Source: an uncultured Gemmatimonadota bacterium
GTDB lineage: Bacteria; SM23-81; DAOVCL01
DNA length: 57,515 nt
Assembly (NCBI GenBank): GCA_964626665.1
Contig: CAZVGK010000021.1
Coordinates: 1-57,515 of the forward strand
Reading direction: 5' to 3'
Shown: piece after piece, positions 1-57,515 of the stretch
Layout of the letters: each line of letters starts with the position of its first letter
Position numbering within the stretch: the first letter of the stretch is position 1
Position numbers and translations under genes: made by a program
The notes under the pieces: model-generated
What the model was told of the DNA's origin: nothing
The model's database searches: none
What the model saw: only the letters and a program-made list of their open reading frames with translations

Positions 1-348
1 AAGCGCTTATCTCCAATTTCAAACGGGGATTGAAGGCTTCGCTTTGCACATGGAAAGGCTGGGAAGCGTTCAAGCGTTTCGTACTATGGAGTATCATTAC
101 TTTCAACATGCGGGTGATCGCCAGATGGATTGTTGCTAAACTTGGGAATGCGTAATTTGAGAAATAGAACCTTTGAACCACCAAGGGAGTAGTACGCCCA
201 AAACTGAAAAATATTGCGGTTTGGGCATTAATTTTTACATTTCTTGGGGATATAGACAGAAATGGTGAAAAACCGATCCCGTTTTCTGTGACCATCAGGC
301 ATACTTAAATAAAAATACCAACAAAAATGCCCATTTTCGGACAGACAC
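1..348 (+). mobile_element. Right end of IS, terminal IR TTTTCGGACAGACAC at 334-348
   Basis: Transposase tail plus a terminus identical (inverted) to the left end of the adjacent MITE. Confidence 0.6.
3..155 (+). CDS. C-terminal end of an IS5/ISNCY-like DDE transposase (runs off the window start)
   Basis: Manual translation ALISNFKRGLKASLCTWKGWEAFKRFVLWSIITFNMRVIARW...*, resembling the E-x2-IS-x2-KR...C.WKG...F...V..S....N C-terminus of these transposases; followed by a terminal IR at 334-348. Confidence 0.65.
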   Translation, partial: ALISNFKRGLKASLCTWKGWEAFKRFVLWSIITFNMRVIARWIVAKLGNA

Positions 349-354
349 TAAGTA

Positions 355-578
355 GTGTCTGTCCGAAAACTACCAAAATTGAAATATTTCCGTCATTGCG
401 AGCGACTGAAAGGAGCGAAGCAATCTCCTAAGAATGGAAAAGATTGCTTTATCGTTCGTTCCTCACTCCTCGCCCTGTTAGATAAGCCCCATAATTTTTG
501 GCTCTTGCCAAGATGTTATTGATATCTAACAGGGCGAGCAATGACATTTCCCTGAAAACTGAATTTCCGGACAGCCCC
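355..578. mobile_element. MITE sharing the TIR of the adjacent IS; contains a GTCATTGCGAG/GAAGCAATC palindromic repeat and a nested 66-bp IR element
   Basis: Left GTGTCTGTCCGAAAA versus reverse complement of right end GGGGCTGTCCGGAAA (12/15); internal CGCCCTGTTAGATA...TATCTAACAGGGCG at 471-536. Confidence 0.6.
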
Positions 579-725
579 TGTTTAGCCTCTCCTTATTCCT
601 GATCAAGTCCGTGTGAACACCATCCTATAGGTACAATGCAACAGAAGCACCTTTTTAAACTTTTTATATCCCCCTTGGCCTTATCTTCTTGGCCAAGTCT
701 ACTTTCCCGGGCATTTCTCCCTTCT

Positions 726-754
726 AAAGTAGCCTTGTTTGCCTTAAATGTCAA
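726..754 (-). promoter_or_regulatory. Putative sigma70 promoter ahead of a short decayed ORF (ATG at 714)
   Basis: TTGACA-17 bp-TACTTT, then AGGGAG and ATG CCC GGG AAA; the frame closes after 16 codons. Confidence 0.35.
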
Positions 755-1137
755 CCTAAAACTTATACAAATTAGCGAGACGAGTGGGGTCAGGTCTTGC
801 TTTTTGCTATCTTAAAAAGTGAAGGGGTTTTCTGGAGGAAGGGAAAGGGGTGGTGAGACGGGAAGGGAAAGGTATGCAGCAAGGCTCTCACTTGAGGAGA
901 TATTTATGCTAACGAGGGCATATACGAGGTCGTTTACCCGTAACGAATCCATCAAACATAATCTCCATTTTTCAGCCCGACCCCAATTGCACATTTTCCC
1001 TTCGTATTCTCTTTGGCGCGGTTTTGGAGAGCCCCTTTCCAAAAAGATATCTCAGGGGAAGATGGATTTGTGAGAATCTTATTGTTAGAAACTGCACAAA
1101 CACCTAACCAAATGGAAGTTCAAAAAGGATAACCTTA

Positions 1138-1160
1138 AAAATGGGAAGTGTCCCTATTTT
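1138..1160. repeat. Solo copy of the 23-bp RAYT-element hairpin site
   Basis: AAAATGGGAAGTGTCCCTATTTT, 22/23 identical to the sites at 24138, 25305, 26523, 27639 and 29563. Confidence 0.8.
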
Positions 1161-1170
1161 CCCCCTCAAG

Positions 1171-2904
1171 CTACTTTGGGGGATACTCTACCTTCTTGAA
1201 CCACTTCATCTTTATATCGGGGAAGAGACGGTCCCTCTCCTCACAGGCCCCCAAGAATTTCCACTCCCCGGGATCAACCCATTTCCCTTTTCCATACCTT
1301 TCGGCCATATCCGCCAAGCGGAGGAAGTTTTGATGATGCTCGGAAAGCCTGAGCTCGGCATAGTCCCTGGCGGACCAGGTGCTAATTAAGAACTGCCAAT
1401 CAGAGGACTCCAGCAACATTAACTCCCTGGCCAACTGTTTAAGGATCTTCAAAAGGTTATGATCCTGGGTCTCCTCAAACCTCTGGGCCAGCTCCTTCAT
1501 CTTCCTTTCATCCTCATAGATGTGTTTCCAGGTCCATTGAGTCCATTCGTTTAACCAGATGTAGTGATACCCTCCTTTTCCCCAGGAGCCCTCAGGAAGG
1601 GAGACCACCTTAAATGGCTTGGCCTGGTCCAGACTGGCCCCACAGGTGGCCAGCTCTATCTGCTTGTCCTCCCCCATCAGTTTTAAGACCTGATAGAGCC
1701 ACTGGGGGCCCTCAAACCACCAGTGACCAAACAGCTCCGCATCAAAGGGAGCACAGAGAACCCCTTCCCTGTCGCTCTGGCGGCGATAATTGGCCAGGAT
1801 CCCCTTGGCCATTTTATGGAAATGGTTAGCGTTTTCCACTACCCTGGCGTTGACCTTATCCGGTTCATACTCCAATTTGTCTGCCAAATCACTTTTAGCG
1901 CTGGTCACCCTCCAGTATCTGTGGCCCCCCGGAAAATGCTTTTTGTGAAAGTCCAGATACCAACCATCCCCCGGATAACCCCTCTCCCCACTCCACACCT
2001 GCAGCCCGGTTTCCGGATCCCGGGTGAAGATGGCCACGGGCTTCTTCCCTTCACTTGAGCCAACCAAATAAACCTCGTAAGGGCTCTTTTCCTCATCCTC
2101 CTTTTGGGGGCGATACTGCTTTTCAAACCTCCCCCAAAGCTTCTTTAAGGCCTCAAACCGATCAATATAGACCCCAATGGACTTACCGCCCTTGAGCAAT
2201 ACCGAGTCAATGATAAAGTACTCAATCCCATTTTCGCTGAGAAACTCCTCTATCCCCTTGCGCAGCGATTTACCCTTCCCATTTCCCACCGGTGGCGTCC
2301 ATTCATACCGGGGCCGATAGGCACATTCGGGCAACCATATCCCCCGTGGTTTCCTCCCGAAGATCCTCTCATAGCTTAAGATGCCTTGCTTTATCTGGGC
2401 TTGCACAGATGTATCCTCACCTAAGAGGGGAAGATAGCCGTGGGTAGCCGCCGAGGTAATCAGCTCCGCAACCCCCTTCTCCTGTAGATCCCGCAGAGGG
2501 GCGATCAGATCCCGCTTATACCTATCCTCAAACCTATCTTTTATTCCCGCATAATGCTCCCTCCAGAAGCGAGCCAGTTGGGCCAGGTGCGGTCTGCTCC
2601 AATCAGAGAATTGCTTATAGTCGGCCTCGGCAGATTGGATCTTATTCTCCAGGTAGGAGGAGAACTCAGTGGGAAATGAGCTATCGGAGAGCTGCTCAGC
2701 CAGAACTGGGGTAACCCCGATGGTTATGTGAGGTGAGTAGCCCTCTTCAAGCAACCGATAGAGGAGATCAATTACGGGGATATAGGTCTCCGCCATTGCC
2801 TCGTTAAGCCAGTCCATTCCATGAGGCCATCTTCCATGGTCCAATACATAGGGAAGGTGGGAATGAAGGACAAAGGTAAAGCTTCCTAACTTCTCTTTAG
2901 CCAT
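1171..2904 (-). CDS. GH57 1,4-alpha-glucan branching enzyme (DUF1957 C-terminus)
   Basis: HSHLPY, WLNEAMAETYIP, THGYLPL, nucleophile WLPECAY, acid/base PFDAELFGHWWFEG, ELMLLESSDW. Confidence 0.92.
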   Translation of the reverse strand: MAKEKLGSFTFVLHSHLPYVLDHGRWPHGMDWLNEAMAETYIPVIDLLYRLLEEGYSPHITIGVTPVLAEQLSDSSFPTEFSSYLENKIQSAEADYKQFSDWSRPHLAQLARFWREHYAGIKDRFEDRYKRDLIAPLRDLQEKGVAELITSAATHGYLPLLGEDTSVQAQIKQGILSYERIFGRKPRGIWLPECAYRPRYEWTPPVGNGKGKSLRKGIEEFLSENGIEYFIIDSVLLKGGKSIGVYIDRFEALKKLWGRFEKQYRPQKEDEEKSPYEVYLVGSSEGKKPVAIFTRDPETGLQVWSGERGYPGDGWYLDFHKKHFPGGHRYWRVTSAKSDLADKLEYEPDKVNARVVENANHFHKMAKGILANYRRQSDREGVLCAPFDAELFGHWWFEGPQWLYQVLKLMGEDKQIELATCGASLDQAKPFKVVSLPEGSWGKGGYHYIWLNEWTQWTWKHIYEDERKMKELAQRFEETQDHNLLKILKQLARELMLLESSDWQFLISTWSARDYAELRLSEHHQNFLRLADMAERYGKGKWVDPGEWKFLGACEERDRLFPDIKMKWFKKVEYPPK

Positions 2905-2976
2905 TATTAGTTTCCTTTTGGTAACAGTTCACAGAAATCAGAGGTCAGCAGTCGGCAATCAGCGGTCAGCCGATTC

Positions 2977-3549
2977 TTATGGCAACCGTTTCCCCCTAAC
3001 CTCTGCAGCCCGCAACTTCTGAGAGGTACCGAAATGAAGGTCCATCAGCTCTTTTAGCTCCTCGGAGGAAAGAGGGGCCTCCTGCCTCCATTTTCTCACC
3101 TCAAGGCGGGAAGGGGCTTCCCTCTCCACTTCCTTCAATAACATCCTCCCCTCATCGGAGAGAAAATACTCATAGATCCTCAAATCCTTTAAGGGAAGGT
3201 AGGAGAGGGCCGTCCTGATCCTGTGGGGGAGTTGGGAGACGACCAGAACCACCCCAGGAAGCTGAGAGGGGTCAAGCTCTTTAGAGAGGAGGCTTAGATT
3301 AGGGAGATTTTGCCGGGCCCAATCGTAACCATTTAAAAGCTGGCAGATGAGAACCTCTTCCGGCTGAGGGAAGAGGCCAACAAGGAGAAGCTTCCCTTCC
3401 TGCAAGGCCAAGAGGTCGCTCCCTCCTATCTCCGGGGTGCCCATATCCCTCTGTAGGATCCTCACTCCCTTTTTCTCCAATTCCGGGATCAAAAGGCTTA
3501 AGAGCTCATCCTTGGTATCCAAGCTCCTCCTCCCTGAGGGCAAGTTCAA
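2977..3549 (-). CDS. Hypothetical protein, possibly a degenerate PD-(D/E)XK/NucS-like fold (start may be the TTG at 3522)
   Basis: ILQRDMGTPEIGGSDLLAL-x4-LLLV resembles the NucS-like D-L-L-A strand but lacks ExK; overlaps the upstream gene. Confidence 0.5.
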   Translation of the reverse strand: MNLPSGRRSLDTKDELLSLLIPELEKKGVRILQRDMGTPEIGGSDLLALQEGKLLLVGLFPQPEEVLICQLLNGYDWARQNLPNLSLLSKELDPSQLPGVVLVVSQLPHRIRTALSYLPLKDLRIYEYFLSDEGRMLLKEVEREAPSRLEVRKWRQEAPLSSEELKELMDLHFGTSQKLRAAEVRGKRLP

Positions 3550-4285
3550 ACTTCTCGCAGAAATTGTTATCCACTTCCCCTTCCAGAATAAGATCAGCTA
3601 TGTTTAGGATAGCTCTCTTCAGCCGGGAGGGGACAATAGAGGAGAGGGGGGATCTCCCCTCCTTAATTGACTGGGAGATGTGCAAATCATTAAGCAGAAA
3701 ACCGTAATCCCTTAGATCAATTTTTAGATGCCTCCCAGCAACGGCTTTCATCCCCTCAAAGTTGGCCTTGGCCTCCTGGGCTGTGCAAACTTTGGCGATA
3801 ACCACGCCGATCCTTACCTCCTCCCGGAAGAGGTGAATGCTCTTTATCAATTGGTAACTACCTATCCTTCCCAAGAGATCCACTGGCAGGATAACAATTG
3901 CCTCACCTACCAACTTAAGGATGATCTGGCTTAGAGGGGAGGAGAATGGAGGTGCATCTATGAGAACGATTTCGCTTTGCCTGCCCATCTCCGCAATACC
4001 CTGCAAGAGGGATGAGGTGGGGGGTAAAAGAACTCGGAGAGGTTTGAGCTGCGCATGGAATGGATCTAAAAGGTGGGATACGGGGGGGAACTGCAGGTCG
4101 GCCTCTAAGATCCCTACCCTCCTCCCTTTTTGCGTTAGGGCTAAGGCTAGGTTAGTCACCAGAAAAGGCTTCTCTATCTCACCGAATGGGGAGAAAAGGC
4201 AAACTTCCCTTCTGGCTAATGAGCTTTTGGCCTTTGCATCTTGGGAGACAAAGAGGTGGGAGAAATCTTCTAATCCTCTGCCCAT
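3506..4285 (-). CDS. MinD/FlhG-like protein with degenerate Walker A and an N-terminal GRGL peptide
   Basis: SPFGEIEKPFLVTNLALAL in place of SGKGGVGKT..TNLA; VGILEADL, VLIDAPP, FlhG-like C-terminus. Confidence 0.75.
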   Translation of the reverse strand: MGRGLEDFSHLFVSQDAKAKSSLARREVCLFSPFGEIEKPFLVTNLALALTQKGRRVGILEADLQFPPVSHLLDPFHAQLKPLRVLLPPTSSLLQGIAEMGRQSEIVLIDAPPFSSPLSQIILKLVGEAIVILPVDLLGRIGSYQLIKSIHLFREEVRIGVVIAKVCTAQEAKANFEGMKAVAGRHLKIDLRDYGFLLNDLHISQSIKEGRSPLSSIVPSRLKRAILNIADLILEGEVDNNFCEKFELALREEELGYQG

Positions 4286-4290
4286 CTCCT

Positions 4291-5358
4291 TCAGGGAACG
4301 ATGATAACCGAATTCTCTCCACCGTAAGGATTGGAAATGATCTGAGGGTTATGAGGATCCGTCATCCATTTTCCGTTTACCACCAACCTATATTCATATC
4401 TGCCCTTGTCCAACCGGAGAAACTTACTCCATCTCCCATCTCCACCCTTGTCCAACTGAGATTTCCCCCCAAGCTTCCAGTCGTTGAAGTCCCCCACCAC
4501 CTGGACATCCTCCGCGTCCGGGATCTTATAGGAGAAGAAGACCCCATCATCCAATATCTGAGGGCCAATTGATTGATCCTCTGCTTTCTCGGCCCAAACT
4601 TCCCCCTTAATGACCTCCTCAGTCAGTTGCCGGTAATCCCTATATCCGGATGAAGTTTTGTCCAATTTGGTGATGGGCACCCTGCTCAGAGCAGCTTCCC
4701 TTAACCTTATATTGGTATGGATAACGGAGTTGAAGACCTTTCCTGCAAAGTGTTCCCTAATCCTTTTGAAAATCTCCTTGGCCAGCTTAGTGCGCCGGTC
4801 ATAGATGGTAGCTAAAGCCATTATCCTGGTATTGTGGCCAGCCCTTTCACTCAATACCCGGGTCGTCTCCAAGAGCTTTTCTACTCCATGGAGGGAGAAA
4901 ATGCTGGTCTCGATGGGCACGATCACCTCATCACAGGCCCTAAGGGCATTAAAGGTAAGGAGACCTATGCTGGGAGGGCAATCCACAATGAGGAAGTCAT
5001 AGGGGATGGTGAGAGATTGGATGACATTGTGCAACCTGAGTTCTCTGCCCGGCCTTCCGGAAAGCTCCTGTTCTAAAGCCGAGAGAATAACGCTGGAAGG
5101 GACCAGATCGAGGTTGGGAAGGATGTGCAGGGTAACCTCCTCCAGGGTGGTGGGAGAGGATAAATCGGAGAGGACATCATACATATTTCTTGCCAGTTCC
5201 TCTGGATCACCCATTAGCCCCAAGGTGGCATGGGCCTGCGGATCGAGGTCGATCAAAAGGACCCTTTTTTCCCTCTCTGCCAAACAGGCGGAAAGGTTTA
5301 TGGCAGTAGTGGTCTTACCACATCCCCCCTTCTGATTGGCAATGGCTATCTTTCTCGT
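4291..5358 (-). CDS. ParA/Soj ATPase fused to a C-terminal glycogen-binding domain (AMPK-beta/CBM48-like)
   Basis: Frame extends 25 codons upstream of the listed ORF: (ACG)[38 protein letters not shown]-terminus VVGDFNDW...[19 protein letters not shown]...PYGGENSV. Confidence 0.9.
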
Positions 5359-5367
5359 CTTTCCCTC

Positions 5368-5682
5368 TTACTCGGGTTCTTGCCCCTTCTGAAATCCAAT
5401 CTCCTTCTCGCCCCTTCCAAAGGTCTTAATGGCCCCAAATTGGTTCTCATACTTCTTTATGTTCTCCTCTAAGGCGGAGAGCAACATCTTCGCATGTTGG
5501 GGGGTCATCACAATCCGGGCATAGACTTTGGATTTGTTTGTTCCGGGGAGAACCCGCGCAAAATCTATGATGAATTCAGAGGAAGAATGGGCGATAAGAG
5601 CCAAATTGGAGTAGATTCCCTCAGACTCCTTCTCTCCCAATTCGATCTTGATCTGTTGTCCTTTATTTCCCATTTTTAACAT
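5368..5682 (-). CDS. DUF3467 family protein (start may be 5673)
   Basis: EGIYSNLALIAHSSSEFIIDFAR...ARIVMTPQHAKML...YENQFG. Confidence 0.85.
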   Translation of the reverse strand: MLKMGNKGQQIKIELGEKESEGIYSNLALIAHSSSEFIIDFARVLPGTNKSKVYARIVMTPQHAKMLLSALEENIKKYENQFGAIKTFGRGEKEIGFQKGQEPE

Positions 5683-5875
5683 AATAAACTAACCTTATAT
5701 GAAATGTCAAGGAGAATTTTTCTTATTTTTGACGATTATCGCCGGTAAAGAATTCCCCTTTGACCTATGTGGGGTAGAAACCGCAGAATCACGCAGATGG
5801 ACGCAAATTAGTTGTGCAGTCAGAGCTCTGCCCATAACCTGGTCCTCAAAACTAACCCCCGATCCCCCTAAACCG

Positions 5876-7864
5876 TTACCTCCCCTTCTTTTTATTCCCT
5901 TTCAGCCTCTTTAACTCATCCCTGAGCTGAGCTGCCTTTTCAAACTCCAGCCTCCTGGCAGCCTCGGCCATTGCCTTCTCTAAAATCTCTACCCTCTCTT
6001 CCTGATCAAAGCGGGAAAGGTAGTCTAAGGAAAATTCCTTATCCTCCGAGACCTTGGAATCGGCAACCGCGGTGGCCTTGAGCACCTCCTCCACCGATTT
6101 GTATATGGTCTCTGGAGTAATATGGTGTTTTCTGTTATACTCCTCCTGGATCTTCCTCCTCCGATTCGTCTCCTCCACTGCCTTCCTCATGGAAGCAGTA
6201 AGGGTATCGGCATACATTATCACCTCACCACCCACATTGCGGGCCGCCCGCCCAGCGGTCTGGATGAGCGATCTCTCTGAGCGCAGGAAGCCCTCCTTAT
6301 CTGCATCCAGGATGGCCACCAGAGAGACCTCTGGAAGATCCAGGCCCTCCCGCAGAAGATTTATCCCCACCAAAACATCGAACTTGGCCAATCTCAGATC
6401 CCGCAGGATGTCTACCCTTTCAATGGCCCCAATCTCTGAATGGAGATACCTCACCCTTACTCCCAGGCCATTAAGATAGTCGGCTAAATCCTCAGCCATC
6501 CTCTTGGTTAAGGTGGTCACCAACACCCTCTCCCCTCTCTTGGCCCTTTTCCGAATCTGAGCCAGGAGGTCATCGATCTGCCCGGCGATCGGTTTAATTG
6601 TAATCTTGGGGTCCATTAACCCTGTTGGCCTGATGATCTGCTCCACCACCACCCCCTTTGATCTCTCCAGCTCATATACCGCTGGAGTTGCGGAGAGAAA
6701 TATACATTTATCTATCAGGGATTCGAACTCCTCAAAATAGAGAGGACGGTTGTCTAAGGCAGAAGGGAGCCGAAACCCGTGCTCCACCAAGACCTCCTTG
6801 CGGGATTTGTCCCCCGCAAACATCCCCCCGATCTGAGGAACGGTAACATGGGATTCATCTATCACCAGTAGATACTCAGAGGGAAAGTAGTCTATCAAAC
6901 AGGATGGCCTTTCACCTGGCTTTCTGCCAGATAGATGGCGCGAATAGTTCTCAATCCCGGTGCAATATCCGATCTCCCTCATCATCTCTATATCATATCT
7001 GGTTCTGGAACCAAGCCTCTGGGCCTCCAATAGCTTCCCCTGGGAGCGAAACCACTCCAGCCTCTCCGCAAGCTCCGCCTTTATCTTCTTAATGGCCTCC
7101 TCAATCTTAGGTGGGGTGGTAACAAAATGTTTGGCCGGATAGATGGCCACCTTCCTCTTCTCCTCCCTTATCTCTCCGGTGAGTGGGTCAACCACAGATA
7201 TGGCCTCTACCCGATCCCCAAAGAGCTCAACCCTGATGGCTAAGTCCTCATAGGCGGGATAAACCTCAATAACATCTCCCCTTACCCGGAAGGTCCCGCG
7301 CAGGGGATCAAGATCATTCCTGGAGTAGTGAATATCAATGAGGTCCCGCAATATCCCATCCCGCTCGCCTTTCTGCCCCACCTCTAAGAGGACAAGAAGC
7401 TCCCGGAAGTCCTGGGGGGAACCCAGGCCGTAGATGCAGGAAACGCTGGCCACTATGATCACATCATCCCTCTCCAAAAGGGATGATGTGGCCCTCAGCC
7501 TGAGTTTATCGATCTCGTCATTGATCGAGGTGTCCTTTTCAATATAGGTGTCGGTGGAGGGAATATAGGCCTCGGGTTGGTAGTAATCGTAGTAGCTGAT
7601 AAAATACTCCACCGCATTCTGGGGGAAGAAGGCCTTAAATTCACCATAAAGCTGCGCGGCAAGGGTCTTGTTGTGGGAGATAACCAGGGTGGGGAGGCCG
7701 ACCTCGGCTATTACATTTGCTATGGTAAAGGTCTTCCCAGAACCGGTTACCCCCAAGAGGGTCTGAAACTCCTCCCCTCTCTTAATCCCCTCGGTAAGTT
7801 CCCTAATGGCCTTCGGCTGATCGCCAGTGGGCTTAAATTTGGAGATTAGCTTAAATTCGGCCAT
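5876..7864 (-). CDS. uvrB: Excinuclease ABC subunit B
   Basis: [29 protein letters not shown]-terminal UVR motif; start at MAEFKL. Confidence 0.97.
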
Positions 7865-10010
7865 CCTCATCAGCCTCCCTAATGCCTCTCTGCACCCCAT
7901 TTACCCCCTTTATCCTGCTGAGTTCTTTGATTAACTTCTTGAGTTGGTAGAGGTTTTTTACCTCTAAGAGGATGGACCCCTTACCCAAATTCCCGTTAGT
8001 GCTTAGGTTCACGCCTCTTATGTTCACCCCCTCATCGGCTATCACCTTGGTTATCCCATGGAGAAGTCCCTTTTTGTCCTCGGTGATGATCTCTATTTGG
8101 GTAAGGAAGGACTCCCCCTCCGCCACATCCCACCCTACCTCAATTCTCCTTTCTGCCTCCTCCTTGAGAAGATTGGCCAGGTTGGGACAGTCAATCCGGT
8201 GAATGGAAACCCCCCTCCCCCTGGTTACAAAGCCAACGATCTTGTCCCCAGGGATTGGCTGGCAACATTTGGCAAACCTGACCATAAGATTACCCTCCCC
8301 CTGTACCCTAATCCCTCCGCTTACCCTTCCCCTTCTGATTAACTTCCCCACCCGGGAAAGGGATTTGGGCAATGGTTTCCTCTCCGGAGGGAAGAGCCGT
8401 TTGACCACCTGGCTCAGAGGGATATCCCCCTGCCCAATAGCCGCTAAGAGGTGATCCACATCAGAGTACCCCATAGCCATAGCTATGTCGATTCTCTCTT
8501 CCCCTTGCTTGGCCTTGTGTTTCCTCAGCTCCCTTTCTATCATATCCCTGCCCAATTTTACAGATTCGGTGAACTCCCCCTCTTTCAACCACTTTTTGAT
8601 CTTGTTTCTTGCTCGGGAGCTTTTTACCAAATCTATCCAATCCCGGCTGGGGCTCTGATGAGGCGAGGTGACTATCTCCACGGTGTCTCCATTCTGCAGG
8701 GAGGTATCCAGGGAGACCATCTTACCGTTGACTTTGGCCCCTAAGCAGTGCAGCCCCACCTGGCTGTGCACGGAAAAGGCAAAATCAAGTGGGGTCGACC
8801 CCTTAGGAAGCCTCTTCAAATCCCCCTTGGGGGTGAAGACGAAGACATCATCGTGGAAGAGATCTATCTTGAGAAACTCCATAAATTCATGGGCATCCGG
8901 GACATCGTTCTGCCATTCCATAAATTCCCTGATCCAACCTATCTTTTTGTCCAGCTCATCTGGTTTCCCTCTACCCTCCTTGTATAGCCAATGGGCAGCG
9001 ATACCATATTCAGCCGTGCGGTGCATCTCCTCCGTCCTTATCTGTATCTCCACCATCTCCCCTTGGGGCCCAACTACGGTAGTATGAAGCGATTGATACA
9101 TATTTGATTTAGGGGTAGCTATATAGTCCTTAAACCTCTCCTGCACCGGTGTCCAAAGGGTGTGGATGAGGCCCAAGACCTGATAACATTCAGCCTCCGT
9201 CTTGGTAATTACCCTTATGGCCATCAGATCGTATATCTTCTCGATGGGCAGGTTCTGGCTCTTCATCTTTCGGTAAACGCTGGTGATGTGCTTGGCTCTT
9301 CCCGTAATTTGGGCTTCAATACCCTCCTTTTGGAGAAGGGAGACCAAGGGTTCCTTTACCCTCTCCAGGTAGTCCTCACTTTGTTGCCTCCTGGAGGCCA
9401 ACTCCTTGACCAAGGTCTCATAGCCCTGGGGATCAAGGAACTTAAGAGAGAGATCCTCCAACTCCGCCTTGATCTTAGCCATCCCCAATCTATGGGCCAG
9501 AGGGGCATAGACCTCCCTCGTCTCCAAGGCAATCCTTTGCCTCCTCGGCTCATCCAAATGCTCTAAGGTGCGCATATTGTGTAAGCGATCAGCGAACTTG
9601 ATGAGAATGACCCTCATATCCTTGGCCATAGAGAGCAACATCTTCCTAAAGTTCCCTACCTGTCTCTCCTCCCGAGATTGGAATCTCAGCCCAGCGAGCT
9701 TGGTCACCCCATCCACTAAGTCCGCAATCCTATTCCCAAACTCTTTCCTCACCTGGGAGATTTCCACCCCTGTATCCTCTACTACATCGTGGATTATTCC
9801 AGCAGCTATAGTGGTGGTATCCAAATGATGCTCTGCCAGGGTGATGGCCACTCGGAGACAGTGAATGAGATAGGGCTCACCGGACTCCCTGGTTTGCCCT
9901 TGATGTGCCCTTTGGGCAAACCCATAGGCCTTTCTGATTAGCTCCTCATCCAGCCTCGGTTGGAGGCTCCTTAGTTTAGCTATAAATTCCGCTTTTTCCA
10001 TTGGGGTCAA
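7851..10010 (-). CDS. rel: Bifunctional (p)ppGpp synthetase/hydrolase (long RSH)
   Basis: HD hydrolase [38 protein letters not shown] and ACT domains. Confidence 0.95.
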
Positions 10011-10152
10011 ATGGGCAAAGGTTTATCACCCCGCGGCGGTCGCAAGCAGATAATAGCAGCAGATTACATAGCGCGGCAGTGCCGCAACCAAACAATAGCC
10101 ACAGATTACACGGATTTCACAGACAGAAAAAAACTACTTAACGCCAAGTGCT

Positions 10153-10258
10153 CTTCTACCCGGCTTTAGCCCTTTTGGAGTGCTGTGACTCCTGTCACAG
10201 CCCACGTCAACGGGAGTTGACGCACTCCATATAGAGCCACACTAAAGTGCGGTAGAAG
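10153..10258. repeat. GTAG-terminated REP/REPIN-like element, copy 1
   Basis: CTTCTACCCGGCTTTAGCC...CTAAAGTGCGGTAGAAG; homologous to 17860-18004 and 20961-21071. Confidence 0.7.
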
Positions 10259-10261
10259 TAG

Positions 10262-10361
10262 GAGATTGCTTCGGCTTGCCACCTCGCTGCCGCTCGGGCA
10301 AGCCTCGCAATGACCCACAAAGGGATCCGTCATTGCGAGGAGTGAAACGACGAAGCAATCT
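10262..10361. repeat. GATTGCTTCG...CTCGCAATGAC / GTCATTGCGAG...GAAGCAATC palindromic repeat
   Basis: Same family as 391-545. Confidence 0.7.
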
Positions 10362-10640
10362 TACTCCTCTCAGCCTCAGCTGAAGGTTCCCTCAAGCCCA
10401 CCTGAAAAACTTTCTCAAAAAAACAAGATCTTGCAAGATTGTATTACAGATTTCACTGAAACCGCTATCGTTGCTCGTGGCCCGTGGAACCCCCAGGGAT
10501 AAAGCCTTTCGTCATTCGCCATTCGGATTTCGTCATTAACCTAAGGCCCTGCAGCAGAACCTGCGTGAATCCGCGGTTTCTGCCCGGCTTTCGCCCTGTC
10601 CGTGGAGCGATCTTCTGCTGCCTGTTCATTAATCATTCCT

Positions 10641-11999
10641 TTATCGGCTTGGGGTCATTGGCTCAGTAATTAAGGCCCTCCTGACGCCCCAGAGCCGCAA
10701 GCCAGCGTTCAGATTGGTGAGCAAGGCAAGGAGGAGAAGGGTGGGATAAATTAGGTTTAGAATCCCCCCCCACATCACGATAAAGAGCCGCACATCCCTT
10801 CCCTGGAGGAGAAAGGAAAGGTAGAAAAGGAGACCCTCCTCCCTCTGGACAACGAGCTGTTTACCAGTGAGCGTTCTATATTTCTCCTTGCCTAACATAG
10901 ACATAAACGAGCCCACAAGGGCAGCAATGCCTACAACCCATACCCAAGGATGCGCACTGACCCGAAATTGACTATAGGTCATCCCTAAGATGATGAAGGC
11001 ATCTGCATAGCGATCTAAGGTGGCATCGAAATAGGCCCCGAAACGGGTCTCCCTGAGCTTCAACCTGGCTATCTCGCCATCTACCCCATCCACGATGGAG
11101 GCCAACTGGGCTGTTAATCCGGCCAACAGATAGCTATGAAACCAGAAGAGAAACCCAGAACAAACCCCCAAAAGGAAGCCTATGAGGGTAACAAGATTAG
11201 GGGTGATTTTGGTCCTCACCAGGAGAGAGGTTAATTTCTGAGAAAAGAAGCGATTGAGCTTACGGGAGACCAGGCCATCGCCTAACTTTACCAAGGAGCG
11301 GCGCAGGGACCGCTCCACCTGGTGCAGAACCTGAGGCGTGTCCACATCCGCCCAGAAGTGCCCGCCTATATCGCAGGTTTTAAGCTCACCCCTCTGAGCC
11401 AAAACCCTTATTCCCTCAGAGAGAATGAGATTTCCTGAGGTATCCAACTCTTCCAGGGCAGTGAAGATAACCGGAGTGCAGAGAAAAATGCCACAATCTA
11501 TGGCATTGTAGCTCTTCAGGTCTTTGCCAATGGATTCAACCCTGCCCTGGTTTACCCAGAGCTTGGTAGCATCCTTTAAATCGCTCACCATGCGGATATT
11601 CTTGTCTATACAGAGAGAACATCCCTTATGGTTATCAAGAAGCTCCTTCAATATTTGAGGCTCCCAGACGTGGTCCGACATAAGGAGAACAAACGAACCC
11701 TCATCGACGAAAAATTCCTTGGCCTTGAGCACAGAGCTGCCATTTCCTTTCTGCCATTCCGAATTATGGACATATTCCACCCTCACCCCATATCTTCCCC
11801 CATCTCCTATGGCCTCCCTGATTTTTTGGGCCTTATAGCCGGTGACAATAACAAATTCCCTTATCCCTACCTTCCTTGCTGAAAGGATCACCCTTTCCAA
11901 TAGGGTTAATCCCAATAGCGGATTTAATTGTTTGGGGGTTCCCCCCCCCTGCTCCTTAAACCTGGATCCCTCTCCGGCAGAGATAATTAAAGCTTTCAT
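10641..11999 (-). CDS. Bifunctional IPCT/DIPPS-like enzyme (nucleotidyltransferase plus CDP-alcohol phosphotransferase)
   Basis: IISAGEGSRF..PKQL, WADVDTP; TPNLVT and DGVDGEIAR...G...DATLDRYAD motif with TM helices. Confidence 0.82.
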   Translation of the reverse strand: MKALIISAGEGSRFKEQGGGTPKQLNPLLGLTLLERVILSARKVGIREFVIVTGYKAQKIREAIGDGGRYGVRVEYVHNSEWQKGNGSSVLKAKEFFVDEGSFVLLMSDHVWEPQILKELLDNHKGCSLCIDKNIRMVSDLKDATKLWVNQGRVESIGKDLKSYNAIDCGIFLCTPVIFTALEELDTSGNLILSEGIRVLAQRGELKTCDIGGHFWADVDTPQVLHQVERSLRRSLVKLGDGLVSRKLNRFFSQKLTSLLVRTKITPNLVTLIGFLLGVCSGFLFWFHSYLLAGLTAQLASIVDGVDGEIARLKLRETRFGAYFDATLDRYADAFIILGMTYSQFRVSAHPWVWVVGIAALVGSFMSMLGKEKYRTLTGKQLVVQREEGLLFYLSFLLQGRDVRLFIVMWGGILNLIYPTLLLLALLTNLNAGLRLWGVRRALITEPMTPSR

Positions 12000-12014
12000 C
12001 TTTCCCCCTTTCCT

Positions 12015-12371
12015 CCCGGATTATGCATCAAGGAACCACGAGATTTCACAAGATACCGTTCTGCACTTTAGTGTGGGCCTCAAGTCAATGACGAAATCCT
12101 AATGACGAATGACGAAAAACCCGCCCTCCGGGGACTTCACGAGCAACGATGTTTTTATCCGCGCAAATCTGCGTTCACCCCGTGAAATAATTTGGAAATA
12201 GACATCATCGCAATCCCAAGATGGCTTTTATTTAATGGGGTTCACCCCGTGAAATAATTTAGAAATAGACATCATCGCATCCCCAAGCTTGCTTTTATTT
12301 AACGGGGTTCACCCCGTGGAATACGAAAGTATATTTAACGGGGTAAATCCGCGGTTTATGAATATTTTGGG
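12015..12371. mobile_element. MITE of the CCCAGATTATGCA / CCCAAAATAT family with nested repeats
   Basis: Both ends match the TSD-flanked MITE at 28144-28365, in opposite orientation. Confidence 0.65.
12174..12347. repeat. Tandem 67+67+40 bp units with TIRs CACCCCGTGAAATA...TATTTAACGGGG
   Basis: Direct reading; the short unit also occurs inverted at 28168-28207. Confidence 0.8.
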
Positions 12372-12779
12372 CCCTAAAGGGTCCTAGACGGATTCAGTGG
12401 ACACAGGTAAACGCAGATTATTAAGGTTTTACCTGGTTTTCCCAGCGATAAATGGCGAACGTCACACCTCAATTAAAAAGGTGGCAAGTTAGAGAAATAT
12501 CCCTCTAAAGTCAATTTAACCCAAGAATGATGCCTTGTCAAGGGGGAAGCAGGCCTTTCTTGAAGCCCGAGAATTAGGGGAATTCCCTATAACAGCGCAG
12601 CCATCGAATTTGGGGGTTGACTTTTAGGGCAAACTGGCCTATTTTGGGAACTGAAACAGCCCCTCACAGAGAATGAGGGAGACTTATTAGCGTGGGATGA
12701 TTCCAATTTCAGCGGTACCAACAATGAAATGTAACCTATTTAGCGGCCCCAGGGGTAACCCTTGGGAGAAAGGAGAACT

Positions 12780-13121
12780 ATGGAGAGAATGATTGGCTTT
12801 TGTGGAATAGTCTGCACGGAATGCCCTGCTTACTTGGCAACCCAAAATGACGATGATGAGGAGAGGAGGAAGGTTGCCCAGTTGTGGTCCCAACAGTTCA
12901 ATGCGGAGATTAAACCAGAGGCCATAAATTGCGACGGATGCCTGATAGAAAATGGGAGGCTGGTCGATTACTGTCGGATTTGCGAGATAAGAAAGTGCGG
13001 GTTGGAAAAGGAGGTCAAAAATTGTGCCTATTGTGATGAATACCCCTGTGATAAACTGCAAAAATTCCTGGTCAATGTCCCCGATGCCCAGTCCACCTTG
13101 GAGGAGATGAGGAACGTGTAG
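12780..13121 (+). CDS. DUF3795 cysteine-rich protein
   Basis: FCGIVCTECP, CDGC, CRICEIRKC, NCAYCDEYPC; AGGAG upstream of ATG 12780. Confidence 0.85.
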   Translation: MERMIGFCGIVCTECPAYLATQNDDDEERRKVAQLWSQQFNAEIKPEAINCDGCLIENGRLVDYCRICEIRKCGLEKEVKNCAYCDEYPCDKLQKFLVNVPDAQSTLEEMRNV

Positions 13122-13132
13122 TTGGGATCAGA

Positions 13133-13194
13133 TGTAGGGACAGGTCTTGAGACCTGTCCGAGGAAAACGGACAAACCTGAAGGTCTGTCCCTAC
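13133..13194. repeat. GTAG-type REP doublet (REPIN)
   Basis: TGTAGGGACAGGTCTTGAGACCTGTCC ... GGACAAACCTGAAGGTCTGTCCCTACA; half copy at 17918-17943. Confidence 0.75.
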
Positions 13195-13215
13195 AAAAAC
13201 CTGCGGAGGTGCACA

Positions 13216-14769
13216 ATGCAATCTACGAAAATTTGTTGGTGGGCTATAGGTGGGCTTATTTTGACTTTGGCCCTCTTGGCCGGCTGTAGCGAAAACAAGA
13301 GCTACAACCCTTATGAGAAAGGAGGCATCGCTGGCACGGTGGAGCCAAAGGATTGCGGGACAAAGGTAGTTGTTCTCCAGGGCAAGCCGGTGGATTCCAC
13401 CTGGGTGGACAAAGGGGGCTACTACAGGATCGACAACCTTAGGGTGGGAACCTACATTTTGCAAGCAAACGCTCCCGGGCACAGCATGTACACATCAAAG
13501 GGGGTTACCATTTATGCCGGGGGGGTGACCACGGTCCCCTTGATAAGGCTCTCCGCTCTTCCTGAAGGGATTCGCTCAACCAAACCGCAAGATGGCGAGA
13601 AGGATGTAGAACTGGCCAACCAGATTTACATCTCCTTCAGAAATCCTATGGAGAGGGAGAGCGTGGAATCCTCCTTTGGCATTGAGCCCCCCTTAGAAGG
13701 TGAGTTTGTCTGGCATAATGAGAACCGCAGTTTATACTACAGGCCTTCCCTCCCCCTCATCCCGGAGACCACCTACACGGCAACCATCACTCGGGGGGCA
13801 CAGACTCAAGAGGGTGACAGCCTCTCCTTTGATTATTCCTTCTCCTTTACCACTGATCAGATAAGAGTCATCTCCGTGCCACTGAAGGATGGGATGAAAG
13901 AGGTTGAGTTACCGGGCCCACCAATCGAACTCAGGTTCAATTCAGAGATGGATCGCTCTGCCACTCAAAGTGCTATTAGCATAGATCCACCCTTAGAGTA
14001 TACCTATAGATGGAATCCCCCCTCTCCCTCACCTCAACATGGATGTGCCATAAAACTCACACATTATCTTCCTTTCAGGGCCGATACTCAATATGCCATA
14101 GTCATTGACAAAAGCGCAAAGGATGTGAACGGGTTCCATATCAAAAAGCCGGATACCATAAATTTCAGCACTGAAGGGGTCAAAATAAGGCATGCTTACC
14201 CTCCCAACGGGATCCTAAATATCCCCACCTACCATACCTCCATCAGTCTCCGATTCAACACCTGGATTGATGAAAGAAGCTTAGAGGATGCCTTTTCCAT
14301 ATATCCAGTAGTCAATGGGGTTTTTCACTTTTATTCGGACGGTATTACTTTTCAACCTGGCTCCTGCTTGAGGACAAGCACAAAATACACAGTAAGTATC
14401 TCGAAAGCAGCAAGCGATATCTACGGAACTAAGCTTTCTGAACCATACTCTTTTTCCTTCACTACCGAGCCACTAAAGGTGGTTTCTACTTCTCCCATCA
14501 ACGGGGCAACCTTTATTGACACTACGGTGAGTATCTACGTCCATTTCAACACTTATGTGGATCAGGGAAAAACTGAGGATGCCTTCTCAATCAATCCTCT
14601 GGTCAATGGCCATTTTGAATGGAGTGCCTTAGATCGGTTCTACTTCTATCCTGACGGATACCTGCAGGCAGATACCACTTATACTGTCAAGGTAGATACC
14701 ACCGCCCAGGACATTGGCGGGGGAAAGCTCCCCTATCCCTATCAGTTCTCCTTCTCCACCAGGAAATAA
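13216..14769 (+). CDS. Lipoprotein with a carboxypeptidase-regulatory-like domain and four Big_5 Ig-like repeats
   Basis: GGAGG RBS, lipobox LLAGC, repeated ISFRNPM..SVE.AFSI.P...G.F.W...T.YT.TI...A.D..G..L..PYSFSFTT. Confidence 0.8.
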   Translation: MQSTKICWWAIGGLILTLALLAGCSENKSYNPYEKGGIAGTVEPKDCGTKVVVLQGKPVDSTWVDKGGYYRIDNLRVGTYILQANAPGHSMYTSKGVTIYAGGVTTVPLIRLSALPEGIRSTKPQDGEKDVELANQIYISFRNPMERESVESSFGIEPPLEGEFVWHNENRSLYYRPSLPLIPETTYTATITRGAQTQEGDSLSFDYSFSFTTDQIRVISVPLKDGMKEVELPGPPIELRFNSEMDRSATQSAISIDPPLEYTYRWNPPSPSPQHGCAIKLTHYLPFRADTQYAIVIDKSAKDVNGFHIKKPDTINFSTEGVKIRHAYPPNGILNIPTYHTSISLRFNTWIDERSLEDAFSIYPVVNGVFHFYSDGITFQPGSCLRTSTKYTVSISKAASDIYGTKLSEPYSFSFTTEPLKVVSTSPINGATFIDTTVSIYVHFNTYVDQGKTEDAFSINPLVNGHFEWSALDRFYFYPDGYLQADTTYTVKVDTTAQDIGGGKLPYPYQFSFSTRK

Positions 14770-14788
14770 AAAAGGAGAAAACGACAAA

Positions 14789-14818
14789 GGGGCTATCCTT
14801 CAGGGATAGCCCCATTTC
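14789..14818. terminator. Intrinsic terminator between convergent genes
   Basis: GGGGCTATCC-TTCAG-GGATAGCCCC stem. Confidence 0.6.
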
Positions 14819-14824
14819 AAAATT

Positions 14825-14854
14825 GAGGTGGCAGAACCCCGATTCTGCCACCTC
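14825..14854. repeat. Palindromic REP-like hairpin (second copy inverted at 18102-18130)
   Basis: GAGGTGGCAGAA-CCCCGA-TTCTGCCACCTC. Confidence 0.65.
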
Positions 14855-14928
14855 CTCCTGGCCGATTCACCAAGAAATTCCCTTTTCCGTCAGGGCAGAG
14901 CCCTGGCGGCACAAACCACTTAGCCTCT

Positions 14929-17778
14929 TTACTGCGGAAGTCGGGCTTTACCAGATAAATCCAATATCTTCTTCAAAAATCCTCCGGTGTAGGATTTTTC
15001 GTTCCGGGCAACCTCCTCCGGGGTTCCCGTGGCCACCACCCATCCCCCATCATCCCCTCCCTCCGGCCCCAGGTCTATGAGATAATCGGCGGATTTAACC
15101 ACATCAAGGTTGTGCTCAATGACGATGACCGTGTTCCCCCTCTCTACCAACCTGTTGAGAACCCGGAGGAGCATCTTTATGTCCTCAAAATGGAGGCCAG
15201 TGGTGGGCTCATCGAGGATATAGAGGGTCCTTCCCGTGCTTAGCTTGGAGAGCTCGGAGGAGAGCTTCACCCGCTGGGCCTCACCTCCAGAGAGGGTGGT
15301 AGCCTGCTGGCCTAAGTGGATGTAACCCAACCCCACATCGACCAAGGTCTGGAGCTTTCTCCTTATCTGGGGGATCTTTTGGAAAAACTGCAGGGCTTGG
15401 TTCACCGTCATATCCAAGACATCGGCAATTGACTTCCCCCGATACCTTATCTGCAGGGTCTCCCGATTATATCTTCTCCCATGACAGACCTCACAGGGGA
15501 TATAGACATCGGGGAGAAAATGCATCTCTATCTTGATGATGCCATCCCCCCGGCAGGCTTCACACCTTCCCCCCTTCACATTGAAGCTGAACCTTCCTGG
15601 CTGATAACCCCTCACCTTGGCCTCTGGAAGCAGAGAGAAGAGTTGCCTTATATGGGTAAATACCCCCGTGTAGGTGGCCGGATTGGAACGAGGGGTTCTC
15701 CCTATGGGCGACTGGTCTATATTGATTACCTTGTCTATCTTCTCCAACCCCTCTATTCTTTCGTATCCTAAGGGGGAGGCCCTTGAGCTGTAAAAGTGCC
15801 TGGAGAGGGCTCGATAAAGGGTCTCATTAATTAGGGTGCTCTTCCCCGAGCCGGATACCCCGGTGATGCAGATGAAGGTCCCCAGGGGGAAATCCACCCT
15901 AATGCGCTTCAGGTTGTTTCCTGTGGCCCCAATAAGGGAGAGTTGACTGAAGTTTCCCCTCCTCCGTGAGACCGGAGTAGGAATGGAGAGCTCCCCGGAG
16001 AGATACCTGCCGGTGAGAGAATTAGGATTCCCCTTGATCTGCACAGGGGAACCGACAGCCACTAAGTATCCCCCTTCTGCTCCCGCCCCTGGCCCTAAGT
16101 CAACTACCCAATCCGCCCTTTCAATGGTCTCCCGGTCATGTTCCACCACTAATACCGTGTTGCCCAAATCTCTTAGGTTGGTCAGGGTGTTCAAAAGCCT
16201 GCAGTTATCCCTCTGATGGAGGCCAATGCTGGGTTCATCTAAAATGTAAAGGATGCCCACAAGCCGGGAACCAATCTGGGTAGCCAACCTTATCCTCTGG
16301 CTCTCCCCTCCAGAGAGGGAGCCCGCTGACCTGTCTAAAGTGAGATAGTCAAGCCCCACATCGATCAGAAACCTTAGCCTCTCCTTTATCTCCTTGAGTA
16401 TCTGGGTGGCCACCATCATCTCTTTATCAGTCAACTGCAAAGTGGAGAAGAATTTCATCGCCTCCTTGACCGACATCGCGGTCAACTGGTTAATAGAGAG
16501 CCCGGCGAGCTTGACTGCCAGACTCTCCTTCTTCAGCCTTGCTCCCTGGCAATCCGGACAGGGCCTGATGCTCATAAAGCCCTCAATCCAATTCCTCACC
16601 CCGGGGGATGAGGTCTGCAGGTAGCGACGAGTGAGCCGGGGGATAACCCCCTCAAATTTCCCTATATACTCCCCAAACCCCTTGCCTTCAGCTAAGTTAT
16701 ATCTGAACCTCATAGTATCTTTTCCCGATCCATAGAGGATGATCTTCTGCACCTGGGAACTGAGCTCACAGAAGGGGGTGTCCAAACTAAATCCGTACTT
16801 TTCGGAAAGGGACTTAAGCTGAAAGCTAATCCATTTGCCTGGAGGGGAACCCCAGGGAACAATGGCCCCTTGGTTTATGCTCTTTTGGGGATCGGGGATT
16901 ACCAACCCTGGGTCTATCTCCCTTTTAGTGCCCAATCCACTACAGGTGGGACAGGCCCCATAGGGACTATTGAAGGAGAATATCCGCGGGGAGATTTCCT
17001 CGTAGCTTATCCCACAGTAGGGACAGGCATAATTCTCATTAAAGAGCAGATCCTCTTTCTCTTCTTGACTCACCAGGGCAATTCCCGCACCAAGCTTGAG
17101 GGCTGTCTCCAAAGAGTCTGCCAGCCGGGAGGCCACCTTCTGGCCAATGACCAAGCGATCCACCACCACCTCGATGTTATGTTTTCTGTTCTTGTCCAGA
17201 CTGATGGGGGAATCAAGCTCCCTAACTTGCCCATCAACCCTGACCCGCACATATCCCTTCCCCTTTACCTCCTCAAAGGCATCCCGATACTCCCCTTTCC
17301 TTCCCCTGACCATTGGGGCCAGGATCTGTATTCTACTTCCCTCAGGGAGGCTGAGGAGGGAGTCCACCATCTGTTGCACTGTTTGCCTGGTTATCCGCCG
17401 GCCACACTTATAACAATAGGGGGTTCCCACCCTGGCATAGAGGAGCCTGAGGTAGTCGTATATCTCGGTAACCGTGGCCACTGTTGAGCGGGGGTTCTTC
17501 CCTGCTGATCTTTGTTGAATGGAGACCGCCGGGGAGAGACCCTCTATCAAATCCACATCTGGCTTCTCCATCAGCCCCAAAAACTGTCGGGCATAGGCCG
17601 AGAGGGACTCCACATACCTCCTCTGCCCTTCGGCATAGAGAGTATCAAAGGCCAGAGACGACTTCCCGGAACCGGAAAGCCCGGTAATTACCACCAGCTT
17701 ATCCCGGGGTATCTCTAAATCGATGCTCTTCAGATTGTGCTTCCTGGCCCCTTTAACTATTATCTTTCCGGGAATCAT
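14929..17778 (-). CDS. uvrA: Excinuclease ABC subunit A
   Basis: Two ABC domains ([23 protein letters not shown]) and Zn fingers. Confidence 0.97.
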
Positions 17779-17859
17779 ATTTATCCTCGGATGGAGAGGA
17801 TTAAAGCTCACCATCATAATCCTAAATTCCGGCCCTGACGGAGCTAAACACTTTGATCT

Positions 17860-18004
17860 TTCTACCCGACTTTAGTCGGGGTAACCCCTTGCGGGCTTTA
17901 GCCCAAGTTTCCCTGCAGACAGGTCTAAAGACCTGTTCCTACAATGTACCTTTGACCTTATATGGGGCCTAAAGGCCCTTAACCCGCACTAAAGTGCGGT
18001 AAAA
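17860..18004. repeat. GTAG-terminated REP/REPIN-like element, copy 2
   Basis: TTCTACCCGACTTTAGTCGGGGTAACCCC...CCCGCACTAAAGTGCGGTA. Confidence 0.7.
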
Positions 18005-18212
18005 ACCTCTACTGAGGACGACCCAAAAAACTTTGCACGAAACTCGTAGCTCATTGCTCCTACCGAGCCGTCAGATCCCCGAATCTGACGGCAAAAGGAA
18101 TCGGTGGCAGAATCGGGGTTCTACCACCTCAGTGATTCAATTTTTACGCTGATAATCTTTAAACTTTGGGACTTTGCCGCGTTGCAATCTTCCCACCTCT
18201 GTGAGCCAGATT

Positions 18213-19028
18213 CTACTTTACGAATTCTAAGAGGAGGGTGAAGGCAAATCTCCTTAAAGAGGGCAAAAATCGGAAGAGGAAATTGTCTAATTGGGAGAGC
18301 GGGTCGGAAAGTTTTTCTAAATGAGGAAGATGAGCTATCCTCTCTAAGAGGGTGAATTCATATCTGCGGCCTTTGGAGAAAAGCCTGTTGAATTTACTCA
18401 CATCCTCCTCACTCATTCCCCCACCGCCAGGGGATTCTGCACAGGGAAGTGGCAGGAGGCTGCGCAGGAAGATCATAGCCTTACCTCTGTTTACCGGCTC
18501 CAAGAAGATGGCTCTTCCCCCTTTCCTTAAAACCCGATGGATCTCCTCTGCGGCCATATCTGGCTGAAGGTGGTGCAAGGCCCCCAACCCAATTACCAAG
18601 TCAAAACTACCCCTCTTAAAAGCCAACTCCTCAGCCGACATCTGGAGAGGTCTGATTCTGCCCTCCATTCCATTTAGGGAGATCGCCTTTTTCAAGACAG
18701 CCAACATCTTGGAGGAGAGATCAATGCTCACCACTTTGGCCCCAGCCTGAGCACATCTGATCGAGGAGAAACCCAGGCCACAGCAGCAATCCAGGACAGA
18801 TTCCCCTCTCAAATCTCCCCAGAGGGAACAGAGCTTCCTGTATCTGGCCGGATACCACTCCTCAGGGTCATAGGTAAAGAAGTCCTGAGAGAAATGTTTC
18901 AGATAATCATCTGCCTTTTGGTCATAAAATTCCCTCTCTATCCCAGCCTTCTTTCTGACATTTTCCCTTCTCTTCAGCCGGTTTCGGTAGAGCCCAAGTA
19001 TCCTTCTTCTATTCTCTCGCCAGATCAT
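18213..19028 (-). CDS. Class I SAM-dependent methyltransferase
   Basis: VLDCCCGLG, IDLS, SFDLV...ALHHL, RVLRKGGRAIFLEP. Confidence 0.85.
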   Translation of the reverse strand: MIWRENRRRILGLYRNRLKRRENVRKKAGIEREFYDQKADDYLKHFSQDFFTYDPEEWYPARYRKLCSLWGDLRGESVLDCCCGLGFSSIRCAQAGAKVVSIDLSSKMLAVLKKAISLNGMEGRIRPLQMSAEELAFKRGSFDLVIGLGALHHLQPDMAAEEIHRVLRKGGRAIFLEPVNRGKAMIFLRSLLPLPCAESPGGGGMSEEDVSKFNRLFSKGRRYEFTLLERIAHLPHLEKLSDPLSQLDNFLFRFLPSLRRFAFTLLLEFVK

Positions 19029-20339
19029 CTATCCAAAGGGAAATCTAATAGGTCCCTTCTTGCCCATCCTCTTCACCATTTTCTCTATCATCACAAACTC
19101 CTTCAAAAGTCTGTTTATGTCTTGCACTGCCGTTCCGCTCCCCCGGGCAATCCTCTTCTTCCTGCTTCCATCAATGAGATGGGGTTTCCTCCTCTCCAGA
19201 GGGGTCATAGAGCCAATAATGGCCTCAGCCTTGACCAATTCCCTCTCATCTACCTCTGCCCCACGCAGACGGCCCCTTCCCCATCCGGGGATGAGCTCCA
19301 CCAGGGACTGCAGGGGTCCTAATTTCCTCACCTGCTTTATCTGATCAAGGAAATCCTGCAGGGTGAACTCATGCTGGAGAAGTTTGGCCTCAATCTTTTT
19401 GGCCTGCTCCTGATCCACCGCAGCCTGGGCTTTCTCCACCAAGCTCACCACATCCCCCATCCCTAATATCCGGGAAGCCATTCGATCTGGATAGAAAACC
19501 TCTAAGTCCTCTGGCTTCTCCCCTACCCCGACCATCCTAATTGGCCTCCCAGTGGCGGCCCTCATAGAAAGGGCCGCCCCCCCCTGGGCATCTCCATCTA
19601 ATTTGGTCAGGATAATACCATCAATGCCCAATTGAGTCTCAAACTCCTCCGCCACCCGCACAGCCTCCTGACCGGTCATCGCATCGGCCAACAAGAGTAT
19701 CTCCTCCGGAGAGACCTTCTTCTTTATCTGCCGCAGCTGCTCCATCATCCTCTCATCGATGTGCAGCCTTCCAGCGGTGTCCAAGATGAGGAGGTCAAAC
19801 CCCGCGCTTAGGGCCCAACCTGCAGCCTTTTGGCAAACCTTAACTGGATCCCTATCCTGAGTGGCTGCATAGACTTCTACCCCCAGGGATTTCCCTATAA
19901 TCTGCAATTGATCAACTGCCGCCGGCCTATATGGGTCCGCTGGAACAAGAAGAGGCTTAAAACCCTGTGAGCTAAACCACTTGGCCAGCTTGCCTGCGGT
20001 GGTCGTCTTCCCGGAACCCTGCAGACCAACCAGCATAATCTTCGATCCCTTCGGCGGCCTAAGGGGAGAGGGTTCCTTACCCAAAAGCTCCACTAACTTG
20101 TCATAGATGACCTTGATCATCTCTTGCCCCGGGGTTATGCTGCGGGTGATCTCCCTCCCAATGGCCTCTTGCTCCGCCTTGGCCACAAATTCCTTGGCTA
20201 CTTTGTAGTTTACATCAGCCTCTAAGAGGACCTTCCTCACCTCCCTTAGGGCATCGGAGATGTTCTTCTCATTGAGCTTTCCCTGCCCCAACATTCTCTT
20301 AAAGGTGGCGTTTAACCTATCCCTCAGATCCTCGAACAT
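19029..20339 (-). CDS. ffh: Signal recognition particle protein
   Basis: [27 protein letters not shown] domain SMTPLER. Confidence 0.96.
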
Positions 20340-20826
20340 ACCTTCTCCTTATGTGGGGTAACAATCCTCCGTCCCTCAGGATACCCATCACGAACTGGGG
20401 GAAGGGGGGAAATGCAAAATGGGAGCCCCTTAAGGTAATCCGATGAGCATTGAGGTCTATTTCAATTTCCTCCCCTGGCTTAGCAACTCTGACCAGCTCA
20501 GGGAGAACAATAGCCGAAAGCCCTTGGTTTATGGCATTGCGGTAGAAGATGCGGGAAAAGGAGACTGCCACTATGGCCCCCACCCCAGCGGCAACCAAGC
20601 AGGTGACCGCCTGCTCCCTGGAGCTGCCACAGCCGAAATTCTTCCCGGCAACGATCACATCCCCTTTTCTTACCCGGCGAGCAAAATCGGGGTCTAAATC
20701 CTCTAAGGCATGCTGGGCCATTTCCTGGGGGTTCTGCACCGTATAGGTATATTTCCCGGGAAAGATGACATCCGTGTTTACATCGTCACCATACTTAAAC
20801 ACCTTTCCTCTGATGATATTTTCCAT
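20317..20826 (-). CDS. leuD: 3-isopropylmalate dehydratase/homoaconitase small subunit
   Basis: [31 protein letters not shown]; substrate (LeuD versus HacB) not resolvable. Confidence 0.8.
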
Positions 20827-20960
20827 AATCCTCCTCTGGTTTGGATTATTCAGGTTAGTGGCCCCAGTAATAAAGGGTTTTCCCATTTTAATTTGCTAAT
20901 TGCTAATTGAACATTGCTACTTACTCTTTGAGGTAGCCCTGTACCACAAACTCGCAGAAG

Positions 20961-21071
20961 ACTTCTACCGCACTTTAGTGCGGGTTAAGGGTCTTTAGGT
21001 CTCTCAGGGTTGAGTCCAGAGAACGGGCTAAAGCCCTAAAGAGGTTACCCCGGCTAAAGCCAGGTAGAAGT
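20961..21071. repeat. GTAG-terminated REP/REPIN-like element, copy 3, between the dehydratase subunit genes
   Basis: ACTTCTACCGCACTTTAGTGCGGG...GGCTAAAGCCAGGTAGAAGT. Confidence 0.75.
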
Positions 21072-21215
21072 GTAGGGGTCGCATTTATGCGACCCGAACT
21101 AAGAACCCCACGAGTAACGAGCTACGATGGTTTCTTGTTTGCGGCTTTACCGCTGACGACCCTAAATTTCCGTAGTATCTGCGTCTGGCTGCGTGCATCT
21201 GCGGTTCCCAGTTTT

Positions 21216-22475
21216 TCAACGCAGATACCTCCTGGGATCGGCTATCTTCCCTGCCACCGCGGAGGCAGCGGCAGTGGCTGGACTGGAAAGATAGATCTCC
21301 GCCTCTTTGCAACCCATCCTCCCCTGGAAGTTGCGGTTAGCTGTAGAGAGGCAGACCTCTCCCGGGGCCAGTACCCCCTCATGGGCTCCCAAACAGGGGC
21401 CACACCCGGGGTTCATAACCAGGGCACCACTCTCCACAAAAACTTCAATTATCCCCCTTTGCAAGGCTTCCTTATAGATCTTCCAGGAGGCGGGAAAAAC
21501 AAGCAGCCTGGTTCCCTCCTTCACCCTCTTGCCTCTAAGGATGTCGGCGGCAATCTCCAGGTCTTCTATCCTTCCATTGGTGCAGGTGCCGATGAGCACC
21601 TGATCAAGGGTTACATCCTCTACCTCCTCCACCGGCTTCACATTATCTACGGTATGGGGGCAGGCCACCTGGGGGGTCAAATCGGAGATGTCGTAGTCCA
21701 AAACCCTGGCATAATAGGCAGAGGGATCGGCATAGACCGGCTCATATCCCCGCTTGGCCTTTCCCCTGAGCCACTGCTCGGTCTTTACATCAGGTTTCAC
21801 GACCCCATTCTTTGCCCCCATCTCAGCAGCCATATTGCAGAAGACCATGCGGTCAGAGATCCCCATCCCCTTCATCGTTTTCCCCGCAAATTCCACCGAC
21901 TGGTAAAGGGCTCCATCCGCCCGCAGATCACCAATTATGTGGAGGATAATATCTTTAGCATAGACCCCGCGCGGGGGTGAACCCTCTACATTGATGCGCA
22001 TGCTCTCCGGCACCCTCAGCCATATCTGGCCCGTGGCCCAGATGCCGGCCACCTCCGAGCGGCCAATCCCTGCAGAGAAGGCCCCAAAGGCCCCGTAGGT
22101 GGTGGTGTGAGAATCCGCCCCCAAGATGAGGTCACCAGGAAGGGCAAAACCCTCCTCAGAAAAAACCTGGTGACATATCCCCCAATTGAGATCATAGAAA
22201 TTGGTAATCCCCTGGTCCTTCACAAACTCCCTGATTACCTTATGGTTTAGCGCATACTGAGAGCTTGCTGCGGGAACACAGTGATCTAAGACAATTACAA
22301 TCTTCTCCCTATCCCAGACCTTTCCTGCACCCAAGGACCTGAATTTCTCCGAGATGTCCGCCGTGTTGTCATGGGAGAGCACCCTATCCGGAGAGAGGGT
22401 TAATATCTCCCCCGGGAGCACTTCCTTTTTTCCTGCCTTTTTGGCCAATAGCTTCTGGGCAAATGTCTGGCTCAT
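21216..22475 (-). CDS. leuC: 3-isopropylmalate dehydratase/homoaconitase large subunit (short type)
   Basis: GICHQ, GADSHT, GTCTNGR, PGCGPCLG, NRNFQGRMG. Confidence 0.82.
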   Translation of the reverse strand: MSQTFAQKLLAKKAGKKEVLPGEILTLSPDRVLSHDNTADISEKFRSLGAGKVWDREKIVIVLDHCVPAASSQYALNHKVIREFVKDQGITNFYDLNWGICHQVFSEEGFALPGDLILGADSHTTTYGAFGAFSAGIGRSEVAGIWATGQIWLRVPESMRINVEGSPPRGVYAKDIILHIIGDLRADGALYQSVEFAGKTMKGMGISDRMVFCNMAAEMGAKNGVVKPDVKTEQWLRGKAKRGYEPVYADPSAYYARVLDYDISDLTPQVACPHTVDNVKPVEEVEDVTLDQVLIGTCTNGRIEDLEIAADILRGKRVKEGTRLLVFPASWKIYKEALQRGIIEVFVESGALVMNPGCGPCLGAHEGVLAPGEVCLSTANRNFQGRMGCKEAEIYLSSPATAAASAVAGKIADPRRYLR

Positions 22476-23800
22476 ATCCCCGCTTCCCCCTGTAAAATGG
22501 GAGCTATCCTCCTTGCCTCGCGGAAAACCTTATCCTCCTCAATGGTAAGAACCCTTCCCCCCTGGTAGAGAACCTTTCCCCCTACAATGACCGTCTCCAC
22601 ATCAGAGGCCTGGGTTGCATAGGTCAATGTGGTATAGACATCATCGGAGGAGAGAAAATGGGTACGGTTGAGGTCGAGAACCACCAGATCAGCCCACTTC
22701 CCCACTTCAATGGAACCTATCTCCTGCTCCATCCCCAAGGCCTCGGCCCCCCCTAAGGTGGCCATGCGGAAAGCCTCCTGGGCATCTAAGGCCTGGGGGC
22801 CATTCTTCACCTTTTGCAGAAGGGCGGCCAATCGGAGTTCCCAAAAGCCATCCAGGCTATTGCTGCAAGCTGCACCATCGGCTCCCAGGGATACAGAGAT
22901 CCCCTTTTCCCGAAAACCGGAGACATCAGCGATGCCTGAACCAAGCTTGAGGTTGGAAGATGGACAATGGAGAACCCTGGTCTGGGTGCGGGCCATAATA
23001 TCCATTTCCCCCTCCCCCAACCAGATACAATGGGCCAGACAAAGCCTTTTTCCAGTAAGGCCCAGACTGTCCAGATACTCTATCTCCCCCATTCCCTTTT
23101 CCCGCCGGACGAACTCCACCTCCTCTTTGGTCTCGGCGGCATGGGAATGGATGAGGATGTCCCTTCTTCTGGACTCCTCACCTATCCTTTTTAAGAGGGT
23201 TTGAGAACAGGAGGGGGCGAATCGGGGGGCAAAGCAACCTGCCAACTTCCCATTCCCCTTCCCCTTCCCCTGCCAATTCTCCCAGAGCCTTAGGCTCTCC
23301 CCTAAGGACTCCTCGCTGGTTTCCTTTAAACCTAAAGGAAGCCCCTCCCCCCCATCCATCATCGCCTTGCCAATTATCGCCCTCATACCCGACTCCTGCG
23401 CTGCTCTGAAGACCATATCGGTATGCTTCACCGCTTCCATCGTCAGGATGGTCGTCGTGCCACCCCTGATCAGCTCGGATAAACCTAATAGGGCAGAGAC
23501 ATATACCGAATCGGGAAAATGGGCCGCCTCCAAAGGCCATATCCTCTTCTGCAACCAATCGGTGAGGGAGAGGCCATCAGCCATTCCCCGAAATATGGTC
23601 TGGCAGAGGTGAATGTGGGTCTGCACCAGTCCAGGAATGACAAACTTACCTTTGGCCTTTAAAATCTCCACCTGCGGAGGAGGTTCTATCTTACCCACCT
23701 CAGAAATCCTTCCACCCCTCACCAGAATATCTCCCTCAACTACCCCTTGCGGGCTCATGGTAACCAGGGTGGCACCTTTAATAAGCAAATCTGAATTCAT
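22472..23800 (-). CDS. Amidohydrolase, MtaD/5'-deoxyadenosine deaminase family
   Basis: PGLVQTHIHL, HSHAAET, HCPSSNLKLGSG, LGADG. Confidence 0.85.
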   Translation of the reverse strand: MNSDLLIKGATLVTMSPQGVVEGDILVRGGRISEVGKIEPPPQVEILKAKGKFVIPGLVQTHIHLCQTIFRGMADGLSLTDWLQKRIWPLEAAHFPDSVYVSALLGLSELIRGGTTTILTMEAVKHTDMVFRAAQESGMRAIIGKAMMDGGEGLPLGLKETSEESLGESLRLWENWQGKGKGNGKLAGCFAPRFAPSCSQTLLKRIGEESRRRDILIHSHAAETKEEVEFVRREKGMGEIEYLDSLGLTGKRLCLAHCIWLGEGEMDIMARTQTRVLHCPSSNLKLGSGIADVSGFREKGISVSLGADGAACSNSLDGFWELRLAALLQKVKNGPQALDAQEAFRMATLGGAEALGMEQEIGSIEVGKWADLVVLDLNRTHFLSSDDVYTTLTYATQASDVETVIVGGKVLYQGGRVLTIEEDKVFREARRIAPILQGEAGI

Positions 23801-23832
23801 AGATTTAAATCCTCTTAGCTATTTCCCCAATT

Positions 23833-23861
23833 AAAATAACAAATCTACCCCATTCTGTCAA
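23833..23861 (-). promoter_or_regulatory. Sigma70 promoter for the deaminase-leuCD-ffh operon (duplicated at 27329-27357)
   Basis: TTGACA-17 bp-TATTTT with TG extension. Confidence 0.6.
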
Positions 23862-23875
23862 TCCCATTCTCCCCC

Positions 23876-23909
23876 AAAAAAGAAAGCCAACCTCCATCTG
23901 GAGGTTGGC
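23876..23909 (-). terminator. Intrinsic terminator downstream of mini-RAYT 1 (duplicated at 27373-27406)
   Basis: GCCAACCTCCA-TC-TGGAGGTTGGC with a U-tract on the minus strand. Confidence 0.7.
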
Positions 23910-23913
23910 CTAG

Positions 23914-24160
23914 AAAATAGGGACACTTCCTATTTTTTAGCCAATCTTCCTGGGACGCCCTCGCGGCCTCACTGTCAGCTCGCTATCCAATCTCTGTTCC
24001 TGTCCCTTCATCAAAGAACACACGGGATCGATTGTTCCCCCTCTGGGTATTGTGATGGGGACACCTTACGGCAACAACCCTAACAATCCTTGGCATAACT
24101 GAAAATTATAAGAACCGACTGACGGGATGTCAATAGAAAAATAGGAAGTGTCCCTATTTT
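23914..24160 (-). mobile_element. Internally deleted RAYT element (mini-RAYT 1)
   Basis: Inverted 23-bp hairpin sites at 23914 and 24138 enclose fused 3' and 5' ends of the RAYT gene plus its promoter. Confidence 0.85.
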
Positions 24161-24409
24161 TCTATTTTTCTTGTTTTTTTGACAAAATTTTTCGTAGCAA
24201 CCGCAAAGCCACTAAGATTGCAGAGGAAATAAAAAGCAAAAGAGAGATGAAATAAAACGAATGGTTAAAAATCTTTAAACTTTGCGTCCTTTGCGACTTT
24301 GCGGTGAATTATTTGGTTGCGACTGTGCCGCGCTGTCACCCCTGAATGGAGCCTATCCCCTTCAAACTACCCCCGACGTTTCGGAATTTCTAAGGAATTC
24401 CGAAACGTC

Positions 24410-24471
24410 AAATTACGCTTAAACTCCGGAGTAAACTCAATTTGAAGCCCTTCCTGGAATTTATTCTGCAC
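24410..24471 (-). pseudogene. 5' stub of a RelE/HigB-like toxin
   Basis: GTG start overlapping the antitoxin stop: VQNKFQEGLQIEFTPEFKRNL, then cut by the repeat at 24335-24409. Confidence 0.55.
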
Positions 24472-24679
24472 CTACTCCCTCCCAGAGCTCTGCAACGGGT
24501 CTTGTTTTACCTTCTTTGGCTTCTCTCCATCCATGTTTAAAACTCTCTTTGGCAGTCTTCAACGTTACGCTCTCCTTAAACAAACGAACGATCTGTAAAA
24601 GGTTGGGAAAATATTCTTCCGGTAGATCCTTTACCTCTCCAATAAGCACCTTCTCATATTTGGTTCGTGAAGCAGCCAT
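24461..24679 (-). CDS. Putative type II antitoxin
   Basis: 72 aa, LPEEY..NLLQIVRLF...SF..GW.EA..G.T.PV.ELW; translationally coupled to the toxin stub. Confidence 0.6.
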   Translation of the reverse strand: MAASRTKYEKVLIGEVKDLPEEYFPNLLQIVRLFKESVTLKTAKESFKHGWREAKEGKTRPVAELWEGVGAE

Positions 24680-24833
24680 ATTTTTCTCTCCTTTCGCTAA
24701 AACATTTATCTAAACATCAGTTAACTCAAGGTATTACTAAACTCCCTTTCATTCTTCTATGAACATTGTTTGGAAAGGAAGGAGAATTCAGTGGCAACGA
24801 GGGATTAAAAACAGTCAGATACGGTTCAAACCG

Positions 24834-25225
24834 TTAAGAGCGTTCAAAAGAAGGGACTGCCAAGTATTTAGCAAAAGTCGAGGGTTTAGGAATAGGTAAA
24901 TTATCCTCAATTAACCCTTTTACATGCATCTCAATCGCCTTATGCATATTTTGTTCCGCCTCCTCTTGCGTGGCACCTGTTGCTATACAGCCAGAGAACT
25001 TAACTCGTTCCACTCACAAAGTTCTCCATAGGGTCTCTCGACCCTCTGGCGCTCCGCAATCCTCCGCTTGCTCGAATTGCTCCGCTGTCAAGATTGAAGG
25101 GGGCCTACCCCTTTCAAACTACCCCCGGGTCTCAGAACCTCTGGAGACTCCGAGACGCTCAAGTCAGGAGAATAAGCCGAATAGTCCTCATCCATCTTTT
25201 CAATAACAACCAGAAAACGGTGCAT
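24834..25225 (-). pseudogene. hicB: HicB antitoxin interrupted by a 162-bp element
   Basis: MHRFLVVIEKMDEDYSAYSPD | SGCIATGATQEEAEQNMHKAIEMHVKGL; closely similar to the hicB at 35731. Confidence 0.8.
24999..25160. mobile_element. TIR-less multi-hairpin element flanked by AA/AA
   Basis: Interrupts hicB; homologous copy at 46191-46355 and partial copy at 24335-24409. Confidence 0.75.
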
Positions 25226-25227
25226 AG

Positions 25228-25300
25228 TTACTTCACCTCCCCTTTCTTTAATTGGGCTCCCTTCAAAATGCTATTCAGGTCCCTGATGCTAAATTGGTAT
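25228..25300 (-). pseudogene. hicA: 3' remnant of HicA toxin
   Basis: NLASGT(frameshift)NSILKGAQLK matches the HicA C-terminal DL.PGTL.SILKQA motif; cut at the 25305 hairpin site. Confidence 0.6.
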
Positions 25301-25304
25301 TAAG

Positions 25305-25327
25305 AAAATAGGAAGTGTCCCTATTTT
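25305..25327. repeat. Solo 23-bp RAYT hairpin site
   Basis: AAAATAGGAAGTGTCCCTATTTT. Confidence 0.9.
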
Positions 25328-25567
25328 TTCTATATGAGACGCAGATGAACGCAGATAAGCAGGATTCCTAAACATTTCCCTCCCCCTTGATGGGGGAGGA
25401 CTAAGGAGAGGGTGAAGATTTTGTCTATCCCCCCCTCACTCTGCCCCTCTCCCTTCAAGGGAGAGGGAACTATATGCTACAACTTTAGTTGTGCCCTCGT
25501 AGGTTGCGATAGAGAGCAGACTAAAGTCTGTGGCAGCGGGAATTTTGGCCAGCAACATCAAACCTTG

Positions 25568-25782
25568 TTAAACGGTCTTGTAAGTATCTTCAGTGCGTTT
25601 TGCAACTTTGGTTACAATTACTATCTTTTCGCCATCATCAATTTCGTAAATGATGCGGTATCTTCCAATCCTTTTACGATAGACATTGTCAGTAAGCTTC
25701 TTGGCGCCATAAGGACGTGGAGTTTTTCCCAGGTTAAGTATCGCTTTTGTTATTCTACTCCCATCTTTTCTTGGGAAGCCAA
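25568..25782 (-). pseudogene. 3' portion of a RelE toxin, 5' end lost at the RAYT site
   Basis: GFPRKDGSRITKAILNLGKTPRPYGAKKLTDNVYRKRIGRYRIIYEIDDGEKIVIVTKVAKRTEDTYKTV*. Confidence 0.8.
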
Positions 25783-25816
25783 AATAAAATAGTAAAATAG
25801 GGACACTTCCTATTTT

Positions 25817-26482
25817 TTAGCCAATCTTCCTGGGACGCCCTCGCGGCCTGACCGTCAACTTCCTATCCAACGTCTGCTCCAGCTCCTTGACAAATCCCTC
25901 TTCTCCCAAGGGTCTCTCTGCCAAAGTTGCCTTCCTGATTGCTTCCAAATTTTCCCTCCCTGGTTCCCTCAGGTAATCCCTATACTTGCTCCGCTCAGAT
26001 TCCTGCAGCCAATCGGAACACTTGAGAATATCCTCTTCCCCCAATAGATGAAACCTGGCGCTCGACCACCTGTAGTTCTCAGCATTTTCCACTAATCCCA
26101 CCCGCAAAGGATTCCCTTCAATATACTTAGCCACAGCCCATAGATACCTCTCCTTATCCACTACACAAGAGTAAAAGCGATTCTGCCACAGCCTTCCACT
26201 CCTTCCATACTTCCTGTTTATGTGCTGCGTATAGACAAGATTTGTCCCCCCTATACCACGGGCTAAAGAATCTTCCCTCCGGGGAACAACTAATAGATGA
26301 ATGTGATTGTCCATCAAACAATAAGCCCATATCTCTATCCCATATTCCTCACTATAGTGCCCCAAGATCTTTAGATACACCCTCCGGTCCTCTTCATCGA
26401 AGAACACACGGGATCGATTGTTCCCCCTCTGGGTAATGTGATGGGGATATCCTACGGCTACCACCCTGGCAATCCTTGGCAT
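25817..26482 (-). CDS. REP-associated tyrosine transposase (Y1 HUH, RAYT-type)
   Basis: HHITQRGNNR, AYCLMDNHIHLL (HUH), LWQNRF, YIEGNP, YRWSS, C-terminal RPRGRP. Confidence 0.93.
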   Translation of the reverse strand: MPRIARVVAVGYPHHITQRGNNRSRVFFDEEDRRVYLKILGHYSEEYGIEIWAYCLMDNHIHLLVVPRREDSLARGIGGTNLVYTQHINRKYGRSGRLWQNRFYSCVVDKERYLWAVAKYIEGNPLRVGLVENAENYRWSSARFHLLGEEDILKCSDWLQESERSKYRDYLREPGRENLEAIRKATLAERPLGEEGFVKELEQTLDRKLTVRPRGRPRKIG

Positions 26483-26490
26483 AACTAAAT

Positions 26491-26519
26491 ATTATAAGAA
26501 CTCACTGACGGAATGTCAA
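26491..26519 (-). promoter_or_regulatory. Consensus sigma70 promoter of RAYT (also in the other three copies)
   Basis: TTGACA-17 bp-TATAAT, 8 nt before ATG, no Shine-Dalgarno. Confidence 0.85.
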
Positions 26520-26672
26520 GGGAAAATAGGAAGTGTCCCTATTTTTTCCCTTGACTTTGCTCATTATCAGAATTATTTTCAGCTTACATATGAGAGAAAC
26601 CACCTGGTGAAAAATTTAGGTACTTGACAAGGGTTTTGTACAATAAAACTCACAGGCAGAAAGGAGTAATTT

Positions 26673-26936
26673 ATGCCGATAATAAAACCCATCTCTGATT
26701 TGCGTAATCACACAGATGAAATTTCAGATCTCTGTCATCAAGAAGACGAACCTGTATTCATCACTAAAAATGGCCAAGGAGACCTGGTAGTAATGAGTTA
26801 TGCCCATTACGAAAGACTTCATTCCCTCCTTGAACTTTACAAAAAGTTAGATGAAGCAAAAGTCTCAACAGTAACAGGCCAAAAGGGCATTACCCATTCC
26901 GAAATGATGAAACTAATCAAAGAGCATCTGGAGTGA
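26673..26936 (+). CDS. Phd/YefM antitoxin
   Basis: MPIIKPISDLRN...EPVFITKNGQGDLVVMS; AGGAG RBS. Confidence 0.9.
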   Translation: MPIIKPISDLRNHTDEISDLCHQEDEPVFITKNGQGDLVVMSYAHYERLHSLLELYKKLDEAKVSTVTGQKGITHSEMMKLIKEHLE

Positions 26937-27241
26937 ACAAGAAAACATACGCTATTCAATATCTTCAAACAGCACAACGAGACTTACTCGAAATAATTGA
27001 TTACATCAAATTAGATAATCCTACTGCTGCAAAGGCCTTTGCTGAGAAAATAGATAAACACATTTCAAATTTATCTCGCTTCCCAAAAACGGTGAAAATA
27101 CCAAACAACGAGCGGCTTAAGAGATTGGGTTACAGAATCTTGCCCATAGACCACTATTTGGTATTTTATGTAATTACTGGCCAAATAGTTCAAATTCGTA
27201 GAGTTATTAATGGGGCCCGCCGATACGAATTTCTCCTCTAA
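26933..27241 (+). CDS. RelE/ParE family toxin
   Basis: AQRDLLEIIDYI..DNP.AA...L..FP...GYR....YLVFY...V.I.RV..G.R; 4-bp overlap with the antitoxin. Confidence 0.88.
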   Translation: MNKKTYAIQYLQTAQRDLLEIIDYIKLDNPTAAKAFAEKIDKHISNLSRFPKTVKIPNNERLKRLGYRILPIDHYLVFYVITGQIVQIRRVINGARRYEFLL

Positions 27242-27415
27242 ACTTGTAAAAGTATACTCTACAACCCGAATTACAACAATGCATGATTGTCACAAATTTT
27301 AAGAGCATGCCTTATGAAATCTGATATCAACATAACAAATCCCCCCCATTCTGTCAATCCCATTCTCCCCCCAAAAAAGAAAACCAACCTCCATCTGGAG
27401 GTTGGCCCCAATCAT

Positions 27416-27661
27416 AAAATAGGGACACTTCCTATTTTTTAGCCATCCTTCCTCGGACGTCCTCGCGGCCTCACTGTCAACTCGCTATCCAATCTCTGTT
27501 CCGGTCCCTTCATCAAAGAACACACGGGATCGATTGTTCCCCCTCTGGGTAATGTGATGGGGATATCCTACGGCTACCACCCTGGCAATCCTTGGCATAA
27601 CTAAATATTATAAGAACTCACTGACGGAATGTCAAGGGAAAATAGGAAGTGTCCCTATTTT
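27416..27661 (-). mobile_element. Internally deleted RAYT element (mini-RAYT 2)
   Basis: Same deletion junction as 23914-24160; hairpin sites at 27416 and 27639. Confidence 0.85.
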
Positions 27662-27901
27662 TTCCCATTTTTCTGCTCCAATGGCAGGATATACTTCCTC
27701 TTTAGTTAACCACGAGGCATACTGTAAAGCTTCCTTTATATCCTCAGGTTCAAGATCGGGATATTCTCGGATTATTCCTTCTATTGTCATTTCATTGGCC
27801 ACAAGGTTCACAATCAAAGAAACCGGGATTCTCATCCCTCTAATGCAAGCTTGACCTCCCATAACATTGGGGTTAAAAGTTATTCTCTTAAAGCCTTTCA
27901 T
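27632..27901 (-). CDS. DUF433 antitoxin-like protein, 3' end running into the hairpin site
   Basis: RITFNPNVMGGQACIRGMRIPV...YPDLEPEDIKEALQYA; no PIN-type partner gene downstream. Confidence 0.85.
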   Translation of the reverse strand: MKGFKRITFNPNVMGGQACIRGMRIPVSLIVNLVANEMTIEGIIREYPDLEPEDIKEALQYASWLTKEEVYPAIGAEKWEKIGTLPIFP

Positions 27902-28063
27902 AATTTCTCCCTCCTATTTTTTCCCCTCGTAAAATCTCCCCTCACTCCCTTCAAGGGAGAGGGAACTATATGCTACAACTTTAGTTGTGCCCTCGTAGGT
28001 TGCGATAGAGAGCAGACTAAAGTCTGTGGCAGCGGGAATTTTGGCCAGCAACATCAAGCCTTG

Positions 28064-28560
28064 TTAAATGGCCTTGTAAGTATCTTCAGCACGTTTTGCA
28101 ACTTTGGTTAGAATTATTATCTTTTCGCCATCATCAACTTCATCCCAAAATATGCTATAACCACAGATTCACCCCGTTAAATATACTTTCGTATTTCACG
28201 GGGTGAACACAGATTTTCACAGATTAAATAAGAACCTTTAAGAAGGGAAGGTTTCACCTTTTAAGTGAAAAAGGAGTTTTGAATTCAATTCCTGTAAGGA
28301 GCCTTATTTTGTATATCTTGTGATAATCTTGTGGAATCTCGTGGTTTCTTACTGCATAATCTGGGTTCATATATGATGCGGTATCTTCCAATCCTTATAC
28401 GATAGACATCGGCGGCAAGCTTCTTGGCGCCATAAGGACGTGGAGTTTTTCCCAGGTTAAGTATCGCTTTTGTTATTCTACTCCCATCTTTTCTTGGGAA
28501 GCCAAGAATTTGCTTCTCAACCCTTTTACTCGCTAGTTCGACTTTATAGATCAAAGGCAT
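28064..28560 (-). pseudogene. RelE toxin interrupted by a 222-bp MITE
   Basis: Removing 28144-28365 and one TTCAT restores an 89-aa ORF ending YRIIYEVDDGEKIIILTKVAKRAEDTYKAI*. Confidence 0.88.
28144..28365. mobile_element. MITE with 17-bp imperfect TIRs and a 5-bp target-site duplication
   Basis: CCCAAAATATGCTATAA versus CCCAGATTATGCAGTAA (13/17); TTCAT at 28139-28143 and 28366-28370. Confidence 0.88.
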
Positions 28561-28780
28561 CTCTGTTTTCTTCTAAGAATTCATCAAAAGGTCTTCCCTC
28601 CCCTCTTCGGTAGGCACTCATCTCTTCCCAATGGTCAACAAGATCCTCTAAATCCTCCAATCTTTCTAATAATCTTTCATAACGAGTTAAGGGAAGAATT
28701 ACAAGGGCCTGTTCCTTTGAATCTGCATAAATCTTTTTGAGCTGACCACTAACTTTGTTGACTGTAGTTTTAGTTACCAT
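28544..28780 (-). CDS. Antitoxin (Phd/RelB-like) paired with the interrupted relE
   Basis: 78 aa, VILPLTRYERLLERLEDLED, acidic C-terminus; overlaps the relE start. Confidence 0.7.
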   Translation of the reverse strand: MVTKTTVNKVSGQLKKIYADSKEQALVILPLTRYERLLERLEDLEDLVDHWEEMSAYRRGEGRPFDEFLEENRDAFDL

Positions 28781-28833
28781 TTTTCAATCCCCTTTTTTGA
28801 TCTTATCCACATTAACCCAAATAATAATTTAAT

Positions 28834-29585
28834 AAAATAGGGACACTTCCTATTTTTTAGCCATCCTTCCTGGGACGCCCTCGCGGCCTGACCATCAACT
28901 TCCTATCCAACGTCTGCTCCAGCTCCCTGACAAATCCCTCTTCCCCTAAGGGTCTCTCTGCCAAAGTTGCCTTCCTGATTGCTTCCAAATCTTCCCTCCC
29001 TGGTTCCCTCAGGTAATCCCTATACTTGCTCCGCTCAGATTCCTGCAGCCAATCGGAACACTTGAGAATATCCTCTTCCCCCAATAGATGAAACCTGGCG
29101 CTCGACCACCTGTAGTTCTCAGCATTTTCCACTAATCCCACCCGCAAAGGATTCCCTTCAATATACTTAGCCACAGCCCATAGATACCTCTCCTTATCCA
29201 CTACACAAGAGTAAAAGCGATTCTGCCACAGCCTTCCACTCCTTCCATACTTCCTGTTTATGTGCTGCGTATAGACAAGATTTGTCCCCCCTATACCACG
29301 GGCTAAAGAATCTTCCCTCCGGGGAACAACTAATAGATGAATGTGATTGTCCATCAAACAATAAGCCCATATCTCTATCCCATATTCCTCACTATAGTGC
29401 CCCAAGATCTTTAGATACACCCTCCGGTCCTCTTCATCGAAGAACACACGGGATCGATTGTTCCCCCTCTGGGTAATGTGATGGGGATATCCTACGGCTA
29501 CCACCCTGGCAATCCTTGGCATAACTAAATATTATAAGAACTCACTGACGGAATGTCAAGGGAAAATAGGAAGTGTCCCTATTTT
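28834..29585 (-). mobile_element. Full RAYT element 2 (752 bp)
   Basis: Near-identical to 25794-26545; hairpin sites at 28834 and 29563. Confidence 0.88.
28857..29522 (-). CDS. REP-associated tyrosine transposase (Y1 HUH), second copy
   Basis: 217/221 aa identical to copy 1. Confidence 0.93.
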   Translation of the reverse strand: MPRIARVVAVGYPHHITQRGNNRSRVFFDEEDRRVYLKILGHYSEEYGIEIWAYCLMDNHIHLLVVPRREDSLARGIGGTNLVYTQHINRKYGRSGRLWQNRFYSCVVDKERYLWAVAKYIEGNPLRVGLVENAENYRWSSARFHLLGEEDILKCSDWLQESERSKYRDYLREPGREDLEAIRKATLAERPLGEEGFVRELEQTLDRKLMVRPRGRPRKDG

Positions 29586-29605
29586 TTCTATTATTTTTTC
29601 CTAAT

Positions 29606-32600
29606 TCAACGCAGCATTAGCACCTTCCTCACTACGGAAAATCCACCTGCCCTCAATCTGTAAAAATAAACCCCGCTGGATATCTCCCTTCCAAGATTGT
29701 CTTTCCCACCCCAAAGGACCCGATAATAACCCGGCCCTTGCTCTTCATCCACCAGCGTCCTCACCAGCTCCCCCAGCACATTGTAGACCTTCAAACTAAC
29801 GTGGATCGTGCTCGTAGCCCGTGCTCGTGAACCCCCCACGGCGGACGATCGAGGGCTGACCCCTGATAGCTGATAGCTGATAGCTGTAGTTCCATTAAAC
29901 GGATTGGGGTAGTTCTGGGAGAGGCCAAATTCCTGGGGAAGATCGGAGGACAAACCCCGGTTATCTACCCCTTCCGGGGGCAAGATGGAAAAGAGGGAGT
30001 CGCTTTCATCCATCCCCACATTTCCTCCCCCATCATAAGCCACTACCTTGACAAGGCAGCTATCGGAAGTGAGACTATCGGTAATTTGCCAAATGAAGAG
30101 CGAATCATCGGACATGCTTTGAACAATCGTGTCTGGGTAGCTCCTTCCTCCATCATAGGAGAGGAAAATACTTAGGCTGTCAACCCCTATGTTATCATCT
30201 GCCCTGAACCTGACGGTATCCTCCTCCCCCACCCTCCACTTCTCACCTCCATTGGGAACTATAACCTCAACCTGTGGGGGAGTCCTATCCACCAAGCGGA
30301 AAAACCCCTGAGTCTCCCCCACCCCACTGTTACCCAGGAAGTCGTAGGCCACTATCTTCAATCGACAACTATCCGAAACAACATTGGGAACTTGCCATTG
30401 GTATGAGCTGTCACTCCCCTCAACCACGGCTATCGAGTCCCAACTCGCTTCTTCCCCAATTTTATAGAATATGTGAAGTGTCAGTATGTTGTTCTCATCT
30501 GTGGCGCTCCAGAGTATCTGGGTTTGGGCTCCACAACTCAGGCTGTCGCCTGCTGCAGGGGAGAGAATCGATACCTGCGGGCCCTTTCTGTCCACCAAGG
30601 TTGATCCCTCAGCGGCATCGGTGAGTGGTTCCACATTGCCGGCACTATCCTGAGCGATGGTCTGAAACCAATAGTAGCCATCTCCGCTATCGGGAGCAAA
30701 GATAAAGGTGCTTTCTACTCCAACCTCCCCGTAAAGTGTCCAGTCTCTCCCTTTTATTTTGTAGAATAGCTCTATCCGGTAAATGCCACTTGAGGGGGTA
30801 GAATCTGAGACTTCATAATGAACCGCAAAAAAGGAAGCATTAGAGGAATCGGGAACCTCGGTTACCCAGGATGTAGGCTTTACCCGATCCAGGAATATGC
30901 TATCACTTGCTACAGGGCTCAGGTTACCCGCATCATCCTTGACCTGGGCAAAAACCCACCTCCACCCATCTCCCAAAGAGTCGGAGAGAACAAATTGTAG
31001 GGAATCTCGCAGGGAAATCCACCCAGTAGAATTCATTGTAAAGGAGGAATCCTCGGCCAACCTCACCCAATCGGGGGAGCCAGCATAACTAAGGGCTGCA
31101 ACTATCGTATCCTTATTTGTGTATAGACCTACACCAGAAGACTGGTCTTTTAAACTTAGAAGGCAAAGCGGGACATCAGAGTCCACAAACACTGAATCCT
31201 CTGCTACAGAATCCCTCTTTTCCCAATTTCCAGCCGAATCCTGGGCAATAATCTCAAAAAGATAAAGCGTATCGCCGGTAGCATTGAAGGAAATCCTCTC
31301 GCCCGGAGAAAAGCTATCGTAAAGCTGCCAATTCCCATCCCCCTTCTTATAATAAAGCTCCACCCAAGCTACACCGCTTGCCGGAGGAGGATCGGAATAG
31401 GTATAGGGAATCTGGAAAGTAAGCTCATTGATAAAGTCAGGTAAACCTGAAGCCCTGGCCTGAGGGGTAACCTTATCTAAAAAAATGCCCTGACTCAAAA
31501 TAGAGCTTGTATTTCCTGCAGGGTCCCTTAGCTGGGCATAAACATTCCGCCAACCGTTATCACCCGGGGAGAGAATATAGGTAAGGTCTTCACCTAAATC
31601 AATCCATCCAGTCGAATCCACAGAGAAGAGGGAGTCCTCAGCCAATCTCACCTCACTGGGTGAACCGGAATAAGAAAGAAGCAAAGATAGTGTATCGCCA
31701 TTGGTAAAGAGATTCGAACCAGAACTAACATCTTTTAGGACTAAGCTTTCCAGAGCAGGAGCTGTAGCATCCACGGTTACCGAATCCTCAGCACAGAAAG
31801 TCTGCTCTTCGATATTCCCTGCCGAATCTTCAGCCACGATTTCAAAGAGATAAATTCCTTCTTCATCTGAATGGAAAGAGAAACTACTATCAGGACTCTC
31901 ACTTCCGTAACTGACCCAATTATCACCACCTACCTTATAGAAAAGCTCTAACCGAGCCACACCGCTACCTGGCAAAGAATCGGAATAGGTGTACGGAATC
32001 TGGAAGGAAGGTTCGTTGACATAATCCGGTAATCCTGAAACCTCAGAATGGGGAGAGGCCGTATCCACAAAAATACTGTCGCTTTTCACCTGACTTATTA
32101 TCCCCAGAAAATCTTTCAACTGGGCATAGACTTTTCTCCAGCCGTCTCCTGGAGTTAATGTATAGAAAACATCAGCAGCCAAATCTTGCCAACCGGTGGA
32201 GTTGAGGGAGAAAAGGGAATCCTGTGCCAGTCTCACCTCAATTGGAGAACCTAAATAGACCAGGCTAACTCTTAGCCCTCGCTCATTGGAAAAACGCTCA
32301 GAGTTCGAGTTTGTATCCCTTAAGGAAACTCCATCCATCCGCAAAACCGTATATGGAGGGGATTCCTCCGAGGAAGGTCCAATTATGTCCATAGTATCCA
32401 CCGCCGCCACCTTTACTCTATAGGTATATCCGGGAATCCCCTCTATGGAGGAGCAAGTGTCTGTTGTCGTTCCTGCCTCTATATAGTCTGAATCATTTAC
32501 GGATTTGTAAATAATATAATGATCAACAGGCGAATCCTGCTCAGGAGGGGACCAGCAAAAGCCGAGAGTTTGAGTTTGGGGATCCGCCAAGGCCGACTTT

Positions 32601-32662
32601 ACGCCAAAGGAGAAACCAAAGAGGAGGACAATAAAAAAACCAATGGCTTTATAGAGTTTCAT
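29606..32662 (-). CDS. Large secreted acidic protein: FN3, tandem Ig-like repeats, FlgD-Ig/QNYPNPFN C-terminal domain
   Basis: Signal peptide, three ~200-aa repeats (STGW..L..GDGWR.VYAQL.D.AGN), QNYPNPFN...SSGVYFYRL. Confidence 0.8.
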   Translation of the reverse strand: MKLYKAIGFFIVLLFGFSFGVKSALADPQTQTLGFCWSPPEQDSPVDHYIIYKSVNDSDYIEAGTTTDTCSSIEGIPGYTYRVKVAAVDTMDIIGPSSEESPPYTVLRMDGVSLRDTNSNSERFSNERGLRVSLVYLGSPIEVRLAQDSLFSLNSTGWQDLAADVFYTLTPGDGWRKVYAQLKDFLGIISQVKSDSIFVDTASPHSEVSGLPDYVNEPSFQIPYTYSDSLPGSGVARLELFYKVGGDNWVSYGSESPDSSFSFHSDEEGIYLFEIVAEDSAGNIEEQTFCAEDSVTVDATAPALESLVLKDVSSGSNLFTNGDTLSLLLSYSGSPSEVRLAEDSLFSVDSTGWIDLGEDLTYILSPGDNGWRNVYAQLRDPAGNTSSILSQGIFLDKVTPQARASGLPDFINELTFQIPYTYSDPPPASGVAWVELYYKKGDGNWQLYDSFSPGERISFNATGDTLYLFEIIAQDSAGNWEKRDSVAEDSVFVDSDVPLCLLSLKDQSSGVGLYTNKDTIVAALSYAGSPDWVRLAEDSSFTMNSTGWISLRDSLQFVLSDSLGDGWRWVFAQVKDDAGNLSPVASDSIFLDRVKPTSWVTEVPDSSNASFFAVHYEVSDSTPSSGIYRIELFYKIKGRDWTLYGEVGVESTFIFAPDSGDGYYWFQTIAQDSAGNVEPLTDAAEGSTLVDRKGPQVSILSPAAGDSLSCGAQTQILWSATDENNILTLHIFYKIGEEASWDSIAVVEGSDSSYQWQVPNVVSDSCRLKIVAYDFLGNSGVGETQGFFRLVDRTPPQVEVIVPNGGEKWRVGEEDTVRFRADDNIGVDSLSIFLSYDGGRSYPDTIVQSMSDDSLFIWQITDSLTSDSCLVKVVAYDGGGNVGMDESDSLFSILPPEGVDNRGLSSDLPQEFGLSQNYPNPFNGTTAISYQLSGVSPRSSAVGGSRARATSTIHVSLKVYNVLGELVRTLVDEEQGPGYYRVLWGGKDNLGREISSGVYFYRLRAGGFSVVRKVLMLR

Positions 32663-32729
32663 TTGATTTACCTCCAAAGTCCCACAAAATAGACGTTTAT
32701 GAAATCCGAATTGACACTTGCTTAGATTT

Positions 32730-32771
32730 AAAAAGGGACAAGACCAAGCCTATGAAAGGTCTTATCCCTTT
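32730..32771 (-). terminator. Probable intrinsic terminator
   Basis: AAAGGGATAAGACC...GGTCTTGTCCCTTTTT on the minus strand. Confidence 0.5.
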
Positions 32772-32830
32772 ATACGCCAAAGGAGAACAACTATATTTTA
32801 AACTTCTTTCCTCTACCAAATTCTCTCTTC

Positions 32831-33514
32831 TCATTTCAAAAATATCATTCTCCTCGTTCTAATGAACGAGCCACATCGGAGTTGATAATAATATACCCCA
32901 CCGGAAACCCCTCTCCCGAGGCTGTTCCTCCCATCCCAAATAACCCGATAGTAACCAGGAACCTGCTCCTCATCCACCAGAATTCTTACCTCTTGCCCCA
33001 AGATGTTGTAGATTTTTAAGCTGACCGCTGACCGCTGATCGCTGACCGCTGGTAACTGGTAGCGGATGGTAGTGGAAGGATTGAACGGATTGGGAAAATT
33101 CTGGTCAAGGGAAAGAGTCTTGGGGATTTTCTCATCCTGTGCCTCATCCACACCAGAACGGAGGATAGTATCGGGGGAAGCCTCAGACAACGCACCTTCA
33201 ATACCAAATGAGTTTACAGCAGAAACTTTAACTCTGTAAGTATGACCCATCGATCCCATAAAAAAATATGTAGTATCTGAAGTCGTTCCTATTGAGTCAT
33301 AATCCGAGGTATCAACAGAACGATATATCTTGTAATAAGAAACAGTGGAATCTAACTCCGGCGGTGACCAACCAAAGGTCAGCGTATCCACTTGTTGGGC
33401 ATAGGTAGAGTTAACACCAAAAAACAAGGGAAAGCAAATTGAAAGAACAGCAATTAGCAGAGAAAAAAGTAGAATGCAAGAGTTCTGCCTTTTGGTTTCT
33501 TTCATAATAACCAT
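32831..33514 (-). CDS. Secreted protein: FN3 plus FlgD-Ig/QNFPNPFN C-terminal domain
   Basis: Signal peptide; WSPP...Y.IYRS...TYRVKVSAV, homologous to the N-terminus of the 29606 protein; QNFPNPFN. Confidence 0.8.
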   Translation of the reverse strand: MVIMKETKRQNSCILLFSLLIAVLSICFPLFFGVNSTYAQQVDTLTFGWSPPELDSTVSYYKIYRSVDTSDYDSIGTTSDTTYFFMGSMGHTYRVKVSAVNSFGIEGALSEASPDTILRSGVDEAQDEKIPKTLSLDQNFPNPFNPSTTIRYQLPAVSDQRSAVSLKIYNILGQEVRILVDEEQVPGYYRVIWDGRNSLGRGVSGGVYYYQLRCGSFIRTRRMIFLK

Positions 33515-33557
33515 CCTCCTATGGGCTCTGATTCTTATTCAAGTTAAGGAAGTTTTC

Positions 33558-35462
33558 TTACCACCAGCGAGGTTGACCTGGCTGCCCAGGTCTCGTTATG
33601 AGAGAATCAGGATCCGAGACAGCTAAATTACCAGAGGCATCTCTGCTTTTCACTCTGTAGTAATATTTAGTTGAACTCCTCAACGAATAGAGGGTATCAC
33701 AGTGCGTAGTATCTAACACTGCATTTAAAGGAGTTTCCTTTATAGAATCTGGAAACATCCAATATATCACTTGAGAAGTTGAGTACTCATCTGTTTCCCA
33801 TTCTATGGTTGCACTTGAATCGGTTGTATCAGAACAAACTACATTTGAAATTACTGGAGGTACAGAATCTGGGCCAGTATACTCATAGACCCCCAAGTCC
33901 CAAGCCGAACCTGTAGGTCTGATATAGCCATCTTTGTCCCTCTCAAATTCACTGCCCAATGTATTTGCCGAATCTCTGCAAGGGGAATTCCCTTGTAGAT
34001 GAACATTAGTAGAATTGGCAAACTTCGGGTCTGCGTTAATGGGGTGCTGATCATCACCGTCTATGTAAGCCCCAAGACCATAATAACAATTTCTGTCACT
34101 TTTAAAATTACCAATGGTACCTTCAACATAGCCTGACGCATCATTATTCATCAGGATGATATTATTCTCAAAACGAGTGGTGTCGCTATTATTATAGACA
34201 TTCAAGGCATAAGCACGGCAACCAGATATTGTGTTATTATAAAACCAAGCTCGTCCATCAGCTTGATATAGTGCTTCAGACGAAGCACTTCTACCCCCAT
34301 CAAAAATAATATTGTTATAGACCTTTGCCAGAGCGGTTTGGTCGGTTCCATCCGAGGAAAGATCATAGACGCCAATACAGCGGCAACCGTCCCAATTTGT
34401 GGCGTGAATTTCATTATCGTGCACTGACGATAAATAGTTATATTCGCCTTCATCACATCGGAATCCCTCATAATTGATCATAATAAGAGGACCCCTATTA
34501 AAGTTATTGTCGAAAACATAATTCCACGCTATCTCTATCGTATCTGGGCAACCCTTTGCATATATGGCATGATCCATTTTGCTACCTGTGCGCCCACCAG
34601 TGACGACATTTCCCAAAACACGGGCATCATCGCAGCCTATTGCAATGATGCCACTCTGAGCTTCTACAGTCCTATTGAGCCCATCACAATAGTTCCCCAC
34701 TACACGCCATCCATCTCCAGGTTTATTATTAGTAATACACGGGCTATACGCCTTCAAATAAAACTTTGATATTGTAATCCAAGCACTTGTGTTGTCATCA
34801 CTATATCTTTTGAAATTCACCCTGGGGGGGTCAGGACCTGGGGCACTAAAACAGGCCCTCTCTCCAGGATAACCCACAAAAGCCACGGGTCGGCTTCTTG
34901 TCCCTGTTATCTCTGTTGCTTTCAAACAAAAATTAGCGGTCCAGCCAGTATAACCGTATTGCCCAGAGTATGTCCCTTTTCTGAAATAGCATACATCTCC
35001 AGTATCACCAGTAATATAAAAACTATGAGGAGAACTCCAGGGGTCGCCGTAGGTTCCACTTCCTTCTGCTGTCGCTGCCGAGTCTACAAAGAAAATGTTC
35101 CCATCTCTCACTGTAAAAGGCACTCCATTGCTGGTATCACTGCCTACTATAATCTTAATGTCCCCCGTTGCAGCATTGCTCCCTAATTGAAAGCAGACCA
35201 GGGAATCATACCACTGAGGGTAGTTATCTGCATCTCCTCCACCGATAATAACTTTGGATGTGCCTTGTGAGTCCCCAAATCGCTTGCCCCAGATAGTCAC
35301 AAAAGCCCCTTTGTTATCCTTGCCACCAATCTTGGGGCCAGAAGTGAGATCGGAGAAGAAGATGGTGGGGGCAGCCCTACAAGCACTGCATAAAATTGAA
35401 CTTGCGTTTAAAACAAAACCTAATATCACAAAACCGGCCGTCAACAACATTCGCCTTTTCAT
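33558..35462 (-). CDS. Secreted beta-helix (pectin-lyase-like) protein with IPT/TIG, choice-of-anchor-Q-like and FN3 segments
   Basis: VTIWGKRFG, GTYGDPW, YNN/FYNNT repeats, ADPKF...SPCRD...WDLGVYEY, FN3 YYYRVKSRD. Confidence 0.7.
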   Translation of the reverse strand: MKRRMLLTAGFVILGFVLNASSILCSACRAAPTIFFSDLTSGPKIGGKDNKGAFVTIWGKRFGDSQGTSKVIIGGGDADNYPQWYDSLVCFQLGSNAATGDIKIIVGSDTSNGVPFTVRDGNIFFVDSAATAEGSGTYGDPWSSPHSFYITGDTGDVCYFRKGTYSGQYGYTGWTANFCLKATEITGTRSRPVAFVGYPGERACFSAPGPDPPRVNFKRYSDDNTSAWITISKFYLKAYSPCITNNKPGDGWRVVGNYCDGLNRTVEAQSGIIAIGCDDARVLGNVVTGGRTGSKMDHAIYAKGCPDTIEIAWNYVFDNNFNRGPLIMINYEGFRCDEGEYNYLSSVHDNEIHATNWDGCRCIGVYDLSSDGTDQTALAKVYNNIIFDGGRSASSEALYQADGRAWFYNNTISGCRAYALNVYNNSDTTRFENNIILMNNDASGYVEGTIGNFKSDRNCYYGLGAYIDGDDQHPINADPKFANSTNVHLQGNSPCRDSANTLGSEFERDKDGYIRPTGSAWDLGVYEYTGPDSVPPVISNVVCSDTTDSSATIEWETDEYSTSQVIYWMFPDSIKETPLNAVLDTTHCDTLYSLRSSTKYYYRVKSRDASGNLAVSDPDSLITRPGQPGQPRWW

Positions 35463-35507
35463 TTCTTCATCCCCCCGTTTTTATTTAAAAGGCATTCTGA
35501 TTGTTAA

Positions 35508-35523
35508 AGCAACTTATGTGCCA
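35508..35523 (-). promoter_or_regulatory. Sigma54 (-24/-12) promoter
   Basis: TGGCAC-ATAAG-TTGCT about 45 bp upstream of the 35462 start. Confidence 0.7.
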
Positions 35524-35730
35524 CTCTTAAGTAGAAAAGTCGAGATGATCTAATGCTTTAAATATCTGCCACTTATCAATTTCTCAATAACAGCTTAAAG
35601 GCCAATATTCAATACCCACAAAGTCAGAATGTTGCAGCTTTGAGCAATCTGGTCAGGGTTAGGGCAATTAAAAGAGTTCAAACAGTCAAAACGGTTCAAG
35701 AGGATTTAACCTGAGCCAATTGTATCGGTA

Positions 35731-35945
35731 TCACTGAACAGCCACGTATTCAGCAAAGGTTAAAGACTTAGGAATAGGCAAGTTATCCTCCATTAACCCT
35801 TTCACATGCATTTCAACCGCCTTATGCATATTTTGCTCAGCCTCCTCCTGAGTTACACCCGTTGCTATACAGCCAGGCAAGTCAGGAGAATAAGCCGAAT
35901 AGTTCCCATCCGCCTTTTCAATGACAACCAGAAAACGAAACGATT
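35731..35945 (-). pseudogene. hicB: Orphan HicB; native start replaced by repeat DNA
   Basis: FRFLVVIEKADGNYSAYSPDLPGCIATG...; upstream is an ACGGAAT/CACAGAT repeat, no hicA. Confidence 0.7.
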
Positions 35946-36079
35946 CACCACGGAATCTCACGGAATTACACAGATGTCTTTTGTCAACGAATTCTTTACC
36001 CATCAAAGCCTCACTTTCGGCACAAATTCTTAGAAGGAACCAAAGATACAGGAACTATCTGTGGAGATCCGTGGTCCAT

Positions 36080-36718
36080 CTATGGTAGATACTGGGGGAG
36101 GATGGGGACAAGTCGGCTCATAAATTCCTTCAAGGTGGTAAGCGCTGAATCTATATTTTCATCCAAAATGGGAGTGGAAAACCTGACCATAGCCCCACTA
36201 TGCCTTTTAAACTTTACCTGATTCAACATCATCCTCTTCCGTAGCTTTAGGTAACTTGGGGTAATGAAATCCCCAGCTTCAAAGAAGTAGATAATCAACT
36301 TCTCGTTATTATCTCTGCGATAATGTAATACCTTTGCCTGGATGAGGCAAGGCTTTTCTCCCTGAATTTCTACGGTCTCTAACCTATCATCTATAATCGT
36401 GTAACCCACCCCTCCATAACAGGACTCTGGGTGATGAAAACCCACTCTGTTATCCGGATAATAGACTATGGAAAGCCAAACGATTTTGCCCTCCAGATTT
36501 TTATACTCCCGCATAATTACGGAATTGGTTCCCAAAAGATCAAATATCTCCTCATCAACCGCTATCTTCTTGCCAGACCAATTCCTTAAAGCAAAGGGAA
36601 TTTCATCCACTTTGGCCAAGTCCGAGTGAGAAGAGAAAGAAAAATTGAACAGAACATAGACGCTGGTCAATAATAAAAGAACCAGGACAATTAAGTATCT
36701 TGTCTTAAATTTTTCCAC
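36080..36718 (-). CDS. epsI: EpsI family exosortase-associated protein
   Basis: N-terminal TM, FHHPESCYGGVGY, GAMVRFS; coupled to the exosortase gene. Confidence 0.85.
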   Translation of the reverse strand: MEKFKTRYLIVLVLLLLTSVYVLFNFSFSSHSDLAKVDEIPFALRNWSGKKIAVDEEIFDLLGTNSVIMREYKNLEGKIVWLSIVYYPDNRVGFHHPESCYGGVGYTIIDDRLETVEIQGEKPCLIQAKVLHYRRDNNEKLIIYFFEAGDFITPSYLKLRKRMMLNQVKFKRHSGAMVRFSTPILDENIDSALTTLKEFMSRLVPILPQYLP

Positions 36719-37557
36719 TCTAACAACCTCCAGAAGAAAATTAAGAAACCCAATCCCAAGACAAATACAGCTATACCCGAGAAATCATGAAAAAAACCAC
36801 CCGGGGAGGCAGTTTTGCCTCCCCAAAAGTTAGCAGCTAAAGTAAGAGCTACGACACGGATCACATTAGAAAAAAGGGCAATAGGAATGGCTAAAAAGAA
36901 GATGAAGATCCTCCTCCCCAGGGATGCCTTTAACAGATAGGCAAAGATTGCTCCTAAAGCCATAAAGGAGATGAGGGACCTGAGACCACTGCAGGGATTG
37001 CCTATAAGCAAACTGGCATTTGACAGGTAAATATGAAATCCCTGCCTGAAGGCTGGGATGCCTATTTTACTGACTAAACCCACCGAAAACTTGGTCACAT
37101 ACATTTTTAAGGGGAAGGAAAAGGCATTAACGGCCTTAAGTGGCAAGGGGAGCATAAATATGAGAAAAAATAGAGGAAAAAGGATTTCTTTAGTAATTTC
37201 TTTCCCAAACAAGAAGAGGGAAAGACCAAAAACCAAGAAAAGGATGGAAAATCCAGAGGTGAAAAAGATATGAGTCCAAATACTCAAGATATGAAGCAAT
37301 AAGGCCCAAACTATAAGCACTAATCCCGAAATCGAATATCCTGGAGAAAGGACTCTTAACTTCTCTCTCTTTCTCCAGATAAAAAAAACCGTAACCAACG
37401 GAACTAAAAAACCGTGAGAATAGTAAGAATCTGCCTCCGTAAATCGTTCGTAGAGCCAAATAAAGGTTGAGTAGTAAGAAATGACAGCTAATACTACAGC
37501 AGGAAAAAGATATAGTGAAATTTTAACATTAATCTGTTTTTCTACTGAGTTACTCAT
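36691..37557 (-). CDS. Exosortase (EpsH family)
   Basis: YSHGFLVP, catalytic NPCSGLRS, NVIRV, FHDFSG; multiple TM helices. Confidence 0.92.
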   Translation of the reverse strand: MSNSVEKQINVKISLYLFPAVVLAVISYYSTFIWLYERFTEADSYYSHGFLVPLVTVFFIWRKREKLRVLSPGYSISGLVLIVWALLLHILSIWTHIFFTSGFSILFLVFGLSLFLFGKEITKEILFPLFFLIFMLPLPLKAVNAFSFPLKMYVTKFSVGLVSKIGIPAFRQGFHIYLSNASLLIGNPCSGLRSLISFMALGAIFAYLLKASLGRRIFIFFLAIPIALFSNVIRVVALTLAANFWGGKTASPGGFFHDFSGIAVFVLGLGFLIFFWRLLEWKNLRQDT

Positions 37558-37564
37558 TCCAAAT

Positions 37565-38782
37565 TCATTTGGAAATACCCTCTTTAATAATTTCTTCATA
37601 AACTTGATTCATCTTGCTACAAATGATTTTCCAATTATATTTTCCTTCTATAAGTTTTCTCCCCGCCTTACCTATCTTTTCAGCTATATCTGGATTCCTT
37701 AAAAGCTCAATTGTCTTTTGAGCAAAATCCTGTGGACTATCAGCTATTAGAATATTTTCATTAGGAGTAACATCTATTCCCTCCGCTCCTATGGAAGTTG
37801 TGACAACGGCCTTACTTAAAGACAAGGCATTGAGAATCTTTAACTTAGTGCCACTCCCACTCCTTATGGGAGCAATGTAAACCGCAGCTTCTTCTACATA
37901 TGGTCTTACATCCTCTACAAATCCAGTATACCTAATACTTGAATTTATTTTTGAAATCTCAAATAACTTCTGAGGAGGTGAGGATCCCACAAATGTTACC
38001 TTGACATCGGGTATCTCCAATTGAATTAAGGATAATATCTCATCAACAAAATAATTAACTGCTTCCCGATTATAAAGCGATCTCATCCCACCAACCCAAA
38101 TAAGACTATTGGGAACTATTTTTATATTATTACCCTTGAAATACTCTGTATCAACACCATTAGGGATAATTGTAAACCTTCCATTAGGACATAAATTCTC
38201 TAATGCTTTTTTATCAAATTCCGAAACAGTGATGCACCTATCGAATTTGGAACACATCTTCTTTTCAAACTTGAAAAGCTTTAGATACTGAAGATACATA
38301 TACATCTTAGTTAGTATGTTTTTCTCAATTTCTGCCCATCTTAAAATCCGCAAAGATTCCACATTATGATCCACTAAAACGGTTGGATAAGCTTTAACAA
38401 CTTTAAAATATCGAGCTAAAGGCAACATATCTAAATGGACTATGTCTATCTTATATTCAGTAAGAACTTGTTCTATTTTTTTTCTCATCTCCTTTCTGTA
38501 ATATTTGTGGGCAACAAAGGGCAAAGGAGAGAACACATTAAAGAATAAAGAAAGAAAAAATCTCCATTTTTTAACATCTTCAGGAATTATGAAAAAGTCA
38601 ACCGTTTTGCAGAACTTTTTAAGAGGTCCGATATTAAGTTTTTCTTTGCTTTCAACAAATGCCAATAAATAAATGTTGTTGCCTTTGGAAATGCATTTTA
38701 GTGTATTATAAGTCCTGATAGTATGACCATGGTCTGGAGGATATGGATTCCTTGTTGAAACAAATAAGATATTCAATTTCAC
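37565..38782 (-). CDS. GT4 glycosyltransferase (exosortase-locus type)
   Basis: PYPPDHG, HNVES, IPNGVD, GSGTKLKILNA. Confidence 0.88.
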   Translation of the reverse strand: MKLNILFVSTRNPYPPDHGHTIRTYNTLKCISKGNNIYLLAFVESKEKLNIGPLKKFCKTVDFFIIPEDVKKWRFFLSLFFNVFSPLPFVAHKYYRKEMRKKIEQVLTEYKIDIVHLDMLPLARYFKVVKAYPTVLVDHNVESLRILRWAEIEKNILTKMYMYLQYLKLFKFEKKMCSKFDRCITVSEFDKKALENLCPNGRFTIIPNGVDTEYFKGNNIKIVPNSLIWVGGMRSLYNREAVNYFVDEILSLIQLEIPDVKVTFVGSSPPQKLFEISKINSSIRYTGFVEDVRPYVEEAAVYIAPIRSGSGTKLKILNALSLSKAVVTTSIGAEGIDVTPNENILIADSPQDFAQKTIELLRNPDIAEKIGKAGRKLIEGKYNWKIICSKMNQVYEEIIKEGISK

Positions 38783-39612
38783 TCTTGAAAGTTAAATTTT
38801 GACAATGATTTATGACCCTTACTAAGAATTATTCTGCTGATTTTCCGATAGTTTTGAAAACCTAACAGTTTCTTTAATCCATCACTAAGAATTTTTTTAA
38901 CCTTCAACATTGATAAAATAAAATAATTAGACTCAACAATTTTTGCAAATTTGGCTAAATCATAATGTTCAAAAATCTCTATTCTGCCATAAGTAAATTT
39001 GCCTCCCTGGAAAGAAAAATCTATGTCAGAAGTAAACACTGTTTTATAACCCACTTCTCTTGCAGTCTTAAGTACTCTGCTATTATATCTGCCGTGGGGT
39101 AAACTTAGAAAGTTAATTTTGTCGCCAATTTGCTTCTCAAGTATTGTTTTTGATTTTATCATTTCATTTTGTATTTCCCTTACGTCCAAATATTGAAGAG
39201 GACGATGTGTAAATGTATGAGATTGGATACTCATCCCTGAAGTTCTTAAATCAATAATTTGCTTCCAAGTTAACATATTGTCTTTGCCTATCCAGTCAAC
39301 AACAACAAAGAATGTTGCCATAAATCCATATTTTTTTAATATAGGTAGGGCATAAAGGTAATTTCCAGCATAACCATCATCAAAAGTTATAGCTACTTGC
39401 TTTTTATTGGCCTTTTTATCCCTATTCCTACTCACCAATATGGCATCATCAAGAGCAACACATTCGTATCCATTCTCATAGAGATATCGCATTTGAGACT
39501 CAAAGCTCAGAGTTGATAAACATCTCCCCTTGAAAACCGGCTTGCCCTCATTAACTTTTTCGATATTTGGCCGAATTTCATGGTACATCAGAATGGGTAA
39601 TAGACTTTTCAT
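38779..39612 (-). CDS. Polysaccharide deacetylase (CE4)
   Basis: ILMYH, ITFDDGY, QSHTFTH. Confidence 0.88.
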   Translation of the reverse strand: MKSLLPILMYHEIRPNIEKVNEGKPVFKGRCLSTLSFESQMRYLYENGYECVALDDAILVSRNRDKKANKKQVAITFDDGYAGNYLYALPILKKYGFMATFFVVVDWIGKDNMLTWKQIIDLRTSGMSIQSHTFTHRPLQYLDVREIQNEMIKSKTILEKQIGDKINFLSLPHGRYNSRVLKTAREVGYKTVFTSDIDFSFQGGKFTYGRIEIFEHYDLAKFAKIVESNYFILSMLKVKKILSDGLKKLLGFQNYRKISRIILSKGHKSLSKFNFQE

Positions 39613-39647
39613 ATCCTTTTGCAGCTTATTTTCAAGAAGGCCAATTT

Positions 39648-40478
39648 CTACATACCAATGAATTTTATCAAGAAATCTTCAATCGTCTCAAAATCAGAAT
39701 CAGAAAGCAACTGCCTTAGTTTAATCTCCGTTTTACTCAAATTGATATAATGACGAATTTTATACTTATATGGGATATCTACCCTTGGCTGTTTAAAATC
39801 AAATTCCCAGGGATGAAGATAAAAAACGACGGCTTCTCCATTTTTATTCAATTTCTTAAAGAAATATCGGAAATAAGAATACGGCAAAAGCCTGAAATAA
39901 CCTCCTCCACCAAGAGGCAGTCTTACATTGAACACCTTCACCGTGGAAAGGGGCACCTCTATCAATCCATTGTCGAAGGCAAAGGGCCGACTGCCCACTC
40001 CTTTAAAACCATATCTGTCATGAAAAGAGACAGGGAAAATGCTGGAATCGTATTTAAAACCACATTTTTTAAGGATGTCTATAGCCCAAATTGATTCCTG
40101 TGTAATGGAGAAATTGGATGCCCTATAACCCAATACCTCCTTACCAGTTATCCCCTCGAGAACTTGTTTAGACCTGAGTAAATCCTCTTCAAATTGTGTC
40201 TGCGTTTGATTGTAAACCAACTCATGGGAATACCCATGACTGGCTATTTCATTTCCTTCCTGGGAAATTCTTTTGACTAAATCCGGACATCTCTCGGCTA
40301 TCCACCCCAAGACAAAAAAAGTCGCCTTAGCATTATATTTTCGCAAAATTCTTAGAATTTTTAAAGTATTTTTCTCCACCCGCAGTTCATACTTGTCCCA
40401 ATCTCCCCTGGGAATTGCCGATCTGAGATTCTCCACTTGAAACCAGTCTTCTATGTCAAAACTTAGAGCATTGATCAA
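39648..40478 (-). CDS. Exosortase-locus polysaccharide deacetylase (DUF3473)
   Basis: SFDIEDWFQV, ATFFVLGW, SHGYSH, GGGGYFRL, YLHPWE. Confidence 0.9.
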   Translation of the reverse strand: MINALSFDIEDWFQVENLRSAIPRGDWDKYELRVEKNTLKILRILRKYNAKATFFVLGWIAERCPDLVKRISQEGNEIASHGYSHELVYNQTQTQFEEDLLRSKQVLEGITGKEVLGYRASNFSITQESIWAIDILKKCGFKYDSSIFPVSFHDRYGFKGVGSRPFAFDNGLIEVPLSTVKVFNVRLPLGGGGYFRLLPYSYFRYFFKKLNKNGEAVVFYLHPWEFDFKQPRVDIPYKYKIRHYINLSKTEIKLRQLLSDSDFETIEDFLIKFIGM

Positions 40479-41302
40479 AATATCCTTTTGCCTCTCTTTC
40501 TGAATTCTCTTACATCTTCCTTCTTAGGAAAAGAATAATAGCTTGATTCTACATTAGGATAATCAGAGTATCTTACTTCCCCGCTTTTGACCTGCCTCAA
40601 GGCCTCCAGCATCAGTTCTGCACCAATTTTTTTAGTTCGCTTCGTAAGAGAATTAAGGCTTTCTCCCTCTTTTATCTCCACATCTCTTTGCAGGATTATT
40701 TTCCCAGCATCGATTTTCTCATCCATAGTATGAATGGTGACACCAGTATACTTCTCATCGTGATATAAATTCCAGAAATTTGGCATCATCCCCCGATATT
40801 TAGGAAGTTTGGCTGTATGAATGTTAATACAACCATACCTAGGAAGTTTCAATAACGGTTTTTTAAATATCTTAGGAGCAGCGACTGAGACGATAAGATC
40901 CAAGTCTTTTTCAGCCATCTCCTGAAGAAAGTCAGTGCTGTTAATATCATCCCTTTTAATAACCTCTATGTCATAAAATCGGAAAGCCTGCTCTATAGTG
41001 TAAAACCTGGCTACTTTTAAGAATCCAAATATTTTCGCTAATAGCTTATGACCTATGAATCTTACTCCCATTCTCAGAAAGTCCTTTTGTCCGTAAAAGT
41101 TATACATCTGCCCAACCATTTTGCGTGACGACTTCTTACCCATAGTGTTACATATAACTACACCTTTTATCTCCTTTAGGTTGGGGTATTTTTTTAAGAA
41201 CTCCTCAAAAAATATTTTAGTATAAAAGGGATCCCGCTGAGTTATAAACAGGATATTAAAATTATCCTTTCTGCTCGATTTCAGCTTCTGGTTGTTTCCC
41301 AT
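40475..41302 (-). CDS. Sugar/polysaccharide formyltransferase (Fmt-like)
   Basis: INIHTAKLPKYRG, GVTIH...IDAG. Confidence 0.82.
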   Translation of the reverse strand: MGNNQKLKSSRKDNFNILFITQRDPFYTKIFFEEFLKKYPNLKEIKGVVICNTMGKKSSRKMVGQMYNFYGQKDFLRMGVRFIGHKLLAKIFGFLKVARFYTIEQAFRFYDIEVIKRDDINSTDFLQEMAEKDLDLIVSVAAPKIFKKPLLKLPRYGCINIHTAKLPKYRGMMPNFWNLYHDEKYTGVTIHTMDEKIDAGKIILQRDVEIKEGESLNSLTKRTKKIGAELMLEALRQVKSGEVRYSDYPNVESSYYSFPKKEDVREFRKRGKRIF

Positions 41303-42420
41303 ATTATACGCTTTTCTCCCCAAACGGTTTTTATAAAACTCACTGCTGAGGCTAAATTGACGACACAAAAATACAAAGGCAAAGAGAACAATTTAATCCT
41401 CAAGTTAAAATGGTCTACTATCCAACCCAAAAGGGCAAAAAGATAAAAGAAAACCTGGAGAATGAAAATCAGATTGTAGAATCTATTTCCTAAAAGGGCT
41501 AAATCAGCGAAAAACAAGATGATAGCAAAAAATGGAATTAGCCAACGCAAGACCTTATGCGAAAACAATTGGAAGGAGACAAACCCATATCTAAAAGGGT
41601 TTAACAAACCTTTTACACTCAAAAGACCATTCATACCTCTGGAAATCACTCTTATTCTCATATTAAACTCCTGAGAAGATCTCTCGGTCGTCTGCTCGTA
41701 TGCTATGGCCTCTGGTTCAAATGCTATACGATATCCTTTCCCCAAAATCTTTAATGGTTCTACTAAATCGCTGATAACATCTTTTCTTAGGGGCTCATAT
41801 AATTCCCTCCTTACCGAATAGATGCAGCCGCAGGCTCCGGTTATGGTTTTGATTCGGGTCTGTCTGCTTTTAATAAAATTCTCATACTTCCAAAAGAGAA
41901 TAGTGGCCAAACCGACCTGTGTGCCTTTTGGATCTATATATTCATACCTTCCACTAACCGCACCTACGGTATCGTCGTTATAATTGCGGACAAATTTCCT
42001 GATAGCATCTTCTTTGTATTCAGTGGTCACATCGGAAAAAATAATAACATCTCCCTTGGCTATCTTTACGGCTTGATTCTGGGTTTCCGTCTTCCCCACT
42101 CTCCCCTCAACCCGATGTAAGACAACGCCTCTATCATTGAATTCCCTAACAATCTCGTCAGTTCTATCCGTTGAGCCATCAGAGGCCACGATAATCTCCA
42201 GTTTGTCTTCAGGATAATCTAAGCTCAATGTATTTTCCAACTTTTTGTGGATGTTTCCCTCTTCGTTATAGGCGGTGATTAAAAAGGTCACTGAGGGCTC
42301 AATATCCATTTTATTAACTTTGTTATTAACCACCAAGGAGATGAGATAAATGAGGAGAGAATACCCAAAATATGTATATGCTATAATAAAGGCCATTAAC
42401 CAAAAGATAACCTTGGCCAT
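41281..42420 (-). CDS. GT2 glycosyltransferase with TM helices
   Basis: ITAYNEE, SDGSTD, FSD, HKVLRW. Confidence 0.88.
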   Translation of the reverse strand: MAKVIFWLMAFIIAYTYFGYSLLIYLISLVVNNKVNKMDIEPSVTFLITAYNEEGNIHKKLENTLSLDYPEDKLEIIVASDGSTDRTDEIVREFNDRGVVLHRVEGRVGKTETQNQAVKIAKGDVIIFSDVTTEYKEDAIRKFVRNYNDDTVGAVSGRYEYIDPKGTQVGLATILFWKYENFIKSRQTRIKTITGACGCIYSVRRELYEPLRKDVISDLVEPLKILGKGYRIAFEPEAIAYEQTTERSSQEFNMRIRVISRGMNGLLSVKGLLNPFRYGFVSFQLFSHKVLRWLIPFFAIILFFADLALLGNRFYNLIFILQVFFYLFALLGWIVDHFNLRIKLFSLPLYFCVVNLASAVSFIKTVWGEKRIIWETTRS

Positions 42421-42444
42421 TCCTTACCCCTTTTTCAAGTTAAA

Positions 42445-42860
42445 ATTAGCAATCAGCAATCAGTAACTTAGCCACTTACAGCGGACATCATTTTGACAGG
42501 ATAACAGGATTTACTGGAATTTTAACTTCCCCAAGGGAACACCGAAGGACACCGAAAATATGCATAAACCGCAACCAAATAACTCACCGCAAAGACGCAA
42601 AGAACGCAAAGTTTGCCACGGAACATCACGGATATCGTAGATCGGGGCATGTGAAAGACGAGAAACAAGAGCCGAATGCCAGTCACTGATTTCACTGATA
42701 GAACATGAATGACATGAATATAATGAAAAGCTGAAAGAAGAAAATAAACGAACCGCAGATGAATGCAGATTTGCGCGGATAAAATCATCGTTGCCCTTGC
42801 TGGTGTGTCTACTACGATTGAATCCCGAAATGCCGCTTTAGCCGAAGTTATGGCTTATCT
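42445..42860. repeat. Cluster of nested short-period repeats and MITE ends
   Basis: CAGCAAT heptamers, GACAGGATA, CCGAAAATATGCATAA, CCGCAACCAAA, CGCAAAG and CGCAGAT 9-mers. Confidence 0.6.
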
Positions 42861-42867
42861 ATACCTA

Positions 42868-43244
42868 TCACGAGATTTCAAGATAGCCTTTTTTATAATC
42901 CATCACAGTTCTAAAGTGCTTCAGGAAACTTAAACCAAGTAAACCCCGAATTCCAGCAAGTTCCGGAATGTCATGACAGATGACTTCCACCTTTCGGGCC
43001 TGAGCCTCGCCAACAGCTATACTTTCTACTTGAAGTTTCGGAACTTCAATCCACCATTCGCTGTAATGATCTCCTGACGCTCAGGGGCAACAGCAGGATC
43101 ATAACCAATGACCTTAAGCACAGACCAAGAAAGCGCGGTAAAAGCTGCTCCAGAGTCGAAAATCAAATCTATCCTAACTGAGCCTTTCGGGCCACAAATT
43201 TTGACATTTCTCACTACAATTGGGATACTGATGGGTAATCGCAT
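42868..43244 (-). pseudogene. Retropepsin-like (clan AA) aspartyl protease with a 1-nt frameshift near 43050
   Basis: LIFDSGA...TANG / IEVPKLQV...GLLGLSFLKHF...GYLEIS*. Confidence 0.8.
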
Positions 43245-43257
43245 GCAGGCCCCCTGA

Positions 43258-43467
43258 TCAAAACATTACCGAATAGCCTTCAGGAACTGGGGGACCAGCA
43301 AAGGTGATATAAATATCTTTAAGCTCACGTTTAACTAATTCCCTATCAAAAATTCGGCGATCTTTGTTGTGAAGGATTACCTTCCCTTCTGGATTATCGC
43401 TTTCGTCAAGGGCATGGAAGGCAATCCATTCCCCTTGATATCTGGATTTCGCTTCTTCAAGTTTCAT
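43258..43467 (-). CDS. Small DUF5678-like protein paired with the aspartyl protease
   Basis: RYQGEWIAF...GKVILH..D; GGAGGG RBS. Confidence 0.6.
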   Translation of the reverse strand: MKLEEAKSRYQGEWIAFHALDESDNPEGKVILHNKDRRIFDRELVKRELKDIYITFAGPPVPEGYSVMF

Positions 43468-43668
43468 CTTGATTTCCCTCCTTCCTTAATTGAAATTAGC
43501 CACCTACTGCGGGGTTTTTTGACAGGATAACAGGATTTACGGGATTCTTAATATCCCTATCCCTTCTATCCTGACAATCCTGTATATCCTGTTCCAAAAA
43601 AGATTTTCTATGCTATAAATTTAAGAAATATCCATATTTGTACTGATTTCATCTGTGTGTATCTGCGT

Positions 43669-44814
43669 TCATCTGCGGTTGACTATTTCCTTATTTCGAA
43701 GGATTTCTTGATAAACTTCTAAATATCTTTCAGCCATCTTCGTCGAAGAATAATCATCTCTCACCTTGTTATATGAGTTTTGGGTAATCCTATTTATTTT
43801 GCCATTGTTGGCTCTCAAAATGGAAATTATGGCATCAGCCAATGCCCTTACATCTTTTGGTTTGACCAGAACTCCCAATTTGCCCTGCTCCAAGATTTTG
43901 GGTATCTCTCCTACGCTAGTTGCAACTATTGGCTTTCGAGCAGCCATAGCTTCCAGTAAAACCATTGGTAAACCTTCAATTAGTGAGGGCAAGACAAAGA
44001 CATCCATTAAGGACAATATTTCGGGAATGTCTTTGCGGAAGCCAGTAAAAATGACCTTATCCTCCAGACCCATAGCCTTCGCTTGTTCCATCAATTTCTC
44101 TCTCAAGATACCATCTCCAACTATCAAGAAGGTGGTATCCAGGAATTTTTTTGAGACTTCTTTAGCTACCTGAAGAAGATAGATATGGCCTTTTTCCTTG
44201 GTAAGTCGTCCTATAGTGCCAACAATTTTATTACGAGGAGCTATTTTAAACTCCTCTCTAATATTTGTTTTCCGTATGCCCTTGAATCTGCTCAGATCAA
44301 TCCCGTTATTAATTACTGAAACCTTACTTTTAGGTATCCGGGAATCTAATATCTCTTCTTTTATTTCATCGGAAACAGCTATAATCTTATTGAATCTCCG
44401 GAGGATTATCTTATCTAATCTTTCATAAAATTTCATTTTGAAACCGCTTCCGATCCAATTGTGGCAGGTGGTGATCAGAGGTAATCGAGTAAATGATGCG
44501 GCCATCAAAGCATAGAAATTTGCCTTATACCCATGGCAGTGAATTAGGTCAATTCTTTTTCCCTTTATGAATTTCCTTATTTGCAACATCGCTCGAGGGT
44601 CAAATCTGCCATTACAAGGGAAAACTTTGGCTTTCAAGCTAAGCTCTTCTGCTCTATCGGCTACTTCTGTATGCGGGTTTTGTCGGTTTCTGAAAACTCC
44701 AACATGTAACTTAAGTCCCGCCTGGGACAATTCCTTTGACAGTTGAACAACAACATTCTCTGCTCCAAAGAAACCCGTGCTGCTGATAAGCTGTAATATA
44801 CGCAAAGGAATCAA
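43669..44814 (-). CDS. GT4 glycosyltransferase
   Basis: GAENVV, NGID, EKGH, EGLPMVLLEAMA. Confidence 0.9.
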   Translation of the reverse strand: MIPLRILQLISSTGFFGAENVVVQLSKELSQAGLKLHVGVFRNRQNPHTEVADRAEELSLKAKVFPCNGRFDPRAMLQIRKFIKGKRIDLIHCHGYKANFYALMAASFTRLPLITTCHNWIGSGFKMKFYERLDKIILRRFNKIIAVSDEIKEEILDSRIPKSKVSVINNGIDLSRFKGIRKTNIREEFKIAPRNKIVGTIGRLTKEKGHIYLLQVAKEVSKKFLDTTFLIVGDGILREKLMEQAKAMGLEDKVIFTGFRKDIPEILSLMDVFVLPSLIEGLPMVLLEAMAARKPIVATSVGEIPKILEQGKLGVLVKPKDVRALADAIISILRANNGKINRITQNSYNKVRDDYSSTKMAERYLEVYQEILRNKEIVNRR

Positions 44815-44823
44815 TTGGCACCC

Positions 44824-46161
44824 TCATAGCCTATGAGCTTCTAAATCGCCTGAGGCTTCAGATATTTTACTTTGTTGCAGTTGTTCCCTAATGAGGATAT
44901 TTCCCCGGACTACCAATGCCAAAAAAACCCAGAAGAATCCTCCAAGTTGGATATATGTGAATCTATCACCGAACAAATTTGAAACCATAATGGAAATTAC
45001 ACAGGCACAAAATCCTAACCCTAAGCCTTTTAAAAAGTTATCTGAACTTTTTCTGAATAATCGCCATCCATGCTTAAAGGATAAATAAAAGATATAAAGT
45101 AAGACAAGAAGGCCACAAATACCCTGCTCCACAAGAAATTGCAAATAAACATTATGAACATTTCCGTGAACATCGTATGTATATCGGAAGTTACTATATC
45201 CTATCCCTGTTACGGGATTTTTTAAAAATGAACTTGAGGCATTCTTCCAAAGTATTACTCTATCACCGGAAGAGGATTCTAACTCTCCTGATTCTGTTAT
45301 AGTCATTGTAATTCTTTCAACCACAGCATCAGGCAGTATTATAGTCCAATATGCTACTAGTAGAATTAACAACAATAATATTCGCCTATCCTTAACTACA
45401 CTTATGAATAATAGACCCGCAAAAGAAGCAGCATATGCTCCTCTTGAAAAACTCCAAATTAAAGGATAACATGAAAATAGAAAAGTTAATAAGTAAAAAC
45501 CGCGCCTAATTATATTCTTATCAAAATAAAAGAGTCCTAATGGGATAAAAAGAAAATGTGAAAAAAAGGATGCGAATTCATTTGGACCTAAATACGCAAA
45601 AGTCCCATACAATCCTCTTAAGTCATCTCTAAATTGCGTCACAGTTCTCCATCTAAAATCCTTCCAAAAATACCAGTCCATAAAGAAGATAGTCATTATC
45701 ATAACTAATGATAGTAGTACTATATATCTCTTCTCTTTGATGTTATTTAGTACTATGAGAAATAAGATTGGTGGAATTATAAAATTTTTCCAAGATAAGA
45801 AGGCCGCATTACTTAAAACAAAGGGATTCCCTGTTCCCAAAAATGCAGCACCAGTTAGAAGACCTAACCATGATATGATAATCAGCGCAAATATTGGTAT
45901 GTTGAATGGCGTTTTTTCTAAAAACTTATTATTCTTTTTATTAATAAACCATGATATAAAAAAAACTATTAAAAAAATATCGACAAAATCTTTACCCATC
46001 GGCAATTCATGCATTTTTACCAGAATATTCGTTAAAGGTAGCAATGGGATTAGAAATAGAATTCCTATTTCTATTTTCCTAAAAATCGTAATTAAGATTA
46101 CGAGTATAGAAAAACAATACAATAGTAAAGGTACATATTTTGTTAGTCCAAGGCCTAGCAT
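44824..46161 (-). CDS. O-antigen ligase/Wzy-like polymerase
   Basis: Multiple TM helices, SFSRGA, R...W, NPVTGIG, HNVYL. Confidence 0.82.
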   Translation of the reverse strand: MLGLGLTKYVPLLLYCFSILVILITIFRKIEIGILFLIPLLPLTNILVKMHELPMGKDFVDIFLIVFFISWFINKKNNKFLEKTPFNIPIFALIIISWLGLLTGAAFLGTGNPFVLSNAAFLSWKNFIIPPILFLIVLNNIKEKRYIVLLSLVMIMTIFFMDWYFWKDFRWRTVTQFRDDLRGLYGTFAYLGPNEFASFFSHFLFIPLGLFYFDKNIIRRGFYLLTFLFSCYPLIWSFSRGAYAASFAGLLFISVVKDRRILLLLILLVAYWTIILPDAVVERITMTITESGELESSSGDRVILWKNASSSFLKNPVTGIGYSNFRYTYDVHGNVHNVYLQFLVEQGICGLLVLLYIFYLSFKHGWRLFRKSSDNFLKGLGLGFCACVISIMVSNLFGDRFTYIQLGGFFWVFLALVVRGNILIREQLQQSKISEASGDLEAHRL

Positions 46162-46190
46162 AAGATTTTGAGATGTTCTTATTTAAAGAA

Positions 46191-46355
46191 CTTAGCTCCC
46201 TACGGTCGCTAACTTCCCATAGGGTCTCACCGACCCTATGGCGCTCCGCAATCCTGCGCTCGCTCGGATTGCTCCGCTGTCACCCTTGAAGGGGGCCTAC
46301 CCCCTTCAAACTATCCCCCCGACGTTTCGGAATTTCTTAGAAATTCCGAAACGTC
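46191..46355. mobile_element. TIR-less multi-hairpin element flanked by AA/AA
   Basis: Homologous to 24999-25160. Confidence 0.72.
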
Positions 46356-46371
46356 AACGTTAGTTTATCTT

Positions 46372-47538
46372 TTATAGATCAAGAAGGTTTTTATATAAGT
46401 TTCTATATTGTTTTGCCAGTGAATTGATTGAGAATTGGGTGCGGACTTTTCTTATTGCATTTTCTGATAGTTGTTTACGAAGTTGAATATCATCCATAAG
46501 ATGCATAATTTCTGTTGTTAGATATCTTGCGTCTGGTTTTTCTACAATAATGCCGTCTTTCCCATGCTCTATTATGTCTTCGGTTACACCTTTAATTCTA
46601 AGTGCTATTACTGGAAGGCCACATGCCATAGCTTCCACGACTGCCGTACCAAAACCCTCTGCTCGTGAAGGAAAAACGAAGATGTCGGACGCTTTCAAAT
46701 AATCTGCTACGGAATGTTGTTGACCAAGAAAAATAATGTTTTTACTGGATGAGTTTTCTATTATCTTTTTGAGCCGTAAATCAAACATTTTTTGTTTCTT
46801 GGTGACGCTACCTTTAGTCTCATAAGGTCCAATCATCAAGAGTGTTGTGTTGCTATGCTTCTTTACGACTTCATCCCAGGCATCAAAAAGAAGGTCACAT
46901 CCTTTGCCAAGACGTATTCTTCCAATAAAAGATACAATAATTGCATCAGCTGGAAGTTTAAGAGATTGACGCAGCCTATTTTTCCCCTCGGAGGATATGG
47001 GTGTAAAAGTAGTAATATCCACCCCGTTTGGAATTAACGACAAACGAGACGGTGGTATTCTGGCACTAGTGCATGACCTTTTTAGAGCGGTGCTCATACA
47101 AATTACTCTATCGGCGTATTTTAAAAGATTGCCCTCGATGCTCCAGAGAAATGAATTTTTCTTGAGAGATTGTGGGTCATCGAACCCAAACGATGTTAAT
47201 TTCACAATAACTGGTTTTTTCAAAAGCTTGCAGACGGAAAAAGCCAAAAAAGAGAAGGGCCATATGGAATGAAAATGTACTATATCGTAATTGGCCTTTT
47301 CTTTTATCAATCTAAGAACTATCTGTAAACTAAAGAACAAATAATGCCTTCTAACCGGTTTTACCGTCTTAAATCTAGTCACTGGGAACCCTTCTACATA
47401 TTCAAATTTAGGTGAATTAACCCAATTTATCGATATAAACTCACAATCGATACCTTCTCTTCGAAGAGCCTTAGCTAACGTTAAAGCCTGTTTGCCTGCG
47501 CCACCATGCACAGGGGGGAAAAGTGTAAGAATCATCAA
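46372..47538 (-). CDS. GT4 glycosyltransferase
   Basis: PPVHGGA, IPNGVD, EGFGTAVVEAMACG. Confidence 0.88.
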   Translation of the reverse strand: MMILTLFPPVHGGAGKQALTLAKALRREGIDCEFISINWVNSPKFEYVEGFPVTRFKTVKPVRRHYLFFSLQIVLRLIKEKANYDIVHFHSIWPFSFLAFSVCKLLKKPVIVKLTSFGFDDPQSLKKNSFLWSIEGNLLKYADRVICMSTALKRSCTSARIPPSRLSLIPNGVDITTFTPISSEGKNRLRQSLKLPADAIIVSFIGRIRLGKGCDLLFDAWDEVVKKHSNTTLLMIGPYETKGSVTKKQKMFDLRLKKIIENSSSKNIIFLGQQHSVADYLKASDIFVFPSRAEGFGTAVVEAMACGLPVIALRIKGVTEDIIEHGKDGIIVEKPDARYLTTEIMHLMDDIQLRKQLSENAIRKVRTQFSINSLAKQYRNLYKNLLDL

Positions 47539-47722
47539 TATTTTAATCTTATCTCTCCTTTTCCAACTAATAGATAAGTTTTATCCTTAGCACCAGGTGA
47601 CGAATGTCATGTTTTTAGGAAAACTTGCTCTCGTATACCAGCTCCACCGTGAAGGGTGGAAAATACTAATCATACATACTGTTATTTGCTGATTATTTTC
47701 CACGATGCACTATCTATCTTTA

Positions 47723-49024
47723 CTATGATTTTAAGAATAAGGATTTTATTTGAAAATAATACGAATATAAATCATTACTATTAATAATCATTATGTTTCT
47801 AACTTTTTCCCCGGTTGTTCTTGCGAACAAAAATAAAACTAATACAAAGGATAATGAATAACTTAAGGTGGTAGATAAGGCAGCCCCAAGAATATAATAT
47901 CTTGGGATAAATAATATGTTGAGGACTATGTTTAAAACAAGACACACTGCGCTAATAACGGCCAATATTTCATGTTTGTTTATACTCATGAAATATCTTG
48001 CTAGTATTTTGTAACCAGACATGAAGATAATACCTGGCAAAAGAAAAGGCACAGCTTTAAATCCTGGAGTATATCCTTTTCCATATAAGATATCGATTAT
48101 AGAGTGTCCAAATAGGAATATTATTACTGCCCCTGATGTGGTTAAAAACATAACATTTCTACAAACAATGCTGCTCAATTCCTGCATATCTCCTTTTGCC
48201 TTATCAATTAATGTCGGAAATAGAACAAATCCTGCGGAATCAGGAAGATAAAACAATAAAGCTACTAATCCTACAGCAATGGAGTAATATGCTACCTGAG
48301 TAGGAGTTAAAAAATATGCAATTAAGAATTTGTCTATATTGTAATGTAAATAGCCAGTCATGTTGATGGCATAGGCTTTTCGTGCAAAAGGAATTGCTTT
48401 TTTTATCAAACGAGTATTAAATTTGAAATTTAATTTAACATTTTTATTTACTATGATTATAAATATTAAAGCAGTTACTATTATAATAAGTGTGTATACA
48501 ACTACTAACCCTGTTAATCCCGCATTAAATAAGATTAATATCACAAAAACTCCACAAAATATAAATACCCCTCGCAATATAGATAGGTAGTTTAATGTAC
48601 CGATTTTATCGATTGAAACTAGGCCACTTCCAAAATACAATATAATAAGGGAGAAAGGACATATTGCGGTTACTATCAGGAGATGTTGGTACTGAACACC
48701 TTTCAATATTGTTGTTAAAATAATCTTATTGGATATTAGGACTAGAAAAACTGTTATTGATCCAGTCAAAATAGCCATCCAAAGAAAACTAGATAAAATA
48801 GTTGAGACTTCTTTTTTGTTCGTTTTAACAGAATAAACAATAGCAGGCGAAAATCCAAAGTTATTGACCGACTGCAGACTAGCAGGAAATTCCACAAGGA
48901 GAGACCATAGCCCTCTATTATAAGGGCCAAGATAACGTGCGGTAATTATTCCAGTAGCAGTTCGGATTATTCTTCCTGATACCCGGGCACCAAAAACTCC
49001 CAAAACGCGTTTTGCAAATTTCAT
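47723..49024 (-). CDS. Wzx-type polysaccharide flippase
   Basis: ARYLGP...G, about 12 TM helices, LFIPRY.ILGAA. Confidence 0.85.
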   Translation of the reverse strand: MKFAKRVLGVFGARVSGRIIRTATGIITARYLGPYNRGLWSLLVEFPASLQSVNNFGFSPAIVYSVKTNKKEVSTILSSFLWMAILTGSITVFLVLISNKIILTTILKGVQYQHLLIVTAICPFSLIILYFGSGLVSIDKIGTLNYLSILRGVFIFCGVFVILILFNAGLTGLVVVYTLIIIVTALIFIIIVNKNVKLNFKFNTRLIKKAIPFARKAYAINMTGYLHYNIDKFLIAYFLTPTQVAYYSIAVGLVALLFYLPDSAGFVLFPTLIDKAKGDMQELSSIVCRNVMFLTTSGAVIIFLFGHSIIDILYGKGYTPGFKAVPFLLPGIIFMSGYKILARYFMSINKHEILAVISAVCLVLNIVLNILFIPRYYILGAALSTTLSYSLSFVLVLFLFARTTGEKVRNIMIINSNDLYSYYFQIKSLFLKS

Positions 49025-49096
49025 AAAATTAACATGGGCTTAAAAAAAGGTGAGGACCCAAAAAATATTTCAGGTTGACCTAAAATTGTTAACTGA

Positions 49097-49654
49097 TTAA
49101 CGGACACATAGCTCCCCATTTGCATCTCTGTATCTATCTGTGAGCTTGGGATAAAACTCTATCCACTTACTGACTCTGTCTCTTTCTCTTTTTAGATCGA
49201 TTCCACCTGTTCTCTGTTCAGCTCTTAGAAAATTTCCTAAAATATTTGATACACCTGAGATAAAAACAAGAACGGCTACTAAGGACAGGATATTCAAAAG
49301 CTTAGGGTCACCAAAAAGGAAGAAGATACCCTTGTTCCGACTAATAAAAAATGTCACTACACAAGAAAACAAAAGGGAAACAAAAAAGAAAGTAGAGTAA
49401 AACTGAGATTGAGATTCAGCCCTTTCCTGAGCCTTAACTTCTCCATAAAACCTAACTACTGAATGTTGCATTCCAAGCTTTGCAAAGGTCATAGAGAGTA
49501 AAATTGTAACATTGGCCAAGCTTAGAATTCCATAATCGCTAACTGCAAAAACCCATGTAAGTATAGGGAAAGAAATAAGTCCGGATGCCATGCCGAGGAT
49601 GTTTGCCAAGGAATAGTGAGAAGATTGCTTAAGGAATCTCCCAATATCAGTCAT
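49097..49654 (-). pseudogene. Truncated second flippase fused to an unrelated fragment
   Basis: Wzx N-terminus (FPILT...DYG) ends at LRAEQR, then the soluble tail RERDRVSKWIEFYPKLTDRYRDANG. Confidence 0.65.
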
Positions 49655-49703
49655 CTGTCCGTTATCAACCTCCGTTAACTTTTTCAAATTTGAACCAAGC
49701 ATA

Positions 49704-50735
49704 TTAGAAGAAACTGAGATGAGATTTTTCCGATGCAGTTATCACATCTTCCATTGACAAATCCAACATCTTCAAAAAAATTTCCAAGACCTCGGGCTTG
49801 CTATTTGATTCCTCAGCTTTTGCTCGTTCAAGAGCTTCATCCCTCATCATTTGCTTCGCCCTGACCATAGCACTGTATTTTGTGGTTTTCTCACCAAATC
49901 CCCACTTTTTGACTACCAGATAGTTTTTTACCGGAGCAAAGAGGCAATCAACATGGTCCTTAGATGGTGACTCTCCCTTGCTCCATCCCACTTCCCTCTC
50001 AACAGTTTCCTTTATAACCTTATCATCCCAGTCCAGATAATCAGGGAGGTTTATTCCTCTCCTGTATCTGTTTAATCTGAAGTGCTTCAACCTCCGCAAA
50101 ACTGCTTGGAATTTGGTAGAGGCCAAAAAATCCTCATATTCCTCAGGAGTGATTAAATCACCAACTACTTTCTTGAAGAATTGATTGTTATAAGAATATA
50201 TTTTAGCTCCCCTGGATTCAATCTGAGCTGAAAATCCAGAGATTATTAAAGGGACATCCTCCTGTTTCGCGATTCTATAAACAGTTGCCCAGATACCCAT
50301 ATCACAAGGCCAACAGAACTGCCCAGCAGTCCGGAGGAAATGGGCATAAAGCTTCTTCATTAAGCTCCACGGCGGGCCATAACTGGCAAACCCAACATCA
50401 AGAGTTCGCACTGTTCTTTCTATATTCTTATAGGCTGCCTCAGTCTGGAGCCCATTTTTGAAGTTTACTGTCAGCACTTTTAGACCATAAACCTTTCGGA
50501 GGAGATAGACCGTGTAAGTGCTATCTTTTCCCCCACTGAAAGGAACTATACAGTCATACTTTTTGCCTCGCTTTTTAGCCCAATTGAATATTCCAATCAA
50601 CTCATCTTGCAGCTTGTTCAGATCCCTCCCCCCCCACTTTTCGTCATACTCATGGCATTTGTTGCAGACACCGTTTTCGTCAAAAGTTATATCCGGGTAA
50701 GTCTCCGGTAAAATACATCTGCTACATCTTTTCAT
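49704..50735 (-). CDS. N-acetyl sugar amidotransferase (PP-loop, WbpG-like)
   Basis: CSRCIL...GVCNKC, YDCIVPFSGGKDS, CWPCD. Confidence 0.82.
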   Translation of the reverse strand: MKRCSRCILPETYPDITFDENGVCNKCHEYDEKWGGRDLNKLQDELIGIFNWAKKRGKKYDCIVPFSGGKDSTYTVYLLRKVYGLKVLTVNFKNGLQTEAAYKNIERTVRTLDVGFASYGPPWSLMKKLYAHFLRTAGQFCWPCDMGIWATVYRIAKQEDVPLIISGFSAQIESRGAKIYSYNNQFFKKVVGDLITPEEYEDFLASTKFQAVLRRLKHFRLNRYRRGINLPDYLDWDDKVIKETVEREVGWSKGESPSKDHVDCLFAPVKNYLVVKKWGFGEKTTKYSAMVRAKQMMRDEALERAKAEESNSKPEVLEIFLKMLDLSMEDVITASEKSHLSFF

Positions 50736-50751
50736 AATTTTGCTTTCCCTT

Positions 50752-50951
50752 CTAGCGAAGCTTCGCCTCAAACCGTCCAGCTATGGCAGCATAAACTGGG
50801 CGAAGCTTCGAATGTAAAATGAAGAATGTAGAATTAAGAATGAAAAAAACCTGAAGGCGAGGGCCTGGGGCTAAGCCTATCCTCCACCTCTTTCCTTCTG
50901 TCCTCAAAACTTGACACAAATTTTAAGATCTTGCCTTATGAAGCAGGCTAG
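50752..50951. mobile_element. 200-bp MITE-like element, copy A
   Basis: Bounded by CTAG on both sides; inverted copy at 55207-55405. Confidence 0.75.
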
Positions 50952-53242
50952 TCTGAAGCCTCCCAAGAAGTGGCGGATTCTGCAAATTTCTTCTTTAAAA
51001 ACCTGAGCGGAAAGACATCAAAAATCCCTGCCATCTGCAAGGCAAAATATGGCTCTAAAAACTCCCCTTTGAACCCCACAGAAATGCCTTCCGTCATACA
51101 AACTCTCCGCAGAGCAAACAGGTCAGTATTACCCTTATTGAATCCACTAATAAGAGTGCAGGCAGCGGAGAAACCACTATCCTTTAAAACCTGGATAATC
51201 TCACCATTGAAGTCATTCTTTGAACCGTTAGGATAGGCAAAAAACGAAATCTTTTCACTAAGTTTTCCCTCCAACAACTCTTTAGATTTCTCAATTTCAT
51301 ATTTGGCCTTCTCCAAAGGTAACCTGGTTAATATAGAATGGGATATTGTATGGGAGCCAAAGGATATACCATAACTCCTCATTTCTCCTATCTCTTTCCA
51401 GGAGAGCATTTGATCATTGAATTTCAAACTATGTGGATTGACTTTGAGTTCTTCTGACAGAAAATCCACCAGTTTCTGCATCCCTTGAGGGGGCAACTCT
51501 TTAGCATACGTGATAATATCATTGAGGGTTTTCTTTTTCATTGCTGGTGTGGACAATGGATATTTTCCTAAACCAAAACACTCCAGATTCAAAAACTCCT
51601 GGCTTGTTATTTCTATTATGCCGGTGATATTCTCAAACCATAAGGGAATTCTATCTTCAAGGGGCTGGAGAGTCAAAAATATTGTAGCCGGAGTTTTATA
51701 CTTTTTTAAAATCGGGAAAGCGTTTATGTAGTTATCTTTATAACCATCATCAAAGGTAATTACGAATAAATCTTCAGAAATAGGCTTATTGCTGCGGAGA
51801 AGCTGCACCGCTTCTTCCAGGCTGATAATTTTAAAATGTCGCTTTAAATATCTTATCTGAGATTCAAAGTTTGCTACTGAAGTATTGAGTGATAAATAAT
51901 CTGGACCACTATCATTTACCCGATGATAGGCCAAAATTTTAATTCCTCTTTGGTGAGGTAACAACCGCAATATTTCCCTTATAACTATAAATAGACCGGT
52001 ATAATACAAACTTGCACTCAATGAAAGCTTCATTAACTTAGAAAGGAACAATCTCACATCTCGTCTCTCTCTCTGAACACTACCCTCTCTTCTTATCATC
52101 ATCTTCTCTAATAAGGAGTCATACAGGGACTCTGTCTCCCTAATCATCTTTTCCAAAGGGAAATGTTGCTTTACCCTCTCTTTTCCAGCCATTCCCATTC
52201 TGTGAGCTAATGACTTATTCTCTAAAAGTTTAATAATCGCTTCTGCAAGAGCTTCGGGATTTTTAGGTGGTACTAAAAATCCCGTTTCCCCCTCTATTAT
52301 AGCTTCAAGATTCCCCCCTACATTCGTAGCCACAACAGGTTTCCCTGCAGCCATTGATTCTAATATAGTGTTTGAGAATCCTTCGCTTAAAGATGTTAAG
52401 ATTGAGATATCCATTATAGACAAAATCTTGGGAGTGTCAGACTGTCTTCCTGTAAAAAAGACATTTTCTCTAATTCCTAAAGTTTCAGAAAGTCTTATTG
52501 GATTATCCTCTAAAACCCCAATCCCTCTCCTATTATAACCAACGACAAGAAATTGTACTGTAGGTATTTCTTTTAAGATTATGGAGGCTGCTTCTAAAAA
52601 ATACTTATGCCCCTTTATTGGACGTAATACTGCTAATATTCCAACTACTGGCTGTTTTGAGTTCAGCCCTAAAGAGTGTCTTAACTGATCAGTATTTACT
52701 TCCTCAGAAAATCTTTCCAGTTCTACACCATTATAGATCGTAACTATTTTATCTTCTGGTGTAGTCTGTCTGCACACAATCATTTTTTTTACAGCATTTG
52801 AGACCGCTATTATTTTATTAAATACTAATTTATTGATAATTTTATAGACAAGAAAGTCCTTCTTTTTTAACTTATATCCCATATCTCGCCTATTCGAAAT
52901 TATAACAGGAACATTACATATTTTTGCAATCATTCCTCCCCAGAAATCGGAACTTTTATGATAAGTTACGATTACTTGGACATCCTCTCTTTTTATAAGT
53001 TTTATTAACCTAAATGTTTGTTTAAATGCATTTATATCATATATTTTTTTCATTTGTAGATTGATAACTTGGATTCCCTTTTGTTCTAAAATTTTTATTA
53101 CATCCCCACCTTGTAAACAACAAACAATAGGCCTATATTTATTCAAGTCCAACCCTGTTACAACGTGAAACAAGTTCTTTTCTGCACCAGCCATACCGAT
53201 AAAATTATCGATTAAGTAAAGGATAGTGATTTTTCCCATCAA
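50948..53242 (-). CDS. GT4 glycosyltransferase fused to a CE4 polysaccharide deacetylase
   Basis: N-terminal GT4 (EGFSNTILESMA) and C-terminal ILAYHRV, ITFDDGY, GSHTISH, FAYPNG. Confidence 0.88.
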   Translation of the reverse strand: MMGKITILYLIDNFIGMAGAEKNLFHVVTGLDLNKYRPIVCCLQGGDVIKILEQKGIQVINLQMKKIYDINAFKQTFRLIKLIKREDVQVIVTYHKSSDFWGGMIAKICNVPVIISNRRDMGYKLKKKDFLVYKIINKLVFNKIIAVSNAVKKMIVCRQTTPEDKIVTIYNGVELERFSEEVNTDQLRHSLGLNSKQPVVGILAVLRPIKGHKYFLEAASIILKEIPTVQFLVVGYNRRGIGVLEDNPIRLSETLGIRENVFFTGRQSDTPKILSIMDISILTSLSEGFSNTILESMAAGKPVVATNVGGNLEAIIEGETGFLVPPKNPEALAEAIIKLLENKSLAHRMGMAGKERVKQHFPLEKMIRETESLYDSLLEKMMIRREGSVQRERRDVRLFLSKLMKLSLSASLYYTGLFIVIREILRLLPHQRGIKILAYHRVNDSGPDYLSLNTSVANFESQIRYLKRHFKIISLEEAVQLLRSNKPISEDLFVITFDDGYKDNYINAFPILKKYKTPATIFLTLQPLEDRIPLWFENITGIIEITSQEFLNLECFGLGKYPLSTPAMKKKTLNDIITYAKELPPQGMQKLVDFLSEELKVNPHSLKFNDQMLSWKEIGEMRSYGISFGSHTISHSILTRLPLEKAKYEIEKSKELLEGKLSEKISFFAYPNGSKNDFNGEIIQVLKDSGFSAACTLISGFNKGNTDLFALRRVCMTEGISVGFKGEFLEPYFALQMAGIFDVFPLRFLKKKFAESATSWEASD

Positions 53243-53339
53243 CTGCTCTCTTCGTTTTTCTTATGTGAATTTAAGTTGTCTAGCAAATCTTTATTTTAGA
53301 GGGACTTTCCAATCATAGAATCACAGCCACTGAAAACGC

Positions 53340-55015
53340 TTATAGATAACCCAATCCTCTCAGAGCCTGTTTCATCTTCTCATCTTCCGCTTCTGATATA
53401 ACTTTCCCATCTTTCTTAGAAAGAGATTCTCTTTGAGAATGTTTGACAGGATTATTATTTATATAACCTTCACAAAGCATTCTGTCAGTACCTTTCCATC
53501 GACATCTATGGGAACAGGAATTCCCATCATGTACAGAACGGTAGGTAGAATGTCAATTATCTCTGCTCCCTTGATAATTTTATTTTTCCTTACGTTATTT
53601 CCTTTCAAGATGAGGATACCGTTTAGCTTGTGATTTCCAGTGCGCCATGGAGTGGGATCTGAAATAATCTCTTTGATGTTCTCTTTAGAGTGAAAGTAAC
53701 AAACCCTATTATCTGAGAAAAAAACTAAATCTGGTGCTTTCTCAAAACATTCACCGAAATAAATTGGAAGCGTCCCAGAAAGTTGACATACTTACTCTAA
53801 AACTGTGGTGTGGATGCCACGCAGAACTATCCTGCAATGGCCTCTGAGTGATAAAGTCTTCCTCCAATACTGCCTTAGGCCCTCTTCATCAAACACCCTC
53901 TTCCAAAGAAGCTTGATGAGGTTCAGTGCTCCTCTGTCCGTCCAACTGCCACCAACCTTCTTTATCCTCCTTGCTAACTCCCTAATCCATCTCTCTATGT
54001 AACCTGTAGTCCGGGAAACCTGCTCACCAGAACTCAATAATAACTTCACATAGGTGAAGATACTCCCTGAAAGCCTCTCCACATACACAGCAGATGTCCT
54101 TAACCCCCGCTTGTCCAGCTCCTTGACTAAATCAGATAAGGCCCCCGTACTCTCCTCAAGCCTCTTGGCCAACGCCTCCCTGTCCTCTTCACTTAACTTC
54201 CCTCTCGGCCTTATCTTCAATATCTCCCTAAATTGCCTCCCCAAAGCATCCCTCGCTTCCTTGGTAAGTCCATCCCGCCAAAGCATGAACCCTAAATCCT
54301 TCTCCGCATGCCATATACACCTCTGATGCTCCATCCCCTTAAATAATAGATGCCTCTCTATCGTAGTGTTTCAGTAAAATATAGACAGTTGTGATTTTTT
54401 TAGGTTAGGGCAGAGATGAATGTTATATTATAAAAAAATCCCAAGGTTCGTCTTTTAGCAGCTTAAGAGCAACCTTTGCTCTCACTTTTAGCATTGCCAA
54501 TATCTGATTATATAAAGATTCTAAACGGTTTTGTTCTATCAGTTGCCAGGTGGGTTTTGTGATGTAATCCTTTTTGCGTAAGCAATGTTTTTCAAACAGA
54601 TCAGGAGGGAAAACAAATTTTTCACTAAAAACACTTGGAGTTGTCAGGCCACATGAAATCATAAAACCGTCTACTCTTTCTGCAGGGTAGGTAAAATGAA
54701 GCCAACTTTTTTATTGTAGTTATTTAATATTCGCCAAATTGGCGTTCCGTTTCGAACTGTAGCATCGATAGTAGAACATCTATATGTTCCATCAACTCTG
54801 TATATAAACCCAAATACTCCAGTCTTACCTGGGTTTCTCCCGGTTAGAAACGAAGTCCAAGCACAAGGTGATATGAGGGGGATTGTAGATTTTAGCTGAC
54901 CTGATATCCCTTCATTAATAAGTTTGCTTAAATTCGGCAATTTGTTTCCACGCAACCACGGATTTATCAAGTCAAAGGTTGCAGCATCTAATCCAATCAC
55001 TAAAGCTCTAGTCAT
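53340..55015 (-). pseudogene. Alkaline-phosphatase-superfamily (type I phosphodiesterase-like) gene, frameshifted and IS-interrupted
   Basis: N-terminus VIGLDAA...SPCAWTSFLTG.NPG; C-terminal pieces APDLV, TGNHK.NGILI, DILPTVL, LRGLGYL*. Confidence 0.8.
53767..54420 (-). mobile_element. ISH6/UPF0236-like transposase 3' fragment (ORF 53792-54334) with IS-end-like sequences
   Basis: QRCIWH, RTTGYIERWIRELARRIK..GGSW; end-like GAAGCGTCCCAGAAAGTTGACA and GTAGTGTTTCAGTAAAATATAGACA. Confidence 0.65.
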
Positions 55016-55206
55016 TATTTTTTCTCCTTAACTTGCTATAACTTCTTTTGGGATTGGTATTTGTCGTGATTATAACTTTTAGCAGTAATTAATTTAGTTA
55101 AGTGTCGTATCCAGAAAGACATAGAAATTATATTTATTTGAAAATGTTGACTGTTATAGAACAAATCGGCTTTGTTTCGCGGTAAAAAACTTATCAGTAA
55201 AGTTTA

Positions 55207-55405
55207 CTAGCCTGCTTCATAAGGCAACTTCTTAAAATTTGTGTCAAGTTTTGGGGGCAGGAAGAAAGATGTAGACAATGAGCTTAGCCCCAGGCCCCTC
55301 GGCTTTAGGTTTTTTCATTCTTAATTCTACATTCTTCATTTTACATTCGAAGCTTCGCCCAGTTTATGCTGCCATAGCTCAACGGTTTGAGGCGAAGCTT
55401 CGCTA
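55207..55405. mobile_element. 200-bp MITE-like element, copy B (inverted)
   Basis: Reverse complement of 50752-50951. Confidence 0.75.
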
Positions 55406-55417
55406 TATTATTTGGTC

Positions 55418-56644
55418 CTATATCCATTTAGAGACAACAGCCAAGGTGCTTTTTAAGTTAAAGAAGAATTTCTTGGTGAAATGCTTCATAAGCATCAAAA
55501 ACAAGAAAAAGGTGGGGGCAGGATCGCTTATTCTAGATATGGCAAGGCTCCTAATGCCTTTCAATGAAGTTATCCACGCATTAAGAGAAAGATCCCCTCT
55601 TTTGAAATACCTATAACTTGCACCGATATCTAATTCTTCGTTTATCCACCGGATTCTTCTCTGGTTATAAATTACTTGAATATGTCTTTTCTTGGTTGGA
55701 TCATAATTGGTTAAATCATAAAAGGCTATTGCACATAAATTAACTCCTGATGCTGTACATAGTGTATGCCACAGACCTGTTCTAGCATTTATTTCTATAA
55801 TCTTAAATTTATTGTCTCTAGGATCTTTTTTAAATTCTATATCACAGAGTCCTTTAAATTTCATTTTCTTCAACGTTGAGATACTTAGATCTAGCAAAAA
55901 TCCATCACTGATGCTTTCAGCTAAACTCGTTACACCAAACCCTGGTGGGTATTGTCTTATTTTTCTTCCTAACGAAACACCCTTTGGTTTGGCATCTAAT
56001 CCAAAGTATGCGCCACAAAAGTAAATTGTATCGTCCTTGCCGGAAATTACTTCTTGTATCATGATTTGTTCAAACATGTCGTTTACACTCTTACAAATTT
56101 TTAGGAGTTCCCTTTGAGATTCGGCCAAAAGGACCTTTTTGTTAAACCTGTCTTCAAATAATCTGGTAAGTGCAGGTTTGATTATACAGGGATATCCTAT
56201 GTTACTAGAAATCCTTGATAACTCTTCCATAGTACTAAAATAATATGTCTTAGGATACGGAATACCAAGGACCTCACAAGTTCTGTAAAACTCTTTTTTG
56301 TTAACTATTTTCTCCAAAAGATTCCTTTCTGGTAAAGCAAATAAGAAATATCGTCCTAGAATTTCCCTATTCCTAGAAATAAATAAGATATAATCATCAC
56401 TTTCAGCAAATAAGACTATTCTTCTTTTTATTTTATTGCCAAAATCTATTAAAAACTGTAAAAGTTTTTCCTCCTCATTGATATCCGGAGATCGAATAGG
56501 AATGCAATACCTTGAAAAACGGCCAATCTCCCTATTGTCTTGGTAAAATCCGACGGTTTTAATTCCTTCCTTGGCTAGGCTTCTAATGATACCCAAACCA
56601 TTTACCCAAAGTCCTAGAATAACTGCAGTCGGCGTCTCATGCAT
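55418..56644 (-). CDS. ATP-grasp carboxylate-amine ligase (D-aspartate-ligase-like)
   Basis: NGLGIIRSL, SRYC, YPCIIKP, QEVISG, EFKKDPRD, EINAR. Confidence 0.8.
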   Translation of the reverse strand: MHETPTAVILGLWVNGLGIIRSLAKEGIKTVGFYQDNREIGRFSRYCIPIRSPDINEEEKLLQFLIDFGNKIKRRIVLFAESDDYILFISRNREILGRYFLFALPERNLLEKIVNKKEFYRTCEVLGIPYPKTYYFSTMEELSRISSNIGYPCIIKPALTRLFEDRFNKKVLLAESQRELLKICKSVNDMFEQIMIQEVISGKDDTIYFCGAYFGLDAKPKGVSLGRKIRQYPPGFGVTSLAESISDGFLLDLSISTLKKMKFKGLCDIEFKKDPRDNKFKIIEINARTGLWHTLCTASGVNLCAIAFYDLTNYDPTKKRHIQVIYNQRRIRWINEELDIGASYRYFKRGDLSLNAWITSLKGIRSLAISRISDPAPTFFLFLMLMKHFTKKFFFNLKSTLAVVSKWI

Positions 56645-56664
56645 TGGAACCTTTTGTTAGTTGT

Positions 56665-57345
56665 TCAATTTTCCTGCCTGTTCAAAGAAAATCTATGCAA
56701 TCTGGGTAATATTTTATTTTTTGAACCAAAAAATGAAAACGAAATATAGGGTTGAGCGTATCTCTCCCTGTTCCAGGGCCAATCTCGCCACTTATTATCG
56801 GAAGTCAGACCGCCCTCTGTCACAATGAAATGCCCGTGAGGATTCCACTTGATATCATAACCAAAAGTATGAATGAAGCTAATCATTCCATGCTTAACAA
56901 TCCCCTTTTCCATCCCCCACAAGCGAATAACCTTCTCCCCAGTTTTGGGAATCAATTTCAGTAAACCTCGCGCATAAGCAAAAATACCCCATAACACCTC
57001 AGGCATGGTAAAAATGATATGACGATGAGCTACGTTTAATACTTTGGACCTGGCTTTCCTAACCCAATTCTCCGTCCGCCGATAGCCACATCTATTGCAA
57101 AAACTTTTGCCACAGGAGAAACCCACTTTATGTTCAAAACCGCAATCTTCACACTTATGAACTGAATAACCGTTCTTAATATCGCCACAGAGCATAACCG
57201 CCCTTAGAACTTCTCGAAGATAAACAGAACGGGCTGATTCATATCTATCTAAAATTTGCCAAACTAATCCATTATGAGTAAGAATATCTAAAATCTTATA
57301 TAGACTCTTTCTTGGAGCTTTCTTGATAGCCTTTAGGGGTCTCAT
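56665..57345 (-). pseudogene. Truncated IS91-family transposase
   Basis: Zn-binding CEDC...SCGKSFCNRCG, HRHIIFT, HTFG...WNPHGHFIVTEGG; ends before the Y2 catalytic motif. Confidence 0.8.
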
Positions 57346-57515
57346 ACCCTAAAGATAATCGATTTATCCAATTTGGCAATTTTTTTGTACCCCTTTAGAT
57401 AACTACTTTACAAATACTTAAACGTAAGAATTCTTAAAAAAGGCAGAGTAAATTCCTATCCAGAGGCTGTTTAAAAATAGAATTTTCGTCCTATGATCAG
57501 AGGTTCCCATCCGGC

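What the first reader, a model, noticed from the sequence alone, without database searches (positions are those of the whole stretch)
1171..5682. Candidate glycogen-granule positioning system: ParA-CBM48 fusion, pseudo-ATPase partner and GH57 branching enzyme in one operon
Seen: five co-oriented, tightly spaced genes. The ParA has an intact deviant Walker A (KGGCGKT) and Soj-like basic patches ([12 protein letters not shown]), and is fused to an AMPK-beta/CBM48 glycogen-binding domain. The operon ends in a GH57 branching enzyme, and no parB is present in the window. Established: orphan ParA/MinD ATPases position protein cargo over the nucleoid (McdAB for carboxysomes, PpfA/ParC for chemoreceptor arrays), and CBM48 binds glycogen. 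Inference: this ATPase tethers alpha-glucan granules to the nucleoid and distributes them to daughter cells. I know of no characterised system of this kind.
Basis: partly seen in the sequence, partly recalled or inferred. Interest (0 to 1): 0.88.

Follow-up and report, generated by a model that had tools for sequence, protein, structure and literature searches.

The report
ParA ATPase fused to glycogen-binding module
This operon encodes a chromosome-partition-type ATPase joined to a glycogen-binding domain, together with partner proteins and the cell's branching enzyme; it may place or partition glycogen stores, but that role is untested and a recent preprint instead proposes an immune role for the same gene family.

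Summary
On the minus strand, 5682..1171 carries DUF3467, a ParA-CBM48/AMPK1_CBM fusion, a P-loop-degenerate MinD/FlhG-like protein, a NucS-like nuclease-fold protein with no Pfam family, and a GH57 branching enzyme. One caveat: the fusion gene has ACG where a same-genus relative has ATG.

New here:
- The degenerate partner starts with a ParB-type ParA-binding peptide (GRGLE..).
- This genome's own ParAB pair lies on another contig.
- The fusion is the genome's only CBM48 domain.
- The five-gene order recurs across its small phylum.

The fusion family occurs in at least 588 species genomes. GH57 lies within 10 kb in 19 of 80 loci, and in 12 of a 50-locus subset where chance gives 0.8. In Omnitrophota the fusion was found in 81 of 139 genomes with glgA and 0 of 12 without.

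Against a universal glycogen role, five Myxococcota-type genomes carry the module but no recognisable glycogen genes.

The architecture is already in print. A bioRxiv preprint of October 2026 describes a "ParA-CBM" system and predicts immunity. My tests of prevalence, CBM conservation, synteny and PADLOC hits fit that reading poorly.

This scan has met the fusion at least 19 times on other DNA. Function remains inferred.

The parts
5368..5682 (-). DUF3467 small protein (104 aa), first gene of the cluster. It is specific to this lineage and not part of the family-wide core.
   Evidence: Pfam PF11950 2.3e-28. Found upstream of the fusion in 5 of 6 same-phylum loci. Found in 0 of 80 loci from other phyla, and none of the five DUF3467 hits in the second set came from its 80 metagenome loci.
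4291..5358 (-). ParA/Soj-type ATPase (about residues 1-255) fused to a C-terminal CBM48/AMPK1_CBM domain (about residues 262-352). The start position holds ACG (5358-5356), and the first in-frame ATA is at 5349.
   Evidence: Pfam AAA_31 9.7e-51, AMPK1_CBM 2.4e-9, CBM_48 1.1e-7. PDB best matches: ParA 8RAY 4e-46, Soj 1WCV and 6IUB. The CBM aligns to the AMPK beta and LSF1 CBMs. Key residues are conserved in 27-30 of 30 homologues.
3506..4285 (-). Partner 1: an N-terminal ParB-like ParA-binding peptide (MGRGLEDFSHLF) on a MinD/FlhG-fold domain with a degenerate P-loop (FGEIEKP in place of KGGxGKT).
   Evidence: Weak Pfam ParA/CbiA/AAA_31 hits below cut-off. The family profile matches FleN/FlhG structures at 1e-31. 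Alignment A3 shows the degenerate P-loop. Motif comparison with this genome's own ParB (MARKALGRGLEALI) is, and with the M. xanthus motif positions.
2977..3549 (-). Partner 2: an acidic protein of about 181-190 aa with a NucS-C/YraN-like (PD-(D/E)xK) core that lacks the catalytic E/K, and a conserved C-terminal tail. The probable start is TTG at 3522, after GGGAGGAGGAG.
   Evidence: No Pfam or NCBIfam family. The profile matches NucS 2VLD at 0.059 and YraN 3FOV at 0.14. NucS_C matches 3 of 28 members, best 0.0023. The family has 2455 representatives at E<=1e-3. Family median pI is 5.4. The gene junction was read.
1171..2904 (-). GH57 1,4-alpha-glucan branching enzyme (577 aa).
   Evidence: Pfam Glyco_hydro_57 4.9e-36 and BE_C 1e-23. 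NCBIfam branching-enzyme models score 2.7e-158 and 2.4e-144, but below their equivalog cut-offs. It is one of two GH57 genes in the genome. The genome has no CBM48-bearing GH13.
5681..5710 (-). Promoter-like site TTGACA-18-TATTAT (11 of 12) just upstream of DUF3467.
   Evidence: This is a consensus match only: 6 such sites were found in the region against 7.8 expected.
333..370 (-). Strong terminator-like hairpin (17 pairs plus a T-run), about 800 nt downstream of the GH57 stop.
   Evidence: This is a consensus match only.

Best explanation
The locus encodes a ParA-type positioning module whose ATPase carries its own alpha-glucan-binding domain.

Proposed mechanism (inferred):
1. ATP-bound ParA-CBM48 dimers bind the nucleoid through the conserved Soj-type basic residue.
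2. Their two CBM48 domains bind glycogen particles at the same time, weakly and multivalently.
3. The downstream partner docks its ParB-like N-terminal peptide into the conserved pocket at the dimer interface. This partner is a dead MinD/FlhG fold, probably working with the nuclease-fold protein.
4. Docking triggers ATP hydrolysis and release.
5. Repeated cycles tether, space or partition the granules.

Co-transcription with the genome's GH57 branching enzyme would couple the module to glycogen synthesis.

Shown here: the domain architecture, motif conservation, the partner peptide, and the genomic linkage.
Inferred: glycogen and DNA binding, ATPase stimulation, and any positioning.
For: 1. 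Architecture and conservation. The signature and P-loop lysines, Walker A' and B aspartates are present in 30 of 30 homologues. R/K215 is present in 30 of 30; by my inference this aligns with the NVR arginine that is M. xanthus ParA R238, whose R238E variant loses DNA binding (paper passage). The CBM residues W291 and W328 are present in 30 of 30, R/K321 in 30 of 30, and N346 in 27 of 30. These align with the FNNW/QYK/DGQW/VNN positions of AMPK beta.

2. Partner peptide. The window's partner starts MGRGLEDF, and 16 of 80 loci match the strict motif K.LGRGLEDxSHLFLS just downstream, with variants elsewhere. This matches the L-x-R-x-L-x-x-hydrophobic pattern of ParB (L11, R13, L15, L18) and this genome's own ParB. 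The ParB-pocket segment [12 protein letters not shown] is nearly invariant in the fusion family.

3. An extra ParA. A canonical parAB pair lies on C19. The fusions form their own group apart from chromosomal ParAs (support 90/94).

4. Glucan linkage.
- GH57 lies within 10 kb in 19 of 80 genome loci, in two different arrangements, and in 16 of 86 loci of a second set.
- In a 50-locus subset, 12 have it where 0.81 are expected.
- Four of the 5 same-phylum loci with enough downstream sequence have DUF3467-fusion-partner-partner-GH57.
- The fusion is this genome's only CBM48/AMPK1_CBM domain. A GT5 GlgA is present.
- In 151 Omnitrophota genomes the fusion was found in 81 of 139 with GlgA and 0 of 12 without.
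- Stand-alone AMPK1_CBM ORFs sit directly upstream of glgA in at least 13 of those genomes.

5. Housekeeping-like behaviour. The relA-uvrB flank is syntenic in the genus, and the module stays next to relA in two other genera.
Against: - No binding or localisation data exist.
- Five module-bearing genomes lack GT5 GlgA, GH57, GT35, GH77 and CBM48-bearing GH13. They are G041, G049, G066, G069 and G070; G070 is a 6.2-Mb chromosome-level assembly. Each has at most one GH13.
- The same-genus genome G002 has the module without the adjacent GH57. G001, also same genus and 90% complete, showed no fusion.
- GH57 is absent from 61 of 80 neighbourhoods. Apart from phosphoglucomutase in 8 of 80 loci, no other glucan enzyme recurs.
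- A cargo-binding domain on the ATPase is unlike every known ParA system.
- The partners carry no recognised glucan-binding domain in this variant. In the other variant the partner is a predicted membrane protein.
- The nuclease-fold family is acidic.
- In this genome the start codon is ACG, so the protein may be poorly made or truncated.
Confidence: 0.4

Rival explanations
1. Immune sensor (the preprint's reading). The CBM detects infection-linked carbohydrates or loss of polysaccharide. This triggers ParA multimerisation on nucleic acid and limits a phage or plasmid. The inactive second ParA and the inactive restriction-endonuclease-fold protein act as extra sensors.
For: bioRxiv 10.64898/2026.10.19.760177, section 'CBM-containing system' (passages read), describes exactly this architecture and both of its variants. 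The partner proteins do diverge fast: mean pairwise identity is 0.22-0.23, and 63% and 58% against G002 compared with 77% for the fusion. Within the genus the fusion is present in some genomes and not others (G001).
Against: - It is not sporadic where I sampled. AMPK1_CBM occurs in 126 of 151 Omnitrophota genomes. The fusion occurs in 81 of 151, as a single copy in 80 of those 81. It occurs in 6 of 7 genomes of the window's phylum.
- The CBM is only slightly more divergent than the ATPase (0.46 against 0.53), and its ligand residues are invariant.
- There is no defence-island context. PADLOC gave only scattered generic hits among 120 neighbouring ORFs (RmuC in 3) and no hit to any PADLOC model for the DUF3467, partner and GH57 genes, the fusion itself giving only two weak partial matches (PDC-M28B 6.6e-6 over residues 6-36; mad8 2.7e-4).
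- The flanks are relA and uvrB and are syntenic.
- No effector domain is present.
- The preprint's supplements could not be seen.
Confidence: 0.17
2. Glycogen-state sensor or organiser that does not use the nucleoid. As in the AMPK beta subunit, the CBM reports or exploits glycogen occupancy. The ATPase switch then recruits or regulates glycogen enzymes, or anchors granules at the membrane or pole. It does not partition them over DNA.
For: In the second variant the protein carrying the N-terminal helix is a single-pass membrane protein with a lysine-rich cytoplasmic stretch (cluster 2 in 17 loci and cluster 18 in 6 loci). The partner in this window derives from the membrane-associated MinD/FlhG branch. 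A GH57 gene is adjacent.
Against: The Soj-type DNA-binding basic residue is kept in 30 of 30 homologues. The ATPase is closest to chromosomal ParA/Soj. No membrane-targeting helix is evident on the fusion itself.
Confidence: 0.2
3. The cargo is not a glucan. The CBM48-like domain has been re-used as a protein-binding module or binds another polymer, and the GH57 linkage is lineage-specific.
For: Five genomes carry the module without recognisable glycogen genes. A clade member (L188) has a different, unassigned C-terminal extension and still keeps the partner with the motif.
Against: The sugar-contacting residues are invariant even in the Myxococcota sequences. GH57 is enriched nearby and the fusion co-occurs with glgA.
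Confidence: 0.12
4. In this particular genome the fusion gene is decaying or silent, because the ATG has become ACG. This is independent of what the family does.
For: ACG lies at 5358-5356 where G002 has ATG. The first canonical start, TTG at 5283, lies after the P-loop. The truncated gene call was seen on 5 contigs.
Against: The frame is open and 77% identical to the G002 ortholog over all 352 residues, and every motif is intact. A Shine-Dalgarno GAGG sits 5 nt before the ACG. A sequencing error or near-cognate initiation is also possible.
Confidence: 0.15

Closest known systems
'ParA-CBM' system (branch ConB5) in bioRxiv 10.64898/2026.10.19.760177 (October 2026; passages read)
   Same: The same family: ParA with a C-terminal AMPK1_CBM. 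The variant has a second inactive ParA and an inactive restriction-endonuclease-fold protein, as in this window. The other variant has an upstream single-pass membrane protein with a CBM.
   Different: The preprint predicts immunity from 'sporadic' distribution and 'rapid' CBM divergence. My samples show high prevalence, conserved ligand residues, linkage to GH57 and glgA, and syntenic housekeeping flanks. The words 'ParB-like', 'N-terminal peptide' and 'activating peptide' occur 0 times in its main text. Its supplements were not seen.
Chromosomal ParABS (Soj/ParA with Spo0J/ParB)
   Same: The ATPase is closest to ParA 8RAY and to Soj 1WCV and 6IUB. It has the deviant Walker A, the DNA-binding basic residue, and a partner bearing an LGRGL-type N-terminal peptide.
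   Different: The partner has no ParB HTH or CTPase domain, and no parS was sought or found. The ATPase carries a CBM. The genome has a separate canonical parAB pair.
McdAB carboxysome positioning and PomXYZ (ParA/MinD cargo systems)
   Same: An extra ParA-family ATPase plus a dedicated partner with an N-terminal activating peptide, proposed to position a non-DNA cargo over the nucleoid (abstracts of PMC6328274 and PMC7993993 seen in search listings).
   Different: In those systems the partner binds the cargo. Here the ATPase itself carries the putative cargo-binding domain. No homology to McdB or PomX was tested.
AMPK beta-subunit / LSF1 CBM48 glycogen- and starch-binding domains
   Same: The sequences match at 1e-5 to 5e-5, with aligned Trp/Lys(Arg)/Trp/Asn positions.
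   Different: The domain sits in a bacterial protein fused to a P-loop ATPase rather than in a kinase scaffold or phosphatase. The residue numbering of AMPK beta1 is recalled from memory, not from a call.
FlhG/FleN/MinD (for partner 1)
   Same: The family profile matches FleN/FlhG structures at 1e-31 over the whole fold.
   Different: The P-loop and Walker B are degenerate in most members. The protein also carries a ParB-like N-terminal peptide, which I do not recall FlhG or MinD carrying (not checked in any call).

Membership tests
ParA/Soj subfamily of ParA/MinD ATPases | Deviant Walker A with a signature lysine (KGGxGK[ST]), plus Walker A' and Walker B aspartates | tested here: met
   KGGCGKT is present. 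K7, K12, D36 and D123 are conserved in 30 of 30 homologues. AAA_31 scores 1e-50.
ParA/Soj subfamily of ParA/MinD ATPases | Basic residue needed for non-specific DNA binding (M. xanthus R238) | tested here: met
   R215 lies in NIRLREA, and R or K occupies this position in 30 of 30 homologues. It aligns to the NVR arginine of 8RAY. The R238E phenotype comes from a passage of PMC12462528. The residue mapping is my inference.
ParABS partition system | Partner is a ParB with HTH and CTPase domains that binds parS | tested here: not met
   The genome's only ParB_N match is on C19. The partners here have a MinD/FlhG fold and a nuclease fold.
ParABS partition system | [quoted passage not shown] | tested here: met
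   The window's partner starts MGRGLEDFSHLF. The strict motif occurs in 16 of 80 loci, with variants in others. Motif positions are from PMC12462528.
CBM48 / AMPK1_CBM | Match to the Pfam model above its curated cut-off | tested here: met
   AMPK1_CBM scores 37.7 bits against a cut-off of 26.8. CBM_48 scores 32.6 bits against 22.4.
CBM48 / AMPK1_CBM | Binds glycogen or alpha-glucan | not testable with these tools
   Only conservation of the aligned Trp/Arg/Trp/Asn positions could be checked.
ParA-CBM system of the 2026 preprint | ParA plus a C-terminal AMPK1_CBM, a second inactive ParA, and an inactive REase-fold protein | tested here: met
   compared with the passage read.
Anti-phage defence system (the role the preprint proposes) | Sporadic distribution, fast-evolving sensor domain, defence-island context | tested here: not met
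   The fusion occurs in 81 of 151 Omnitrophota genomes and 6 of 7 own-phylum genomes. CBM identity is 0.46 against 0.53 for the ATPase. PADLOC gave only generic scattered hits. The flanks are syntenic. The partner proteins are fast-evolving, so this test is not decisive.
GH57 glycogen branching enzyme | GH57 catalytic domain plus the BE_C C-terminal domain | tested here: met
   The NCBIfam equivalog cut-offs were not reached: 528 bits against 1000, and 482 bits against 920.
MinD/FlhG ATPases (partner 1) | Functional P-loop | tested here: not met
   The window has FGEIEKP in place of KGGxGKT. The family ranges from near-intact to fully degenerate.
NucS/YraN PD-(D/E)xK nucleases (partner 2) | Fold-level similarity and the catalytic D...E-x-K | tested here: inconclusive
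   Sub-threshold matches only: 0.059, 0.14, and Pfam 0.0023 in 3 of 28 members. The E and K positions are not kept in the window sequence. The structure prediction did not finish.

The most novel reading that the evidence does not exclude
Bacteria from many phyla actively tether, space or partition glycogen granules using a ParA motor that grips the polysaccharide directly. A ParB-type peptide borne on interchangeable partners fires the motor. This would be the first positioning system for a carbohydrate storage granule, and the first ParA that carries its own cargo-binding domain.
Probability: 0.3. Interest if true: 0.85.

Novelty: new member of a known kind. Interest (0 to 1): 0.55.

Why it matters
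How bacteria organise and inherit glycogen is unknown. Neither review of ParA/MinD cargos that I searched mentions glycogen.

This family gives a concrete test of whether glycogen is actively positioned or partitioned, and the test needs few components. They are one ATPase with a built-in CBM, a 20-residue activating peptide, DNA and glycogen.

The family also sets two published or proposed readings against each other: positioning and immunity. They predict different, easily measured phenotypes.

The family is abundant in uncultured phyla (Omnitrophota, Planctomycetota, Myxococcota, Rokubacteria), where cell biology is almost unexplored.

Tried and rejected
1. Complex prediction (ParA 1-255 as a dimer, plus ATP, plus partner 1).

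2. Structure prediction. Jobs for partner 2 (A2) and partner 1 (A3) were accepted. They had not finished after the collecting, so there is no model and no fold search.

4. DUF3467 as a core component. Rejected: it is present in 0 of 80 loci from other phyla and in none of the 80 metagenome loci, and only within the window's phylum.

5. A stop-codon read-through fusion of DUF3467 and ParA (same reading frame in the window and in G002). Nothing supports it beyond the shared frame, so it was dropped.

6. A metagenome scan for close relatives, to check the ACG start. The best match had only 49% identity. The check was done with G002 instead.

7. A second homologue search, seeded with a Myxococcota member, to find a cultured host. 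All named hits were MAGs.

8. Rfam found nothing in the window.

9. A Pfam tally of 120 further neighbouring ORFs found no other recurrent glucan enzyme.

Full report
**What is there.**

Five genes lie head to tail on the minus strand.
- DUF3467, 5682..5368.
- A ParA ATPase fused to a CBM48/AMPK1_CBM domain, ending at 4291.
- A 259-aa ParA-like protein without a P-loop, 4285..3506.
- A protein of about 190 aa with no Pfam or NCBIfam family, 3549..2977.
- A GH57 branching enzyme with its BE_C domain, 2904..1171.

The junctions are tight. The fusion's TGA is followed by AGGAG and then the ATG of the next gene. The fourth gene probably starts at TTG 3522, after GGGAGGAGGAG, overlapping the third gene's end. 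A promoter-like site (11 of 12) precedes DUF3467, and a 17-pair terminator-like hairpin lies at 370..333. Both are consensus matches only. Upstream are uvrB and relA/spoT.

No ATG, GTG or TTG precedes the Walker A motif. The codon aligned with the initiator of homologues (which start MRKIA...) is ACG at 5358-5356. The same-genus genome G002 has ATG there. Public gene calls give a 321-aa product that lacks the P-loop, seen on 5 contigs.

**The ATPase and its CBM.**

The ATPase domain is closest to chromosomal ParA/Soj structures: 8RAY at 4e-46, then 1WCV and 6IUB. The tail matches the LSF1 and AMPK beta CBMs at about 1e-5.

In an alignment of 30 family members (43-87% identical to the window protein), the following are conserved:
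- The signature and P-loop lysines and the Walker A' and B aspartates, in all 30.
- R/K215, in all 30.
- The CBM residues W291 and W328 in all 30, R/K321 in all 30, and N346 in 27.

R215 aligns with the NVR arginine of 8RAY. I infer this to be M. xanthus ParA R238, whose R238E variant lacks non-specific DNA binding (passage of PMC12462528). The AMPK residue names are recalled from memory.

The genome (99.65% complete) has a canonical parA-parB pair on contig C19. The fusion is therefore an additional ParA. In a 39-row tree the 30 fusions, plus one CBM-less relative (L188), group apart from the chromosomal ParAs with support 90/94. The sample is small and the tree is unrooted.

**The partners.**

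The third gene's product begins MGRGLEDFSHLF. In 16 of 80 related loci the gene just downstream of the fusion carries K.LGRGLEDxSHLFLS near its N-terminus. Other lineages show variants, RDLxDVLHYF and RGIxSIAHLFLS.

This matches the ParB motif. [quoted passage not shown] This genome's own ParB starts MARKALGRGLEALI. The pocket segment [12 protein letters not shown] is nearly invariant in the fusions.

After the peptide comes a fold that matches FleN/FlhG at 1e-31 as a family profile. Its P-loop ranges from near-intact to fully degenerate, and reads FGEIEKP in the window.

The fourth protein belongs to a family of 2455 cluster representatives at E<=1e-3. Its core gives sub-threshold matches to two PD-(D/E)xK families: NucS C-terminal domain at 0.059 and YraN at 0.14, and Pfam NucS_C in 3 of 28 members. 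The catalytic E/K positions are not kept in the window sequence, and the family is acidic, with a median pI of 5.4.

In Rokubacteria, Gemmatimonadales and Acidobacteria this protein carries the LGRGLED peptide itself, and the dead ATPase is absent.

**Distribution and neighbourhood.**

The best 80 loci come from Omnitrophota, Planctomycetota, Myxococcota, Desulfobacterota, Rokubacteria, Gemmatimonadota, Acidobacteriota and Spirochaetota.

Counts in those 80 loci:
- A downstream same-strand ORF matches the partner-1 profile in 36 of the 70 loci with at least 1 kb downstream. That profile includes the shared peptide.
- The nuclease-fold family occurs in 35 of 80 loci.
- GH57 lies within 10 kb in 19 of 80. 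Fifteen of these have the order GH57, then a small membrane protein, then the fusion.
- Phosphoglucomutase occurs in 8 of 80.
- DUF3467 occurs in 0 of 80.

In that second arrangement, the upstream protein of about 189 aa has a conserved N-terminal helix, a lysine run, one transmembrane segment and a CBM-like domain.

A second set of 79 metagenome loci and 7 phylum loci gave similar figures. Some partner was present in 39 of 62 loci with at least 1 kb downstream, and GH57 in 16 of 86. A Pfam tally of 120 further neighbours found no other recurrent glucan enzyme.

One genome (G043, locus L024) is flagged unpublished. It is one unit in these and the following tallies, and no claim depends on it.

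**Is the glucan link real?**

For it:
- In 50 module-bearing genomes there are 85 GH57 matches, and random placement predicts 0.81 loci with one within 10 kb. Twelve were observed (Poisson 8e-11). Related genomes are not independent, but there are at least two arrangements.
- In the window's small phylum, 6 of 7 genomes have the fusion.
- DUF3467-fusion-partner-partner-GH57 is kept in the window and in 3 other genera.
- The fusion is this genome's only CBM48/AMPK1_CBM domain. The genome has one GT5 GlgA, two GH57 genes and no GT35.
- In 151 Omnitrophota genomes at least 80% complete, the fusion was found in 81 (78 of them covering the CBM end). All 81 are among the 139 genomes with GlgA, and none is among the 12 without (Fisher 6e-5).
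- Stand-alone AMPK1_CBM ORFs lie directly upstream of glgA in at least 13 of those genomes (coordinates).

Against it:
- G002, in the same genus, keeps relA-uvrB-DUF3467-fusion-partners but has no GH57 downstream.
- Five Myxococcota-type genomes, one of them a 6.2-Mb chromosome-level assembly, have the three-gene module but no match for GT5 GlgA, GH57, GT35, GH77 or CBM_48, and at most one GH13. The fusion is their only AMPK1_CBM.

**What is in print.**

Five full-text searches were run. Term look-ups in two ParA/MinD papers found 0 mentions of glycogen in each (PMC11407121 and PMC10241942). I found no characterised system.

The fifth search found bioRxiv 10.64898/2026.10.19.760177 (22 October 2026). 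Its section on a 'CBM-containing system' describes ParA with AMPK1_CBM and both extensions seen here, and proposes an immune sensor on the grounds of sporadic distribution and rapid CBM divergence (passages read). Its main text contains 0 occurrences of 'ParB-like', 'N-terminal peptide' or 'activating peptide'.

My tests fit the immune reading poorly:
- Prevalence is high and the gene is mostly single-copy.
- CBM pairwise identity is 0.46 against 0.53 for the ATPase.
- The housekeeping flanks are syntenic. Identity to G002 is 77% for the fusion, comparable to relA at 79%.
- PADLOC hits are only generic.

The partners do evolve fast, at 0.22-0.23 pairwise identity, and at 63% and 58% against G002. 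The immune reading is therefore not excluded.

**Verdict.**

The most likely reading, at about 0.4, is a ParA-type module that binds alpha-glucan through its own CBM and is fired by a ParB-type peptide on its partner. In this lineage it is tied to glycogen synthesis. Whether it positions granules over the nucleoid is inferred only.

Earlier agents of this scan reached the same anatomy on at least 19 other genomes (consulted after my own analysis).

Because the architecture is now described in a preprint, this window is a new member of a known, though uncharacterised, kind. It adds the GH57 and DUF3467 operon, the peptide evidence, the counter-examples that lack glycogen genes, and the ACG start.

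Complex and structure predictions could not be obtained.

Noticed in passing
window 5356-5358 (minus strand): The fusion gene has ACG where the same-genus ortholog has ATG. A Shine-Dalgarno GAGG lies 5 nt upstream. Public gene calls start after the P-loop.
   Followed up: partly
window 24000-57515: G+C falls from about 0.51 to 0.33-0.44. The stretch encodes an exopolysaccharide cluster: exosortase EpsH, several GT1, GT2 and GT4 glycosyltransferases, a Wzy-like polymerase, a flippase, a polysaccharide deacetylase fusion and a large Ig-domain protein.
   Followed up: partly
Omnitrophota genomes, e.g. G204:C42:9264-10228, G188:C75:10223-11191, G154:C18:234000-234983: Small (about 100-aa) stand-alone AMPK1_CBM ORFs sit directly upstream of the glycogen synthase gene, on the same strand, in at least 13 genomes (coordinates compared).
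   Followed up: partly
L188:7586-8551 (G013): A ParA that nests inside the fusion clade has an unassigned C-terminal extension of about 70 aa instead of a CBM. It is still followed by a dead-ATPase partner carrying the GRGL motif.
   Followed up: partly
window 371-1170: About 800 nt without a convincing ORF lie between the GH57 stop and a 17-pair terminator-like hairpin. Rfam finds nothing there.
   Followed up: no
G004:C164 and G006:C85 (same phylum as the window): Several CBM48-like matches lie in tandem on single contigs, in open frames from about 140 to 1137 aa. This may be an expanded CBM gene cluster.
   Followed up: no
window 5368-5370 and L171 (G002): The DUF3467 stop codon and the fusion's start are in the same reading frame, three codons apart, in both genomes. 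This may be coincidence.
   Followed up: no
L022, L023, L031, L053, L057, L086, L089 (Myxococcota-type loci), 6-9 kb downstream of the fusion: A recurrent pair of further ParA-like ORFs (about 330-620 aa) lies on the same strand, and a phosphoglucomutase gene lies on the opposite strand.
   Followed up: no
window 14929-17817 (minus strand): A 962-aa ABC-type protein scores 2e-101 against the PADLOC model mad3. It looks like housekeeping UvrA, near uvrB, and shows how generic such PADLOC hits can be.
   Followed up: no

Follow-up and report, generated by a model that had tools for sequence, protein, structure and literature searches.

A TIRtron-like RAYT array in a duplicated toxin-antitoxin island of an uncultured Gemmatimonadota bacterium

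RAYT transposases are known from the literature to be flanked by inverted REPs, and the REPtron of the E. coli enzyme TnpA_REP (YafM, PDB 4ER8) is one such system (Nunvar 2010, PMC2817692). A paper on the GTAG and CGTC families also reports RAYT-like genes whose terminal inverted repeats are not of the GTAG type; these repeats share the motif GGGGWSAS, are self-complementary in some cases and form moderately abundant families; the names TIRtron and TIRYT were given there (Di Nocera 2013, PMC3733652). Most TIRYTs belong to subclass 2.1, with a C-terminal HTH domain (Quentin 2018). REPINs are dispersed, non-autonomous inverted doublets whose transposase resides at one locus (Bertels & Rainey 2011; Bertels 2017, PMC5581495); in Bertels 2017, duplicated RAYTs make up 2–7.7% of the family. 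Here we consider an array of hairpin sites in a window of 57,515 nucleotides, the whole stretch of DNA analysed, from an uncultured Gemmatimonadota bacterium. We think it probable that the array is a TIRtron/TIRYT-type RAYT system in an anciently duplicated island rich in toxin-antitoxin (TA) genes and MITEs, and that it arose by duplication rather than by capture.

The transposase is a RAYT-family Y1 HUH enzyme, as originally predicted. It matches Pfam Y1_Tnp (E 5e-16) and scores 78.7 bits with the NCBIfam REP_Tyr_transpos model, against 21 bits with the IS200 model, whose cut-off is 55. The HUH histidines (H60, H62) and the motif Y120-I-x-x-N-P do not vary among 27 sequences. Of the solved structures, that of E. 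coli TnpA_REP is the closest, being the top match both in a PDB profile search (4ER8, E 1e-4) and in a Foldseek search with the AlphaFold model (pLDDT 88; 4er8_A, E 2.7e-8). The likeness to REPtrons includes the HUH and Y-x-x-x-N motifs, inverted palindromic repeats flanking the gene, one of them directly after the stop codon, and dispersal of the repeats, often as inverted doublets. The differences are that a GT[AG]G head is missing from the repeat, that the repeat is present in only 63 copies rather than hundreds, that the score with the NCBIfam RAYT equivalog model lies 1.3 bits below the cut-off, and that the 221-aa protein is extended at its C-terminus by some 80 residues, the last of them forming an invariant GRP motif. 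The C-terminal HTH domain of subclass 2.1 TIRYTs was not detected by Pfam in the transposase.

Nine exact copies of the 23-nt site AAAATAGGGACACTTCCTATTTT lie in the array, at 23914(+), 24138(-), 25305(-), 25794(+), 26523(-), 27416(+), 27639(-), 28834(+) and 29563(-), with a tenth at 1138(-) that has one mismatch; in 100 shuffled sequences no match appeared. With its flanks the site folds as single-stranded DNA at -8.6 to -13.9 kcal/mol (z -3.6 to -6.5). The predicted composition, two complete 752-bp units, two derivatives of about 247 bp and one solo site, was recovered in full, and an independent assembly agrees. Both complete units, R1 (25794–26545) and R2 (28834–29585), read on the minus strand and consist of a hairpin, a 221-aa RAYT/TIRYT ORF (25817–26482 and 28857–29522), a promoter (26519–26491, matching the consensus, and 29559–29531) and a second hairpin, with the ATG 40 nt from one hairpin and the stop codon abutting the other. 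The end of R2 and the stop codon of a T9SS-tailed gene are 20 nt apart, and R2 is present in two further assemblies, L120 and L119. The internally deleted units M1 (23914–24160, minus strand, 247 bp, bounded by inverted 23-nt hairpins) and M2 (27416–27661, minus strand, 246 bp) are 91% identical; both have lost the middle of the unit, with some 95 nt left at the 3′ end and some 160 nt at the 5′ end, and M1 keeps the consensus promoter TTGACA-17-TATAAT at 24133–24105. They have one common junction, in agreement with the original prediction, and common derived substitutions as well. The solo site (25305–25327, minus strand) is 2 nt from MITE C (see below) and is bridged by a contig (25026–25404) in four of four public sequencing runs.

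Set beside TIRtrons and TIRYTs as Di Nocera (2013) presents them, the locus likewise has a RAYT-like Y1 gene with non-GTAG inverted repeats set close to the coding sequence at a constant spacing, and the same moderate abundance of repeats, as singles, dimers and clusters, some of them self-complementary. The site core AGGGACAC fits seven of the eight GGGGWSAS positions; in relatives it is GGGGACAG or GGGGACAC. TIRtron hosts include Acidobacteria and Planctomycetes, as do those of the homologues found here. Departures from the systems so described are the two paralogous copies in one locus, the copies of the whole unit with internal deletions and the host, a member of an uncultured salt-marsh lineage. 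Among homologous loci from many phyla, 57 of the 71 that could be tested have an exact inverted repeat of at least 12 nt around the gene, usually 35–50 nt upstream and 0–50 nt downstream and mostly with a GGGACA(C/G) core; the 56%-identical genes of two genomes, G003 and G005, have a nearly identical site and adjoin housekeeping genes. A perfect hairpin of at least 6 bp occurs at the upstream repeat in only 24 of 75 loci, so hairpin recognition may not be family-wide. Identical inverted hairpin ends, which lack GTAG and CGTC tags and are unlike IS200/IS605 ends, had been correctly recognised at this locus, but the distinct HUH class proposed on that basis appears in Di Nocera (2013) as TIRtron/TIRYT. 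Since the GGGACA-core inverted flanks match that published class, the element does not represent a new HUH class, its kind having already been described.

The site is not confined to the array: the 3.17-Mb genome holds 63 copies with at most three mismatches, 24 of them exact, either solo or as inverted doublets of roughly 200 bp (about 160–280 bp). Seven further doublets belong to families having nothing but the site in common with the transposase unit; their spacers are unrelated and represent at least two families. No copy of the transposase unit was found elsewhere in the genome. Dispersed non-autonomous doublets with the transposase at one locus are reminiscent of REPINs, from which the elements differ in doublet size, in their unrelated spacers and in that M1 and M2 retain both gene ends and the promoter. 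IS200/IS605 elements (IS608, ISDra2) have the same Y1 HUH fold and probably a similar chemistry on single-stranded hairpins; the low IS200 score, the identical inverted repeats in place of dissimilar one-strand subterminal hairpins, and the lack of dispersed full copies set the present element apart from them.

The two diverged units of the original prediction proved to be duplicated blocks at 23830–26548 and 27326–29588, which are 89–95% identical; the right edge of the duplication is 3 nt beyond a hairpin. At the left edges lie leaders L1 (23830–23913, minus strand), 89% identical to 27326–27415, and L2 (27326–27415, minus strand), with terminator-like hairpins at 23884–23911 (minus-strand reading, from a terminator scan) and 27380–27409. 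The cargo is not all of TA type, as had been claimed: about 1.0 of the 3.65 kb between sites (some 27%) consists of four dispersed MITE families, each with 37–53 other copies in the genome. These are MITE A (24169–24336; 41 other copies), which is unrelated to the hairpin element, MITE B (the right-hand part at 24331–24415 and an insertion at 24995–25159), MITE C (full length at 25330–25568, truncated at 27938–28060; 53 other copies) and MITE D (28142–28365; 43 other copies).

Block 1 contains an orphan 72-aa ORF (24461–24679, minus strand) with a weak RelN-type antitoxin match (NCBIfam NF050107, E 4e-8, 33.7 bits, below the cut-off of 70) and no match in Pfam. The supposed hicAB is a hicB-like antitoxin gene (24834–25225, minus strand; Pfam HicB_lk_antitox E 2e-9 for the 3′ piece) split by MITE B, and both pieces match an unbroken paralogue at 35738–35937. 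A 3′ fragment of a relE/parE-family toxin gene (25586–25782, minus strand; PF05016 positions 30–88), truncated 11 nt from the R1 hairpin, is 95% identical to 28366–28505. Between the blocks is a TA pair on the plus strand (26673–27241) made up of phd (26673–26936; Pfam PhdYeFM E 8e-12) and parE (26933–27241; ParE_toxin E 1e-16). Block 2 carries a DUF433 antitoxin-like gene (27632–27901, minus strand; Pfam DUF433 E 2e-24), which has lost its partner gene and also its stop codon, so that the frame continues into the M2 hairpin; a relE/parE-family toxin gene (28061–28560, minus strand; Pfam ParE_toxin E 1e-4 for ORF 28285–28560) broken by MITE D; and, in the antitoxin position upstream of relE, a 78-aa ORF (28544–28780, minus strand) without a match in Pfam or NCBIfam.

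Could the duplication be an assembly artefact arising from a mis-threaded repeat? We regard this as extremely improbable. It is true that contigs of the public runs break at every hairpin, that the unit interior is represented by one sequence type per run at 1.1–1.6 times the flanking depth, not twice, and that R1 of the window carries R2 bases at 21 positions when compared with L119, an independent assembly from the same population. However, the blocks are 5–11% diverged, all four runs contain the leader, relE and the flanks in both versions at the depth of a single copy, and a 95% likeness threshold probably excluded R1-type contigs from the comparison. L119 resolves both units as distinct sequences (96% identical) and follows the window colinearly for 12,663 bases, from which it departs by 26 substitutions without any indel; L120 spans 27373–29584. 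Unique junctions up to each hairpin were found in contigs of all four runs, as were R1-specific variants, and in three of them a contig joins the right-hand R1 hairpin to M2 by way of phd-parE and L2, that of the fourth ending at 27340.

The same data bear on the idea that an active, autonomous insertion sequence gave rise to R1 and R2 by separate recent insertions, which we consider very unlikely. Exact 23-nt ends, a perfect consensus promoter and intact ORFs in both units fit such an origin, as does the figure of only 7 differing positions between the copies in the window. In L119, though, 30 of 752 positions distinguish the copies, and five of these variants occur in contigs of all four runs; for the two transposase genes dS is 0.136, like the surrounding block divergence, with a dN/dS of 0.17. 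Both copies lie in one locus and none elsewhere, each downstream of MITE-C/relE sequence whose two block versions are homologous and 95% identical. Duplication of a block that already contained the unit is the reading we prefer.

A sister species, G001, has no hairpin sites. Its locus is flanked by the same amidohydrolase and T9SS-tail genes as the window and holds a single leader copy, adjoining the amidohydrolase gene, together with an intact DUF5615-DUF433 pair, phd-parE and hicB interrupted by MITE B, the MITE B/hicB junction being identical in the two genomes. Gene order is L-DUF-PHD-HIC in G001 and L-HIC-PHD-L-DUF in the window. The location of phd-parE between the blocks and this change of order are features that a simple tandem duplication does not explain.

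The presence of the TA genes at an orthologous locus devoid of sites implies that they predate the hairpin elements, and so the proposed integron-like platform, where TA modules would be taken up between sites and shuffled by the transposase, is unsupported; we rate it as most unlikely. Chromosomal integron cassette arrays do resemble the locus in having small TA or unknown genes interspersed with imperfect palindromes, and every family-matched protein-coding cargo gene here is of TA type. Yet the sites alternate in orientation (+ - - + - + - + -) and pair like element ends, rather than following each gene in a single orientation as in cassettes, more than a quarter of the cargo is MITE sequence, and none of 12 scanned locus ORFs is an integrase or other recombinase. 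In a second congener, G002, which has 25 sites and no cognate transposase gene, 5 sites in one array and 3 in another share an orientation and lie among HicA, Fic, BrxL and small accessory genes, an arrangement in keeping with capture, and phd-parE DNA is 96% identical between window and G001, against 78–89% for flanking genes. On the other hand, a TA-family gene lies within 1.5 kb at only 11 of 80 homologous loci, 69 having none. The variable cargo order that had been anticipated was not seen in the window, L119, L120 or the contigs of four runs, which contain no well-supported alternative joint, nor did the contigs of the four runs include a joint indicating excision or a circle. The claim that the array accumulates and reshuffles TA modules is partly supported by the proximity to TA genes described below, the order change relative to G001 and the several breakpoints that abut hairpins, among them the duplication edge, the truncated relE and M2, which sits where G001 has DUF5615; capture itself is not supported.

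These breakpoints are also what would be expected if the sites were hot spots for deletion and duplication, through the enzyme or hairpin-stalled replication, combined with preferred insertion into TA and defence islands: remodelling without capture. We judge this possible, though not likely. A site in G002 lies 5 nt past the end of a Fic_N ORF. A partial extra 5′ arm (AAAATAG) is found directly outside 13 of the 63 sites, its mirror image never on the opposite side, which points to a target chosen by sequence or to repeated cuts at the hairpin foot. Elsewhere in the genome, a ParE, Phd, PIN or DUF433 gene is found within 1 kb of five of 39 site clusters where 1.0 is expected, an enrichment of about five-fold over random positions, a rough baseline given that the element is intergenic; the numbers are small and cover four TA families only. 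MITE C has the same tendency, whereas MITEs A, B and D do not, and passive accumulation in junk DNA is therefore an incomplete account. Against the hot-spot explanation, an insertion beside a later deletion would look identical, and no variation is seen in the population data (three assemblies and the contigs of four runs).

Returning to the duplicated TIRtron-type system, the self-complementary 23-nt site is the terminal inverted repeat of the unit and is scattered both as solo copies and as doublets, the latter being REPIN/MITE-like non-autonomous elements. By analogy with TnpA_REP and IS608 TnpA, the enzyme may bind the site as a single-stranded hairpin, with the YIEGNP tyrosine presumably cutting at the hairpin foot and the ends being rejoined, such that short site-bounded segments would be mobilised rather than the gene itself. 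One block, comprising the leader, a deleted unit, TA genes and a full unit, would then have been duplicated, and its copies could have diverged by MITE insertions and by deletions ending at hairpins. The TA genes are old residents of the island, which the hairpin elements probably entered later as a tolerant, gene-poor region of the kind that such elements may favour.

The hairpin sites, the transposase gene and the deleted copies of the element form a regular structure. The 23-nt self-complementary site AAAATAGGGACACTTCCTATTTT is present in nine exact copies within 23914–29585, and a search of the window found a tenth, with one mismatch, at 1138; 100 shuffles of the window yielded no match. 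Site orientations along the locus run + − − + − + − + −, and the sites therefore pair up to bound four elements by inverted ends, which leaves one solo copy at 25305. As single-stranded DNA, the sites with their flanks fold at −8.6 to −13.9 kcal/mol (z −3.6 to −6.5). Two of the elements, R1 (25794–26545) and R2 (28834–29585), are complete units of 752 bp, each with one minus-strand 221-aa open reading frame whose TAA stop abuts one hairpin and whose ATG is separated from the other by 40 nt. Within those 40 nt is a perfect TTGACA-17 nt-TATAAT promoter ending 8 nt before the ATG, and given this gap the transposase mRNA is probably leaderless. The other two elements, M1 (23914–24160) and M2 (27416–27661), are internal deletions of the unit that retain about 95 nt at its 3′ side and about 160 nt at its 5′ side, promoter included, such that copies of the sigma-70 consensus are found at 26491–26519 (R1), 29531–29559 (R2), 24105–24133 (M1) and 27607–27635 (M2). 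M1 and M2 are 91% identical and have the same junction and several derived substitutions in common, and therefore go back to one deletion event. The locus as a whole consists of two homologous blocks, 23830–26548 and 27326–29588, each opening with a leader of 84–90 nt that bears a terminator-like hairpin; M1 and M2 would transcribe outward through their left hairpin towards these leader hairpins. The layout given in the original prediction, with nine copies of a 23-bp hairpin, two 752-bp elements, two derivatives of about 247 bp with a shared junction, a solo site and two blocks, was thus confirmed. At the right end of R1 (26513–26555) the hairpin is lengthened by eight complementary bases, GTCAAGGG inside and CCCTTGAC outside, to give a 41-nt palindrome, an extension that is confined to this end and absent from the others.

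The protein encoded by the units is recognised by Pfam Y1_Tnp (E 5e-16; 59.3 bits, cut-off 23) and scores 78.7 bits with NCBIfam REP_Tyr_transpos (cut-off 80) and 21.1 bits with the IS200 model (cut-off 55). No Pfam domain besides Y1_Tnp, including any of the C-terminal HTH type, was detected in it at E up to 0.01. The HUH histidines H60 and H62 and residues Y120, I121, N124 and P125 (Y-I-x-x-N-P) are invariant in 27 aligned sequences. When the single protein was compared with the PDB by phmmer, weak IS200 matches only were returned (E 0.017); a profile search reached E. coli TnpA_REP (4ER8) in first place (E 1e-4), followed by an IS200-type transposase (E 0.045), with the HUH and Y-x-x-x-N motifs of the transposase aligned to the matching motifs of 4ER8. 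Foldseek with an AlphaFold model (pLDDT 88, pTM 0.87) also ranked 4er8_A first (E 2.7e-8, TM 0.69 on target), then the IS608, ISDra2 and IS200 transposases. Past residue 140 the model comprises four short helices, and at the C-terminus (residues 213–219; window 25823–25843) G-R-P is invariant within RPRGRPRK in 27 relatives; the motif resembles an AT-hook and might make contact with the stem of the site, which is A/T-rich. At E up to 1e-20 the family numbers 3,078 proteins out of 3,530 candidates; many show about 60% identity and a length of about 222 aa, and one member carries the NCBI name REP-associated tyrosine transposase. Homologues were found at 603 loci among species-representative genomes. 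An exact look-up of both 221-aa proteins in the protein collection gave no match; the called genes probably start elsewhere (P0001, one of these, is 215 aa).

Inverted ends around the gene are not special to this locus. The flanks of 80 homologous loci from species-representative genomes, with hosts that include Desulfobacterota, Planctomycetota, Nitrospirota, Omnitrophota and Acidobacteriota, were inspected, and 57 of the 71 with enough flanking DNA have an exact inverted repeat of at least 12 nt around the gene. These repeats usually lie 35–50 nt upstream of the start and 0–50 nt beyond the stop, mostly with a GGGACA(C/G) core; GG[GA]AC[AG] is found within 130 nt upstream in 65/75 loci, and a perfect upstream hairpin of at least 6 bp in 24/75. 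Two genomes from another family of the same phylum (G003 and G005) each carry a single 56%-identical gene among housekeeping genes, with AAAATAGGGACACATCCTATTTT on one of its flanks and, on the opposite flank, a close variant arranged as an inverted doublet. According to Nunvar (2010; PMC2817692), a pair of inverted REPs always brackets a RAYT gene, often right behind the stop codon. RAYT-like genes with terminal inverted repeats that are not of the GTAG type and have the motif GGGGWSAS in common have been named TIRtrons or TIRYTs, and their repeats, which are sometimes self-complementary, form moderately abundant families as singles, dimers and clusters (Di Nocera, 2013; PMC3733652). The gene described here is likewise RAYT-like, and its terminal inverted repeats show no relation to GTAG REPs; they keep a fixed distance to the gene and carry a motif of this type: the core AGGGACAC fits seven of the eight positions of GGGGWSAS, and many relatives carry GGGGACAG or GGGGACAC. 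Since the ends are inverted and non-GTAG and the motif matches that literature, the element belongs to a described class, and the distinct new class of HUH element that had been proposed is pre-empted by the 2013 description.

The match to known systems has its limits. Most TIRYTs are tied to subclass 2.1, one feature of which is a C-terminal HTH-type domain (Quentin, 2018), whereas Pfam detects none in this transposase. With RAYTs and TnpA_REP the system shares the HUH and Y-x-x-x-N motifs, the closest fold and a gene placed between two inverted copies of a palindrome. However, the 5′ GT[AG]G head that marks canonical REPs and REPtrons is absent, with neither GTAG nor GTGG at either foot of the site AAAATAGGGAC in any of 63 genome sites. 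Moreover, RAYTs typically have one full-length gene per repeat type and genome, whereas two full copies stand here at the same locus; duplicated RAYTs make up 2–7.7% of the family (Bertels, 2017; PMC5581495). IS200/IS605 elements have dissimilar subterminal hairpins without inverted repeats and occur in multiple dispersed copies, in contrast to the identical inverted 23-mers and the single location of the full units seen here.

Full transposase genes are found at the locus only, and elsewhere in the host genome there are more distant Y1 genes and one relic. The site itself is dispersed, with 63 copies at up to three mismatches in the 3.17-Mb genome, 24 of them exact; a reversed control pattern gave no match in that genome at up to two mismatches. 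Outside the locus there are seven +/− doublets of 160–280 bp, of at least two families, which have only the site and about 15 nt in common with the transposase unit and are non-autonomous elements of the REPIN/MITE-like kind. The relic (G000:C2:91583–92023 of the host genome) is 51% identical over residues 1–150 and has one in-frame TGA, and no copy of the 23-mer lies near it. Of two congeners, G002 has 25 sites (18 exact) and lacks the cognate transposase gene at both protein and DNA level, and the assembly of G001, which is 90% complete, has no sites. Some of the G002 sites form arrays of five (G002:C2:4000–11500) and three (G002:C21:35000–41000) in a single orientation and 0.3–1.5 kb apart. 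These sites are part of longer local repeats and are interspersed with small accessory genes and genes for TA and defence (DUF2442, DUF5647, HicA, a truncated Fic_N, a YhcG nuclease and BrxL); one Fic_N open reading frame stops 5 nt before a site.

The two-block structure could in principle be an artefact of assembly. An independent metagenome contig of the same population (L119, 58,945 bp) is colinear with window 22860–35522, with 26 substitutions, no indels and the same nine sites; both units are thus present in a separate assembly and the duplication is very unlikely to be a misassembly. A 2.2-kb contig from another sample covers 27373–29584. No fewer than 21 of the 26 substitutions fall within R1 (26014–26417), and at all 21 the R1 of the window has the R2 base, such that R1 and R2 differ at 30 of 752 positions in L119 and at 7 in the window. 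Five R1-specific variants are present in contigs of all four public runs, and the R1 of the window is either the product of assembler smoothing or a converted allele. In L119 both open reading frames are intact, with dS 0.136, dN 0.0235 and dN/dS 0.17, and the divergence of the blocks in neighbouring non-coding parts, 5–11%, agrees with this dS; together these values point to an old segmental duplication, after which both transposase genes were kept by selection. In four metagenome runs from salt marsh the contigs are interrupted at each hairpin and each MITE, yet they carry each unique junction at single-copy depth, and no well-supported alternative joint is seen. The depth of the interior contigs, 1.1–1.6 times that of the flanks, suggested a single copy of the unit, a reading that we reject given that the two copies in L119 differ by 4%. 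Several joints in the public runs (24334 to 29563, 28365 to 28834 and others) were considered as rearrangements of the locus and set aside, as their short sides measure 21–36 nt and they join multi-copy repeats; one matches the arrangement at G000:C27:43340–43496, elsewhere in the host genome.

All recognisable cargo between the sites had been described as type II TA genes. This stands for the protein families matched, which are of TA type (HicB_lk, PhdYeFM, two ParE_toxin, one of them weak, DUF433 and a weak RelN-type antitoxin match; two small open reading frames match no Pfam or NCBIfam family), but not for the DNA as a whole, about 1.0 of the 3.65 kb between sites being made up of four other dispersed repeat families (MITE A–D), detected when the locus was compared with the full genome by blastn. 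Copies lie at 24169–24336, 24995–25159, 25330–25568 and 28142–28365, and each family has 37–53 further copies in the genome. No Rfam family reaches its gathering score anywhere in the window, so none of the four is a curated RNA. A hicB-like gene is split by MITE B, both pieces aligning to an uninterrupted paralogue at 35738–35937, and the relE of block 2 is split by MITE D. The DUF433 gene is without its stop codon, its frame entering the M2 hairpin, and the relE of block 1 is a 3′ fragment only, ending 11 nt from R1. One copy of MITE C adjoins the solo site and a truncated copy lies in block 2; a physical coupling of MITE C to the site was considered, 6/63 sites having a C copy no more than 150 bp away, but neither junction nor orientation is constant and we read this as co-accumulation. 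With four unrelated MITE-like families in the locus alone, the genome is unusually dense in short dispersed repeats. Nearby, 29638–29940 is the 3′ end of a gene for a 1,023-aa Ig-repeat protein, corresponding to its T9SS sorting-domain region, and matches dozens of other genes in the host genome and its congeners at 67–91% DNA identity.

The original prediction saw in this arrangement an integron-like platform for the capture and shuffling of TA modules. The orthologous locus of G001 contradicts this. The island there is bordered by the same amidohydrolase gene and by a gene with the same T9SS tail, and comprises, in order, a leader, an intact DUF5615–DUF433 pair, phd with 5′ parE, an MqsA-like gene and a MITE B/5′ hicB junction that is the same as that of the window. 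Its single leader is 87–89% identical to both leaders of the window, and there is no hairpin site on the orthologous contig. The presence of these TA genes in a site-free locus implies that at least three TA modules of the window and one MITE insertion predate the hairpin elements. M2 sits exactly in place of 554 bp of G001, namely the DUF5615 gene and the last DUF433 codons. The orders leader–DUF–phd–hicB in G001 and leader–hicB–phd–leader–DUF in the window differ, and no ordered history of a single duplication and deletions that turns the former into the latter could be derived; G002 is of no use for the direction of change, since the synteny of its orthologous region is different (radical SAM, USP, ligA). 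Furthermore, integrons have a site in a single orientation after each cassette, unlike the alternating sites here, and no integrase is encoded among the 12 open reading frames of the locus scanned. Cargo order, for which variation between strains had been predicted, is fixed in all the data available, with three assemblies and the contigs from four runs all showing the same order. A new gene-capture system is therefore not supported; this is a TIRtron/RAYT inside a duplicated TA and MITE island. Between the blocks, phd and 5′ parE (26658–27040) are 96% identical to their G001 counterparts, with neighbouring segments at 78–89%, which suggests recent exchange or conversion of the phd–parE module.

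A link between sites and TA genes is nonetheless seen elsewhere in the genome. Four TA families were mapped (44 hits), and outside the locus 5/39 site clusters lie within 1 kb of a hit against a mean of 1.0 for random positions, 0.3% of 5,000 trials reaching five. The association is real but small, about five-fold by a control that is crude. In the same test the figures for MITE clusters were 2/37 (A), 1/37 (B), 5/47 (C) and 1/33 (D). At 11/80 homologous loci elsewhere a clear TA-family gene lies no more than 1.5 kb away, a raw count for which the scan of the second batch covered the 83 open reading frames, out of 176, of up to 160 aa. The sites also have an asymmetric flank. The heptamer AAAATAG, a partial extra 5′ arm, lies just outside 13/63 sites (for instance at window 24161–24170 and 29586–29597, and at G000:C7:97625–97648), and its mirror image is on the opposite side of none of the 63; ATAG is found in the outer flank of 20/63 sites against 2.5 expected. 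At the site G000:C7:97649 the flank copy forms three tandem 9-nt repeats. The asymmetry may reflect a preferred target, repeated cutting at the hairpin foot, or slippage.

With its anatomy, fold, catalytic motifs, gene–repeat pairing and repeat dispersal established, as well as the age and selection of both genes, the system can be considered in the light of TnpA_REP and IS608. By analogy, the enzyme would bind the hairpin into which the site folds in single-stranded DNA, cut at the hairpin foot via Y120 and rejoin the ends, such that doublets bounded by sites would spread while the transposase gene stays put. Breakpoints at hairpins—the M2 replacement, the relE truncation beside R1 and the right block edge 3 nt past a hairpin—suggest that sites may also favour deletions and duplications. 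A more ambitious scheme, which we consider improbable, is that sites insert preferentially in TA and defence islands via an AAAATAG-like target similar to their own arm and then serve as break points for deletion and duplication, a domesticated Y1 transposase thereby remodelling the islands, with the G002 arrays as a cassette-like extreme.

In conclusion, what is left for the specialist is modest: a two-copy TIRYT under purifying selection, derivatives that keep the promoter, a five-fold TA association and a flank heptamer. The site–TA association and the breakpoints at hairpins merit a proper comparative test. This is a clean and well-preserved TIRtron-type RAYT system outside the Proteobacteria, from a family that is very large and little studied. 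Full units, promoter-keeping deletions, solo sites and inverted doublets are all seen together, and the origin of REPIN-like repeats from a transposase unit can usefully be studied in such a system.
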